From assembly GCA_012026655.1 (NCBI GenBank), contig JAAILG010001512.1, positions 1 through 64,000 of the forward strand: 64,000 nt of DNA, in the 5' to 3' direction. Positions 1 to 64,000 of this stretch are shown piece by piece. Under the pieces are notes generated by a model. The model had not been told where the DNA came from, did not search any database, and worked only from the letters and a program-made list of their open reading frames with translations. The translations under genes were made by a program, and so were the position numbers. This DNA comes from Hydrolagus affinis (taxonomy: Eukaryota). The stretch's first letter is position 1. The number at the start of each line of letters is the position of its first letter.

Positions 1-1385
1 AGATTTTTGCTTCCAAGTTCAAACTGAATGGAGTCGTGTATTTCTGCGCAGAAAACAATTCTGCGCAACTTTCACTGTCCAGGCAAACGAGGTGAAGCCA
101 AGCAACTGCAACATGGAACATGCGTGACGTATAACATGTAGCGTGTCGTGCGGTGCTGGCTCCAGGTGTGTGGTGGGAGGGGGGGGGTGGGGGGTGGGTG
201 GGGGGGGGGGGGCAATGGGTTAATAGCTGATACATTATCTCAGGTTACTCCTCATGTCTTCCTTTAAGCTGCTGAGTTCCATGTTGATGCTCGTTTGCTC
301 TCTCCCTGACCCAGCAGATGATAGGAGCAGCAGCATCAGCAAAAAAATTGGGGAACTGGGTGGGTGGGGGGTGGGGGGGGAAAGTCACTTGTTCTGTGAC
401 TCTTTGTGCTTCTCAATCTCCTGTCCCCAAGTGAGACTACTATAAAGTGCCTTTTTTTGGAAAGCAACATTCCCGGGCGGTTCAGAGATCCAGAATTCCT
501 TCAAAACTTCTGTGGGAAGTCAGCTTCGAAACGAAATCACAGTGTGGGAGGCTTCCCAACCCTCTCGCTGGCCACTCACAATCCAGGACCGGGGTCTAGA
601 GGCTGAGACCAGAGGGGACTGCAGGCTTCTGGGCCTGGAACACATCACCGTCAGGGATGTTACCAGACTAAACACCCCCTAGTCTGAGCCCTGACACCGG
701 CATTGCCTTAACGGCAGGGAACTGCTTCTCAGCTCCCCACCCAGTCGGAGGCCATTTTCCCACAGCTTCATACAAACAGTTTTAAGACTCACTGTGAACG
801 TGGAAGGGTGTGAGTGGGTGGACTGAACCTGCCACCCCCAGCGCACCCGCCCTGACACCCCCAGCGCACCCGCCCTGACACCCATCTTGTGTCGCACTCG
901 CGGGATCTCGGTGCATGTGCTTTAATGCGCTTTGAGGTGTCCTCCCCGATGTCATGAACGCAAATCTGCTGTCCTGTCTGCGGCTGGGTGTGGCTGTCTG
1001 CGGCTGGGTGTGGCTGTATGTTCTGTGGGTGTCACTGTGTATTCTGTGCATCACTCTGTGTTATGTGCGTGTTCCCATACGTTCAGTACTGGCCGCCGTG
1101 TGGGGTACTCTTGCTGTACTGTGTATGTCACTGTAGGTTCAGTGCATGTTGCTGTGTGTTGTGCGCGGAGTGTTTGTCACTGTATGTTCTGGATTGATTG
1201 GTCTCAATGTGCACCGTGTGTGTGTGTGTGTGTGTATGGGGGGGGTGGGGGAGGTGGGTGGTGGGGGGGTGGTGGGGAATGCAGGGAATGTGAAAGAGAT
1301 TATTTTTGATTTTCTTACCAAAAAAAAATTCTAATTATTCTGCTTATGTCAAACATGAATAAAATTCATCCAAAATTTTTATGGT

Positions 1386-1391
1386 TTTATT
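1386..1391 (-). terminator. Candidate polyadenylation signal AATAAA of the CARD19-like gene
   Basis: tttatt on the + strand, followed on the minus strand by T-rich sequence. Confidence 0.4.
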
Positions 1392-1759
1392 TGTGTTGGA
1401 GTTTGTGTGACTGGCGATGTCAACACGACGAGCATTGATGGAGGACTGTGTCGCAGAGGCTGTGCCTGGGCCAGAGGCTGGGTGGGTGGGCAGTTGGGGC
1501 TGGGGACCATAGGACAGTCAATCCTATGGATAATTTCTATGTGTAGGTGGGAACAACAACAACAACAAAATGAGGTTTGTATATCGCCATTCACATCGGG
1601 ATCTCTCACTGAGCTCAAAGTTGTTAATGAACAATGGAAGTCAGAGCCAGGCAGTGACAACTCAAAAGGCAAGCGGGAACAGGATTGGAATTATTTACTA
1701 TTCCCAAATGGCAAACCCTGGGATGGCGGGGGGGGTCGCACGCTGACTGCTCCACGCTT

Positions 1760-1785
1760 TCAGCATAATATCATCGGTTCCGTAT
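1760..1785 (-). CDS. Tandem CARD19-like gene, probable terminal coding exon (DTEPMILC-stop)
   Basis: Strong acceptor (tc)n-tgcag| at 1787-1786; phase-1 reading reaches TGA at 1762-1760; AATAAA about 370 nt downstream. Alternative 3' exons are possible. Confidence 0.5.
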
Positions 1786-2589
1786 CTGCAGAGAGAGAGA
1801 GAGAGAGAGAGTCACACAGGCCTCACAGTAACCGCAACAACATAAACAGCCACACAGTGCCCTTCAGGCCGGACAGTGTCTTAGTGTTAACAACAACAAA
1901 ATCACATTCACACAGCGGCTTTCACATCAGGAGGACGTCAGGGATCGGCACCCGAGCAGTGGTTGGGATCAGGAGGGAGGGAGGGAGGGAGGGAGGGAGG
2001 GTAGGAAGGTGGCTGAAGGCACGGTCAAAGTGGTGGGTCTTGAGACTGGTCTTGAAGGAGGCAAGAGAGGAGGGGGTAAGGCAGAGGGACCGTGGGATGG
2101 AGTTCCAGAGGGTGGAGGAAGAAAGGATTAAGACACACAGTGTGTACTTGTTCCCTCCTCTTCAACAATGTATATGCTCCCCAGTGATGTCATCCTCTAT
2201 GGATGACATGGGGTCAATTTCCACATGTATGCGGATGACACCCAACTCAATCTCTCTACCTCCACCCTCAACTCCAGGACCACTGTTGTCCTGCAGATTG
2301 TCTGTCACGCATCAAGTCCTGGATGAGAGCCAATTCTCTCCAGTTGACTGTCACCAAGACCAAGGTCCTTTTGTTTGGCTCCCGTCAATGCCTCCACACC
2401 TCAGGCACTTGCAGTCTGAACCTCACTGAGCTGGCAGAGGTCACTGGCATCTTGTTTAACCCTCAATTTTCCTTTCTATCCCGCATCCATGCGTTCTGCT
2501 TTCACGCACCTCCACAACATCACCCGTCCCTCTCCCTGTCTCTCTCTCTCTCACCCATCTCTGTCTCTCGGTGACAGGGAAGTTCTTAC

Positions 2590-2743
2590 CATTGAGCTTG
2601 TTGCTGGGAAGTGAAGTGTAGACGTCACTGCTGTACAGCTCCAGAGCCTCGTAGAAGAGGCGGCAGGAACGTCTTCCCTTACTCCTCACGTCTCCAAGAA
2701 ACTCCGTCACTCGCCAGTGCAGCTCCTGGTTCCTGGTCAGGTA
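2590..2743 (-). CDS. Tandem CARD19-like gene, coding exon 5 (CARD2 C-half: YLTRNQELHWRVTEFLGDVRSKGRRSCRLFYEALELYSSDVYTSLPSNKLN)
   Basis: Acceptor ctctctcggacactcag|TAC, donor G|gtaaga, 154 nt, phase 0 to 1. 17/49 identical to exon 2 ungapped; GRRSCRLFYEAL resembles CARD19 GERDCQEFYRAL. Confidence 0.85.
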
Positions 2744-3091
2744 CTGAGTGTCCGAGAGAGTCAGTGAAAGTGAGACCGAATATGGAGAGTGAGAGATTGA
2801 TGGAGAAATTGAGACTGATGTCGACAGAGTGAGATTGATGGAGAAAGTTTGGCATAAAACACATTTCGGAGCCAAGAGAGAACACTAGGGTGGGTGAGAT
2901 CTACAATGATCATCAGGAAGAGTTGGGAAAGTTAAGAATAAAAGCAAACAGAGGACCAAGAAGAAGGTAGTACTGATGGGGGACAAGTAAGTCCGTCATC
3001 CGATCTTGGGTTGATCCTGTGAATCTATTCACTCTGGGTGTATCTCCGTCCACCCTCCCTGCCCTCCATTGCCCCCTGATCCCAGCTTGGG

Positions 3092-3397
3092 TGTGGCTCC
3101 TACAGCTCAGTGGTTAGAGCACTCACCTTACAAATGTGAGACCTGTGTTCGAATCCAGGCAGATCAGGATGAAATCTCTTACTCCACACACACAAGCCTA
3201 ATAATAATTTGTCCCAAAAAAACCTCAATAATCAAAATTGGTCATTTCAATCCACGACTGTTTGTGGGGGACGCTGCTGTGCACAATTGGCTGCCGCGTT
3301 TCACCCACAAATATACAGTCAATTCACTTTACAGTGTATTCTGTGAAGTGCTTTGAGACTTCGATAAGATGTGAAAAGCTCTATATTAAATGCAAGG

Positions 3398-3432
<35 letters not shown>
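3092..3432 (+). mobile_element. tRNA-derived SINE with Deu-like core and (ATT)n tail, near full length
   Basis: A box cagctcagtgg, B box gttcgaatcc, core gctgtgcacaattggctgccgcgttt, tail aaatgcaagg(att)n; many copies in the window. Confidence 0.9.
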
Positions 3433-3434
<2 letters not shown>

Positions 3435-3659
3435 TCCAGCGCCTTGGGACATGGAAGGCTCTGTGTAAAGGTATTTTGTTCTTGTGGTTGATGAGTTGTT
3501 CTGGATCTGAAGTGCTCTATTTTGGTGCAGTGTTGAGGAGAGAGTTTGACGAGGTGCTGATGGTCTGTCGCTCCCCAAACAGGAGAAACATTAACATTTC
3601 CCAGACATTCCAGGAAAAGAATTTGCATCAATCCATCCTGTGTTCAGAAAGATTCCTAC

Positions 3660-3799
3660 CTTCTCTTTCTCTGCCTTGTTGAAGACCATCTCACTGGTCA
3701 AATGCTGGACCAGCTGTTGGAGAACGGTATCATTCAGCCTGGCACTGTTCGTCAGTTGGGGAATGTCCCTCGTCAGCTTCTCACAGTAGATCTCTGACC
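3660..3799 (-). CDS. Tandem CARD19-like gene, coding exon 4 (CARD2 N-half: GSEIYCEKLTRDIPQLTNSARLNDTVLQQLVQHLTSEMVFNKAEKEK)
   Basis: Pyrimidine-rich acceptor ctgtgtctttcccctggaaag|GG, donor AAG|gtagga, 140 nt, phase 1 to 0, only one frame open. Resembles recalled human CARD19 YCDRLVQDTPFLTGHGRLSE...EAEK. Confidence 0.85.
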
Positions 3800-3929
3800 C
3801 TTTCCAGGGGAAAGACACAGAGCAAAAATGCCATTCAGAAACTTGTTTCACCTGGATCATGTGAGAGAATCCGACATGACCTCTCTCCCCCAAGGATCCT
3901 CATCCAAACATTCATCATGTTCAGGCTTG

Positions 3930-4358
3930 ACTGCCCCAACTCTCTGCTCACAGAACATTCCTAACTCTTCCCTTCACAAGCCCTTGCATGGTCTTGCCTC
4001 TCTGACCTGCTGTCCCCTTATGAACCTCCCCGCCCCCTCCATCAAACAGGCTCCAGCCTGCTCCGTATCCCCTCACCCCCAACGCAACCCACCCTACCAT
4101 CGGCGGACGGGCTTTCAGCCTCTCTGCCCCCACACTCTGAAACCCCATCCCACAGTCCCTTCACCTCGCTCCCTCCCTCACCTCCTTCAAAGCCAGTTTC
4201 AAGACCCTCCTCTTCGACCGTGCCTTCTGTTGCCCTCCCAACTCTCTCCCGCCTCTCTCCCCTACCCTGCCCCTCTCTGTGGCTCGGATCCCGACCTGAC
4301 TGTTCAGCGCCTCCCGACGTGAAAGGCTCTCTATAAATGTAATGTTGTTGTTGTTGCT
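3930..4358 (+). mobile_element. L2-clade LINE 3' end in an intron of the CARD19-like gene
   Basis: accatcggcggacgggctttcagc...gtgaaaggctctctataaatgtaat(gtt)n. Confidence 0.8.
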
Positions 4359-4656
4359 GCCTATTGAGAGCTTCTGCCCTGTCCTGCACCAGGCTCCACA
4401 TTCCCAGGTTTCCCATCTCACTCCGGCTTCACTGGCTCCAGTTCAATAGTCTTGCTCCTCCCTGGCTCTGTTCTCTTTTCAAACCCTACAATCCTGGTCA
4501 CTCACTCCGCTCAGAGGGCACCAGCCGGGTTCCTGTCCTCCCCGTCCACCCCACCATTGGTTATTGGCTGGGCTGGGGGCATGAGGGTACTGGGGAGGCT
4601 ATACCAGGGTGGGGGGGTGAGGATGGACTGAACTGGGATGGTGTGAGGGGAGGCTA

Positions 4657-4713
4657 GGCTGGGGGAGTGAGGGTGGGCTGGGGGAGTGAGGGTGGGCTGG
4701 GGGAGTGAGGAGT
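4657..4713. repeat. 19-bp G-rich minisatellite, about 3 copies
   Basis: Unit ggctgggggagtgagggtg. Confidence 0.85.
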
Positions 4714-4786
4714 GACTGATGATCTATTTGGATGGTTCACAGGTGAGGAAAGCGATCAGACGGGAGCGGGAAGTGAAGGTACTGAC

Positions 4787-4843
4787 CCTCAGGCTCTGGG
4801 TACCATTCTGTGTCTCTGGGAGTTGGTCCATCGACCTCACAAC
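4787..4843 (-). CDS. Tandem CARD19-like gene, coding exon 3 (linker GCEVDGPTPRDTEWYPEPEG)
   Basis: Acceptor tctgctctgctccag|GT, donor G|gtcagt, 57 nt, phase 1 to 1. Keeps frame between exons 2 and 4 and could be skipped without a frameshift. Confidence 0.6.
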
Positions 4844-4907
4844 CTGGAGCAGAGCAGATCGCCTCAGTCACCGCGGACAGCTCTGGGTCAGGGGATAACC
4901 CCCCCCA

Positions 4908-5290
4908 GACACACACACACACACACACATGCACTCACACCACACACGCCAACACACACATCACACACGCAAACACACACACACTTACACTCATACCACA
5001 CACATCACGCACGCACACACATCGCACACATAGACACACACATCACACCCACACACACACCACACACACAAATATCACACACCACGCATTACACACGTAC
5101 CACACAAACTTACCCATATCACACACACTCACATACATCATGCACACACACACGAGCGAGCTCCCACCTCCCCCTGCCTGGAGACAGACAGAGGCTGCGT
5201 GTTTTGTGTTGAGTGTGTGTTTGTGTGTTGTGTGTTGTACTTGTGTGTGTGTTGTGTTTGTGTGTGTATTTGTACTTGTGTTGCATGTCC
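4908..5290. repeat. Degenerate (CA)n block followed by a degenerate (TG)n block
   Basis: CA-rich 4908-5152, TG-rich about 5198-5288. Confidence 0.9.
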
Positions 5291-5450
5291 GAGGCTGATC
5301 CCTGTGCACGCTTTGCCCACAGTTAGTAAACAGGCCAGGCCAGCGGGGGAGAGAAACTCCTCTCTCAAGATCTCTCTCTTCACCTCTCCTCTCGCCCCAC
5401 TCCCCCCACCTCAACCCCAGCCCCACTCCCAGCCTCAGCCCGAGTCTTAC

Positions 5451-5598
5451 CTGATTTTGAAGGAAGCTGACAATAAGCTCCATTGTTTGCTTCTTTAAAC
5501 TCAAAATAAAAGAGAGCGATGGCGTCTGGGCCTTTCCTCTCCACACTGTCCAGGAATGAGGTGACGCGGGAGAGGAGGGAGGTCTTGCTGTTCCTGTA
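5451..5598 (-). CDS. Tandem CARD19-like gene, coding exon 2 (CARD1 C-half: YRNSKTSLLSRVTSFLDSVERKGPDAIALFYFEFKEANNGAYCQLPSKS)
   Basis: Acceptor catacag|TAC, donor G|gtaaga, 148 nt, phase 0 to 1. YRNSKTSLLSRV resembles human CARD19 FRNPKASLRVRL (recalled); G..FY..LPS motif present. Confidence 0.85.
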
Positions 5599-5850
5599 CT
5601 GTATGTGCGAGCGATAACAGATTTGTAAGTGAGGGTGAGGATCTGGAAGCTGACCGGTTTGGTAACAAGGTGAAGGGTGTTCGGTATTTGGTGCAGGTGA
5701 GGATTGGGGAGAACAAGAGGATGAAGAGAGAGAGAGAGAGATGGTATAGAAGAGAGAGAGAGAGAGATGGTATAAAAGGGAGAGACAGAGAGACAGGGTG
5801 AAGGTAGAGAGAGAGAAAGCCCCACACACACACACACAAGGCCGTTTTAC

Positions 5851-5988
5851 CTTTTGAAACTCCACCACGTTGATGACGCCCTTGGCTTGAAGGGAGTTGA
5901 GCACAATCTCTAGATCACTGTCAGATAGACCTGTCTTGTTGGTTAAATGGAGTCTGTCCATTTGCAGATCCATGCGATATTTATCCAT
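5851..5988 (-). CDS. Tandem CARD19/BinCARD-like gene, coding exon 1 (CARD1 N-half: MDKYRMDLQMDRLHLTNKTGLSDSDLEIVLNSLQAKGVINVVEFQK)
   Basis: ATG at 5988-5986, possible acceptor taag|A at 5991-5990, phase-0 donor AAG|gtaaaa at 5850. The 46 aa align ungapped to exon 4 (14/46 identical) and show a CARD-like helix pattern. Confidence 0.8.
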
Positions 5989-6020
5989 TCTTAAGTTTTG
6001 TTAAAGTAAAAGATTTCAGC

Positions 6021-6268
6021 AGAAAGTCCCAGCCCCAGCGCGGAGTTTGAACTTGAGATCTGACTGAGGCAAGATTGGTTCAGATGAAACTGTTTTTACA
6101 GAATTCTAATCTCATATTTCCATCTCCCCCCCCTGTTGTTTTCTATATAAACCCAGACCCTTCCTTTGATTCCCCTCTTTCCCCTCTTGTTTGTTCTTAT
6201 ACTTTGATGTTTCCTGCATCAGCTACAGCTTCTGACGCATTCTAAACACCTTCTGTGTGGAGTTCCCC
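6021..6268 (-). promoter_or_regulatory. Putative promoter of the CARD19-like gene (kB-like sites, TATA-like element, PU.1-like purine boxes)
   Basis: On the minus strand: GGGACTTTCT (6030-6021), GGGGAACTCC (6268-6259), TTTATATAGAA (about 6151-6141), AAGAGGGGAA twice (about 6188-6170). Motif matches only. Confidence 0.3.
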
Positions 6269-6450
6269 TGAATTTCTAAAGGTTTTCTGACTCAAGTCCA
6301 AAATGAAATCCAACTTTCTACAGTTGAATGTTAGCAAGACCGAGGCTCTCCGGATTGGCTCGCACCTCTACACCTCAGGCACTGACTGCATCACCATCCA
6401 CCGATGCACATTCCAGCTCAACAAGCCAGTCAGGAACCCGGGCATCTTGT

Positions 6451-6706
6451 TCAGAATACACTGTAAAGTGAATTGACTGTATATTTGTGGGCAAAACGCG
6501 GCAGCCAATTGCGCACAGCAGCGTCCCCCACAAACAGTCGTGGACTGAAATGACCAATTTTATTATTGGTTTTTTGGAGGGATTATTATTAGGTGTGTGT
6601 GTGGAGTAAGGAAACTTGCCTGTAAGGTTTTGTCTGGTCCGGGAATCAAAACTGGGTCCTCTCGCCTGCGAGGTGAGCGCTGTGATCACTGAGCCACAGG
6701 AATCCA
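6451..6706 (-). mobile_element. SINE copy, tail truncated
   Basis: Reverse complement of the head and core of the 3092 element. Confidence 0.85.
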
Positions 6707-7466
6707 TTAATCAGGGACTCAAGGACAATTCCAGATTGTGACTCGGGGGTTAAGAGAGGTTCAGAAAGACTTCCTCTTCCCTGGGGGTGGGGGTGGGGGT
6801 GATTTACGGGGAGAGGGGGTACAGCAGAGATGATTGGGGGCCATTTGAAATAATTGGTCGGGGGAGAGGGGAAAGAGCTGTGATGCCACCCCACATGAAG
6901 GCGCTATTTAAATGCAAGTTGTTGTTGTTGATGGAATCGGATTCCTGCAGCAGCAAACGCCAGTGCTGTGTAAAGACGCTGATTGTCTGTTCCGGGGAAA
7001 TGATCTGCAAATTCTTCCTGTTCTCAGGCTTTTTCAAGAAAAATCTTTTGAGAATTTTCCAAACAGTCATCCACTCTGAAGTTTGCTGCTACCTTGTGGC
7101 GAATCACAGGTATTGCAATGAATAAACATCTGTAAATATTCCCTTTGTTTGATTCCAACTAATTCAAACTCCGCCGCCAGTAATACTCTGAACTCCGCAC
7201 CCCCATCACACCGGCCCCGTCAGGCTCACTGGCTCCCCATCATTCAATGAATTGGCTTCAAGATCCTCACACTCATCTACAAATCCCTACACCTTCCGGC
7301 TCCTCCCTGGCTCTCTGCCCTGTTTACTCTCCACTCCACTCCCCGCTGCCTCCACCCGACTCGCTCTGGATACCACTGTGTAATCACCATTGGTTTTGGG
7401 AACTCCACCCTCTGGCATATATTCCGCACTTTCAGATTCACACCTGAAGACCTTTCTCTTGAACCG

Positions 7467-7753
7467 TGGAGTCATGTAGCTTCGTGGTTAGGGCGTTTCT
7501 CTTACTCCACACGCCGCTGGTACCTTGACTGGGGAATCCCTTCTCCGTGAGTAATAAAAACACGTGTGAATCACTCCGAAAAAATGTAGTCATTCAACTA
7601 GCGACTGCTTGTGGGACACCGCTGTGCGCAATTGACTGCTGCATTTCGCTTACAAATAGTTAATCCACTTTACAGTTTATTCTGTAAAGCACCTTGAGAT
7701 TCTCAATAATAAGATGCTGATAAGATGCTATATTAAATGCCAGGATTATTATT
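7467..7753 (+). mobile_element. Degenerate SINE copy
   Basis: gtggagtcatgtagc head remnant, core, aggattattatt tail. Confidence 0.75.
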
Positions 7754-9186
7754 CTGTGGGGAGGTGGTGGGGGGGGGACTGGCCACAGGCCGCACAAACA
7801 CTTCACTGCAATTCACACGTCAGATTTAAGTGCAATAAATAGCACTTTCCTGAATGACACAGAACCTGGAGTCGGTTGAGTCTGATATCCCAAATGTGAG
7901 TGTTTCATTCCGCATCCGGGTTTAACTTCTTTTTTTTTTTAAAATGACTTATTTACATCTGTAATTCAATATAACAGGAAAAACGTGCCGGACACCCAGA
8001 GTTATTACAGCTACACTTTGCTTGTGGCTGTGATTGGGGGTGACAGCAGTCAGTGTCAGTGTAGCCGGCTCTGTTTATTTGAGGGAAGGCAGGGGAGGGT
8101 CTGCCTGGCATCACCAACAATTTGATAACGTTTGGCGAAAAGGCGGAATGTTGCATTTCTATAACACATCAAAACATCGCGAGGCACTTCACAGTCTGTA
8201 GGTCAACTGGCCGAGAGTCAGTCGCTCCACCCTCAGCCAGTCACAAAGTTGTGGGTTCTTGCCCCACTCTGAACTCACAGACTTGGGTTGGTGTATTTGT
8301 CGGTGGGAGGGGTTGTGCTTTGTGTGAGATGGTAACAGCCTGTTCAGGGGACATTAACGATCCCATGGTACGATTTGACAAGAGAAAGGAGTTTCTCTCT
8401 CCTGGTGACCTGGTTAGCATTGAGGTCACTCTCTCCAAGACTGTCTGTGGGACATTGCTGTGAGCAAATTGGCTGCTATAATCACTACAAAACAGTCACT
8501 GCATGGTACAGTAAATCATCTAAACCCTTATTATTAAAGACCACTGTGTGTGGTGACTGTATTTTGCGAGGACCACAGTAGTTATGTGGCACACAGCAAT
8601 GTCCCACAAACAGCTGTGAATTTATTGAAAGCTCTGTTACTGTCCGTCTCAACCACTCCGCCTCCTCAGCCATCGCCAGATCACACAGGGAGACCTTCGT
8701 CTTCAACTCTTCCTGGGGTCACCTCCTTTCTCTCTCCCTTTTCCCGCTCGGCCTCAAGCTCCACCTGTGAGACCCTGCCCCGCGAAGGGCGCTGTGTAAA
8801 TACAACTTACTGTTTGCGGCAGGGCTGAGGCTTGCACTCCTGATTCAGTCAATGGACCTTGAACTCTCAGAATGAACCATCACCATCATCCTCCGCTCAC
8901 ACGAAACAGAAAAGTTTATTTTAATAGGAAACTCAAGGTGCAGGCAGTGCGGATCCATCTGCCCTCGGACTGTGTGGGAGTGAAGCTCTGTGTCTTTCTG
9001 CCACGTCCTTTGCCAACCTGAGTGTGTAACACACACCAACAGAGGCAATCATCAAGCAAGGGCAAAACCATGTGTCTTGAGGAGGTGAATCCAGTGACTA
9101 TGAACACACATGTGGCTGTGAGTTCTGCACAAACATACATATCAAGATGAACAGAAGGCCCTTAAACATGTACAGAAGCGACAGCG

Positions 9187-9192
9187 TTTATT
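9187..9192 (-). terminator. Candidate distal foxj3 poly(A) signal
   Basis: AATAAA followed by GT/T-rich sequence (tatgtatgtttgtgc) at the end of a UTR-like AT-rich block. Confidence 0.35.
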
Positions 9193-12100
9193 GTAAGGGC
9201 CATCCATGCATATCACTACTGGCAGCAACCACTTTACTTTACAGCAGTAAACTGACACAAAGGATAGCTGTGCATTTCTTGGTTTAGCAAGATTAATAAA
9301 ACGTGCAATAACAAAAAACATACAAACACGTAGTCACTGACTGCAGAGCAGCCGTACAGGTAAAGGTACTGTTCACAAAAAATTGATATTGATTTCAAGA
9401 CTATATACATCATAGATATATATACACATCACCGGGAATCCACAATATCAAAATACTCTGTATTCCTCTATATAATAAAACTCCATTCTCTCCCCTGTGC
9501 CCCTTTCCCACCCCAGAAAATAAAAGGACAATTTCAAAGACAAAAAATAATATATTTACAATTAAGCACAAACACCACATCAAACTTTTTTTAAAAATGT
9601 TTTTTTTTTTACTTCTTTAAAATGTGCCTTGAAAGCCAGCACCGTTTTATGTTTAGAAAGAGTTGGATTTGCTTCCACTGCCTCCTGCCTCACAGTGAGT
9701 GGCACTAGGACACACCACATGGGAAGTGGCGAATATTCAACGACCCGAGATCGGGTCCTACCAAAGATTCGTATTCCAAAAAAACTCCCCATTTCCATCT
9801 TTTGATAAAAAATAACCTGGGAACCTGCGCACAAGCACTTCGGAAATTCACTGACAACGTTTCTGAAATGGTTTCTTGGTAAGAGTCCGTGGTCAGATTG
9901 CATGAGGTGTTGTTACAACCTTTATTATTATTATTATTATTATTATTCGACAAAGACTTTCAAAAAAGCCTCGGCGATGCCATGACCTCCTGCCCATCCT
10001 GGTTCAGGTTTAAAAAAAATGAATCTTTGTTTGACACACTGGAGTTAATTTGCGGGATTTCTTAATCGCCTTTGATAAGAAATAATTGTTCTGTGGAAAG
10101 GTGGAACACTTCATTAAGAAATCCCTGTTAAGAACGACCGCAAATGACCTCCTCAATAACCAAGCTCTCGTATTGGCTCACAACAAATAAGGATTTTCCA
10201 AAATCATCCACATGATATTCAGAGTAATTGATGACAAGGATTTTTAGAGCAGAGGAATCTGGTTCTTCACTGCACTGGTTCCTTGAGAATGAGTTTACAG
10301 GACAGTCCTGGGCTAGATCAGCAGCCACTCTCCACTACACTGTGGATGAACAAAAATCTCTTAAAACGCACCAGCAGAGAATGAAATAAGGAGGAAAAGA
10401 ATCATTCATCACTTAAAACCTCTTCAAACAATGATTCAATGGCAGCAACAATTGCTAATGTAGTAATTCTGCCCCTTATCAACAGTAAAATAACAGGGGC
10501 TGGTTTTGGTTTATTCACAGCATTTTCTCAGGATGCTGAATCTGAGTCTCTCTTCGCTCAGACACTCAAACTGGCAGTTTAATGGCTGAGGAATGTTCTT
10601 CTTTGGAACAAATATTCAGCAGCTCCCTGCACTCGTTCCAATCTCAGCCCCAATCCTTAGGAACCCTTGCTCAATGGTTAAAATGTGCATTTCATCCTTG
10701 GGGGACACTTTGAAGTCTCAGTTTGGTGACAACTGAATTCCGTTGGGAAGAGGCGGATTGTGTTAAACCCTCCCGGAAAAGGAAGAGCTGTGCGCAAGAA
10801 CTGGCTCTTTTAACAGAGTCTGTCTAACAGGCCTCAACTACACTCGTTACCACCAGCCTCTCCACCCTCTCTGTGCTCTCCAGGGGAAAACTCAATCATC
10901 GTCAACAGTCAATATATTTTTGGAAAAAAAGGATTGTTTTAAGGATGCGCTAAACTACATATATAATATATATATATACACACACACATTTTATATATTA
11001 TATTTCTCAGTTTCAATGATTACTTTATTAAAAATAGAATAGATTTTTTTTAATGGTGGGAAAAGTCCTGTTTGTGATGTGTAGGAGATGCTCTTGGTGA
11101 AAGGCTCATCAAATACATCTCTCTCCAGCTTGTGCTGTCGCGTGCCATTACATTCCCTGTCATCTGTATCACTTCCTATCCTTGCTTTTTAAAATAACCA
11201 GATTTGTTAAAAATTGCTGAAGTTAAAATAAGCTTGTATCTCTGCCCTGGCAAGTCTAAAACAAAGGTGATTTAACCCTTCATTCTTCCACTACTACACC
11301 CACTGTACGAGTACTCGCTCACTGTTCCTTTTACACAGACTTCAGATGCCATGAATTTGATATACCGCCCTTTCACGCCTCAAAGCTCATCACAGTATCG
11401 TTGTTAAAAGCATGGCGACTGTGTAACGTGTAGGTGAATGCAGCAGCCAATTTGCACACAGCAATGTCCCACAAACAAATGAACATGAAGTGAATGAATC
11501 GTTCAATTTTAGCTAAGAGATTGTTGGCCGGGGAGAAATCCCTTTCCCTTTTTGAAAAGTGTTTTGTGTGTTAAAAGTGTTAATAGTGATCTTTATTGTC
11601 CACCTGGACAGGCAGACCGGATCTCGGTTTAACGTCTCATCCGAAAGACATTGCAGGAACTCCCCCACACTTGCACTGGAGCTTCAGCCTGGACTGTAGA
11701 TTTACCCCGAGCGCTTGCCAGAGAGTTGAAATTTCAAAAATATATTTGTAAAATGTATTCAGAAAATATTGCTATTTTTTATTCAAATTTTCATACTGTT
11801 TCAAAAACATCCCTGGTTGTGCGGGAGCTGGCCAGAGAGGAGAAGGAGGAGAGTGAACAGACTTCTCCGCCAACAAGGTATTTAACTAGAATTCTACCAA
11901 TAGTCTCTAAACACGCCAGGAAGGGGTGTGTGCATTCACAGCTGGCGTGTCTGTGAGCACACAGGGCAGTGACAGGTCAATACACACACACACACACTCA
12001 GCTCTGGCAACACTGACTTCAAGTCCCGTGGACGAACGTCCTATTACCTACTGCAGAGCTCTCAATTCAGCAAATCTCAGATTCCTTCTTCAGGAATCCT

Positions 12101-12396
12101 TTTAACACTACAAAGTACACCCAGGGACTTGTGTAAAGCACCCAAAGACTTTGCTTTAAACATGGGAGATAGACAGATAGATAGAGAGAAAAAAAAAGGT
12201 AAACGATCTTACAGACTTTATCATATTTTTTTTAAATGCGCATTATTTATACCAACTATTCCACAATCTGAAGAGAATCTTCAGTGCAATAATACAGGAT
12301 GACTGGAGGTGGGAGAGGAGGGCAGAGCTGTACGATGTTGTGCTGGCCTTTGTGCTACTCAATATATAATTTCCAATTTTAAAGTACAAAGGCCCT

Positions 12397-12735
12397 TCAA
12401 CAGCAAGTTGCATTTACACAGCGCCCCTCCCTCAGGGTAGCGGCCCAGAGCATTTGACAGCACGAGGCCGAGCCGGGGGGAGGGGAGAGATAACAGTCAA
12501 AGAGGAAGGTGCTGTGTTGCGATCTGAAGATGGGGAGCAAAGGGCCGAGGCGGAGGCATAAAGAGCAAGAGTGTGTCCGAGTTCCGGGGCATAATGGCCA
12601 AAAGAATGCGGCCACTGATGGCCGAACAGAGGGCACGAGGGATATGCAGGAGGCCAGAGCCAGTTGAGAGGAGGGCAGCGGGTGGTGGGTTGGGGAGTAA
12701 GCAGTTTGGAGAGATAGGGAAATGCCAGGGCTTGA
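12397..12735 (-). mobile_element. L2-clade LINE 3' end
   Basis: STGSGLLHIPR..SAISGR peptide; tail gggcgctgtgtaaatgcaacttg. Confidence 0.75.
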
Positions 12736-12856
12736 AAACAAATGTTTTCAACTCCAGCTAAAGAGAAGGGAGGAGTCAAGGAAATCAGGACATAAAGCTG
12801 GCAGCTGCCTACCCGACCTGCCCCCCTAAAACTCTTTGAACCCGTACGCAACCTAG

Positions 12857-13520
12857 GTGTCAGGTTCGATCTCCAATTATCCTCTCACACATTGGTCCCT
12901 CACCAGCACTGCCTTCTTCCATCTCCGACTCATTGCCCATCTCCGCCAATATCTCACCCCAAAAGCTGCCAAAACCCTGGCTCATGCCTTTGTCACTTCT
13001 TGGCTGGATGTCCTCCAATGCCCTCCTCGCCAGTCTCCCCTCCGCTACCATTCACAAAATCCAGCTCATACAAAACTCCGCCACCCGCATTCTCACCCGA
13101 ACCAAACTTCATTCCCCGTTTACCCCAGTCCTCAATGGTTCCGTCACAGAGCAAATCCACTTCAAGATCCTCTCTTACTCTTATGTTTAAATCCCTCCAC
13201 TCCTCGGCACGCATCACATCTCTGTACCCGCTGCCTCCGCTCTACTGGGTCTGGCCTCCTCCGTGTCCCCTGAATCATCTGCTCCACCATCAGCGGCTGT
13301 GCTTTCCGCCACTACTCCCCAAAGCTCTGGAACGCCCTCCCTCTATTCCTTCACCTCACCCCCTCCTTTTCCATTTTCAGGTCACGCTAGAAAACTTTTC
13401 TGTTCGACCTCGCCTATGGTCACCTTCCCCCTCCCTCTGGCTCAGCCTCCGCTATTGTGAAGTGCTCTGAGATGCCGCTGGCGTGGAGGGCGCTATATCA
13501 ATCCAAGTGTTGTTGTTCTT
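12857..13520 (+). mobile_element. L2-clade LINE 3' fragment
   Basis: AFFHLRLIAHLRQYLTPKAAKTLAHAFVTS, IQLIQNSATRILT; (gtt)n tail. Confidence 0.88.
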
Positions 13521-14994
13521 GTAGCTGGAAGGGGTGATACAATGGCACTGTGGAGTGCTCAGTGAGTGGGAAGCAAGGGAGAGGTGGCAGATGTAAATAA
13601 CTGTGAATGGAGTAGTACCAGGAAAGACTGGCAGTGAGAGGATGAAGGAGCAGCAAAGGTAAAGTTACTTATCAATTAATAGTTGAAATCTGCCAAGGAA
13701 ACCAGTTATTAGTGAATTGGCCTCAGGCCGAGCTGCTCAAGATAGCACAGGTCTGCCTCTCCCAACTGATACTTTCACTGTCTCTTTCCTTAACAAACAA
13801 GAGCTTTCCCCCAAACCTGTTCACATGGCTCACACACAGCACCCACATGCAACCAACACACCAGCAGTGTGAACGGCAACACATACTCAACCTTATAGGG
13901 GCTTGAGTTAGGACCTGCTGACTTTACCCACAAGGGCTTAGAATATTACTTTGCATTTGAGATGTTCACATATAAACAAGCAAAACACAGCCCCCGCCCC
14001 CACCCTCCCCATCTCTCACAGAAAGTTCATGAAGCCCCCATTACTAAAAGCAAGCCAAGCCATTTGCTGCGGAGGGCGGCAGGAGAGGGAGGAATAGGCT
14101 ATGGGCACCCTCACTTGCTTCCCAAAGTGCCTTTTGTGAGGATTTACTGCACTGAGCACTCTGTACCGTACAGAACTTCACCTCATTGCTCTTACCAATT
14201 CCCACCCAAACTCCGCCCCCTGCCCACTCACAATAGAGAAAGTTATACAGGAATGTCCTGGCTTGTGCTTCACAACATATAGTTCAACCTACGGACATGT
14301 TCTCTTTCTGCGCTACAGGTGTTGGCAGCTGAGAGTGACAAACCTTCTTCCCTCGTCTCTGCAGCTTGTGCTACCAAATGTTATGCTTGAAACAACAACG
14401 ATGAAATGATAGCTGTAAATCAGTGATAATGCAAAGGGGAACATAAAACTAAATGGCATAAAAGGGCTGAATGCAGCTTCTGTATAAAAGACTCCTAATA
14501 TCAAAAAGAGCTTGTAATTATCTACCACCAAAAAAAGGCAGATTTTCAGTGACCTTTCTAATGCAAACATCTCCAAGAACCTTTTTGTCAAGTTGTATTT
14601 AACTGAGTCTGAAAATTTACCATGATCACCCCAATTCTAATATCAATCTTGTGATGTTTCAACAGGTCTCAGTCAATAGACTAACGGCATTCACTTGACT
14701 AAAAAATCTGCTTGTCCTTAATCATCTGCTCCTTTCCAACATCCCCCAGTTCTGACAAAAGATCATCAAACTAAAACGTTTAACTCACTCTCTCCATAGA
14801 TGCTGGAAACATCTAGCATGTTGGAAACATCTGTTTCACTAAATTCTGTTTCTAAAAAGAAAAGAGCATGGATGTGATCTGCATTTACTTACTGACGATG
14901 GAGCCAAAATTGACTGTCTAGCACGCGGAACTGCACACGAAGGCATTTGAGATCAGATGAGGACAAGAATCCAAACTATCTGTTAAATAATTCA

Positions 14995-15120
14995 TTTATT
15001 CTATATCTCTGGTTAAAGTACAAGATACAAGTCCATATATAGCACACTGCCACTTATCTGCCGTGAATTATGGAATAAAAAGCCTTTACTGAACCGAATC
15101 TGTTCCATGCACATTTTATT
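14995..15120 (-). terminator. Candidate proximal foxj3 poly(A) signals (AATAAA at 15120-15115 and 15000-14995)
   Basis: Two tttatt on +, TGTA elements upstream of the 15000 signal, at the end of a nearly repeat-free 2.7 kb after the stop codon. Confidence 0.45.
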
Positions 15121-17789
15121 TACTGGATGCTGCACAGTCAGGGACGTGCTGTTGTGGAGTGAACAGAACACCTCCCAATACAGTCAATGTGTTAACACCA
15201 GTGAGTGGGTTAAACGGACAGAAGCACCATATCAAGTGCCTTGAGTTTGGACGGTAACTTTTTTTCCTTTGTGAAATCAATGCCTTCTCTGCTACCAGAA
15301 CCGGCATAAAAAGACAGGTGAAAAATAAGCAGGATGGTGGAGAGAGAGAGACAAGAAGTAGAGGTGGGGGCAAAGACATGCTTTGAACAATTAAAGCAGC
15401 GAGATAAGAAACCATAGATGTTAACGAGTTTTTGAATGAAAGAGATGATTTATTTTCAAATGGAAAAGGGTGGATTTTGGCAGGCACAGCAGATGGAAGT
15501 CTCAGGAATTCAGTTTAGCGACTCCAGTTTGCTCGGGATTAGGCAGCTAAATAATGCATATTTTTCATTTAACAGATGCAGGGAAGATTCAATAAAACCC
15601 AGTGGCTCTAATTTTCTCGGTCTATACATTTTCTATTTTTAAGAGAGACACAGTTGAAGCAAGCTCTCCAGCCCTTTTGATCTTATCCTTCCAAAATCCC
15701 CACCAGCCCATCCCTCTCAGCTCAGTTATTTTAAATCTAAACAGGCCACTCAATGGTGAGAATTGATTTCTTCTAGCAAAGGCTTCCCAGTACAAAATCC
15801 CATCTCACCCCAGCTTTCAATACCGTTCTCAGTAAGCCAGCCTAGCAGCCCAAATTCATTCACTGCTCCATTTTGCATACTAGCATATGTCTTGACGCGG
15901 TAACACTTGAGTTAGTGTAGAGTGTTCAGAAAGTCACCAAGCCAGGGTCAGAACCTGCATTGCTACCTGATCTGATACCTGGAACTACAGCATATCTCAA
16001 CCTTCGGACATGATGGATCAGCAGATATTGAGTGATTGAAAGTGTTCAGTGCCTGATTTCTGCCACAAGTGAGTTACACAAAGGTTCCCATGGCTGCTTG
16101 TGGCAGAGCCTAGAATTGGTGGTAACACAGCGGATCGATCTGGCAGCCCACCAGGCCACAATACTGTATTACTGGACAAGGATTGATGTCCTAGAACCAG
16201 AACACCAGCTCCAAAATAAAATATAAAACACACCGCTCAACCCAACCCATAGTCGAGTGAGGAGGAGGAGGAGGAGGAGGAGGAAGAGAGCTTAGAAGCA
16301 GCCGAAGCCATGCACCAACGTAAACAGTGCTGTTGCCTGTCCTAGTACGGTGGTCAGAGGCTCATATGTCAGTCGCAGGTTAGGTTTTGAACACAATTCA
16401 AAACTTAAAGCTCCAAATGCTGGGGCAGACAGATTTGTGCATTGACAGACAGTGCAGCAATTTTGAGAGCGGTATTAAAGCGGAGAGCAGATGCTACAGA
16501 TTAGGAAGGTGAGGGGGAGGGGGGGAGCAAGAACAGGAAACTGGGTGGGGGGGGGTCTATAATCAGTTAACTACTGCTTCTCCCTGCAAATGTTTTAAAA
16601 ATTCAGAAAAATGGGAGGGTTGGTGGAACGGGGAGCTGCAACAGAAGTGTGAGAAGCAGATGGAGTTAGGTTAATCCACACTACTGCACTCCACCCCGGG
16701 CTGCAGAGAAGTGATTACCAGCCCCAGCTGTGAACAGAGCACTCGCAGAACCAAGGTGATGCTCAGCATTTCAGAAGAGCTCGCGCACGCTCTCTGTAAC
16801 CCTTTTCTCTTGCCTTTGGGTGACCACAAATGCCTTAGAATTTGCCAAGGAGATTACTTTTGGACTCTAGTCACTAACGCTCAATGTGAGAGACCAATAC
16901 CTTTCTCAGTCAATGGGAGACGACCGATATCAACACAATGCACAGTTGCGGGGGCTACAGTCTGAGCCCTGATTATAGCTGCTTTCTTGAGTTGTCGTTT
17001 TTCTGAGCAGCCAACAGGATTTCAGGGAGAGAATCCCAACCTTTTGGATTTGGAAGCTGGTGTGTGGGCACAAAGGTTGATTCTCGCTTTTGCAGTGTTC
17101 GAATCTTGCCTCCCGGGTATCGATTGCAACACAGCGACTGGTACAGCAACTGGATTTTTCAGCACAAAATCGAGTTTTGTTTTTCCCCACAGCACCATTG
17201 AAATAGAATCAAAACTATCGAAAGAGACTTGTTTACCCAAAAGTGGTCTCCCAGCGGCGTGCCTGGCGTACTCCAACGGAGGGACGACCTCTATTCGTTA
17301 TCCCTTCATTACCCCTATTCATGCTCCGTTCGTTCCTCCACACACTGGCACGGGGGGCCACAGAGATGCCACTCACTGGGAGTGAGATCAGACTGAATAG
17401 TACCTTCTTTTCGTCAAACCCATTATACCAGAACCTCACCAACCAGATGGGACATCACTAGAGATGACAATCCTCACAAGTCCCTTCAGTTTTTTTTTAA
17501 AAAAACACAAAAACAAAAAAAAGTTCAGAATTAGAAAAAAATGCTTCGTTGCTCGTTACCGCTACAGCTGACTCCACATTTCTGTAGTGACTGTGAACAG
17601 AAGGCATGCTTTCCTTCCTTCCAAAAGTGCAGCTCTCTAGTGCAGTCACCTGTGTCCAGGCAGGCAGTCAGTCCAGCAATTGTGGCCAGCATCGGCCGAC
17701 ACAAGTAAGCAAGAAGCTAAAAGAATGTCTGAGTCATGTCACAGGAAGGGCTTCCAAAAGGCTTGTCCTTCAGGAGGAGGGAAGAAAGT

Positions 17790-17920
17790 TTAAACGATGG
17801 AATCCCAGTCGAAATCGTCCTGGATGTCATCTGCGGGGTTGTGGTGCTGGGGCATCGGTCTGTGCATTGGAAAGCTGGAAGGTGACATCAAATGTTGCTG
17901 GTTCATTCCCGCTTGGTGCC
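17790..17920 (-). CDS. foxj3: foxj3 terminal coding exon ([12 protein letters not shown]...[13 protein letters not shown]-stop)
   Basis: Acceptor ttttttgctgaatcag|; FoxJ2/J3 C-terminal DDFDWDSI motif; TAA at 17792-17790; spliced CDS totals 1758 nt (585 aa). Confidence 0.97.
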
Positions 17921-20429
17921 CTGATTCAGCAAAAAATATATAGAAAGTCTTAATTAAGTTCTTGAATTAAAAAATCATTCGAAGAAAAATAAGAAAATAT
18001 AAACTTATAAACTCGTTCCACAACAGTACATGGCTCATGGAGGCTAAATATGCTTCAGTTATTTGCAAGTAATCATTACTTAATACAGTCACTACACTTT
18101 GCAGTATTTTCAGTGAAGTGCTTTGAATCATCTTGAAAATGTGATCAGGCCCTATAACAAATGTAAAGATTATTATTAAGCTGTAAACCTAAAGTAACAT
18201 CACAAATTCATTATACCTGGAATTCAAAGCAATTACACTGGAAATTAACTTCTGAACATTATCTCATCACCCCCTACCCCATGTCCCAGCCTCGTCCTCT
18301 GAGGTGGGGGCACGTTGGGGGAGGCAGAAAGACCCCTAACCCCCTGCCAACACTCCTGATCCTAACTCCCTGCTCAGGTGTAAATCTTTGATGTAAATCT
18401 TTGACTGAACATCATTTTGGGTCGTGCCACCTACATGAAAGGTGCTACACAAATGTAATTATTTATCGATCATGCGTCACCAAGCTCAAACTCTCTTTTG
18501 TGATGTTATGTGAAGATACTAATTATATAAGGGACAGCTGTTGTTCAATTGTACGGAACACTGACTGACATTCTTCTCTCTAACCCAGGTTAGCACTGAG
18601 AACTTTGCTCGCCTGCCCACCCAGCTCAGATCAGACCTTAGTGCTACCTTAGTGCATTTACTGATTAGCTCCTCAGGAAAGCCAACACAATTTCCCTTTA
18701 AACCATAACTGAACTCAAGCATGACTCACTGTTCATTGTAAGCCAAAGGAAAATATCACTCTATGCTAGAGACTTGTGCGGGCTGGGAGCAGAACGATAC
18801 TCTAGCATGTAAACTATTCAAACTATTTGTTTGCTGATCACATTAGTGCAGGGAGGAGTCATCTGAAACAATTTTCTGGTCAAAGCTCTGAGTTTTTAAG
18901 ACTTATCATAAATCACCCACTGCCAAACAAGCATGATGCTGGTCAGATGCTCTAACTAAAGTTTGGAAGTAATTGATGCCTGGCTATCTGTACCAGCATC
19001 ACAGAGATTGGACTTGAGAACTGTTAATGCAGAGGTCAATTTCAATCCTCCTGAAGCTGCCAATGCTCACCAATTTTGTGGTAGTCTTTATAAGGTTGAT
19101 CTTCAAATATTTTTTGTCACCCAACCTATTTTCATAATCCTCTCTGCTCCTCCGAATCCAGTCCAGGGCTCATATCTCAATCTCTCCATACTATCATTGG
19201 TGGCCGAGCCTTCAACCACTATGTCCACTTCTCCACAAATCACATTACCTGTCTCTAGCCCTGCCTTCAAATCATCCACTCTGCCTACTGGTCAATAGTC
19301 TCAAATTATCCTTGTGAAGTTCTTACAGAATATTCACCCTATATGAAAAACACAATATAAATGCAAATTGCAGCATCACAGCAAAGCACATTAGGTGCAA
19401 GGGAACTGGTGATCTTTCTCAGAATGCCAACCGATGTTTTTGATTCCATCATGCTGAAGCTGCCACGGTCACAGTGGAAGGGATAAATCATTCCCTGGGC
19501 CAGATGTGGCCCGCGGGCCACCAGTTAAACCACCCTGATCTAACACTGCAATGTGATGCTGGAGGATTGCTGCATTGCCAATGCTGCCATACTTCAGATG
19601 AAACTTTACACCAAGGTCCCATCTGGGCCTGCTCAGGTGTGGATTGAAGAACCCAAGGCCTATGCAGGAGAACACAGCAGGCAATTTGCAGTAGAATCGT
19701 CCTGATAAGTTTACCTTCAGCCTCTGACTCGAGGCAGCACGACTGAATATGTGGGTGATTCACTAGACAGGATGGAGCAAGTAGATCCTGCTGTGTTTAA
19801 TCTGGCTGCCGTGCTCAGTTTCTACACTTTACAGTAAATCCCATGAAGTACTTTGAGATATTCAACAACGTATTATATCAAATGCAAGAATTATTATGAT
19901 CATCACAACCCATTCAGTTCAGACAGTTACTTACAAGGAATATTATACTTCAAAATAATGAAAGCTGAGTTAATGATTAGTTCAAGCTGAATTAAATTCA
20001 CCGAACAATAACGAAGCATGGCTGACAAAGCCGTTAATTAAATGGAGAGCAAGCTCCAAGGTGATTGACCTTTGCAGGTATCTCACAGGAGACAGCTTTT
20101 CTTTTTAGAAATCTCTCCCTTTTTAAAAAAAGGGCATTCACAACTCAGACCACAAGCAATATTAGACTACATATTCCTTGTCCTTACCTGAACGAAGCAT
20201 CAATTGAGAAGCAAGTCAACTGTAAATTTATTAACGTTTCAAACCTTTTTGCAGTTTCAGGCAGTGTCATGCAAACCAAAGCACCCAGGGACCCAGACAT
20301 GCATAGAACGTGCATATCAAGTATAAGGATTAAAATCGTGCAGGTCAAAAGGGAAGAGCAGGAAGGGGGGAAACAGAGAATAAAGTGTCAGCCCCAGGGA
20401 GGGAGAAGTGGGAAATACAGGCCAGTTAC

Positions 20430-20534
20430 CTGTCATGGCTGGTCCTGGGTTACTGAGAGGTGGGAGATGGGGATACCCGGGGGGGCCCATCATTGAAGCA
20501 GGAAGATTTTGTCTGGAGTCAATGTACAAGCTTC
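20430..20534 (-). CDS. foxj3: foxj3 coding exon 10 ([36 protein letters not shown])
   Basis: ctctctcacatacag| and G|gtaact; 105 nt, phase 1-1. Confidence 0.95.
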
Positions 20535-23463
20535 CTGTATGTGAGAGAGTGGCGCAGGAATGAGTAATCACCACCTCAGCGCAAACAAACACACTTAACG
20601 GTGCAAAGAGCTGGACCCAGTGTTGATTGAACCGCTTGCCTTGTGTGCCCAGCAATTATGGACAACTAGTTGAACTGTACACAATTGAAGTAAACTGGTT
20701 TTATATTCATTACTTGTTGCGAGGAACATTGCATTTTTCACTTCTTTCTTTTCAACCACAAGCCATTTGATCCGTCATTGGAAAGTGCTATTCTAGAACG
20801 TCAATGTTAAATACAATTTACCTCCAGTAAAATGAGAAAGGTAGAAAATGAAAATGTAATATTCCTCTTATGTGCCCAGCACATGAACTCTCCAAACCTT
20901 TCACTCATCCTCTACATGTTATTTGTGATACAAAATAAAGTCCACTCTGATGATGAAAAATTTACTTGATTGACATCCCTGATAAACGAGTACTCCCTTC
21001 AACTCTGGGACGAGGGGTTAAAATGCTGTAAGTGTTCTCGCTTTCACACTTGTGTGTGCCTACATGATTGTAATGAATGTCGCAGTGGCACAGTATCAAT
21101 TAAAAACTCATCGAGTATAAGTTCACAGCACTAACCCGTTAAGACTAATCATCACCACTATTATTATTACTACATATTACATTCATTTGTTTGTATGTGT
21201 AGGGGGGAGAGAGTGGGGTTGAACATTGCCTGTCGATGGCAGAGTAGACAGCATCAACCTGTATCTAACTTCTGCTGCACTTGGTTTAGAAATAAAGAGT
21301 AGGGAACTGTTCTACTCCAACACTGACATCTTTTATTTGGATGCGCAGAAAAAAAGACTATATAAATGCAAAAAAAATTATATTAGAACAGAAACAAATG
21401 GATAAACTTCTGACAAACATTTTTTAATGTCAGACTGTTTGTTTCCCTCTAGTGTTGATCACATTTGAGGGAAATCTTGGCACTGTATTGGCATCCCGAC
21501 CACTACATGGTATAATGGGCTTTACACATTGCACTGAAACATTCAAAAGAGGTTTTGCTCAGCATGTCCAGCACCTCAGAGAGCAATATAAACAAGTATG
21601 TTTCACTGCTTAAATGTGTGAATTAATAAACATTTAAAGTGAGATCATGGCAATTTTAATAGGGTTTCTTGGTGATTGTAAAACGATTAATCCCAGTGTT
21701 ACGCTGAGGTGAGCTCTGCTGCAGCCTTGGTGTGTCATAACAGTCGGCAACAAGAGGAGCCCGAGCGCTTGCTCACAGGAAACCCAATCACAGGTACAAT
21801 CAGAAGCCCTCTAGCATGTGGTCCAAAGCTAAGGTGCCTCTTTTGTGCAGGGATGAAGCAGGGAGATGGAGGGAAAGATCAAATGAAAATAACCTAAAGG
21901 GCAAATTTGGTTACTGATTAAATAGACTCAGTTCTATTCAAAAAGACAGATGAGTTGTGGTTTGATCTGTAGAACACATTCTATTACAATATTCACAGTA
22001 ACAGTACTGCCTCCCACCGGAACCCCCCCACCCCCCACCACACCCTCTGCAATAGACACCGTTCGGCTGGTTTTAATCTGGAATGCTGACAGGTCACTCT
22101 GTGTTTTTACAACAGGTCAGCAGGCAGATTCTCACTGCTTCCACTGCCTAGTGATTCAACAGCCTTAACGTTGAGCTTTGTAATCCTGTTCAGTGGAGAG
22201 CAGAGAGTAAGTAAGAGCGAGTGCCAACAGGAGGTTTGCAGACAGGAGTAGCAGGACAAGGACTATACTAGCTGGGTTGTGGCTAGAGAAACCAATTAGT
22301 AAATAGAAAGCAGAGGAGTTGTCAAATGCAATTAAGTCTCAGTGGTGTGTAGCAGGGAAGCTGTTAAACAGAGATCTGTGTAATGTAACGAAAAGAAAGG
22401 AGGTCCTAATGTGGAGCAGATGATCTGTGAAAAGTCAAATAAAATTTGCTATGTGTAGTAAGTGAAGCTCGTGAAACAACTGTGGGGAATCTGAGAAAGC
22501 AAGAATTAGAACACAGTGTTAGTAAACAGAACACAGGGAAAGGCTGTAAAAGGAAAAGAAGCGGTTAGTTTCAAAAGAGATGCAGAATTAGAAGCTGCTA
22601 AATGCGGAGGAAAAATGCTGCAAAAGGTGAATTGTAGGTTAGGAAAAAGAGGCAGTGTTAGGAAACCGCCAGGCTGACTGAGCCAAGTCACAAAGCTCCA
22701 GGTCAAGAACTGATCCATTTACCTTCTGAGGCCCCAATTATCTAGAATCAGACATCTCATTTGATACAGTGCCTTATCAAATGTACTGTATCAAATGCAA
22801 GAATTATTATCATCATCGAATTTAAGATCTTAAATTGAAAGCCAATTTATTAGGAGTTTCAGCTTCTTAACGTGACACAGATTTGTCTGATGTTGCTCAC
22901 TTTCAAATTATAAACAGGAATCCACAATGACAAGCACACAGCTTGTTAGTTAGGGCTCATTCATCACAAACTACATTTTTCTTCTTGCATTTCTGGAGAG
23001 AGAGAGAGATACACACAGAATTTGCTCCAAATTGTTCCAATGTGTTCAGATCGCTGGCACACTCCATCCAAACCTTGGGCTAAACGCAAGAACCAGCCCA
23101 ATCTGCCTGCAGATTCTGGCAAGTTGAATCTGCAGTTCAACAAACCATTTAAAAAATAAATAAATAAATCTAGTTCGCAATGAATGAAAATTCATTGAAG
23201 GTGAAAAACCGAGACTCCCTTTTTGCTTGTTAATGATGGCTGTTTGATTCCCTGCCCTTGCGAAATAAGATAAAAATGATAATAAAAGAAGTTGCTTGTG
23301 TAGTGCTTTTGAGGGGGAGGGGGGAATATCCAACCAGTTAACTGAATTACCATGGCCTAAACCGAAAAAAAATAACATGCTTCAAATAAAGCATCACCCA
23401 TTTCAAAACATCTTATTGATACGTGAAAATCTGCAACTAGCTCTACATTTTTGGAGTCTATAC

Positions 23464-23652
23464 CTGTACTGATGTGCTGGTTTGGTTTCTGCGTGTGCAT
23501 TGTGCTGTGACAAACGGGATGCATATTCCCTTGTGACTGGATCAGACCAGTTTGTGTGAAGAACTGGTTTAGGGAAGAGCACAAGTCCGCAAACTGAACA
23601 GGATCGAGTGACCAGTTATTGAGATCCGCCTGCCTCATACTCTCCATCAGAC
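23464..23652 (-). CDS. foxj3: foxj3 coding exon 9 ([36 protein letters not shown]...HISTG)
   Basis: ttttatccacag| and G|gtatag; 189 nt, phase 1-1. Confidence 0.96.
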
Positions 23653-24239
23653 CTGTGGATAAAAGGCATGACAGAGCGTTAAGGAGAGATTCCATGGTAA
23701 AGGAGGCCAAAGGATTAACGGGCCCACAGCCAGACAGGCAACACAGGCTTTGTTGTTAAACAAAGGCAAAACTATAGCAACACAAACATAAGCATTTTAA
23801 CTAAATAAAATGCTCAAAAGAAATCAAAGAAACAAATATTTTTTTCTCTCTCTTGTCTAATGCAGATTCTCACAGCCAGCACTAAGCATGAAGTCAATCA
23901 GCCAATTCACTATGTGTGCATCAGGATCAGTCGGTCTATGGGTGTGAGTGTGGTCAGTGTGGCAAAAAAGGGAGATTAACCCAACAATTCTGGAGTCAGA
24001 CAAGAATTAAACAGTTATAACTGCATCAGATCAGCAGCCTGTACAGTTTTATAAAACCCCAAACAACTTGGATATTCCAACGCAATTGCAACCAAAGAAT
24101 TTACATCCAACTGTAACAGATCGGTTCTCTCCCTCCCTGTCAGTCTGTCTCAGTCTCTCTGGCTGTCTGTTTCTCTCTCTTTTGCTGTCTGAGACCCAGC
24201 CAGACCTGCAGAGAGACAGACCAAGAGCCAGCCAGCAGT

Positions 24240-24490
24240 GAGGTACTCAGAAAGAGAGAATCTCAGAGAAAGAGAGCGACCAAGAGAGAGAGAGAGAAGA
24301 GAGGACCAACAAGAGAGCAAGACAAAGAGAGATATTGAGAGAAAGAAGAGACCGATAGAGAGAGAGAAATCAACAAGTTGCATTTATATAGCTCCCTTCA
24401 CGCGGGCTAGCGTCCCAGAGAGACAGACACAGAGAGAAAGCCTGACAGAGAGAGAAAGAGTGACGGAGACTGTGATCGAGACAGAGTGTG
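24240..24490. repeat. GA-rich low-complexity tract running into an assembly gap
   Basis: Degenerate (GA)n; Ns at 24491-24721. Confidence 0.85.
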
Positions 24491-24721
24491 NNNNNNNNNN
24501 NNNNNNNNNNNNNNNNNNNNNNNNNNNNNNNNNNNNNNNNNNNNNNNNNNNNNNNNNNNNNNNNNNNNNNNNNNNNNNNNNNNNNNNNNNNNNNNNNNNN
24601 NNNNNNNNNNNNNNNNNNNNNNNNNNNNNNNNNNNNNNNNNNNNNNNNNNNNNNNNNNNNNNNNNNNNNNNNNNNNNNNNNNNNNNNNNNNNNNNNNNNN
24701 NNNNNNNNNNNNNNNNNNNNN
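24491..24721. other. Assembly gap
   Basis: Run of N. Confidence 1.
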
Positions 24722-24877
24722 AGTTCTTAGAGAAGCCTGGATTTCATTCTGTTATTTAAATAATGAATAGTTTTGTTTTCATTTGTTTCTGTTCATATTG
24801 AGCAGAAACCTGGGCCTCAGAGACAGTGGTCACCACCATGGCTAACGAACACAGCTCCACGTTGCTGGCAAACCTAC

Positions 24878-24979
24878 CTTGGAACTGGGAGAGATCCACA
24901 TCCGACCAGTTGAAACTGCTAGCGATGCGGAAACTCTCTTTCAGAGTGTCCAGATTCATACACCAGTCAGAGGGAATGC
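24878..24979 (-). CDS. foxj3: foxj3 coding exon 8 ([35 protein letters not shown])
   Basis: ttgcag| and G|gtaggt; 102 nt, phase 1-1. Confidence 0.95.
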
Positions 24980-26149
24980 CTGCAACAGCCACAAAACCAT
25001 CAACAAGGGTTAGAACAATGTAATACTGGTCATTTATCAGGCACAGGTGAAAGTCAATTAAAACATGCACTACTGATGTACATTAATCTGTTAATAACAT
25101 GGCTCTTTTATGCATTTGCTCTTGTCTGACTCTTGCCTCAAAAGCAGAAGGTTGTGGGTTCAAGACCCACATTGGGGACTTTGAGCTCATTGTCTGAGCT
25201 GACCCTCCAGCGCAAGGCTGGAAAAGCGCTTCATTGTCCTTCAAATGAGAAGGTAAATCCAAGGTCCATCTACTTGCTGAGACCCCATTTCCCAGAGAGC
25301 CCTGGATTTCATTCTGGTATTTAAATAATAGTTACGTTTTCATTTTATTTCTGTTGATAGAGAGAACATTGCTTATTGTGTTTATGAGCAGACACATGGA
25401 CCTTCGTGAGCTGTGGCCACTACGAAAGGAGTCGCAATGTCCTGAAGACAGTCGCCCGGATAAAATCAGTCCCAACTCACGGCTGTTTGTGGGATGTTGC
25501 CGTGTACAGCCACTACATTTGCCAGCAAATCCCGTGAAGTGCTTCGAGATGGTTTGAAGTGCTAAGATGCTATATTAAATGTAAAGATTATTTTATGAGA
25601 GTTGGAACAGCACACTGGCATAGCACCAGCTGCACATCTTTGTACGCGTAGGTAAAAGGATAAATTGACAGCTTGGCTTAGTTGGTAGTGCTTGAACATT
25701 ATGCCATTCCAACGCTTGAAGAAATTCACGTCTAAAAAAGCCCAAAGTCTTCACCACACTGGATATTCTGTAGGATACTATCAGGTCATTTATACCTTGG
25801 ATTGCAGAACTATCTACATTCAATACATCACTTGGCCAATATTGTTTAACCCTGTGCTGTTCAGGACACAATCTGGATACAATCTGAACAAGGAATTTTT
25901 CAAAAGAGGAAACCACAGAGGATATTTTATCAGAAACCACAGAGGATATTACTGAAGGCATTTTGATATTTGGGAAGGACTGGGAACAACATAAAAAAAA
26001 CAATAATCCTTGCATTTGATAGAGCACCTTATCATATCTTCAAGGCGTCTCAAAGTACTTCACAGAATATACTGTAGTGAACTGACAGTATTTAAGAGAG
26101 GTTCTCAAAAATGCAGAGATGAGAATACAAGGAAAGGAAAACCGAGATT

Positions 26150-26730
26150 ACAGCGGACAAGACTACAAAAATATGCTTTCACCGTTTGCCTGGTAATGAC
26201 CTCTTTCCTAAACAATCACCTCCGCTCCCTCAAGTCACAGGTGCAGGCCGCCGAATGCTGGCTCAAATCCAACCTAACAGTCCATCAGCATCTCTGGCTG
26301 GACCACATCAATATCAACGCTCCATCATCGTCTCCGCTAAATTGACCTTCTATTCCAAAATAATCTTGGAGGCCAAGGATAACCCGTGACTTTCTCTCTA
26401 CCACAAAACACCTTCTCCGGCCCCCTCTCGCGCCTCTCCCTTCCTCTCCTCCAACTCCAACTGCGAGGAGAAGCTGAACTTCCTCGAGTCTAAAACTGAG
26501 GGGATCCGCTAGGCTACCTCTGCCCTTCCTATCGCTAACCCAAGCCCCACCTCCCCCTCACACTCCAGCCCCTACCCATCCCTACCTCCACACCTTGGAC
26601 GCTCTCTTCTCCTCTTGGCTCACCTCCACCATGTCCAAAATGAAGCCCACCAGCTGATCCCTTGACTCCATCCCTATCCCTCTCCTTGCCTCCCAGCTGC
26701 ACCTCCTTGCCCCTCTATTCACAGACAGCA
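26150..26730 (+). mobile_element. Degenerate L2 ORF2 internal fragment
   Basis: HLRSLKSQ..AECWLKSNLTVHQHLWLDHI-like peptide in C-rich decayed sequence. Confidence 0.6.
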
Positions 26731-27637
26731 TCTGGAATCCCATGGCTTAGTGGTTAGCGTACTTACATTGTAAGCAAGAGGATCCAGGTACAATTGCCAG
26801 TAGGAAGCCGGTTGTTAGTTGATTGGTGGATCAGGTTGTGGGAATAAACAGTAACTGCTGTTTTGCAATAGTAAATTCCCACAAATAGTCACGAGGTGAG
26901 TGACAATAACAATATATATATATATATTTACACATTTAATATGGTTAATTAATTTAGATGGTTGCGGCCACAAAACTTGGCAAACTTCCCTCTCTTTTGC
27001 AATAGCACCACAGGATCCCAAACATTTATCCCAAGAGTTAGAGCAAGCATCAATTTTAACCTCTCATTTGAAGGATAAGATTTCCAACAACGTAATGCAT
27101 CCGTTTACTCTACGGGGGAGTGGGGGAGAGAGGAAGGTGGGGGGAGGATAGCTGATAGTGACTTCAAGTTAGGTCCTGTAAGGCTTGAATCCGCTAGCTT
27201 CTCAGAGGTATTATAATAATTCTTGCATTGATAAAGTGCCTTATCACGTCTTTGAGACCCCTCAAAGCAGTGTCCCACAAACAGTCGTGGATTGAGTGAC
27301 CAAATTAGTATTATTTATTTATTTTATAAAAAGGGATTATTACCCCGACAATCTGAATCCTATAGCTCAGTGGTTAGCTCACCTTGCAAACAAGAGACCT
27401 GGGTTTGATTCCCAGCAGAGTGAAGCCATGGGCAAGTTTCCTTACTATACATATTTACTATAGAGAATCCCTCAAGAAAAAACCCAATAATAAATTGGCC
27501 AATTCAAATGATTATTGAATTTTTATTATTATTATTATTATTCGATGCGAGTGCTCTAACCACTTAGCTACAGAGGTGAAGGTCGCACCGACTCAGTAGG
27601 CTATAAAGCCTTGGTGTAGAGAGTGAATGTTACTCAC

Positions 27638-27946
27638 CAATATTACAGGCCATGTGCTGCTGTTGATGTTGATGGTGATGCTGATGATGTTGTTGATGCT
27701 GCTGGTTTGGCTGGTGTTGTGGGTGTTGGTGTTGATGGTGCTGGTGATGGGCATGCTGGATGTGGAGCTGATGGGGCACCAGTTGCACTTGTGTCCCTCC
27801 TCCCCCTCCCAAGCTGCTGGCATGGCTATTGGTCAGATTATTTTGGCCGCTGTGTGGGTGGGTGCTGACAGTGCTGCTGGGCGAGTGCTGGTAGGAACAG
27901 GACGTGTGGGTTGGCTGCGATGCTTCAGAAGACAGGTTAATCATTC
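27638..27946 (-). CDS. foxj3: foxj3 coding exon 7 (Ser-rich then His/Gln-rich)
   Basis: cttttcag|GA ATG, G|gtgagt; 309 nt, phase 1-1; [20 protein letters not shown] conserved with FOXJ3. Confidence 0.94.
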
Positions 27947-28364
27947 CTGAAAAGAACGAAATACAAATACTGTCACACAAAAAATTAGTTCATATATCAA
28001 ACGAACATTCAAATGGGTGTCTGTATTGGTTACTCTAATTATAGAGATTCCTTCGAGATCTGTCTCAAGATCAACTGTGCCATCGATCACAATCCTACCC
28101 CTACCCTCCCAATCTCCACCCCTCCTAATCCCAACCATCAACTCCAGTGCTGATCCCTTAAGGTCCAGTGCCTTGGGACATCCTACTGATATGAAAGGCA
28201 CTATACAAGTGTAATTTGTTGTTGTTGGTTAGTAAGCTTAGACTGACACAAAGCTCTTCCTCACTCTGTCCTTCCTACCTTAAAGCTGAATTTAAAACAG
28301 GTTATATTAACGCCCTCCTCTTCAACTACTGTGTGCTTTCTGGGGAAGAATGAAAAATGCCTAA

Positions 28365-28690
28365 AATAATAATAAACCTTGCATTTGATATAGTGCCTTA
28401 TCATGTCTTCTAGACATATCAGAATATACAGTAAAGTGAAGTGACTGTATAGTTGTGGGCGTAAGCCAATTGCATACAATACTGTCCCACAAACAGTCAT
28501 GAATTATTTTTGGAGGGATTATTATCAGGCATGTGGAATAAGGAAATCTGCTCAAGGTTTCGCCCTGCTGGAATGTCCCCCTGACGTGAAAGGCGCTCGG
28601 CAAATATAATTTTGTTGTTGTTGCCTGGAATTGAACCCATGTCTCTCGCTTATAAGGCAAGTGCTCTAATCACTGAGCTACACGACTCCA
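28365..28690 (-). mobile_element. SINE copy interrupted by an L2-type tail fragment (about 28573-28623)
   Basis: Tail, core and head present; insert gacgtgaaaggcgct...(gtt)n. Confidence 0.8.
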
Positions 28691-28925
28691 CAAATACAAA
28701 GTAATACAGCAATTTTCTTGGTTCTGTATTTAAGACAGATAGTAAATGCATCTAATCATCAATCCCTGAAAATGCAAGGCCAGCCAAGGAGTTACTGACC
28801 AGATTGCACGGGTCTTTAGATTTGCCTGTTAACATTTCATGTTTATTTAAAAACATATACTGGACCCACTCGCGTTTTTAGAAAAACAACACTTGGAAAA
28901 CACCCAGACTGTCTATTTCACTCAC

Positions 28926-29068
28926 CCTGCTGACTGAGAGACTGCTCAAAGACCGATTTGTAAAGGCTACGGAAGGAGGCACTCAGATCTTCAAAGTTAT
29001 ACTCTGAGAAGGGAGGTTTATTGTCCCTCTCAGGCATGTTGTACTGCTGTTGCTGCTGCTGCTGCTGT

Positions 29069-29101
<33 letters not shown>

Positions 29102-29142
29102 GGTGTTAGAGTCTGGGAGACCGAATCAGCCCGGTTCGTTAC
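28926..29142 (-). CDS. foxj3: foxj3 coding exon 6 ([15 protein letters not shown]19[40 protein letters not shown])
   Basis: (tta)n-tag| acceptor, G|gtgagt donor; 217 nt, phase 0 to 1; FoxJ2/J3 motif [17 protein letters not shown]. Confidence 0.93.
29044..29100 (-). repeat. Coding (CAG/CAA)19 polyglutamine repeat
   Basis: 57 nt: 16 CAG and 3 CAA codons. Confidence 0.95.
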
Positions 29143-29144
29143 CT

Positions 29145-29271
29145 ATAATAATAATAATAATAATATAATCCTTGCATTTGATATAGTGCCTTATCGTATC
29201 TTCCAGATGTCTGGAAGAGCTTCATAGGATGCACTGTAAAGTGTAGTGACTGTGTATTTTGTGGGCGAAAC
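29145..29271 (-). mobile_element. 3' SINE fragment directly abutting the foxj3 exon 6 acceptor
   Basis: (ata)n-atccttgcatttgatatagtgcc...gtgggcgaaa on + matches the SINE tail seen at 47148 and 52556. Confidence 0.88.
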
Positions 29272-30280
29272 AAACACACTCTCTCGCTACAGATTAGGAA
29301 GCAACATCATTCTAAAAATCACCAATTCGTACAAAAAAACACACAACCGCATACAGAGTAGAGCTAACTAGGAAATTCTACACAGATGTCAGAGGCCCGA
29401 AATTCATGATGATTTTAGACTGAAGACCGTGGTCTTAAAATTAAAAATTGGGCAAAAGTTTATAAATTTTTCATGAATTCAATTCCAACAAAGGGACATT
29501 TCCATGTGTCAAGAGCATATATATTTGTATCTCTCAGTCTGAACCAGACACCATTAAGCACAATGATGGATTTCCTCAAGCGTCAGACACAATGGGTGAC
29601 AAGAATAAGTCTTAATTTGGAGCACGATTTATTTTAGCAATGGTGGGAAATTGGACTCAATAGTATATTCTAAAATAGTGCACAAGCTTAAAATTTAATA
29701 CAGTGGCCAAAGCTATGACTCTCCTTATCCTCAGTTTGGAGTTCAGTCAGTTCAGTCAGTTCAGTCAGCATTGTGAAACACTTAGACATCCTCCTGACAT
29801 TAAAGGTGCTGTTTCAATGTAAAATTGTGGTTCTATCTATTCAAACAAAATTACATTTCTGTAGCTCCTTTCACTTCAGGTCGACATCCCAAGGAGCTGG
29901 CTTTGGTAATACAAGCATTACAAATAGTTAATGTCTCCACAAAAAAACATTGTTTAATTTATAGTACATGGGCCAACTAAAAGATCTTGATTCGAGCCAC
30001 AGATAATATGTACTTCTCCAGATAATGGTGTAAAAATAATTTTTAAAGTTAAAAAGTAAAATGTCCAAATCTCTCGCTAAATAAAGGCCAAAGAAGACTG
30101 GCTATCCCATCACACCTCCCTCCTAAATTTAAAAAAGAGGTACATCAGAAATGTAGCCTAGCAGAAAGCAAGGGGATGTAGATAGCAATGCTGAGTTAAC
30201 CATCTCCAGCTATGAGTACACAGCAGAGATAAGCCTGCAAACCGCTTCCACAAGACATTTTTGCTGGATTGTGAACTGAC

Positions 30281-30409
30281 CTGTGCGTAGTTGTGGACAG
30301 AACCAACACTGTTCAGGGCGACGGAGGCGAGGCTCGTGTCAGACAGGCTGTTGTTAAGGCTGCTGCGAGGACTATCACTGCCGTCCTGATCCGTGTTGTA
30401 TAGTGTTAC
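30281..30409 (-). CDS. foxj3: foxj3 coding exon 5 ([43 protein letters not shown])
   Basis: ggcag| and |gtcagt; 129 nt; near-identical to recalled human FOXJ3. Confidence 0.95.
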
Positions 30410-31085
30410 CTGCCAACCCAACACGAGATCGTCAATTTGAGAACTTCATAAGCTCTTAGTATGAAAACATCCTCTATCTGACAAGTCTTATGGCTCTTTA
30501 GGAAAACCATGTCCTCGCATATGTCCCTAACCCTAAGTAGAACTTTTAGTCTAACCCAGAGGCACTGACATTCTCATAAACTCAAATTTTTTCTCATAAA
30601 AATGAAAGCAATGTTGTTTCACCAAGAGACTAGGGTTTTGCTAGAGATGAGAAGATTAAGGGGAGTCTTAAAGGGATGAAGATTACAGGTGGTCATGATA
30701 ACAACAACAACTTGCATTTATATAGCGACCCTCACACGGGGTAGCATCCCAGAGGGCTTACTATGATGGGTAAATAGTAAGTTTATTTCCACTTGGCTGG
30801 CAACTCAGAAACAAAGGCATACATTTAAGATATACAAATGGTTGGAAAATATTTCCTTTTACAGAGAATGTTCAGTCCTAAAGCTTTTGTTAATTGTTGT
30901 AATTGCATTTTCCACCCAGTTTTTTTAAGATCTTCAAAAATTGTGAAATTATTAATGATATTAGCTCCTGCTATTCCTATTATAAAATGTATTTTTATAA
31001 ACCCACTGGGAGAATTTCCCTTTTCTACACTAAACATTCAACTAGAGACAAGAAGCAAACAAGAGATCAGATTAAAGCATATTAC

Positions 31086-31181
31086 TTTGTTAGTCACAGT
31101 GTTGATTGCTGGAGAGGCACTTCCAGAGATGATGGAGTCCATTCCTAAAGGTTCAGAATCCAGACTGTATGGTGTTGAGGC
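31086..31181 (-). CDS. foxj3: foxj3 coding exon 4 ([32 protein letters not shown])
   Basis: ttctag| and |gtaat; 96 nt, phase 0-0; matches recalled human ASTPYSIDSDSLGM...AINTVTNK. Confidence 0.93.
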
Positions 31182-31469
31182 CTAGAATATGGAAGCAGAG
31201 AAGCAAAGAGACACATTAATGTCTGCTCCAACAAATACAGAGCAATAGACAACCAACCATTGTGTTAAATTCTATTATAAGCTAAAGATCAATGTATGTT
31301 CAATGCCATGCAAGATGTGACAAATCTATTAAAATTAAACGTTTGGATTTTGAAACTCTAGAATGAGAATTATTGCTGTCATTGACATTCAAATCTTGTT
31401 GCTGTGTAATATGAAGACATGAACGGCACTATATTAAATTTAAGGATTATTATTTTAGTAACAGTTATT

Positions 31470-31722
31470 ATTAGGGACTATTTTCCTTAGACAAAGAATG
31501 TTGAGGAGAGATTTAATAGAAGTGTTCAAAATTATGAGGGGTTTTGATAGAGTAGATAAGAGATAAATTGTTTCCTCTGCAGGGGGTTCAGTAACCAGTA
31601 CACACAAATTTAAGATGATTGTCAATAAAACAAAAGGGGAGATGAGGAGACTTTTTTTTTAACCCAGAGATTTGTTACCACCTGGAATGCATTGCCTGAA
31701 AGGATGTTGGAGGCAGATGTCT
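31470..31722 (+). mobile_element. Old CR1 3' fragment
   Basis: ttgaggagagatttaatagaagtgttcaaaattatgaggggttttgatagagtaga...tggaatgcattgcctga. Confidence 0.75.
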
Positions 31723-32316
31723 GACACCTGCGGAAACCCAACACCATGCTTAAAAGTATCCAAACCAAGCTGAGAATTCCATGCAACCCTGCACAATGAA
31801 ATTTTTGGGATAGATTGTTGGAATGGATTGCACGCGTTCTCCCTGCTTATCTAACTCAGGGAAGTATTCGGTGTAGGTTGGCAAGAGCCAAGGCTTGGGG
31901 ACCCTAGAATGTGTGTTGTTGTACTACTGGAATCTAACCAAATAAAACTGCATAGGTTGCCATTGATATCAACAACAAGTGAGGAACAAGCTCAGTAATG
32001 CTAGAGAAGATTGTAAAGGGTGTGGAGGAGCAGGAGCAAAATGGGATTTGAAGAGTTGAAGCGATGCGAGCTGGTGGAGCCTGGAAATGATGGGGAGACG
32101 GAGTCTGCATAACCTGGGTTCAGAGTGAATTCAGGCTATAAAGATTTATATGAATCGAAGCTGAAAAGCTGGAAAGAAGACTGAGGAACCGCGTGGAGAA
32201 ATCTTGCCTTGAGGTGACAAATGCATGAAACTCATTCAAAACATCAAACCATCATCTCTACCCCATCCCAACGTTTCCATTTCGATCCACAATTTTAGCA
32301 TCTTTCACAGACCTAC

Positions 32317-32400
32317 CCTTTCTCCGGACCGTGGCCTCTTCTTTGGCCGAGTGGGTAGTGTATCCTCCTTTGGGTTTGTGTCAATGGCCCAGTATGAACC
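32317..32400 (-). CDS. foxj3: foxj3 coding exon 3 ([28 protein letters not shown])
   Basis: tttttcag| and |gtaggt; end of forkhead domain plus basic NLS-like KKRPR. Confidence 0.96.
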
Positions 32401-35400
32401 CTGAAAAACAGCAGCACAAAGTAGGAACAAACCAAAATATATAACTTAGAACAAGCAAACGTTGCGCAATAAAGCTCTTGTTAAGTGCATCCTATCTGTA
32501 TTGCTATAAAAGAGATCATTGTTCTCATTGTAACACAACCTGATGCTTGGACGTGTACTGAGGAAACGTTTTTCAACACATGTGATGTTCTATTTACAGC
32601 TGAAGTAAAAAACACAATTATTTTGGACAATTTTCTCCCTGCCTCAAAAAAGCAATTGTGGATAAAATGGGCATTTTTTAAATAACTTTCTCCAGGCCTT
32701 TCCGTGGGTCCACTGGTGGTGGAGAAGCAGTCATCAAAAATAAACCTCCAATGCATCTTGCACATGTGAAAAAGTCAAAAAGGAACAGTTTGTGGTATAT
32801 AAACTGAGCACATTATGGCATTAATGAGGAAAGTGCCCCCCATTCCCCCCTCCACTCAATAAAATTGGTCATCAATTTGATGGAATTAAACTTTTATTAA
32901 ATTCCAAACTGCTCCAATAATTAGTTATAAACTTGTACAGATTTTTCTGCTTTCCACCCAGCCATCAAAATATGGTTCTTACTTATAGCCATAAAAAAAT
33001 TCTTTTGCATTAGAAAATATTCTCTTGACATTAAAGTTACTGAATAAACAGGCATGTCATAACCACTCTGGAGTAGCACAACCACTCTGATAGCTAATGA
33101 TTAAACATCTAAACCATCTTTAAGTACAAATAGGTCCATCAGTAAGATAAGAAACAAGACAAACAATGTCTGCCAGTCGTCTCTGAAGATCAGGCAGGCT
33201 CCAAGCACACTGCTAATCTGCCCCAAATTAATGTCTGTAGCACTGAATTATTACTTTGCTTTTAAGCACATTTTTAAAACAAAATCATAGCATCTCCTAT
33301 TTCTCGGATCTGACAACTCTGTCAACAATGTAAGAACCTCCCTTGGAACAAAAACATACAAAGAAAGAGGAAAGAATGTGCACCTCTACGACCTTCTGAC
33401 CCGGCCATTTCCTTTGCTCAGCAAACTGGCTTGCTTCATGTCCCCACCACCCCATCGGCCTTGCCTCTCCCCAGAATTCCTTTTTGGAATTGCGCTCAAA
33501 ATAAATTTAAACTACAGCAAGGAAAGCAACAACACACACAAAAGGGTGTGGACCTCCAGCGAGACATGTCAGACCTGTTAGAGGACAACTCAGGCAGGTT
33601 TGCCTGTTAGCACTGGCAGCATGAAGCCCATATAAAGAGCACCAGCCCTCCCTCCCAATTTCCAGCACCACCTTACAGCGGGCTAACACAATTGAGCATC
33701 TTGCTCATTCTTTCCAAGTGTTGAGCAATCAAAAAACCTTTGACTTAAAAATCCTAAATTTGGGTCAAGGGCAAGTCACAACTTGTCAACAATTTTGCCC
33801 AAAGTCGTGCAGGTGAATGAACGACACAAACTAATAGGCTCTCAAAATGAACTCTCCAGTTAATATTGAAACAAACTCCAATCCAATTGATTTATATCTA
33901 AATGAAGTACGTTTCCATGGCTGAGTTTAAGAGGTATTCATTTCCACAAAAAGCTTCTTTCACATTGAGCTCAACCCTTTAAAACTATTACGTGCTTTAC
34001 AATGTGAGCTACCAAAGGGGGCAAACTAAATGGTAAAGTCTGTCTTCCAGACTCCAAGTCTCTACCGTCCTGGATTTGACACATAGACGATCAGACTCCT
34101 TTGCCAAATATCATTTAAAACAAGCAATCAGGCAATGTTCTGCTCAATGTTACTGTATAAATATTGTGATGTATAAGGTAAGAGCTTTGCACAAACTACC
34201 ATGAGAATGGTAACGAAAGTGGAGTTAGGAAAAATGGTGGGAGCAAAGCCACTGGTCGGGCACATCTCCCAGCCTCTAAACACCATTAGTACGTCTACAC
34301 CGATTTACATACAGCAATTTACAGATTGTACCGCACGGATATAGTAAAAAATATCTAACAGCATTTCACATGGGACACCATTTCACTAATTCTAAAAAAA
34401 CATTGAGACATTTATGTATGTGCAGAACATGAGTAACCAAGAGATGTGTAAATGGATGCATGGAATGTAATACATTACTAATTTACATTTATGCCGCACT
34501 TCCTGATGCGTACTGATGGTTGCTGTAGTGCCATCAGTATTCTTAATGTACTGCTAAAGAATGCCTGTGAGAGCATTGCTGTACCACACGTAGAAGATGC
34601 ACATTTAAAATTTACAGCGCCTCCCCAAACACCTTAATGTCAATAAACAAGGTAGCAATATTGTCTCTGGTGCTATGTGCACTGTTAAGAGACAGTTCCT
34701 GTGTGCCATCACAGACAGCAAAACCCTAGGGCAATCCAATGTTGGAAGTGGTCCCATTTTCCAGCAAGTTCTGTCCGTTCAACCATTATGGGTCACCAAA
34801 GCACTTGCCAGACCGAACATACTTTCCTAACAACTGAGGAAGGGGTGGCAATCAATCTCATGGTCAACAGTTGTGACTGCGAGCTTGCAAATGTATAGAT
34901 GTCTTGAATGTTGTTCCCGATGCTTTGAATTGACTCCACAGTATGAAGTGGGCGGTTTCTGCAGAACCCGGGAACTGAGCCAGCTTTGTACAAATATTTC
35001 CAGAAACCAGCTCTGCAATATAAACGTACCAATTGGGTACGTTGAAATTGATTTGAATTTTCAGAGTGAATTCAGATTGAGGTGTATATATATATATCTA
35101 TATCTATAATGAGGAGGAAACCTTGCGTTTCTCTGACATAGGAGGGGAAGTGGTGCTGAACATCCATACTATCAGACAGCAACGATCAAACCAGAGAGAA
35201 CACAAAGAAATATTGCTGCAAATTGTTTTAAAAATAAGATGAATGGTCGCCCACCAACATATTATTGTACTGGGGAGAATCTAAGAAATACAGCATTTTG
35301 TAACACTGCTATTTCTTAATTAACAGTTTCTGATAATTAATATCCATTAAATGACAAACAATTTAGAGATTTAATAGACTATGGGGTTAAAACATCCTTT

Positions 35401-35508
35401 ATGACAGTTTGAGACTGAATTGAGTTTGGACCATGAAGGCCTCAGGATCATTTAGAAAGACAGATTTATAGAAACTGAAACCCTGCGATCATAATAATAA
35501 TATTAGTA

Positions 35509-35841
35509 GAGTAAAAACTTGATAATCCGGCCTGGTTGGGCCCACTCGCTTCCCGGATTTCGGTGTTTGCCTGTGTTTAGAACCTATCTTAGAAATGCCT
35601 GTGGAAGCCCTGCCTCATACACCACGTGAGCTGTAAACACAGCATTGAAGCCAAACAATGGCCGAGCTCCACCCACAGCACCGGGTGACAGAGCAGCCAC
35701 GCCGGGAACTACAAGCAGCTGTTCCCAACTTCAGGAGATTTGCAAACATCAGAAAAAATCTAATACCTTACGTATTTTGAAATCTTGACATTTTTAGGGA
35801 GTTGCAGGATTTCGGGATGTTGGATTATCGAGGTTTTACTG
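35509..35841. mobile_element. Tc1/mariner (Tigger/pogo-like) MITE inside a SINE (TAA)n tail
   Basis: Imperfect TIRs gagtaaaaacttgataatcc / ggattatcgaggttttactg with flanking TA. Confidence 0.75.
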
Positions 35842-36024
35842 TAGTAATAATCCTTACATTGATAATAGCACCTTATGAGACATCTCAAAGCGCTTCACAT
35901 AAAGGAATTACTACTGTCAAATGTAGTGACTGTACATTTTTGGAGCGCTGTAACCATTGTCATTAAGTCGGGAAAGCAGGGGTGTCAACCCTAAGAGTAT
36001 GTTTTAACCACATCTGTCCAGTCA

Positions 36025-36183
<159 letters not shown>

Positions 36184-36703
36184 TCATCACAAATAAACTG
36201 CAAATAGTCTACTCGGTGTCATTCTTTGCCATGACTGGTTTGGCTGGCATTTGGGCACATCATCATCACCATCTTTCATAGCACCTTTCTTTTAGGCATT
36301 GTGGAGGCTAAAAATACCACCTTTTCTCCATTACAAATCACCTCCTCGGCCCACACCCCCTCTCATGCATTCTCAATCCTTATATCCAATGCAAAGTATA
36401 CAGAAGTCCTGAACTTCCCTGCTCTCTCTATCCCCATTCCTTCCACCACAGCTTCTATCACTGCCCCCAACTTTGCTTCCAATTCTCCTTCCTCCCTCTC
36501 AGCCTTCATGCAGTCCACCACCTGGTCCCTCGTTTCCCTGCCCTTCTCCCCCACCCTGCTGCTGGTCACTTACTTCTTCCTCCTCCTCTGTCCTCTGCCC
36601 TCAGGCTCAATCAAGCAGTCTCTCTTCTCTGTCCCACTCCCTCTCAAAACTGCTATCATCAGTGAGACCCCACTCGGCTGGTTTGACCATGAACCAACCA
36701 AAA

Positions 36704-37020
36704 GTGGATTCCTGTAGCTCAGTGGTTAGAGCACTCATCTTACAAGCGCGAGACCTGTGTTTGAATCCAAGCAGGGCGAAATCTTGGGCAAGTTTCCTTA
36801 CTCCACAAGCCTAATAATAACCCCTCAAAAAAACAATAATAAATTGGTTGTTTCAATCCACGACTGTTGGTGGGACACTGCTGTGCGCAATTGGCTGCTG
36901 CATGTATGCCCACAAATATACAGTCAATTCACTTTACTGTATATTCTGTGAAACGCTTTGAGACATCTAGAAGATGTGAAAAGCGCTATATCAAATGCAA
37001 GGATTATTATTATTATTATA
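36704..37020 (+). mobile_element. Full-length SINE
   Basis: gtggattcctgtagctcagtggttagagc head through ggattattattatt tail. Confidence 0.92.
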
Positions 37021-37357
37021 ACCACCATCATTGCGTTGTCCTACAACGGATTCTCAATCTGTTGTGGATTGAAGTAACGATTTCTTTTGAAGGGATTATT
37101 ACCCGGGAAAAGCGATCTGCCAATCAACTGACAACCAGGATCCTACTTACTGCTAGGTAAACAGAGGCATGTGGAGTAAGGAAACCTGTCTAAGGTTTTG
37201 TCCTTGAACCCAGGATTCTCATTGAACCCAGCACTCTCATTTGAGAAGTGAATAACAACTGAGTTACAGGACTTATGTAAGCTGGATGCATCGTTTCAGG
37301 GAGCATTCCATTCCAATATCTTGAGAATTTCCATGTGCACATGGAATGCATGGTTAA

Positions 37358-37957
37358 TCCGTGCATTTGATATAGCACTTTTCATGTCTTCTAGACCAGC
37401 GGTTCTCAACCAGGGGTACATATACCCAGGGGGTACAAAATTACTTCCAGGGGTTACAGGTTTATTCATTGATTTATTCAGCTCTCTAGATATTTAGTGT
37501 TTTATAGCCTTCCAAATTGTATATTTAATTGTTATTCCCCTCGTTTTGTTTGTGCTAGTTATTTTGTTTTATATAAGAAAAGCGAATGGAATGAGGCGGG
37601 TGGTGTGTGTATACGGTTGGGTGAGGGTACACGATAATGTTGAAAATTAACAGGGGGTAAATTACTGAAAAAGGTTGAGAACCACTGGTCTAGACGTCTC
37701 AAAGTGCTTCACAGAATACCCTGTAAAGTGAATTGACTGTATATTTATGGGCGAAATGTGGCAGCCAATTGCACTCAGCCCTGTTCCACAAACAGTCGTG
37801 GATTGAGTGACCAAATTATTATTGGGGTTTTTTCTTGAGGGATTATTATCAGGTGTGTGGAGTAAGGAAACTTGCCCAAGGTTTCGCTCTGCCGGGAATC
37901 AAACCTAAGTCTCTTGTTTGTAAGGCAGGTGTTGTACCCACTGTGCTACAGGACACC
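37358..37957 (-). mobile_element. SINE split by a hAT MITE insertion
   Basis: SINE sequence ttcatgtcttctaga|cgtctcaaagtgc resumes after the insert. Confidence 0.88.
37397..37687. mobile_element. hAT (Charlie-like) non-autonomous MITE, 291 bp
   Basis: TIRs cagcggttctcaacc / ggttgagaaccactg; 8-bp TSD ttctagac / gtctagac fits the NTCTAGAN preference of Charlie elements. Confidence 0.9.
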
Positions 37958-39229
37958 ATAGTTGGATACTCTTAAGCATGGTGATGGATTTCTGCATGTG
38001 TCAGCCAGTTAGCTGACTAAAACAATCTAGTTTTAGCAGAGGGCAAATCGCTAGGACCTCCTGTCACCTGCACTGCATCAATATGAATTAACAAATAGCC
38101 TGAGACAAAACACTATTAAGGTGGTCCCGACAGCACAAATTTCTTTAAATTTCTAGAAATAATAGTCCTTCTATTTGATAAGTGCCTTTCACATTGAGTG
38201 GTTATCTAAAGTGCCATCACAAAATAACAAGTAGTGTATTTGTATTTTGTAGAGAAAGATGGAGGTCAATTTGGGCAAAACAATATCCCTAAAACAACAA
38301 TTAAGTGAATTACCAATTGTATTGTGAAAAGCTCCCTAGACATTTCCTATGGGATCTTTGTATAAATCAGTAAATAAATTAGTATAAACTTGACATGAAT
38401 GAAGCATTCTGTCATGGTAAAGGCAAATTTTGATGCAATACTAGTTTTATCTAAGATAACAACAATGTTTTTTTTCATTTTCCTTCCCCACCCAATGTGA
38501 TCATCAGAGTTCCAGGCTTGCCACTGGGAAAACCCACTGAATCCTTATGCAATCCGGGTAGTTAAAAGTACCTGCCTTTCGTCATGTTTCTTTCTGTCAG
38601 CTAAATATTTATTTCATGACTCAACCAACAGAGAGGCCCGACCTTTAGAATCAGAAAACATTCAAGCACAGAAACAGGACCACTTGACTCATCCAGTCTG
38701 TGCAGGTCAATTTCTTCACTCAGTCCCTCCTCATAACGCCCCACACTTTTAATATTATTTTGTTTAAACTCCCATCTATCAGATGAAAATAATCTATAAA
38801 TCTACTTCAACACCGGTTTATAACAGAGAACTCCACATTCCAACATCAAAATGTGCAAAGATGTTTTTCCAACCTCCCAGTTTATTCCTATTGACATTAT
38901 TTTTGAGATTTCTCATTACTGACTCACTGACAACAACCCAGTATTGTTTGCCTAAGCACAGCTTTTCAGAAGATCAAAGATCTGTTTTGTTCTTTGAAAG
39001 AGTAATCCATTCAGTCCCATTTATCTGCCCCCACCAACCCCCACTCCCTCCTGAAAATTATAACTTTTTGGACACCTACCTATAACCCACTTAAAAACTG
39101 ATATTGACCTGCCCGCTCCAGGTCTACTCAGCAGGCTCAAGCCTCCCTCCCTTTGCCTCACCCCTCCCTTGCCTTAGAGAGCTGGGGGGGGTGGGGTGGT
39201 AAAGAGGAGTGCAAGGATTTAACACTTGA

Positions 39230-40100
39230 GTGAAGATCTTTAAGTCGATCCACTCTATGTCAGGAAGGCAGTGGATTTTGGCAAGGCCTGGGGTAATCGG
39301 GGTATGAAGCTTGGTACGGGTAAGGATGCGGGTAGCGGAGTTTTTTTTAATGAGATGAATTTTGTGAATGTTGGAGGGAAGACCGGTGAGGAGGGCTTTG
39401 GGAGTAGTCCAGCTGAGAGGTGGCAAAGGCATGGACAAGGGTTTTCGCAGCTTTTGGGGTGAGATATTGATGGAGCAATGTGGGCAAGGTGGAAGAACAC
39501 AGTACTGCTGTGGACTGGATGTGGGGAGGACGGATAATTGGGGATCGAAGCCGATGCTTAAGTAGTACACTGGTTTGACATGTGAGGTAAGTTGAAGAAA
39601 TCAGAACCGTGGGACGGAAGACATTGACAGGAGCCAAATAGTATGACATTTAACTGCAGGAAATGTGTGTTCATCCAGCTCCTGACATCCGACAGAAAAG
39701 CTGACAGAATATCAGGTGACTGGGGGTCGCAGTTAGAGGTTGGAAAGAAGAGTTGAGTGTCATCCGCGTACATGTGGAAGTTAACCATGTGTCTGCTGAC
39801 GACATCACTAAGAGGGAGCACGTGGATAAGGAGGAGAAGGGGCCAAGGAAGGATCCTTGGGGTAGATCACAGGTGACCGGGCAGAAGCAAGAAGAAAAAC
39901 CATTTGCACAAATATAACGCTGGCGGCCTGTAAGGTAGGACTCGAACCAAGCGAGTGCGGTTCCCACTGAGGTGGATGGAGGACAGGCGGTAAAGGATGG
40001 CGAGATCGACTGTCAAACATAGGGGAGAGGTACAAAAAGACGAGGAGGCAGAGGGAGCCCTGGTCACAGATAGAGAGGACATTGTTTGTGATTTTCAAAT
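39230..40100 (-). mobile_element. L2-clade LINE reverse transcriptase fragment, frameshifted
   Basis: TALAWFESYL, PQGSFLGP and HMYADDTQL motifs in different frames. Confidence 0.9.
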
Positions 40101-41404
40101 GCACTTTTGGACACCCTCCTGCCACCCCCACTAATCTCTGCCCCCTCCTTCCCCCTCCCTCCAGCCCTGGCTCAGGTCCGAATCCAGTTAGGATGTCCTC
40201 CCAATGTGAAAGGCGCTATATAAATTTGATTCTGTATTGACATGGACCCTGCCTTGATAACCACACCTTACAAAGAATTCCACATCCTAACAACTGTGTG
40301 TTTGTGTGCACAAAGAAAAAGTCCTCCTAATCTCTCCCTTGCTAGCTACCTTACATTGACGCATTCAGTTGAAATAATTTCCTCCCTATCTTATCAAAAC
40401 GCTGCATCCTTTTAAAAACCTCCCATCAGCTCTCACATCAGTCTTCTCTGTTCCAACAAAAGAAGTTCCTCTCTGCTCAAGCAAATGTAAAATAGGGATT
40501 TTACTGACATCTTCTGGCCCTGAGTGAGAGCGCTGCCAAGATGACAAAACACAATCAATGGGTGTCCTCATTGTTTTAGCTATATTTTGATCAGAACTTT
40601 GCTCCAGGCCACTTTAGCTTTCCCATTCGATATCCTCAATAGACAGGTTGAAGGTGAAACACACACACTTGCTTTGATCAGTTCATTAAAATAACCCATC
40701 AGACGGAAACAGTAACATTACTATATGTAGTAAATGGGAAGTTCAGTACATAAGTGCATGCCTGCCAGGAAGGTGAAAGGCGAACTAGTTGGACCTTGGT
40801 CTTTTTTTTCGTCTATCATTTCTTACGTTCTTATCTCAGCTTCAGAGCAAATTCAACAATCACTCCCCTTTATTAGGGCAAGAAAATTAAAGGGCAGGGG
40901 GAAGGTGTAAGGAGGACAGAAATTAGTTGCTTTGTTATTCTGAATGAAAGTCTGAGAATGGAATATCCCCTCTATCACCCCACTCCACCCACCCCCCCCA
41001 AGCCAATCTTAGATTGCTCCCTCAGCCTTATCAAATCATCTCTTTGTTTATTTCAATATTCCAGCTGTCAAACTGATCTTAAGTTGAAACTATCTGGTAA
41101 AGGAAACACAAAATGCTCATTCACAAGGGCCATTTCCAAAACTTCCTGGTTACCTGTATAATAGATATCACATCATTGGCCCATTTTCTGACTTGTTCCG
41201 TTTACCATAAAGTTATTCTTTATCAAATATTAAAATAAATGCATAAGGAATGATCTTAAACTTATGGAGATTCTACACAATAAAAGGAAATTGACAAATG
41301 TCATTATGTGGAGCAGCTTCATTTTTCTCAACTGAACAGACACAAACACCATAAAATCCAGGGCAGAAGTTACAACTTCACGATTTTTAAAATGACCTGG
41401 AAAT

Positions 41405-42245
41405 ATAAGAACATAAAAACATAAGAATTAGGAGCAGGAATAGGCCATTCGGCCCTTCGAGCCTGCTCCGCCATTCAATAAGATCATGGCTGATCTTCTC
41501 ACCTAACTCTAATTACCTGCCCTATCACCATATCCTNNNNNNNNNNNNNNNNNNNNNNNNNNNNNNNNNNNNNNNNNNNNNNNNNNNNNNNNNNNNNNNN
41601 NNNNNNNNNNNNNNNNNNNNNNNNNNNNNNNNNNNNGCCTTGAAAATGTTCAAGGACTGAGCATCTACAGCCTTCTGGGGTAGTGAATTCCATAAATTCA
41701 CTACCCTCTGAGTGAAGAAATGTTTCCTCAACTCTGTTCTAAAAGGCTGACCCTTAATTTTAAGACTGTGACCCCTGGTTATAGATTCTCCTACCAGGAG
41801 AAACAGTTCCTCAGTGTCTACTTTAGCCCTTTAAGAATCTTACATGTTTCAATAAGAACCCCCTAATTCTTCTGTACTCTAGAGAATACAACCCTAGTTT
41901 ATTCAACCTATCCTCATAGGTCAGTCCCCTCATCCCAGGAACTAACCTAGTGAATCTACGCTGCAGCCCCTCTAAGGCAAGTATGTCCTTTTTTAAATAA
42001 GGAGACTAAAACTGCACACAATACTCTTGGTGCGGTCCCACCAAAGCCCTATACAGTTGCAGCAAGACTTCCCTATTCTTGTACTCTAAACCTTTTGAAA
42101 TGAACGCTAGCATGCTGTTCGCCTTCTTAGTTGCTTGCTGCACCTGCAAACTAACTTTTTGGGACTGGTGTACAAGGACACCCAAATCCCTTTGAACACT
42201 AACACTATCTAATTTCTCCCCTTCTAGAAAATAAACTGGGATTGA
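41405..42245 (-). mobile_element. CR1 LINE 3' fragment (spans a 100-N gap)
   Basis: ORF2 C-terminal peptides RDLGVLVH..KANSMLAFI..LYRALVGPHQEYCVQF and RKHFFTQRVVNLWNSLP; shark-type 3' end gaatggcctattcctgctcctaattcttatg. Confidence 0.92.
41537..41636. other. Assembly gap (100 N)
   Basis: Run of N. Confidence 1.
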
Positions 42246-43033
42246 TATCTCATCATTCAGACGTAGAAAAACAACTCGCATTTATATAGCCAACTTTATT
42301 CCGGACAGTGTCTCAGAAAGCTTAACTGTTGCTGTAAAAGTCACAACAACAACTTCAACAACTACTTGTTTTTATATGGCACCTTTCACACTGGTAGCGT
42401 CCCAGAGCGCCACAACAAACAAACTGATGTATGGTGGTGGTCCTGTTATTTATACTAATATAGAAGGGGAAATTTCAGCATATAGTGTGGTAATTATCAC
42501 TGATGATAATTATGATAGTTCAAAATGTGATTGAAAGCAATCAAAGTGATGCCCCCCACACCCCCACTTCAATACAATGGCTGAGGCTCAAAAGTTTGGA
42601 TCATCACCATCCTGGTTCTTACCAGTCACAGTGGCCTCAGAACCCAGAATTTTGGTGCCACTTTACAAGAACAAAGATGTTGACTATTAGAATTTTTTGA
42701 GCCACATTCAAGCAGTGCTGAAGTCCAGGGTTGGGTGTCCTGTATGGCATCCCTTCTGATCATATTTTTAGTAATCTATCAACAACAACAACTACTTTGA
42801 TTTATATAGCGCCCTCCACTCCGGATGGTGTCTCAGAGCGCTTCACAATAGAGGATCCCGGGACCGAGCCAGGGATAGGGATAAAAAGGTAACCAAAGGC
42901 GTGGTCGAAGAGAAAGGTCTTTAACTGTGACCTGAAACTGGGAAGGGAGGGGGTGAGGCGAAGGGAGTGAGGAAGAGAGGTACAGAGGGACGAGAGAATC
43001 CCCGATTGGCTTGCCTTTGTCCTGGTGACTCAC

Positions 43034-43354
43034 CTTCCAGCCGCTGCCAGCTTCTCTGTAGTATGGGAAGTTATCACAGATCCACTGATATATCTCACTG
43101 AGTGTCATTTTCTTCTTCGGAGAGCTGTTGATAGCGAAGGTTATGAGACTAGCATAACTGTATGGCGGTTTGCCATCTTTGTTCTGTGTGTCCTGATCCA
43201 GTGTGGTGTTAGGGTCCAGGAGAGCATTTTTCTTAGCCACCCCACCACCAGCAGCCACACTCTGGGCAGCGTCCGCTTTCTGGATGGCTGCTCTCATAGT
43301 TAGCTGTGGCAGCCAGTCCATGGACGTCAGGCTGCTCTCCAGCTCTGATGTCAT
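43034..43354 (-). CDS. foxj3: Forkhead box J3, coding exon 1 ([18 protein letters not shown]...forkhead N-part to GSGWK)
   Basis: [46 protein letters not shown] matches FOXJ3; donor AAG|gtgagt; in-frame TGA 7 codons upstream; strong acceptor T-tract-ag at 43496-43495 gives a 140-nt leader. Confidence 0.97.
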
Positions 43355-43864
43355 CCTGTCCGAATAAGTCCTTCAACAACAGCCAGTAATCTGTAATCCA
43401 CAACCACTGGGCGACAACCAGAGTCCCAGTGTTTAATACAGGGATTCCACACTGCCAAGGTGTCCTCGCAAGATAGATGAAATCCAATCTTACTCTAAAA
43501 AAAAAGGTTATTGTTGGTTAGTAAATTTCAGAAACTACAGAAAATGCATTGATAAAGAATTCATTGAGCATGTGAAAGTTATAGTTTTGTTGCAATGACG
43601 CCCGCCGCTGCTTTAAATAATTTTGCACAAAATACAGACAATTCATTCTACAGTATACTATGTGAAGGGCTTTGAGACATCTCGAAGACGTGATAAGGCG
43701 CTATATCAATTGCAAGGATTATTATATTATTCTCCATCAAGCTAAAGAGCTGCATTCTCCAGGTGAGCTTTTAGGTGCAAGTTTGGCGCACTCGGTAGCC
43801 CTTTTGCCTCTCAGTACAAAGCTGGGGGAACCCTCTTCCAATGGTCACTTTGTCTATTCAAACA

Positions 43865-44282
43865 GATTTAAAAATCTCACAGCAATTAAAAATCACTATG
43901 GAGAAAGGAGACAGGAGAGTTTCCGCTTGATATCCTGGCCAGGAATCCTTTAAATCCCTTCACTCCCTGGCACCATCCTACCTCTTTGACCTTTTCACTC
44001 CCCAAACCACCACCCGGAGACCGCTCAACTGACACCGGCCTCCTACTTGTTCCTCGCACCCTTTGCTCCACCATTGGACGTCATGCTTTCAGTTACTATG
44101 CCCCGAAACTCTGGAACACTCATTCAATCCTTCTGCTTTGCCCACCTCACCCCCTTTTCAAGTCCCTCCCGAAAACCTTCCTTTCCAACCTTACTTATGC
44201 TCACCTCCCAAGGCTTCGCCACTATTAAGCCCTCTGAGACAATACCCTGCTTGGAGGACACTATATAAATGCAATTTGTTCT
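43865..44282 (+). mobile_element. L2-clade LINE 3' fragment
   Basis: DTGLLLVPRT..TIGRHAFSYYAPKLWN. Confidence 0.8.
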
Positions 44283-44361
44283 AGGTAAATTGGCTAATCA
44301 TCTTATGACCTCGCTGTGGACAAAATGGCTTCTATGGTTATTAATAATCTTGTATTATTGT

Positions 44362-44843
44362 AGGACATACTTGCCTTAGAGGGGGTGCAGCGTAGATTCA
44401 CTAGGTTAGTTCCTGGGATGAGGGGTCTGTGAGGATAGGTTGAATAAACTAGAGCTGTATTCTCTGGAGTACAGAAGAATTAGGGGGGATCTTATTGAAA
44501 CATAAGATTCTTAAAGGGATGGATAAAGTAGACACTGAGGGACTGTTTCCCCTGGTAGGAGAATCTTTAACCAGGAAAATTAAGGGTCAGCCTTTTAGAA
44601 CGGAGTTGAGGAAACATTTCTTCACTCAGAGGGTAGTGAATTTATGGAAAGGGTGTGGATGCTCAATCCCTGAACATTTTCAAGGCTGAGACTGATAGAT
44701 TTTTTAAAAATAGAGGGATATGGGGATATGGGGATGGGCTGGTAATTAGAGTTAAGTCAGAAGATCAGCCATGATTTTATTGAATGGTGGGCAGGCTCGA
44801 AGAGTCGAATGGCCTACTCCTGCTCCTAATTCTTATGGTCTTA
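44362..44843 (+). mobile_element. CR1 LINE 3' fragment inserted into a SINE tail
   Basis: FRTELRKHFFTQRVVNLW and the same 3' end as the 41405 copy; SINE tail continues on both sides (taataatcttgtatt ... atttgatatagtgcc). Confidence 0.9.
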
Positions 44844-47147
44844 TTTGATATAGTGCCTTATCGTGTCTTTCAGAAGCCTCAAAGCGCTTCACAGAATATA
44901 CTGTAAAGTAAATTGACTGTATATTTATGGGGGAATCGCAGCAGTCAATTGTGCACAATAGTTTGCCTAGAATTCTGTACCACAACAGCGAACAAGATAC
45001 AAGATATGGTCACGATCAGAGTGCTCAGAAGCGAGGTATGTACAACTCTCTGCTTCATGACGTGGGATTAGTCTGCTGTGTGCATCAATGATAAACACAA
45101 TTACTGTAAAATGTTTCCAGACTTATGAATTTGAAAAGGCATGAAAGATATAGGCTTCTTTCATTCCTTGTATTCAATAATGATACAACTTGTGCAGTTT
45201 GGAAAAATACGTTAAAGAATTGTTGCACTTCTGTTCTATTTTTGACTGAAAGACATGGAGTCACCTCTGACCAAAACTATCATTATTTTTCATTCCATCA
45301 GATAAGTTCTGGGTTTTGCCCAGACAACATCAAGATATTCAAACTGCTCAGTCATATTCTGCGTGATGACCAAGTCTTTGAACTCCTGTCAAAACACAGC
45401 AAGTTTCAACTAAGATGTGCTTATTGTTTGGAAACTTTATCTGAAATGTGGTTGAAAGTGTAGCTGGAATTTTGCTGAAATTTGCATTTTCACATTACTT
45501 GTATCACGTCAAAATGCCTCAAAGCACTTTGCAGGTAAGTACCATGAAGCGTAGTGATTGTTTATGTAGGGACATGAGGCAGCCATTTTACAAAAGGTGA
45601 AGGTAAGATGAATGACCAATTTCTGGAAGATTGTAGATTAGAAAATCAGTACAATATCCTGGCTGCAATTACAATACCTATGAAGTGTTTTGAGACATTT
45701 CAATGCCATATAGCCTTCCAAACCTAAAGATTCTTTCTTACCAAGATATAACCTACAAATTACAGATCGCATGAAAATTCTGCGAAGCTCTTAATGAGAT
45801 AGTTTGACGACATGATAAGGCACTCTATTAAATGCCAGAATTATATTATTTGGCTTCTAATCCATTCCTTTGTCAGGTATAATTAGATTTTGAGGATGAA
45901 ACTATAAATTTAAAGTGTTATCTCTGAGGTTTTACATTTTTCATTAAGCCAGATAAAAAGCTCCAGAGTTGAGCAACTCAACAGAGTTGAGTATGAGTCG
46001 TGATGACAGATTTCAAACGGATACAAACAGAATAATTTTGTACTACACAAAACAAGATACGAGATTTGGACACAATTAGCGGTGCTCAAAAGGTGGAGTT
46101 TATAGGTTAGGCAGGGAGAGTAGGAGGGTGCACAAAGGCATGATCGAAGAGGAAGGTCTTGAGATGTGCCTTGAAGGAGGCAATGGAGGGACTGAATTTT
46201 CTCCTAGTCTTGGTTTTGGATTGGTCTTAAAATTGTAAATTGCACAAAATGTTATAAATTCTTAAATTCTGGGTCAATTTGGATGCTTCTCTTCAAGCAA
46301 TTGGATCCCAAATTAAGAACAGATGTAAGAATTTTAAAAAATTCTGTTTGATCTTAAAATTTAAGACCATGGTCTTAAGATCAAGACAACAAGCACTTTT
46401 AGAGCTCAACTGTGCACATTTCCTGATGTGAAAGGCACTATGCAAATGTAATTTTGTTGTCATTGTTTGATATACACATTTCTAGATTGGCAAAATTGGC
46501 ACAGATTAATTTGTGAATTCCATCTAATGCACCATCTATTTAGCAGACTATGTGGGAAACTCAGAACCAACATTTGTGGAAAAAAAAAGTTGCAAATTCA
46601 TGTTTGAAGCATTAAAACATGAAACAGTAATAACCAGTGAAAGATTATCCCCTCAACCATCTAGTCACCCCCAGTGCGATTCCAACTAACCTAAACTTTG
46701 ATTTGAGCATAAACCTCATGAACTCAAATCAGGCTGCGGGGGGCACATAGCCATGTGGTTCACACCACCTGCCCATCTCATTCTAAAAGCCTGAATATTA
46801 TTGTCCATCATCACAGATCAGACAAGGCAAACATAAATCCATCCACAATAAGACAATAAATGTAAGACAATTTATGTATGAAGAAATAATTTGCAGCTTT
46901 TCCCTAGCAGAGATTGAGAGTATGATAGGTGTGTTTGAGAATCTAAAGAATAGGACAAGTTGAACGGGGAAATTGGTGGAAAGGAGGCACAATTGTTAGC
47001 AAACAAAACAACAAAATTACATTTGTAGAGCACTTTTCACCTTGGGAGGACGATGCTGAACAGTTGGGGTCAGAACCTGAGCATGTGGAGGTGGGGGCGC
47101 GGGGGGGCGCGTGGTAGGGTGGGATGAGCAAGGGATGGCAAAGAGGT

Positions 47148-47470
47148 AATAATAATAATAATATAATCCTTGCATTTGATATAGTGCTTTTCATGTCTTC
47201 TAGAAGTCTCAAAGTGCTTCACAGAATATACTACAAAGTGAATTAACTATATTTATGGGCGAAATGTGGCAGCCAATTGCGCACAGCAGTGTCCCACAAA
47301 CAGTCATGGATTGAAATGACTAATTTTATTATTGTGGGGTTTTTTTTGGACGGATTATTATTAGGCATGTGGAGTATGGAAACTTGCCCAATTTCGCCCT
47401 GACCTACCTGGATTCAAACACAGATCTCATGCTTGTAAGACCAGTGCTTTAACTACTGAGCTACAGGAGC
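47148..47470 (-). mobile_element. Full-length SINE
   Basis: (taa)n tail, core and tRNA head. Confidence 0.9.
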
Positions 47471-49002
47471 TCCATCAGGTAGGAGGGTGGCTGCAGACAC
47501 AGTCAAAAAGGATGGTCTTGAGTTGGGCCTTGAAGGAAGCAAGGCGAAGGGATTGTGGGATGAAGTCCCAACAGATGGGGCAGAGAAGCTGAAAGCTAGG
47601 CCGCTGATGGTAGGGTGAATTGGGTGGGGGACATGGGGACAGGTTGATAAGGGTCAGAGAGGAAGGTGGGGCAAGGCCGTGGAGGGTCTTGAAAGTGAGA
47701 ATGAGGATAACCAGTGTTCAGAAAGAACGTTTTTATTTAGGAGTGTTTTTAGGGTGTAGAATCTATCCCATTTATTGTGGCCGGATGCACAGAAGCATTC
47801 ATTAGAGAACTCGAAAGAACATGAGCAGTAAAAACATTAAAGAGATATGGAGAAAGAGCTGGAACGTGGGAATAATTAAAAAGGGTAACTTTAAAATGGT
47901 TGAAAAGGCTCAGTAGCAACAAAGCAACTAAAATTTAACAACTTGAACTTTGTCATTGCATCTTTAACCTGGAATGAACATCTCAAAGCATGGATCATCA
48001 GGGATCAGTTCACACTTAATATCTAAAGAAAGATAACTGCCCCGATCGCCCACTCCACACTAACACACATCCACGTTCTTTTTTAAAAGTCTAGCTTAAT
48101 TTCAACCAGTTATGGAGTGACTTAATGCTAGATAAAAGTAGACTAAGGTCTACCTAGTTCGCCTTCCACCTTCCTGGCGGTTGTTTGCATGAACATATGT
48201 CCTGAACTACCTATGTACTATATCCCATAATGTTATTTCCTGAAAGAAAACTATCTAATCTGTGTCTGAAGGAATCAACATTTCCTGCTTTCACCATCTC
48301 CCTGCGGAGCCTGTCCCACAGCTACTTGTTTCCTGCTGTACAGCTACTTTGACAGCTACTTGTTTTCATTCAGAGCACAGCTTGTGTGTCAAGTTCAATT
48401 GCTCAGGTACATTAATAAAAAAAGTGGAATGTTCTTCTACATTTACAGGAGCTGCTCTCTATCTAGGAGATAGTCCACCATACCTCCATCTCCTACCACA
48501 TCACACACTAAACAAGCAATTTCACTGCAGGCTCTGCTGTGACTGGAATGCTGAAATAATACTATAATTCAGATGCTAATCTTAAAACTGCATAAAGCTT
48601 TATGATTTTAATCCGCCCCTTATGTCACAGAAGTTAAACTGGCAAGACATGAATCGCCAGTTCTAACGTTTGTAACAAAGCATTTGGAAACAGCTGGAAT
48701 CAAAAACTGGAAATTTTGAGGCGATTTAAAATGAGCAAAGTTCACGTGAGTAAAATACCAATGACTACAGTTGGGATGCGAGAAGTAACAAGAAATGAAT
48801 GTAATTTCATTCCAGATATATTTGCAATCCCTTTCATTATTTACTCTCCTCTCCCTCCCTCAAATTTCAAAAGCAAACCTCCCAGGTCGGAGTCCAAATA
48901 ACCATGTAATTAACAGTAGTCCAATATTTTGACCACTGATGGCTGAGAAACATCCATGGATCGCAGAAGCAAAATTTTGTTTTTATCTTCCTGAAAGAAA
49001 CA

Positions 49003-49450
49003 TACAACAACAACAAAATTGCACTTATATAATGCCTTTCATGTCGGGAGGACGTCCCAAAGCGCTGAACAATCAGGTCGAGACCCGAGCGGGGGGTGTG
49101 GGTGGGGGGGAGTGGGGGAGGATCGGGGTAGAGGGAAGGGGAAGGAAAGTGGGAGAGGGGGAAGAGTTGGTGAGACAGCCGAAGGTGCGGTCGAAGAGGA
49201 AGGTCTTGAAGGAGGAAAGGGAGGAAGCAAGGCAGAGGGGCTGGGGTTGGAGTTCCACAGTGTGGGAGCAGAACGGCTGAAACCCCGGCCGCCGATGGTT
49301 GGATGGTTAGGGCAGTGGACATGGAGCAGGCCTGAGTCTGCTGAACAGAGGGGATGGGCATGCTGATAGGGAGACTGTAGGTCAGAGAGATACGTTGGGG
49401 CAAGGCCATGAGTGGCCTTGAAAGTGAGAACGAGGATCTTGAATTCAAAC
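49003..49450 (-). mobile_element. L2-clade LINE 3' end
   Basis: FKILVLTFKATHGLAPTYLSDL..TIGGRGFS..APTLWNS. Confidence 0.88.
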
Positions 49451-52400
49451 ATAGTATTTAACATTTACACATCCCCTTTTCACATCAGCAGGACGTTTCA
49501 AAGTGCTCAAGTCTACCAGATGAACACCTGAGCTGGGGGTGGGAGTCAAGGGAGGTTGGATGGGGAGGGGAAAAGATGACCGGAAATGTGGTCAAAGAGA
49601 TAGCTCTTGTTGTGCCTTGAAAAAATGGAGAGAGGAAAGGGAGCTAGTCAGGCGGAATGGAGCTCCAGAAAATGGAGGCAAAATGGCAACGGTGGGGCAT
49701 GAAACAAATAATTGAAATATTTGGACCCTGACCAATATTGCTGTTCTTCACCTTCACTCCTATCCAACAATAATGGCTTCTGAAATCCCCATTCATGCCA
49801 TTGCTACTTCCAGACTCCTTTAATGCATTCCTTGCTGGTCACCATCCACAAGCTCCGGCTCATTTGAAACTCCACCAAGCACATCCTCACCACAAACTCC
49901 ACAAAGTTTGACCGCAAACTCTACATGCATATTGGTTACTTGGTCCCTGATGACAAAGCTTTCAGCAACCAAGATCCCATACTTTGGATCTCCCTTCCAC
50001 CATCCATCAGCCTCCACCCTCCCCACTAGTGCTAGTAATTAACCACTTAAACAAGTATCACTTGGATCACACCTACAAGTTACATCCCCACCCCACTTGG
50101 CATCCCCACACTGGATGTGCGAACAACTGGAAGCCTTCATCCTAGTGCTCTGGGAGTCTATCCCATGTGAAGGGCGTTATATAAATACAAGTTGTTATTA
50201 TTGTAGTTGTAATCTTTGTACTACAGTACCTCTAGGAGTAACTCTTGCCTCATAGAAGATCCAAACACACTCCCCTAATGATTAAATTTTTGATAAATAG
50301 AATATTTAATAGTCAATCAATTGCCAAATTTCAGCCGGAGACAACAACACATTTAAAGCCTAATTGTTTTTGTGTGAAATGGATGTTGTGGCTGCCATTC
50401 AAGTCCCTAAGATTAAAACGGGCTGGGGGATATAGGTTTGCCAATTGGCAGGTTTTCTTGATGGTTTATTGAAACCTTGATCCAAGGATAAGCTTCTTGG
50501 CAAGGCAGATTTGCATTCATCAGGATTCAGCTGTTCTGCGAGTGTTTCCTATAATTACTCAAACAGTTTAACTATTCACGGAATCAGAATGTTACAACAT
50601 AGGAATAGGCCATTCAGCCCATCAAATCATCACTTATGATTCTTTCAACATGAGCAAGTCAATCTAATCCCGCTCTGTTGCTCATTTCCATTTTCCTTCA
50701 AGCATTTAATTTTTTTCAAAATAATTGATGATGTAATTTCTTTGTTCCTTATATTACCCCAACTCCTGACTTTCACTTCCCTTAAAAAAAACTTTAGGGA
50801 AAGTCAGATTTTTAAGTTATTTGAACCCAATACAACACATAGCATTGCTGAATTACTCTGAACGAAGGCAAGCAACAGACAGCTCACTGAACATCTAATG
50901 GCCCCGATGACTTTGCCTTTGCAAAAGAAATTTGAGTCCCATGTACACTCTTGAATGTTATTGAAAAGAATACTTCAGACGGCACTTCCGAACAAGCATA
51001 GAGTGTTGCTCAATGCTGGAAATAGGGCGTCCAAGACCTCTGCATATTTAACCTCTCAGGTTGACATGCCAATGTTTTACAATTTGTTTCCATATCAATG
51101 CTTATTCAATTTGCCAAATTGTCAAACAAGCTATTTTAAGAATAATAATAATAATCCTTACATTTGGTGTTTCACATCAGGACTTTTCAAAATTCTTTAC
51201 AGAATATACTGTGAAGTATAGTCACTATGCTGCAACTACAAATCGCTCTCAGAGATTACCATTTGAAGGGTGGATATAATAATAATCCTTACATTTGATA
51301 TAGTTAGTACCTTATGATGTTGTTGAGACGTCTCAAAACACTTCACAGAATACAATGTAGTGCAAGGTGTTGTTTTGGGCTGTGTGGGCAAATAAAATTT
51401 AGATAAGGCAGAACAATGCACTCAGAAGTGTCAAGTTTTGGATGAGACATTAAACCTATGTTTAAGTTCTCAAGTGGACACTGAAAATCCTATGACACAA
51501 TTGTAAAAGAGAAGTTTCTCCAAGCATCCTGGTCAACAATCCACCAAATAAATTCTTATTTCCCCTTCTGCTGCGCATAAAATGGCTGCCTTATATATTT
51601 GACTACAATTACAACAAAGTGCTAAAATACATTTTCTAGTATATAAACTGAAAAATCTTCTTTCTTTCCCCATTCATCATTTGAAATTGCTTCCACCACA
51701 GCCTCCACAACTAACAATTCTGGAAACACCCTGCTGTTGTGCGTCTCAGATGGCTCTCTCTAGAAAAATTCAAAAGAACAAAATCTCTAATTATGCTGTT
51801 GGTGTTTTTTTTTACTAGAGTTCAAGTGGATCCAATACAACAATCACAACCAACATTAAATGTCAGAACAATTATAGCTACAGCACTGCTACCAGAGAAT
51901 CTACACATTGTCTATCTCAGAATGTCTTTTTTTTTAAAAAGAGAGACTATTAAATAGCACTTCCTAGTGCTGGGAATGGACACTCCCATCCCCCAACCCC
52001 CCCACCCCCCCCACCTATTTGTTTTATCCCGTCATTTATAAAATATTAAATCACAATCTACACATCACTGCAAGTATCTGCATCAAACACTTCAAAACGT
52101 CATTGAGCTGCTCAGAAGCCACTCCAGCTCTGAAGCAAATTCTCGGGATGAGCAGCCTGGTGCAGGAAAACGGTGAAAATTAAAATGAAGAAGTTCAAAT
52201 TGTAAGACAGTATTAATTTGTGATGGTGGTGTGGTCCTTAGGTTAAACTTCACCAAAGAACTATTTGCAGAATGCTTCTTATGCATCTATAAAAGTGCGA
52301 GGAAATCTCTTTACAGTACAGGACAGACAACTGATTCTGCTGCCAGCTGCACAGAGATTGGGTCATGCTCACAACCGTTCAGAAGGAAGTGACAGAAAAT

Positions 52401-52555
52401 CTAAATCAGTGACAGAGTGTGAAATGGTAAGATTAAATATCCATTACATATGATACCTTGAACCCACAACCTGTAGCAGAGGTAAATGTACAACCAACTG
52501 AACCAAGCTGACACCTAATTAAATTACTACTCAAGGCTTTAACAAACATAACATA

Positions 52556-52850
52556 TAATAATAATCCTTAGATTTGATATAGCGCTTTTCACGTCTTCTA
52601 GACGTCTCAAAGTGCTTCAAAGAATATACTGTAAAGTGTATATTTGTGGGTGACACGCGGCAGCCAATTGCACACAGCAGTGTCCCACAAACAGTTGTGA
52701 AAAATTATCAATTTATAATTGTTTTTTATGAGAGATTATTATCAGATGTGTGGAGTAAGGAAACTTGCCTACGGTTGCGCTCTGCTGGAATAGAACCTAG
52801 GTCACTCACTTGTAAGGCAAGTGCTCTTCCCACTGAGGTACAAGACTCCC
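52556..52850 (-). mobile_element. Full-length SINE
   Basis: Tail, core and tRNA head. Confidence 0.88.
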
Positions 52851-55800
52851 AGTATAGTGAAAGTACTGTATGCCAATTTACAACCTATCCTGCAAATGTC
52901 ACAATAAAAGAACATGACACTTTTAACTACTTGCAATGGAATCAACAACAATTTTATACTGATTTAGTGCCTGACACATTGGGTAATCACAGGACTTGAG
53001 AAACAAACCAAAAATATCCATAGATGATTTGTAAATGTCACCATCTTCAGCTTAAAAAAGTAGGCACAGTAATATCGTAAGGTCACACTCAACTATTAGA
53101 CGTTGAGTGGCCACCAAATATGCCTCAGGGTTTATTAAAAGGTCTTCTGTAACCAGGATCTAAATATAAACTCTTAGATTGGTTGAAGCAGAGAACATTA
53201 TAATAATAATAATCCTTGTATGTGATGTAGCGCCTTATCACATCTTCAAAATGGCTCAAAGAGCTTCACAGGATATACTGTAAAATGAATTGGCTGTATA
53301 TCTTGTGGGCAAAACGTAACAGCGAACTGCACACAGCAGTGTCCCATAAACAATAAAGTTATATTAAAAAAATTATGTGGCAGTTTGGATTGATCAGCTA
53401 CATGAAATGACAACACTCAAGATAATAAGGTTGGAGATCTTGTCAAAATTATCATAATTGCAGTGTGGATGAAAGATCCTCCCTCTCTTCAACCTTTGGC
53501 CCAATTGCAGAAAGAGAACTTGCATTTTCTTTGTGCCTAAATGTTCCAAAATCTCGATGTGATTTCAGGTGTTAAATTGGGTGACACTTTATTTGAGCTT
53601 TGGTTTAAAAATTCTGAAATGGCAACATGATCTTGTATACTTTCAGATATTTTTAAAAAACTGATTGTTTGGAAATATTTTGTGTATGTCCTTTAGGAAT
53701 CTGGAGATATGATACAGTACTACTATTCCCTGGCCATGTGTCTTGTCATTGTAACTGAAATTAATGATCTCATCTGTACAAGTCAAAGCTAAACATTAGC
53801 TGCAAGTGATTTTTAAAATCTGAGGGATTTTTTTATGTCAAGTCTAACAGTAAAAATCTTCTTGGCCCAAACATCAGTGGAGACAGACATAGTAAAGTCA
53901 AAGTTGAAGAGCATGTGGCAGAATAGCCTGTCATCACACCATCAACTGACTGTGTGTGATCAGGCAAATGCAACTTCAAAAGCTTTATAGGATTTATAAC
54001 AAGAAATGAAATTCTTTGAATTTACATAGAGTGCCACCAGGTTCATTACACATTTATTTGGCGCCACAATTGTACAATAATAATTATTGCATTTGATATA
54101 GCGCCTCACCATGTCGTTGTCTCAACGCACTTCTCAGATGTATATTTTGTTAAGTGAATTTGGGGGCGAAACATGACAGTTGTACGCAGCAATGTCCCAC
54201 AACGGCCATGGAGTTGAGTGACCAATTTTTTTTTACTTGTGGGATTGGTTAGGACAAGGGGAGAAACTCCCTTCTCTTTTCAAATAGTGCAATAGTCCAC
54301 CTGAACATGCAGGTGGATCTTGGTTTAATGTGACATACAAAGAACAGCATCTACAACAAAGTAAAACACCTCCAGTACTGCATTGTAGTGTTATCTTAGA
54401 GCAGGGGGAATCCAACCATTTGGCTGCCGATGGCCAGATTCCCTATTTGACAAAGTCAGAGGGCTGGATAAGCAATATTTTTTGTTCCCCTTTCAGAAAC
54501 ATAACATTTACACAGTGCCTTTGTCATGATGGAAGGACATCTCAAAGTGCTCGACACTGCCAGCTGTCACTGAGCCTTCAACCCAGGGAAGAAGCTCCAG
54601 GAGCAGTCAGCTTGATAAATGGAATCGTCTGACAATACAAAACATTTACATATAAATAGCACCATTCACATTAGAAGGATGATTCAAAGCACTTAGACTT
54701 ATAAGAAGAAGAATAAGATTTGTATTTGATATATTGCCCTATCACGTCTTCTAGACGTCTCAAAGCACTTCAAAGAATACCGTAAAGCGAATTGACAGTA
54801 TATTTGTGGGTGAAATTATTACCACAGTCTTGCCACATTACTACTACATAGGAAACTTACCCGCCCCCAAATATTGCCATTTCAAAGAAGCTGAGTCTTC
54901 ACCGAATTATCCTGCTTAATGTCACATTTCAAACACAAGCACGTTCTCCTTTTAAGAGCAATGACCAGGTTTTGAAAATACCAAGTGAACCCTCTCTTCT
55001 GAAATCACAAGCCACTCAATGTTTGGCTCCTTCGTAGGTTTAGAAAGCTCACAAATTGAAGTAACGTTCCTGAGTGTGCTTATCCCAGGGTGATTTCACT
55101 GAGCCAAGCCCCTCGAGTCCTAGGAATCAGTGCATAAATATGTCTAACTGCCACCAGCTCCACTTAGTGCAGACCACAACATACCCAATAATTATATTTA
55201 ATGCAATGTTCAATCACTGGAAATGGTTAAGCTTAATTTTCTATGTTTTTCAGTTCAAAAATCCCTCTTTCAAAACTGGCTGTTCCATTTTTTCCTCAAA
55301 AGAATCCTAGCAATGACAATATCTTTGAAGTGGAACGTTTAAAACAGAAATACACTCAATAAGTAAAACTGCCTCTGATGTCTAAACACTCAATGAGCTG
55401 GTATCAGCAATCCTGAAATTTCAGTCAGTACAAAATAGACCACAAAACAGAGAAATAAAAATAAATCAAACTGGTCAAAATTAAGTGACATTTAGGAGCT
55501 TCTTTCACAAGTGACAAGTTACTCATAATTAGTAATCTCATAACTACTCAACAAAGCCAGAAGAATATTACACATCTCTTTCATGCCTTTTAAACAAAAT
55601 ATATCAGATCTTATTTGGTGAGAGAAAGAAGGAATGATACTAATAATAATCCTTGTATTTGATATAGCGACTTATCAATTCTTCGAGTGCTTATCAAGTC
55701 CTCAAAGCACTTCATGCAATATCTTGTAAATGATATCTTGTCAAGTGAATTGACAAAATATATTTTGACATTGTGATCACAACAGCCACTTGTACACAGT

Positions 55801-57810
55801 AGTGTCCACAGTTGTGGATTGAGTGATTTTTTTAAGGGAATGTTATTCCCACAAATGCTTTGAATATAGGCTTCCAACTTTTGTCTATTGACCAAAAATC
55901 CTGCTCATACACAGTTTCAGCAATCCAAGGTAAAAGGGCAAAGAGAGATTAAACTAAACATTTGCTATTACTCTTGAGGTTTTTCGTGTAGTTATTTCTA
56001 ACAGGATACTAAGTGTGAACTCTTTGTGAAAGAACAGCACACCAAGCATTGGGAATACTGTTCCAAAAACATTGGAGTGGAGTCACAAGTCGGCATGACG
56101 TAGCTCCAGTATCGTAATTATGAATTATTAGAAACTGCCATCAAGATATTCCTGGGTTGAAAGGCAACATCCCTCATAATGTGCAACATAAATGTTCAAA
56201 TTGGAGAGCAAATACAAAATAAAGATTTAAATTCAAGTTAATCTTACACAACAATGATAAACCTACAATGTACCATCGAGGAATTATACTAGGATTCTTT
56301 ATTCATCACATGTACTCAATATTTAGCAGCCTTTAGAACTAAGTATTTTATTGCTCCAAGTTAGATGCACTCTTTTTTAGTGCACAATTTCAAAAGAAAC
56401 AGGAAAACACAAAGACATTGAGGATAGGAATAGACTAACTTGTTCCAAAAGATAAACTAATTCAAGTAATTTTGGGCTAATACATATGGGAATCAGCGTT
56501 TGAAAACAGCAAGGCAACAAGCACGCTGCGCTCACCTCATCCATTTATTCACATGTGGTGCTTTCTTTTTTTAAAAAAATACTTGTTATTAATGTGAATA
56601 GAATAAGGACTTCATTTTTATTAAAAAAAAGAATTTGAAACAAATGACAGGACTGCAGCAGGAGGGTTTGTGTATCACAGACAGGATCGCAACTTTTAGA
56701 TTTGAAAACTTAATTCATTATTTTTTTCACTAGAGCCGAGTAGGTTAATGGAAGACCAGGTTTTAGTCTTCAAGATTATGAAGAGTAAATAATAATACAT
56801 TCACCTCTACTTGTTGATGAATCAGTCAATAACAAGAAGGTACAATTTTAAGAATCTCAAAAAGGTTAGAAAATGTTTTAAGAGGGTGTATAGAATGTGG
56901 AATTCTCTCAAACTGTTGAAGCAGAGTTCATTATCTCTTAAAAATAAATTTGGCTAGATGCTCGAATAGGAGAAAAATTAAAAGGTATGGGAAGCAAATG
57001 ACAAGTAGGGTTAGCTTAGACTTTTTCTGTCGAGAAAACTTTAGTGCAATCTTGAATAATCATCCTTGCATTTGATAAATCAAGTGTAGCACTGGGAGAG
57101 TACTGACTACACTGTCAAAGTTGCTGTCCTCAGGATAAGAAGTTGTGTCCACCTGTCTCAGGTCAATGTTAAAGATCCCCAAATACTATTGGAAACAAGA
57201 TGGGAGTTTCTGGTCCTGGTCAACAAACCTCCAAATGAATCAGTTGTTAACCTCACAGCTGCTTATTGTTTTCCATGTGAAAACAATTTCGCCAACAAAA
57301 ATATTATGCAACAATTATTGCAAAGGGCCTGGAGACTGGATGTCCAAGGTGCTATAAAAATGCAACATTTCTTTCCTAAGTGAATCCAACTAAATGTGCA
57401 CTTTCAAAAGCACTTCAGTATCTGTAGTGAGTGGCTGAACTGGAAAGAGTGCTTATCTTTTTTTTAAATGGGAAATTGAAATCAAGGAACTTATGGCATT
57501 ATATCTGAGAAGAACTAAGATGATTACCAACAGCTGAAATTTAAATTGCCAGGCAGTACAATAGGAGTGATGGTTGTTCAGCTTCTGCAATTCAAATCTT
57601 GAAACCATTTAAAATGGATGTAGTCTCTCACAAACAACCACTCTACAGTTCTTGATGGCTTCGGGGGTGGGGGGGGGGCGTTGGTGAGACGTTCCTCAGA
57701 TGAAAACAGTTATGTAAAAAATGACCAGGATAGTTGATAAAGTAGCACAGCCACTTCTCCTTTCTTTCACTTTTGCAATGTGACAGTAAAGTAGCATCTG
57801 ATTTCAAATA

Positions 57811-58609
57811 CAGGTAGACCCCGCTTACCGAACGCCCGGTTAACGAAAGTTCACTATAACGAGGGGTTCTATTTATACCACTTATCCACTTAACAAAGGC
57901 TGCGTTCGCTATAACGAATGTTTACAAACACTTTAAATCTCGCGGGCTTCTCGTGCGCAGCTCCTCATGGGTAGCATCTCTCCCAGTTGCCCCAGCAACA
58001 CACGCTCAGTCTTTAGCGTGCCTCAGTTAAGCAGTGCAGTGCTTAAGTGTCAGGATGCTTCGTGGTTCATTGTAAGTCGAGGACTGTCTGTATTTTATTG
58101 TTTATTGTTATATTTACTAACATTTTAATATTTTATTGTTGTATTTAAAGTTATGTAGCCTTCAATAGTAGTTATATCTACCTTAGGCTTCGCTAGTACA
58201 GGTTGAGCATCCTGAATTCGGGCCTGTAGCCAAGCCCAGGTTCGGGTATTTCCGGACTTCGGAACGCCAGAAGCGCGTCACGTGTCTGGAAATGTCTGGT
58301 CCAAGGTTGCGATATTTCAGTGCGGTGACTGTGAAGACCTGGCCTGGAGCAGGTAGGATTGGCGTTTTTATTCTTGCAATTTTTGTCACATTCCGGATCT
58401 CCGGATTTTGGCTGCTCAACCTGTACATTAAAAATGTTAGCGCTAAGAACCACTAGGAACTAAACTAATTTTAGCAGGAAGGCTCAGGTCGGGGCGGCAT
58501 TTTGGCTGTGGCCAAATAGAGTAATACAGTTAAACTCTCGCTTAACAAAATTTTCGCTTACTGAAGGGTTTTAAAATCCCTATCCCCTTCGTTAAGCGGG
58601 GTCTACCTG
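57811..58609. mobile_element. Tigger/pogo-like non-autonomous DNA transposon (outer element)
   Basis: TIRs caggtagaccccgcttaccgaa / ttcgttaagcggggtctacctg, TA TSD, internal repeats of the cttaacga motif. Confidence 0.9.
58199..58423. mobile_element. Tigger-like MITE nested in the 57811 element
   Basis: TIRs caggttgagcatcc / ggctgctcaacctg, TA TSD. Confidence 0.88.
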
Positions 58610-60217
58610 TACAATACTACAACTGAACCGATTCAAGATGGTCTCCACAGAATCTCAGTTTTTATAACGCTGCCGCGTTTCATCCACAAATATATAGGCA
58701 ATTAACTTTACAGTATATTCTGTGAAGCGCTTTGATACGTCTAGAAGACATATAAAGCTCCATATCAAATGCAAGAATTATTATTATGCCTGAAAACTGA
58801 TCAGATGCCGTACATGAAGCATCACTCTCATAGAATTCTCCATTCCGTACCATCAGAAACCATATTAAATAGCATCTTTTAAGCAAGCTGACCATTTTAA
58901 AGTGTTTCACAAACACCCAATAATAATATTCCTTGCATTTGACATAGTGTCTTACCACATATTTGAGACATCTCAAAGCGCTTCACAGAATATACTCTGA
59001 AATAAATTGACTGAATTGTGGCTGAATGGGATTGCCGAGCAGAAATGTAGGAAGAAATTTGAACGTATTGACCAAAGGTATGGTTCTGAAAGTTGGGAGC
59101 AAAGGTGCACGGCAGAGGGATTTCGGAAAAACAGTTTGAGAGAGCAGGAGCACACTCACTGAGGACTTGACCGCTGATGATGGAGCTGAGAGAATAAGTC
59201 AGCAGTACATACAGAATCAAAAGAGTAGAGAACATATTACAATACAAAATTACATTTTCATAGCACCTTTCACATGGGGTGGACGTCCCAAAAAGTATTG
59301 TCAAATATAGCAACTGCTTTTGTCGGCAAACATAGCAGCCATTTTGCACACAGCAGAGTCCCACACAGTTAGGTGGACCATGTTGGAGAAAACAAGCCTG
59401 AGCTCAAATATCACATCAATTATAGCCTTGTGCATATTCAGATAGTTACTCACAGTATATATGCAGATTTTGTTAGCTGATTCTGCAATTCATGCAAACA
59501 AAACACAGGTATTTTTTTCAAGTGTCTAATACTGCAGTCTACATTCCATGTGATGTGGTAAATGGGTTTTTGTTCAGACTACAAATAGGCACTAGAAATT
59601 AACTAGTGCAAAGATTCAATGCCATTTATCAATTCTCTCTTGTATTTGCAATTTCCTAAATAAGTTCCTATTATGGCTGCCTTTCTATGATGGTATTTCA
59701 GTGAAGGCTCATAAAAAATGCATTTTAAAAGTGTGGACAACCAGTAAACAACAACAACAACTTGCACTTATATAGCACCCTCCACACAGGGCAGCATCCC
59801 AGAGCGATTCACAGTTATAAATAAAGGTTATAAACACAGGTATAAAGATGATACAGCTGTCAGGCACCAGGGAACCTTTTATGGATAGTACACAATAGCT
59901 TTTTCACCCAAATATGCATCTGGCAGACCTAATGTAGAGATACAACTACAATCTTGTGTGGTTGAACTTCAATTATATTAATCAGTCTCTAAGCTGCTTT
60001 CTGCATCTCAAAAGTATAACACAGCGACATGCGAGCGTTAAAAATGTCAAACAAAATCATGTCATGACCTGATGTGCAAAGGTAAAGACTGTACTATATA
60101 CAACTAAATGATAATCATGTATCCCATTACTGGAATCTAGCCACTAATTGACCATTTTACTGTAACCAGTTTATAGTACTTTACACTGTTTATACAGTTT
60201 ATACTGCTCCAAATTAG

Positions 60218-60521
60218 GAGTTCTGTACCTTGCTGGTTAGAGATCTCACCTTATAAGCAAGAGACCTGGGTTCAATTCCAGGCAGGATGAAACCCTGGGC
60301 AACTTTCCTTACTCCACCTGATAATAATCCCTAAAAAAAAGTTTTTAAAAAATTGGTCATTTCATTCTACGACAGTTGCGGGACACTGCTGTGCGCAATT
60401 GGCTACCGCGTTTTGCCCACAAATATACAGTCAATTCACTTTATAGTATATTTTGTGAAGCGCTTTGAGACATCTAGAAGATGTGAAAAGTGCTACATCA
60501 AATTCAAGGATTATTATTAAT
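60218..60521 (+). mobile_element. Full-length SINE
   Basis: B box ggttcaattcc, core, ggattattatt tail. Confidence 0.88.
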
Positions 60522-63500
60522 AACAAGAGTTGAAAATGAATATAGCTACCTCCAAACACTGACGTTTACAACAAGCTGACAGTATTTAATATTAGAAAAC
60601 TGTTTGCAGATGTTACTCCCATTTTCAATCGTGCTTAATAAATTTAGGAGTGCAACCAGCTGTGTCATTAAGGACCAATATCTCACGGCAAAGTCCGAGA
60701 GAACGCAAGTCATTCCTTCAATTTACAACAAGAGGAAAAGCTGATCTCAGCTGGGGTAAAATACGCTCCCCTCCCCCCCCCCCCCACCACCGCCCCCAAA
60801 ACAATACAATAATACAATACTGCATGAGCCAAGTGTCAGGCTGGCTCAATTTCATTCCCACCTCTGAGTTAGAAGGATGTGGGTTCAAGTGCCAGATCGG
60901 TACTACGAACTTGAAGATTAGATTGTAGGACATTCCAGATATACAGTGCTGCAGGAACTCTGCTTTGTCAGAGGTGGATGAGATATCTTCTTCATCTTCA
61001 GGTGGATGTTAAACTATTAGAAAAGGGAAGGAAGGTTCTCCTGGCTCCCTTCTTCTGGTCAAGAATCTTCCAGCTAAAATTGGTCACGGCTGTGGGACCT
61101 CGCTGTGTGTAAATTATCTACTGCATTCATCCACAAATTGTCACTTATACTTTGACATTAAAAATATGAAGTCAGCTAATTTTGTAGTTCAAATCAATAG
61201 CACTGTACAAAAACAATGTTTAACAATGGAATTTATTTTCCTTGAGTGATTCAAATAAAATTGGAAACCCATCAAATACTGATTCTACAGATTTAAAAAA
61301 TCAGATGCCCTATATTATAAACATATTCTCAAATTAAAATAATTATTTAAATAACCAGTGCTCTCTAAACATAGACTAATTCACTGCATTTCCATAATAC
61401 TTTGATATAGCGTTCTATCATCTCAATTAGGACATCTCAAATCCTTTACTAATGTAAAATGGTGTGACTGTGTATATTTTGTGGGCAAACACAACAGCCA
61501 ATTTTACATATAGCAATGTTTCACAAACAATTTTGGAGTAAACCAGTTTTGATTTTTGTGGGATTGTTGGTCAGGACACCAGGAAAAAATCCTTTCTTGC
61601 TACAGAATCTTTAACTTGCACCTGAACAAGCACTTGGTTTCATGTCTCATACAATTTATGGCATGTCCAACAATGCAACGCACTCCCAACACTGCATTGG
61701 AGCTTCAGCATCAACTTGGAACCCATCCGAGAACATCAATTATTGGTTAGGGTTCCCACAACCTTCAGACTTGGTGGCAAGAGTGCTACTAACTGAGACA
61801 GCCTGAGACACAGAGTTCTTTGACAGAAAATCAAATATTGAAGAGGCTATTAATAATTGATTAAAGTGGCTGCAAGTCCAATGATTATTGACGACCACAA
61901 TAACAAATCACACATGTATAGCACCTTTCACATCAGGACAGTAGAAAACCAGCGTATCTGCATACAAACTTTCCACTTGTCCACAATCTCTTATAGGGCT
62001 CTGTCACTGAAGTAAATATGAGGCTATGAGATTTTGGCAAAACTGCAGGTCAAGAAACCTCAGGCTCTCTAAGCACACAAATGTGATTGTTTTTGCCTCT
62101 ATTTCTGGCCCTCTCTTGCTCTCTGATTTTTATCAGACGCTCTTTTCTTTCTTTGTGTAAAGATTAGTGGTTCATAACTGCTCCCAGACGCCAGTCCGGG
62201 ATGAAGGGTACTAAATACAAGTTGCTGTTGTTGTCATTTAGCAGTGCACAGTTAGTTTGGGGAGAGATAAGACAGGAACAGGCAGAGAAAATGAAAGAGA
62301 AAAAAAGAGAAGAAACAGGTCATAACAGTCAAAGAACAAGAGGCACCAAAGAAAAGGATGGACAGTTTGGTACAGTACTATGTTAACAGGATCTGATGGA
62401 AGAATATTTTGTTAGAAATGCAGCCAATCTCTATTTTGTATGGTGACCAATTATTCACACGGTTTCCTTATCCACACTGGGGTCAGCCCATTAAATGCAC
62501 TCTACTCTAATGCTTTTCTGCTGTACACCCCAGGCCAAAGGCCCTCATTCATTTCTCTGTGAGTCAACCAGGAAAGGGGAAAAAGAGCCAGGGTTGCCAC
62601 TCAATCAAGCGCAGGGTGTGGTTCAAATGGGATATCCTCCAAGGTTAAACAGCCTGATCTCACATACACACACCCATGCACCTATGAAACCGTACCCCAG
62701 TATGAGTCAGCACTTAAGAGAAGGTGGGGGGGGGGGAAGAGATGGAAAAATAACACCATAGTTAACTGAGCAGTGAGATTCTGACTCATTGGATAAACAA
62801 GCATATATTGTAATGCATACTCTGTGAAAAGAGGATATAGCGAGGACATTGTTTCTGTTGTATGGCTGACCAGCAGCGCTCACTTCAGACCAACTACCAC
62901 TGGTCCTACTCAAGCCAACTTTTAATTAAAAGAGAATACGCATATCTGTATTGCCTTATTCTGTTAAAACATCTCAAAGCATTACATAGGTAGATACTTT
63001 TGGAGGCACTTTATTAAAAATTGGATCTCTGACATCCACCTAACCAACAGGCCAATCTACCCTCAGTTTAATGCTCATCTGAAAGATCTTCTGGCTACAC
63101 CCGGCATTTTGCACATTGGGCCAATCGTTGGAAAGGAATTGATTGGAATATACAAGGGTATCAGTCCCAATTGTTGACTCTTATCAGTACCTCAGTCTTG
63201 ACTGACACCAACTTCAGCTTAGATACTGTCCTGAAAGACCACACTGAGAAGCAGCGGAGGGGACTCTGGAATCCACCTTAATTGGCTTGCAGAGAGGCAA
63301 GGGCAAGCGGCTATTGCTTAAACTCCGCACCTCCAATTGGTGGAACCATTGCTCAATGGGAAGGGAAGTGTGCCAAAGCTGCAGACAGGAAGAGGATGGC
63401 AATGCTCTCATGCATTTCACGCTGAGGTGCGTTGCTCACCGAGAAGCTGCAGGAAGTTCCAGGTACATATCAACCACCTATGGAGGCTTAAACCTGCACT

Positions 63501-64000
63501 TGTTGTTGTTGAACAACCAACTAATGTTTATCCTCTTTGGGGGCAAGGTAAGTGTTGTCCTCTTCGAGATGAACTGGCTCCAAGGTGACATGCCTAGCAA
63601 GGGAATGTCAAAATTGAGCCAGCTCTCTGTGACTGTCTTGGTAGTCCAATTCCGCAATATTCCAAGGCACTGCCCGATGACAGTACAGCCAGCCTGCTCA
63701 TCGGCAGGACCTGGAAGGTACTGGGGGCAAGGAGTCATTTCACTCAGCTCCTGTTATCACTGCAAGCCAAAACCCCAATGGATAGGGTAGTCCTAGCTGG
63801 ACAAGCAGTGGAAAAGCTTGCTGGCAGCAATATCAATGGCAAGCTCTGCGTATTTAGCTGTTTAAGACTCCAGCAACATACAGACTGGAGTACCAAGTTT
63901 TGGCTAAAGCACAATAACAAAAATTGGTCAAACATGACTGTTTGTGCAGACATTGCCGTGCACAATTAGCTGCCGCGTTTTGCCCACAAATACACAGTCA

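What the first reader, a model, noticed from the sequence alone, without database searches (positions are those of the whole stretch)
1760..5988. Hidden six-exon gene encoding two tandem CARD19/BinCARD-type CARDs
Seen: six minus-strand exons (5851-5988, 5451-5598, 4787-4843, 3660-3799, 2590-2743, 1760-1785) join with GT-AG sites and matching phases into a 663-nt ORF (220 aa). It contains two repeats of about 95 aa that align with no gaps (31/95 identical), each split by a phase-0 intron at the same K|Y position and ending in LPS before a phase-1 intron. Known (recalled): human CARD19/BinCARD has one CARD, MTDQTYCDRLVQDTPFLTGHGRLSE...EAEKFRNPKASLRVRL...GERDCQEFYRAL...LPS, and lies next to NINJ1 rather than FOXJ3. 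Repeat 1 keeps YRNSKTSL and repeat 2 keeps YCEKL.RD.P.LT...RL and G.R.C..FY.AL. Inference: an old internal exon-block duplication made a double-CARD CARD19 paralog, possibly an undescribed innate-immune adaptor or decoy. Tandem CARDs are otherwise best known from NOD2 and RIG-I/MDA5.
Basis: partly seen in the sequence, partly recalled or inferred. Interest (0 to 1): 0.85.

Follow-up and report, generated by a model that had tools for sequence, protein, structure and literature searches.

The report
Cartilaginous-fish gene with two CARD19-like CARDs
The six proposed exons are a real, conserved gene for a small protein made of two CARD19-type interaction domains; gene-prediction pipelines already model it in sharks and chimaeras, but nobody has studied it.

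Summary
Observation confirmed. Six minus-strand exons (5988-1760) have an ATG in good context, five GT..AG introns, phases 0/1/1/0/1, a TGA stop and 663 coding nt. The internal repeat is real: 14/43 and 17/47 identities without gaps.

Searched exon by exon, the pieces line up end to end with a 220-aa RefSeq model, "uncharacterized protein LOC103172130 isoform X1" of Callorhinchus milii, at 159/217 identities. That ortholog has two Pfam CARD stretches (62.3 bits). It folds into two six-helix bundles, and the closest solved structure is human BinCARD/CARD19.

Relatives were found in 7 cartilaginous-fish species, in two paralogous clades that both carry tandem CARDs. All are auto-named "uncharacterized" or "CARD19-like". 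Six literature searches found no paper on them.

The window gene has no membrane anchor and lies downstream of FOXJ3 exons on the same strand. It is best read as a soluble, CARD-only, two-headed paralog of CARD19.

RNA support is weak: low, strand-specific depth enriched over exons, and no junction reads listed. Function is untested. It is a new variant of a known kind, not a hidden novelty, and of moderate interest.

The parts
5851..5988 (-). Exon 1: ATG (5988-5986) and the first half of CARD 1 (46 codons); donor GT follows, phase 0
   Evidence: 30/46 identical to residues 1-46 of C. milii P0012. Relatives' CARD HMM positions 3-52, E 1.1e-09.
5451..5598 (-). Exon 2: second half of CARD 1 (YRNSKTSL...QLPSKS), ends in phase 1
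   Evidence: Pfam CARD E 0.0014, 19.0 bits, profile 42-79/85, below the 23.9-bit cut-off. 35/49 identical to P0012 47-95. HMM 50-97, E 5.4e-13.
4787..4843 (-). Exon 3: 57-nt linker cassette (CEVDGPTPRDTEWYPEPE), phase 1 to phase 1
   Evidence: 13/18 identical to P0012 97-114. The equivalent stretch is below pLDDT 50 in the ortholog model. It is skipped in isoform P0020 relative to P0021 of Scyliorhinus torazame.
3660..3799 (-). Exon 4: first half of CARD 2 (SEIYCEKLTRDIPQLTN...), ends in phase 0
   Evidence: The only PDB hits are BinCARD 4fh0/4dwn, residues 5-37, E 0.024. 33/46 identical to P0012 116-161. HMM 3-50, E 5.7e-11.
2590..2743 (-). Exon 5: second half of CARD 2 (YLTRNQELHWRVTEFL...SLPSNKLN), ends in phase 1
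   Evidence: The only PDB hits are BinCARD 4dwn/4fh0, residues 58-99, E 0.0051. Pfam CARD E 0.0071, 16.8 bits. 44/51 identical to P0012 162-212. HMM 49-97, E 7.8e-16.
1760..1785 (-). Coding part of the last exon: (D)TEPMILC and TGA (1762-1760)
   Evidence: The tail is conserved: C. milii DMEPLQLC, Heptranchias GDEPMQLR, Carcharodon DVEQMQLC. 4/7 identical to P0012 215-220.
1370..1759 (-). Probable 3' UTR, with AATAAA at 1391-1386 on the minus strand. The lower bound is approximate and inferred.
   Evidence: Sequence. In run X4, first-mate-on-+ depth is 3.3 (bin 1594-1792) and 1.8 (bin 1395-1593), then 0 in bin 1196-1394.

Best explanation
This is an intact, expressed-at-low-level protein-coding gene of a cartilaginous fish. 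Its closest relative is the elephant-shark gene LOC103172130. It encodes a 220-residue soluble protein made of two CARD19/BinCARD-type CARDs and nothing else. The two six-helix bundles are joined by a flexible linker of about 20 residues, encoded by a small cassette exon.

Shown: the gene structure, the orthology, the CARD fold of both halves (on the ortholog), the specific kinship to the BinCARD CARD, the absence of a hydrophobic anchor, and conservation across chimaera and shark lineages.

Inferred mechanism (about 40% for this particular mode): the protein has no enzymatic, sensor or membrane domain, so it can act only through CARD-mediated binding. I expect a bivalent CARD-only regulator that bridges or caps assemblies formed by CARD19-type or other CARD partners. 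That would make it a two-headed counterpart of single-CARD decoys such as ICEBERG. Skipping of the linker exon would tune the spacing of the two heads.

It is a paralog of CARD19, not its ortholog. The second chondrichthyan tandem-CARD clade (B) is nearer to tetrapod CARD19.
For: Gene model.

Orthology: the six pieces, searched separately, align end to end to P0012 at 1-46, 47-95, 97-114, 116-161, 162-212 and 215-220, with 159/217 identities. Identity to four elasmobranch orthologs is 103-109/217.

Intron positions: isoform breakpoints in relatives fall at 4 of the 5 window intron positions. P0021 marks exon 1/2, P0020 against P0021 marks 2/3 and 3/4, and P0003 against P0012 marks 4/5.

CARD identity:
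- Pfam PF00619 scores 62.3 bits with 2 stretches in P0012, and 53.9 bits with 2 stretches in P0001.
- The family profile against PDB puts BinCARD first, at E 1.3e-14 (profile 3-94) and 9.1e-14 (profile 118-210). The next hit is at 3.9e-06.
- The AlphaFold2 model of P0012 has pLDDT 79.5, six helices at 4-89 and helices spanning 118-213, and a linker (97-116) below pLDDT 50.
- Foldseek's top 4 of 277 matches are BinCARD, with TM 0.88-0.93 and rmsd 1.1-1.4.
- VIA-align gives Z 18.4, rmsd 0.9 over 93 residues for model 3-95. Model 114-213 matches caspase-1, ICEBERG and NOD1 CARDs at Z 13-15.5.

No anchor: the best 19-residue Kyte-Doolittle mean is at most 1.01 in the window's four CARD-exon pieces and at most 0.94 in 5 clade-A orthologs. 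It is 2.33 in a mammalian CARD19 model.

RNA: in run X4, depth is on one direction only. It is 1.8, 3.3, 3.69, 0.65 and 2.73 in the five exon/UTR bins, against 0-0.77 in seven repeat-free non-exon bins.
Against: - No exon-exon junction read was listed, and depth is very low. In run X3 the exon enrichment is not evident.
- Single exon pieces do not reach Pfam's cut-off. Exon 1 and exon 4 gave no CARD hit in Pfam, and exon 1 gave no PDB hit.
- The fold and the full-length profile results come from the ortholog P0012 (73% identical), not from the window's own joined protein. I did not build that protein.
- Three of the 4 listed exon differences between the window and the contigs of run X1 change the amino acid. 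That gives no sign of strong constraint at short range, although 260 differences were not shown.
- No partner, localisation or phenotype is known. The CARD of mammalian CARD19 has no agreed CARD partner (PMC8997538, abstract and passages), so the decoy or bridge role is an analogy.
- pTM 0.46 leaves the relative position of the two CARDs undefined.
Confidence: 0.85

Rival explanations
1. This gene is the species' true CARD19 ortholog. It would have gained a second CARD, lost the membrane anchor and moved next to FOXJ3.
For: BinCARD is the only or best solved relative of exons 4 and 5 and of the family profile. My searches reached no separate single-CARD chondrichthyan CARD19, but their sensitivity and length windows were limited.
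Against: - In the domain tree the two tetrapod-type CARD19 CARDs group with the N-CARD of the other clade (B), at support 92/85, not with this clade.
- Clade B, not clade A, has a model with a hydrophobic tail (P0022, Kyte-Doolittle 2.09) and carries the automatic name 'CARD19-like'.
- Clade A and clade B genes lie on different contigs in 4 of 4 species that have both.
- The defining anchor is absent here.
Confidence: 0.08
2. The tandem CARDs arose twice, by independent internal duplications in clade A and clade B, or were homogenised by gene conversion. They would not come from one ancient exon-block duplication.
For: - The AU test does not reject a tree with all clade-A CARDs (N and C) together (delta lnL 2.47, p 0.129).
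- The branch joining the C-type CARDs has only 80/81 support.
- Both CARDs of clade A lack the same two residues that both CARDs of clade B keep (alignment).
Against: - The best tree pairs N with N and C with C across the clades.
- Both clades have the same overall layout: CARD, a linker that can be skipped, then CARD. P0017 against P0014 shows this in clade B, and P0020 against P0021 in clade A.
Confidence: 0.25
3. The locus is a decaying or untranslated copy, that is a pseudogene or a transcribed relic. In that case the open frame would be a leftover.
For: RNA depth is very low and no junctions were listed. Three of the 4 listed differences from run X1 are nonsynonymous.
Against: - All six pieces are open and all 10 splice dinucleotides are canonical.
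- The start context is good, and the length and stop match the C. milii protein (220 aa).
- The invariant family columns listed for the six relatives (for example K-G, F-Y and L-P-S in each CARD) can also be read in the window's exon peptides.
- Identity to relatives as distant as sharks is about 50% over the full length.
Confidence: 0.04
4. The two CARDs form one rigid signalling unit, as in the RIG-I/MDA5 2CARD, and seed filaments of a downstream CARD adaptor. On this reading the protein is an activator, not a decoy.
For: The tandem-CARD structures of MDA5 and RIG-I appear among the structural matches that span both domains.
Against: - Those two-domain superpositions have rmsd 10.5-11.4 A and about 15-18% identity.
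- The linker is predicted to be disordered and pTM is 0.46.
- The linker exon is optional in relatives.
- No sensor domain is attached.
Confidence: 0.15

Closest known systems
CARD19 / BinCARD (human structures 4DWN and 4FH0; mouse Card19)
   Same: The CARD sequence and fold are the closest of all solved structures. Exon 4 and exon 5 each hit only BinCARD, in collinear positions. The family profile scores E 1e-14 for each CARD. VIA-align gives Z 18.4, rmsd 0.9. The motifs F-Y-x-A-L, C-x-x-F-Y and L-P-S are shared.
   Different: - It has two CARDs instead of one.
- It has no transmembrane segment or distal C-terminus. Mouse CARD19 needs these to reach the outer mitochondrial membrane (PMC8997538, abstract and passages).
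- The neighbour is FOXJ3, not NINJ1 (PMC8547626, abstract).
- About 30% identity.
RefSeq/UniRef predicted proteins of cartilaginous fishes: LOC103172130 (C. milii), LOC121288306 (Carcharodon carcharias), unnamed models of Heptranchias perlo, Heterodontus francisci and Scyliorhinus torazame (clade A)
   Same: They have the same architecture, the same length (198-220 aa) and the same conserved tail. Identity is 73% (C. milii) and about 50% (sharks), collinear with the six exons.
   Different: They come from other species. They are computer predictions without a functional name, and no paper was found. The window's own protein is not in the searched collections: no row marked as the window's.
Clade B tandem-CARD paralogs: LOC103185066 (C. 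milii), LOC144681671 (Cetorhinus maximus), and 'CARD19-like' models of Pristiophorus, Heptranchias and S. torazame
   Same: Two CARD19-type CARDs with a linker. Found only in cartilaginous fishes in my searches.
   Different: - About 32% identical to the window's pieces: 67/217 and 70/217.
- A longer linker.
- The N-CARD groups with tetrapod CARD19 (92/85).
- One isoform model has a hydrophobic tail.
- Located on other contigs.
CARD-only proteins (ICEBERG/CARD18, CARD16, CARD17; viral CARD-only proteins)
   Same: They are small proteins made only of CARD, which work, where studied, by binding other CARDs (titles and abstracts of PMC7555848, PMC3775265 and PMC10151391, seen in the listing). ICEBERG and a 'CARD-only protein' (6j52) are among the sequence and structure matches.
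   Different: Those have a single CARD and are caspase-1-like, not BinCARD-like. From recall, the mammalian ones are recent primate duplicates at the caspase-1 locus.
Tandem CARDs of RIG-I, MDA5 and NOD2
   Same: Two consecutive CARDs at the N-terminus.
   Different: Those are heads of large sensors with helicase or NACHT-LRR bodies. Here no other domain follows. Superposition over both domains is poor (rmsd 10.5-11.4 A).

Membership tests
CARD domain (Pfam PF00619, death-fold superfamily) | Match to the Pfam CARD model above its gathering score | tested here: inconclusive
   Window pieces, searched singly as half-domains: exon 2 scores 19.0 bits and exon 5 scores 16.8 bits, below the 23.9 cut-off. 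Exons 1 and 4 give no CARD hit. The collinear ortholog P0012 scores 62.3 bits with 2 stretches. The joined window protein was not built.
CARD domain (Pfam PF00619, death-fold superfamily) | Six-helix bundle that superposes on solved CARDs | tested here: met
   Tested on the ortholog P0012. The model has six helices at 4-89 and helices spanning 118-213. 90 of 277 aligned chains have Z of 8 or more, and nearly all chains shown are CARDs. Both model ranges, 1-97 and 114-211, are covered.
CARD19 / BinCARD | CARD closer to BinCARD than to any other CARD | tested here: met
   (BinCARD is the only hit). (E 1e-14 against 3.9e-06 for the next hit). (top 4 matches). (Z 18.4 against 15.9 for the next).
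CARD19 / BinCARD | A single CARD | tested here: not met
   There are two CARDs: exons 1-2 and exons 4-5. Orthologs show 2 Pfam stretches.
CARD19 / BinCARD | C-terminal transmembrane domain plus distal C-terminus that target the outer mitochondrial membrane (PMC8997538) | tested here: not met
   The maximum 19-residue hydropathy is at most 1.01 in the window's four CARD-exon pieces and at most 0.94 in clade A orthologs. It is 2.33 in a mammalian CARD19 model. The protein ends a dozen residues or so after the second LPS.
CARD19 / BinCARD | Position next to NINJ1 (mouse: PMC8547626, abstract) | tested here: inconclusive
   The only neighbour I identified is FOXJ3: forkhead exons at about 43.3, 36.1 and 32.4 kb on the same strand. 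The window was not scanned for a ninjurin gene. The sequence below coordinate 1 is not in the window.
RLR/NOD2-type tandem CARD module | Two CARDs followed by a helicase or NACHT sensor body | tested here: not met
   The reading frame stops at 1762-1760, eight codons into the last exon. The orthologs are 198-220 aa with no other Pfam domain.
CARD-only proteins (COPs) | The protein consists of CARD only and acts by CARD-CARD binding | not testable with these tools
   The architecture fits, since there is nothing but CARDs and a linker. Binding and its effect need experiments.

The most novel reading that the evidence does not exclude
A tandem CARD was the ancestral state of the jawed-vertebrate CARD19 family. 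On this reading cartilaginous fishes keep two ancient paralogs on different chromosomes. One is a soluble copy beside FOXJ3 (this gene). The other (clade B) can carry a membrane tail and is the counterpart of CARD19. The single-CARD, mitochondrial CARD19 of tetrapods would then be a reduced descendant that lost its second CARD. If so, the missing CARD partner of mammalian CARD19 may originally have been its own second CARD or its soluble sister protein.
Probability: 0.25. Interest if true: 0.6.

Novelty: new variant of a known kind. Interest (0 to 1): 0.45.

Why it matters
CARD19 is one of the least understood CARD proteins. Its reported BCL10 role was not reproduced, and it is now linked to mitochondrial cristae organisation (PMC8997538).

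A conserved family in which the CARD19-type CARD occurs twice, without an anchor, gives a natural handle on what this CARD binds. It offers a soluble bivalent probe for partners. It also provides an evolutionary series (tandem soluble, tandem with an optional tail, single anchored) for asking which surfaces are conserved.

For shark and chimaera immunology it adds an unnamed CARD-only gene pair to the death-fold repertoire. It also shows that automatic names ('uncharacterized', 'CARD19-like') hide one coherent family.

The practical gain for this genome is a verified gene model.

Tried and rejected
- Pfam on single exon pieces gave only sub-threshold CARD hits for 2 of 4 pieces. The 18-aa linker piece is too short for the tool.
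- PDB searches with exon 1 and exon 2 gave nothing useful.
- The search for homologous proteins with P0012 alone found only 3 proteins.
- The same tool with the N-CARD of clade B found 7 of 11 candidates, all clade B. It did not reach true CARD19, so the question of a separate single-CARD card19 in cartilaginous fishes stays open.
- The half-CARD profile search of 1.84 billion representatives gave 10 hits at E of 0.001 or less. Apart from one mis-modelled mammalian CARD19 with a duplicated segment (P0007), none with two stretches lay outside cartilaginous fishes. A 51-column profile is too weak to show absence in bony fishes.
- AU tests rejected neither independent duplications (p 0.129) nor placing CARD19 with the C-type CARDs (p 0.13).
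- Read laying did not list the predicted junctions, and its single call is used.
- tRNA and Rfam scans of 1-8000 found nothing.
- Our-findings look-ups gave nothing that bears on this locus.
- Rejected: a nested alternative exon set of FOXJ3. The gene has its own ATG and stop and an independent ortholog.
- Rejected: a prenylation-type tail. The terminal Cys is present in the window and in 3 of 5 clade A orthologs and does not form a CAAX motif.
- Supplementary files of papers were not opened. They are unlikely to bear on this gene.

Full report
1. WHAT IS IN THE SEQUENCE

- Their lengths are 138, 148, 57, 140, 154 and 26 nt, 663 nt in all.
- Every one of the five introns begins GT and ends AG.
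- The phases are 0, 1, 1, 0, 1.
- The start is AAGAATGG, with an in-frame TAA five codons upstream.
- The frame closes with TGA at 1762-1760.

Exon 1 and exon 4 share 14/43 residues (E 8e-05). Exon 2 and exon 5 share 17/47 (E 1e-07). Neither alignment has gaps. Both repeats are cut K|Y by a phase-0 intron and end in LPS before a phase-1 intron.

As a control against chance I built an HMM from the CARDs of relatives only and ran it over all 2,152 stop-free segments (20 aa or more, six frames) of the 64-kb window. Only exons 1, 2, 4 and 5 matched, at E 1.1e-09, 5.4e-13, 5.7e-11 and 7.8e-16. Each pair splits the model at position 50. The next best segment had E 0.24.

2. EXON-BY-EXON SEARCHES

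I never joined the pieces, so no search or fold of the window's full protein was made.

Pfam:
- CARD for exon 2: E 0.0014, 19.0 bits.
- CARD for exon 5: E 0.0071, 16.8 bits.
- Both are under the 23.9-bit cut-off, as expected for half-domains.
- Exons 1 and 4 gave no CARD hit.

Search of 177,635 PDB sequences:
- Exon 5 hit only human BinCARD/CARD19 (4dwn/4fh0, residues 58-99, E 0.0051).
- Exon 4 hit only the same protein (residues 5-37, E 0.024). The two hits are in collinear order.
- Exon 1 hit nothing, and exon 2 gave only a chance match at E 1.6.

3. RELATIVES

I aligned exon 5 with exon 2 and searched that profile against 1.84 billion representatives. It gave 10 proteins at E of 0.001 or less. 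Five were small cartilaginous-fish proteins, and four of those matched twice.

Cluster look-up and further searches named the relatives:
- Clade A: "uncharacterized protein LOC103172130" of Callorhinchus milii (isoform X1, 220 aa, P0012; also under an older accession), LOC121288306 of Carcharodon carcharias, and unnamed models of Heptranchias perlo, Heterodontus francisci and Scyliorhinus torazame.
- Clade B: LOC103185066 of C. milii, LOC144681671 of Cetorhinus maximus, and models of Pristiophorus japonicus, H. francisci, H. perlo and S. torazame. Some of these are auto-named "caspase recruitment domain-containing protein 19-like".

All 13 hits of the family-profile search are from cartilaginous fishes.

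The window's six pieces align end to end to P0012 at 1-46, 47-95, 97-114, 116-161, 162-212 and 215-220, with 159/217 identities. They align to four shark orthologs with 103-109/217 identities. The window therefore comes from a relative of the elephant shark, and its protein is not itself in the collections.

Isoform breakpoints in the relatives' models fall at four of the window's five intron positions. The short tail (D)TEPMILC is conserved as DMEPLQLC, GDEPMQLR and DVEQMQLC.

4. DOMAIN IDENTITY, TESTED ON THE ORTHOLOG

- P0012 scores 62.3 bits on Pfam CARD with two stretches.
- The family profile (A2, six proteins) finds BinCARD first in the PDB. It does so once through profile positions 3-94 (E 1.3e-14) and once through 118-210 (E 9.1e-14). 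The next entry is at 3.9e-06 and other CARDs are at 6e-04 or worse.
- AlphaFold2 on P0012 with A2 gives mean pLDDT 79.5 and two six-helix bundles (4-89 and 118-213). The linker 97-116 is below pLDDT 50, and pTM is 0.46.
- Foldseek's four best of 277 matches are BinCARD chains (TM 0.88-0.93, rmsd 1.1-1.4 A, 29-32% identity). The rest are other CARDs.
- VIA-align gives Z 18.4, rmsd 0.9 A over 93 residues for model 3-95 against BinCARD. It gives Z 13-15.5 for model 114-213 against caspase-1, ICEBERG and NOD1 CARDs.
- Superpositions on RIG-I/MDA5 tandem CARDs across both domains are poor (rmsd 10.5-11.4 A).

Both halves are therefore CARDs of the CARD19 type, joined by a flexible linker. They do not form a rigid 2CARD unit as far as the model can tell.

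5. WHAT IT IS NOT

[quoted passage not shown] Its reported BCL10 function was not reproduced, and it binds MICOS/MIB components (PMC8997538, abstract and found passages). Mouse Card19 lies immediately next to Ninj1 (PMC8547626, abstract).

The window protein has no hydrophobic segment. The best 19-residue hydropathy is at most 1.01 in the four CARD-exon pieces, and at most 0.94 in five clade A orthologs, against 2.33 in a mammalian CARD19 model. It has two CARDs rather than one. It lies downstream, on the same strand, of FOXJ3 forkhead exons at about 43.3, 36.1 and 32.4 kb.

I could not tell whether FOXJ3 ends before 6 kb or whether this gene is nested in it.

6. HISTORY

A maximum-likelihood tree used 20 CARD domains: N and C halves of 5 clade A and 4 clade B proteins, plus two tetrapod-type CARD19 fragments, P0007 and P0008. 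The window was left out because that would need joining.
- A_N, A_C, B_N and B_C are each monophyletic.
- The C-types join at 80/81 support.
- CARD19 sits with B_N at 92/85.

This favours one duplication before the A/B split and makes clade B the nearer kin of CARD19. However, AU tests reject neither independent duplications (p 0.129) nor CARD19 with the C-types (p 0.13).

One clade B isoform model (P0022) has a hydrophobic tail (2.09). A and B lie on different contigs in 4 of 4 species that have both.

7. EXPRESSION

One run of contigs (X1, a slightly different organism or haplotype) and three single-cell poly-A RNA runs (X2-X4) were laid on 201-6150.

In X4, reads over the gene lie in one direction only (first mate on +, which in most stranded libraries means minus-strand RNA):
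- Depth is 1.8, 3.3, 3.69, 0.65 and 2.73 in the five bins holding the 3' UTR, exon 6, exon 5, exon 4 and exon 2.
- Depth is 0, 0.77, 0.68, 0, 0, 0.07 and 0 in the seven repeat-free bins without a complete exon.
- X2 shows the same pattern at lower depth. X3 does not show it clearly.
- Depth stops below 1395, just beyond a minus-strand AATAAA at 1391-1386.

No predicted junction is among the 15 joints listed (699 were not shown). Splicing in this species is therefore supported only indirectly.

Four exon differences between X1 and the window were listed. Three change the residue and one does not. This sample is too small to read.

8. HOW IT MOST LIKELY WORKS

Shown: a small soluble protein of two CARD19-type CARDs and a flexible linker that relatives can skip. 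It has been conserved since before chimaeras and sharks separated.

Inferred: with no other domain it must act by binding. I take it to be a bivalent CARD-only regulator that bridges or caps assemblies of CARD partners (about 40%). Alternatives are a filament-seeding 2CARD-like activator (about 15%) or a partner of the clade B/CARD19 protein at mitochondria. No experiment bears on this yet.

9. NOVELTY

Six full-text searches found no paper on these genes or on a tandem CARD19-type protein. The search terms were:
- CARD19/BinCARD;
- the LOC numbers and 'CARD19-like';
- CARD19 + shark;
- tandem CARD + cartilaginous;
- CARD + elephant shark + CARD-only;
- BinCARD + paralog.

The one BinCARD mention in PMC5978004 is a reference-list entry.

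The architecture is nevertheless already in public protein sets as computer predictions in seven species. The gene is therefore not hidden in the wider sense. It is an unnamed, unstudied family: a new variant of a known kind. Interest is moderate (0.45).

Noticed in passing
window 42836-43372, 36025-36183, 32308-32445 (minus strand): Three stop-free segments encode the N-terminus and the forkhead domain of a FOXJ3-like protein ([18 protein letters not shown]...[14 protein letters not shown]..., [47 protein letters not shown]). The strand is the same as the CARD gene's. A His/Gln-rich ORF at 27630-27980 (minus) may be a further exon. I did not establish where FOXJ3 ends or whether the CARD gene is nested in it.
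   Followed up: partly
window 400-1195: A much more strongly covered transcript (depth up to 64 in X4) lies in the opposite read direction to the CARD gene. It would be plus-strand RNA if the CARD reads are sense. Molecule ends pile up at 402 and 410. It has no convincing ORF, and it converges on the CARD gene's 3' end. It may be a non-coding RNA or the UTR of a gene outside the window.
   Followed up: no
window 1889-2389, 2987-3583, 3982-4379: Very high-copy interspersed repeats sit inside introns 3, 4 and 5. Summed contig depth reaches 16 million in X1, and thousands of RNA reads lie on both directions. An inverted pair lies at 1889-2070 and 4172-4355. An (AAT)n run lies near 3395-3440. No tRNA or Rfam match was found in 1-8000.
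   Followed up: partly
proteins P0004/P0013/P0014/P0017, P0005/P0015, P0018/P0022, P0019, P0023, P0024 (not in the window): A second tandem-CARD clade (B) exists in six cartilaginous-fish species. It has several alternative C-termini, and one model (P0022, Heterodontus) has a hydrophobic tail. Its N-CARD groups with tetrapod CARD19 (92/85). It may be the real CARD19 counterpart of these fishes.
   Followed up: partly
window 1769, 2613, 2705, 3692: The contigs of run X1 differ from the window at these exon positions: I>M, S>L, synonymous, and E>K. The RNA reads of X2-X4 follow the window at all four places (0 of 1 to 5 reads show the other letter). X1 thus looks like a slightly diverged relative or haplotype.
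   Followed up: partly
window 42006-42281 (minus strand): A 91-aa ORF (…LGVLVHQSQKVSLQVQQATKKANSMLAFISKGLEYKNREVLLQLYRALV…) looks, from recall, like the tail of a retrotransposon reverse-transcriptase ORF. It lies next to the N run at 41537-41636.
   Followed up: no
C-CARD, window exon 5 (codon 27) and alignment A2 column C188: The Cys before x-x-F-Y is invariant in the second CARD of all six aligned family members. It aligns with the Cys in ERDCQEFY of human BinCARD. The first CARD of clade A has lost it. From recall, BinCARD's cysteines were reported to be oxidisable, so this may be a redox-sensitive position.
   Followed up: no
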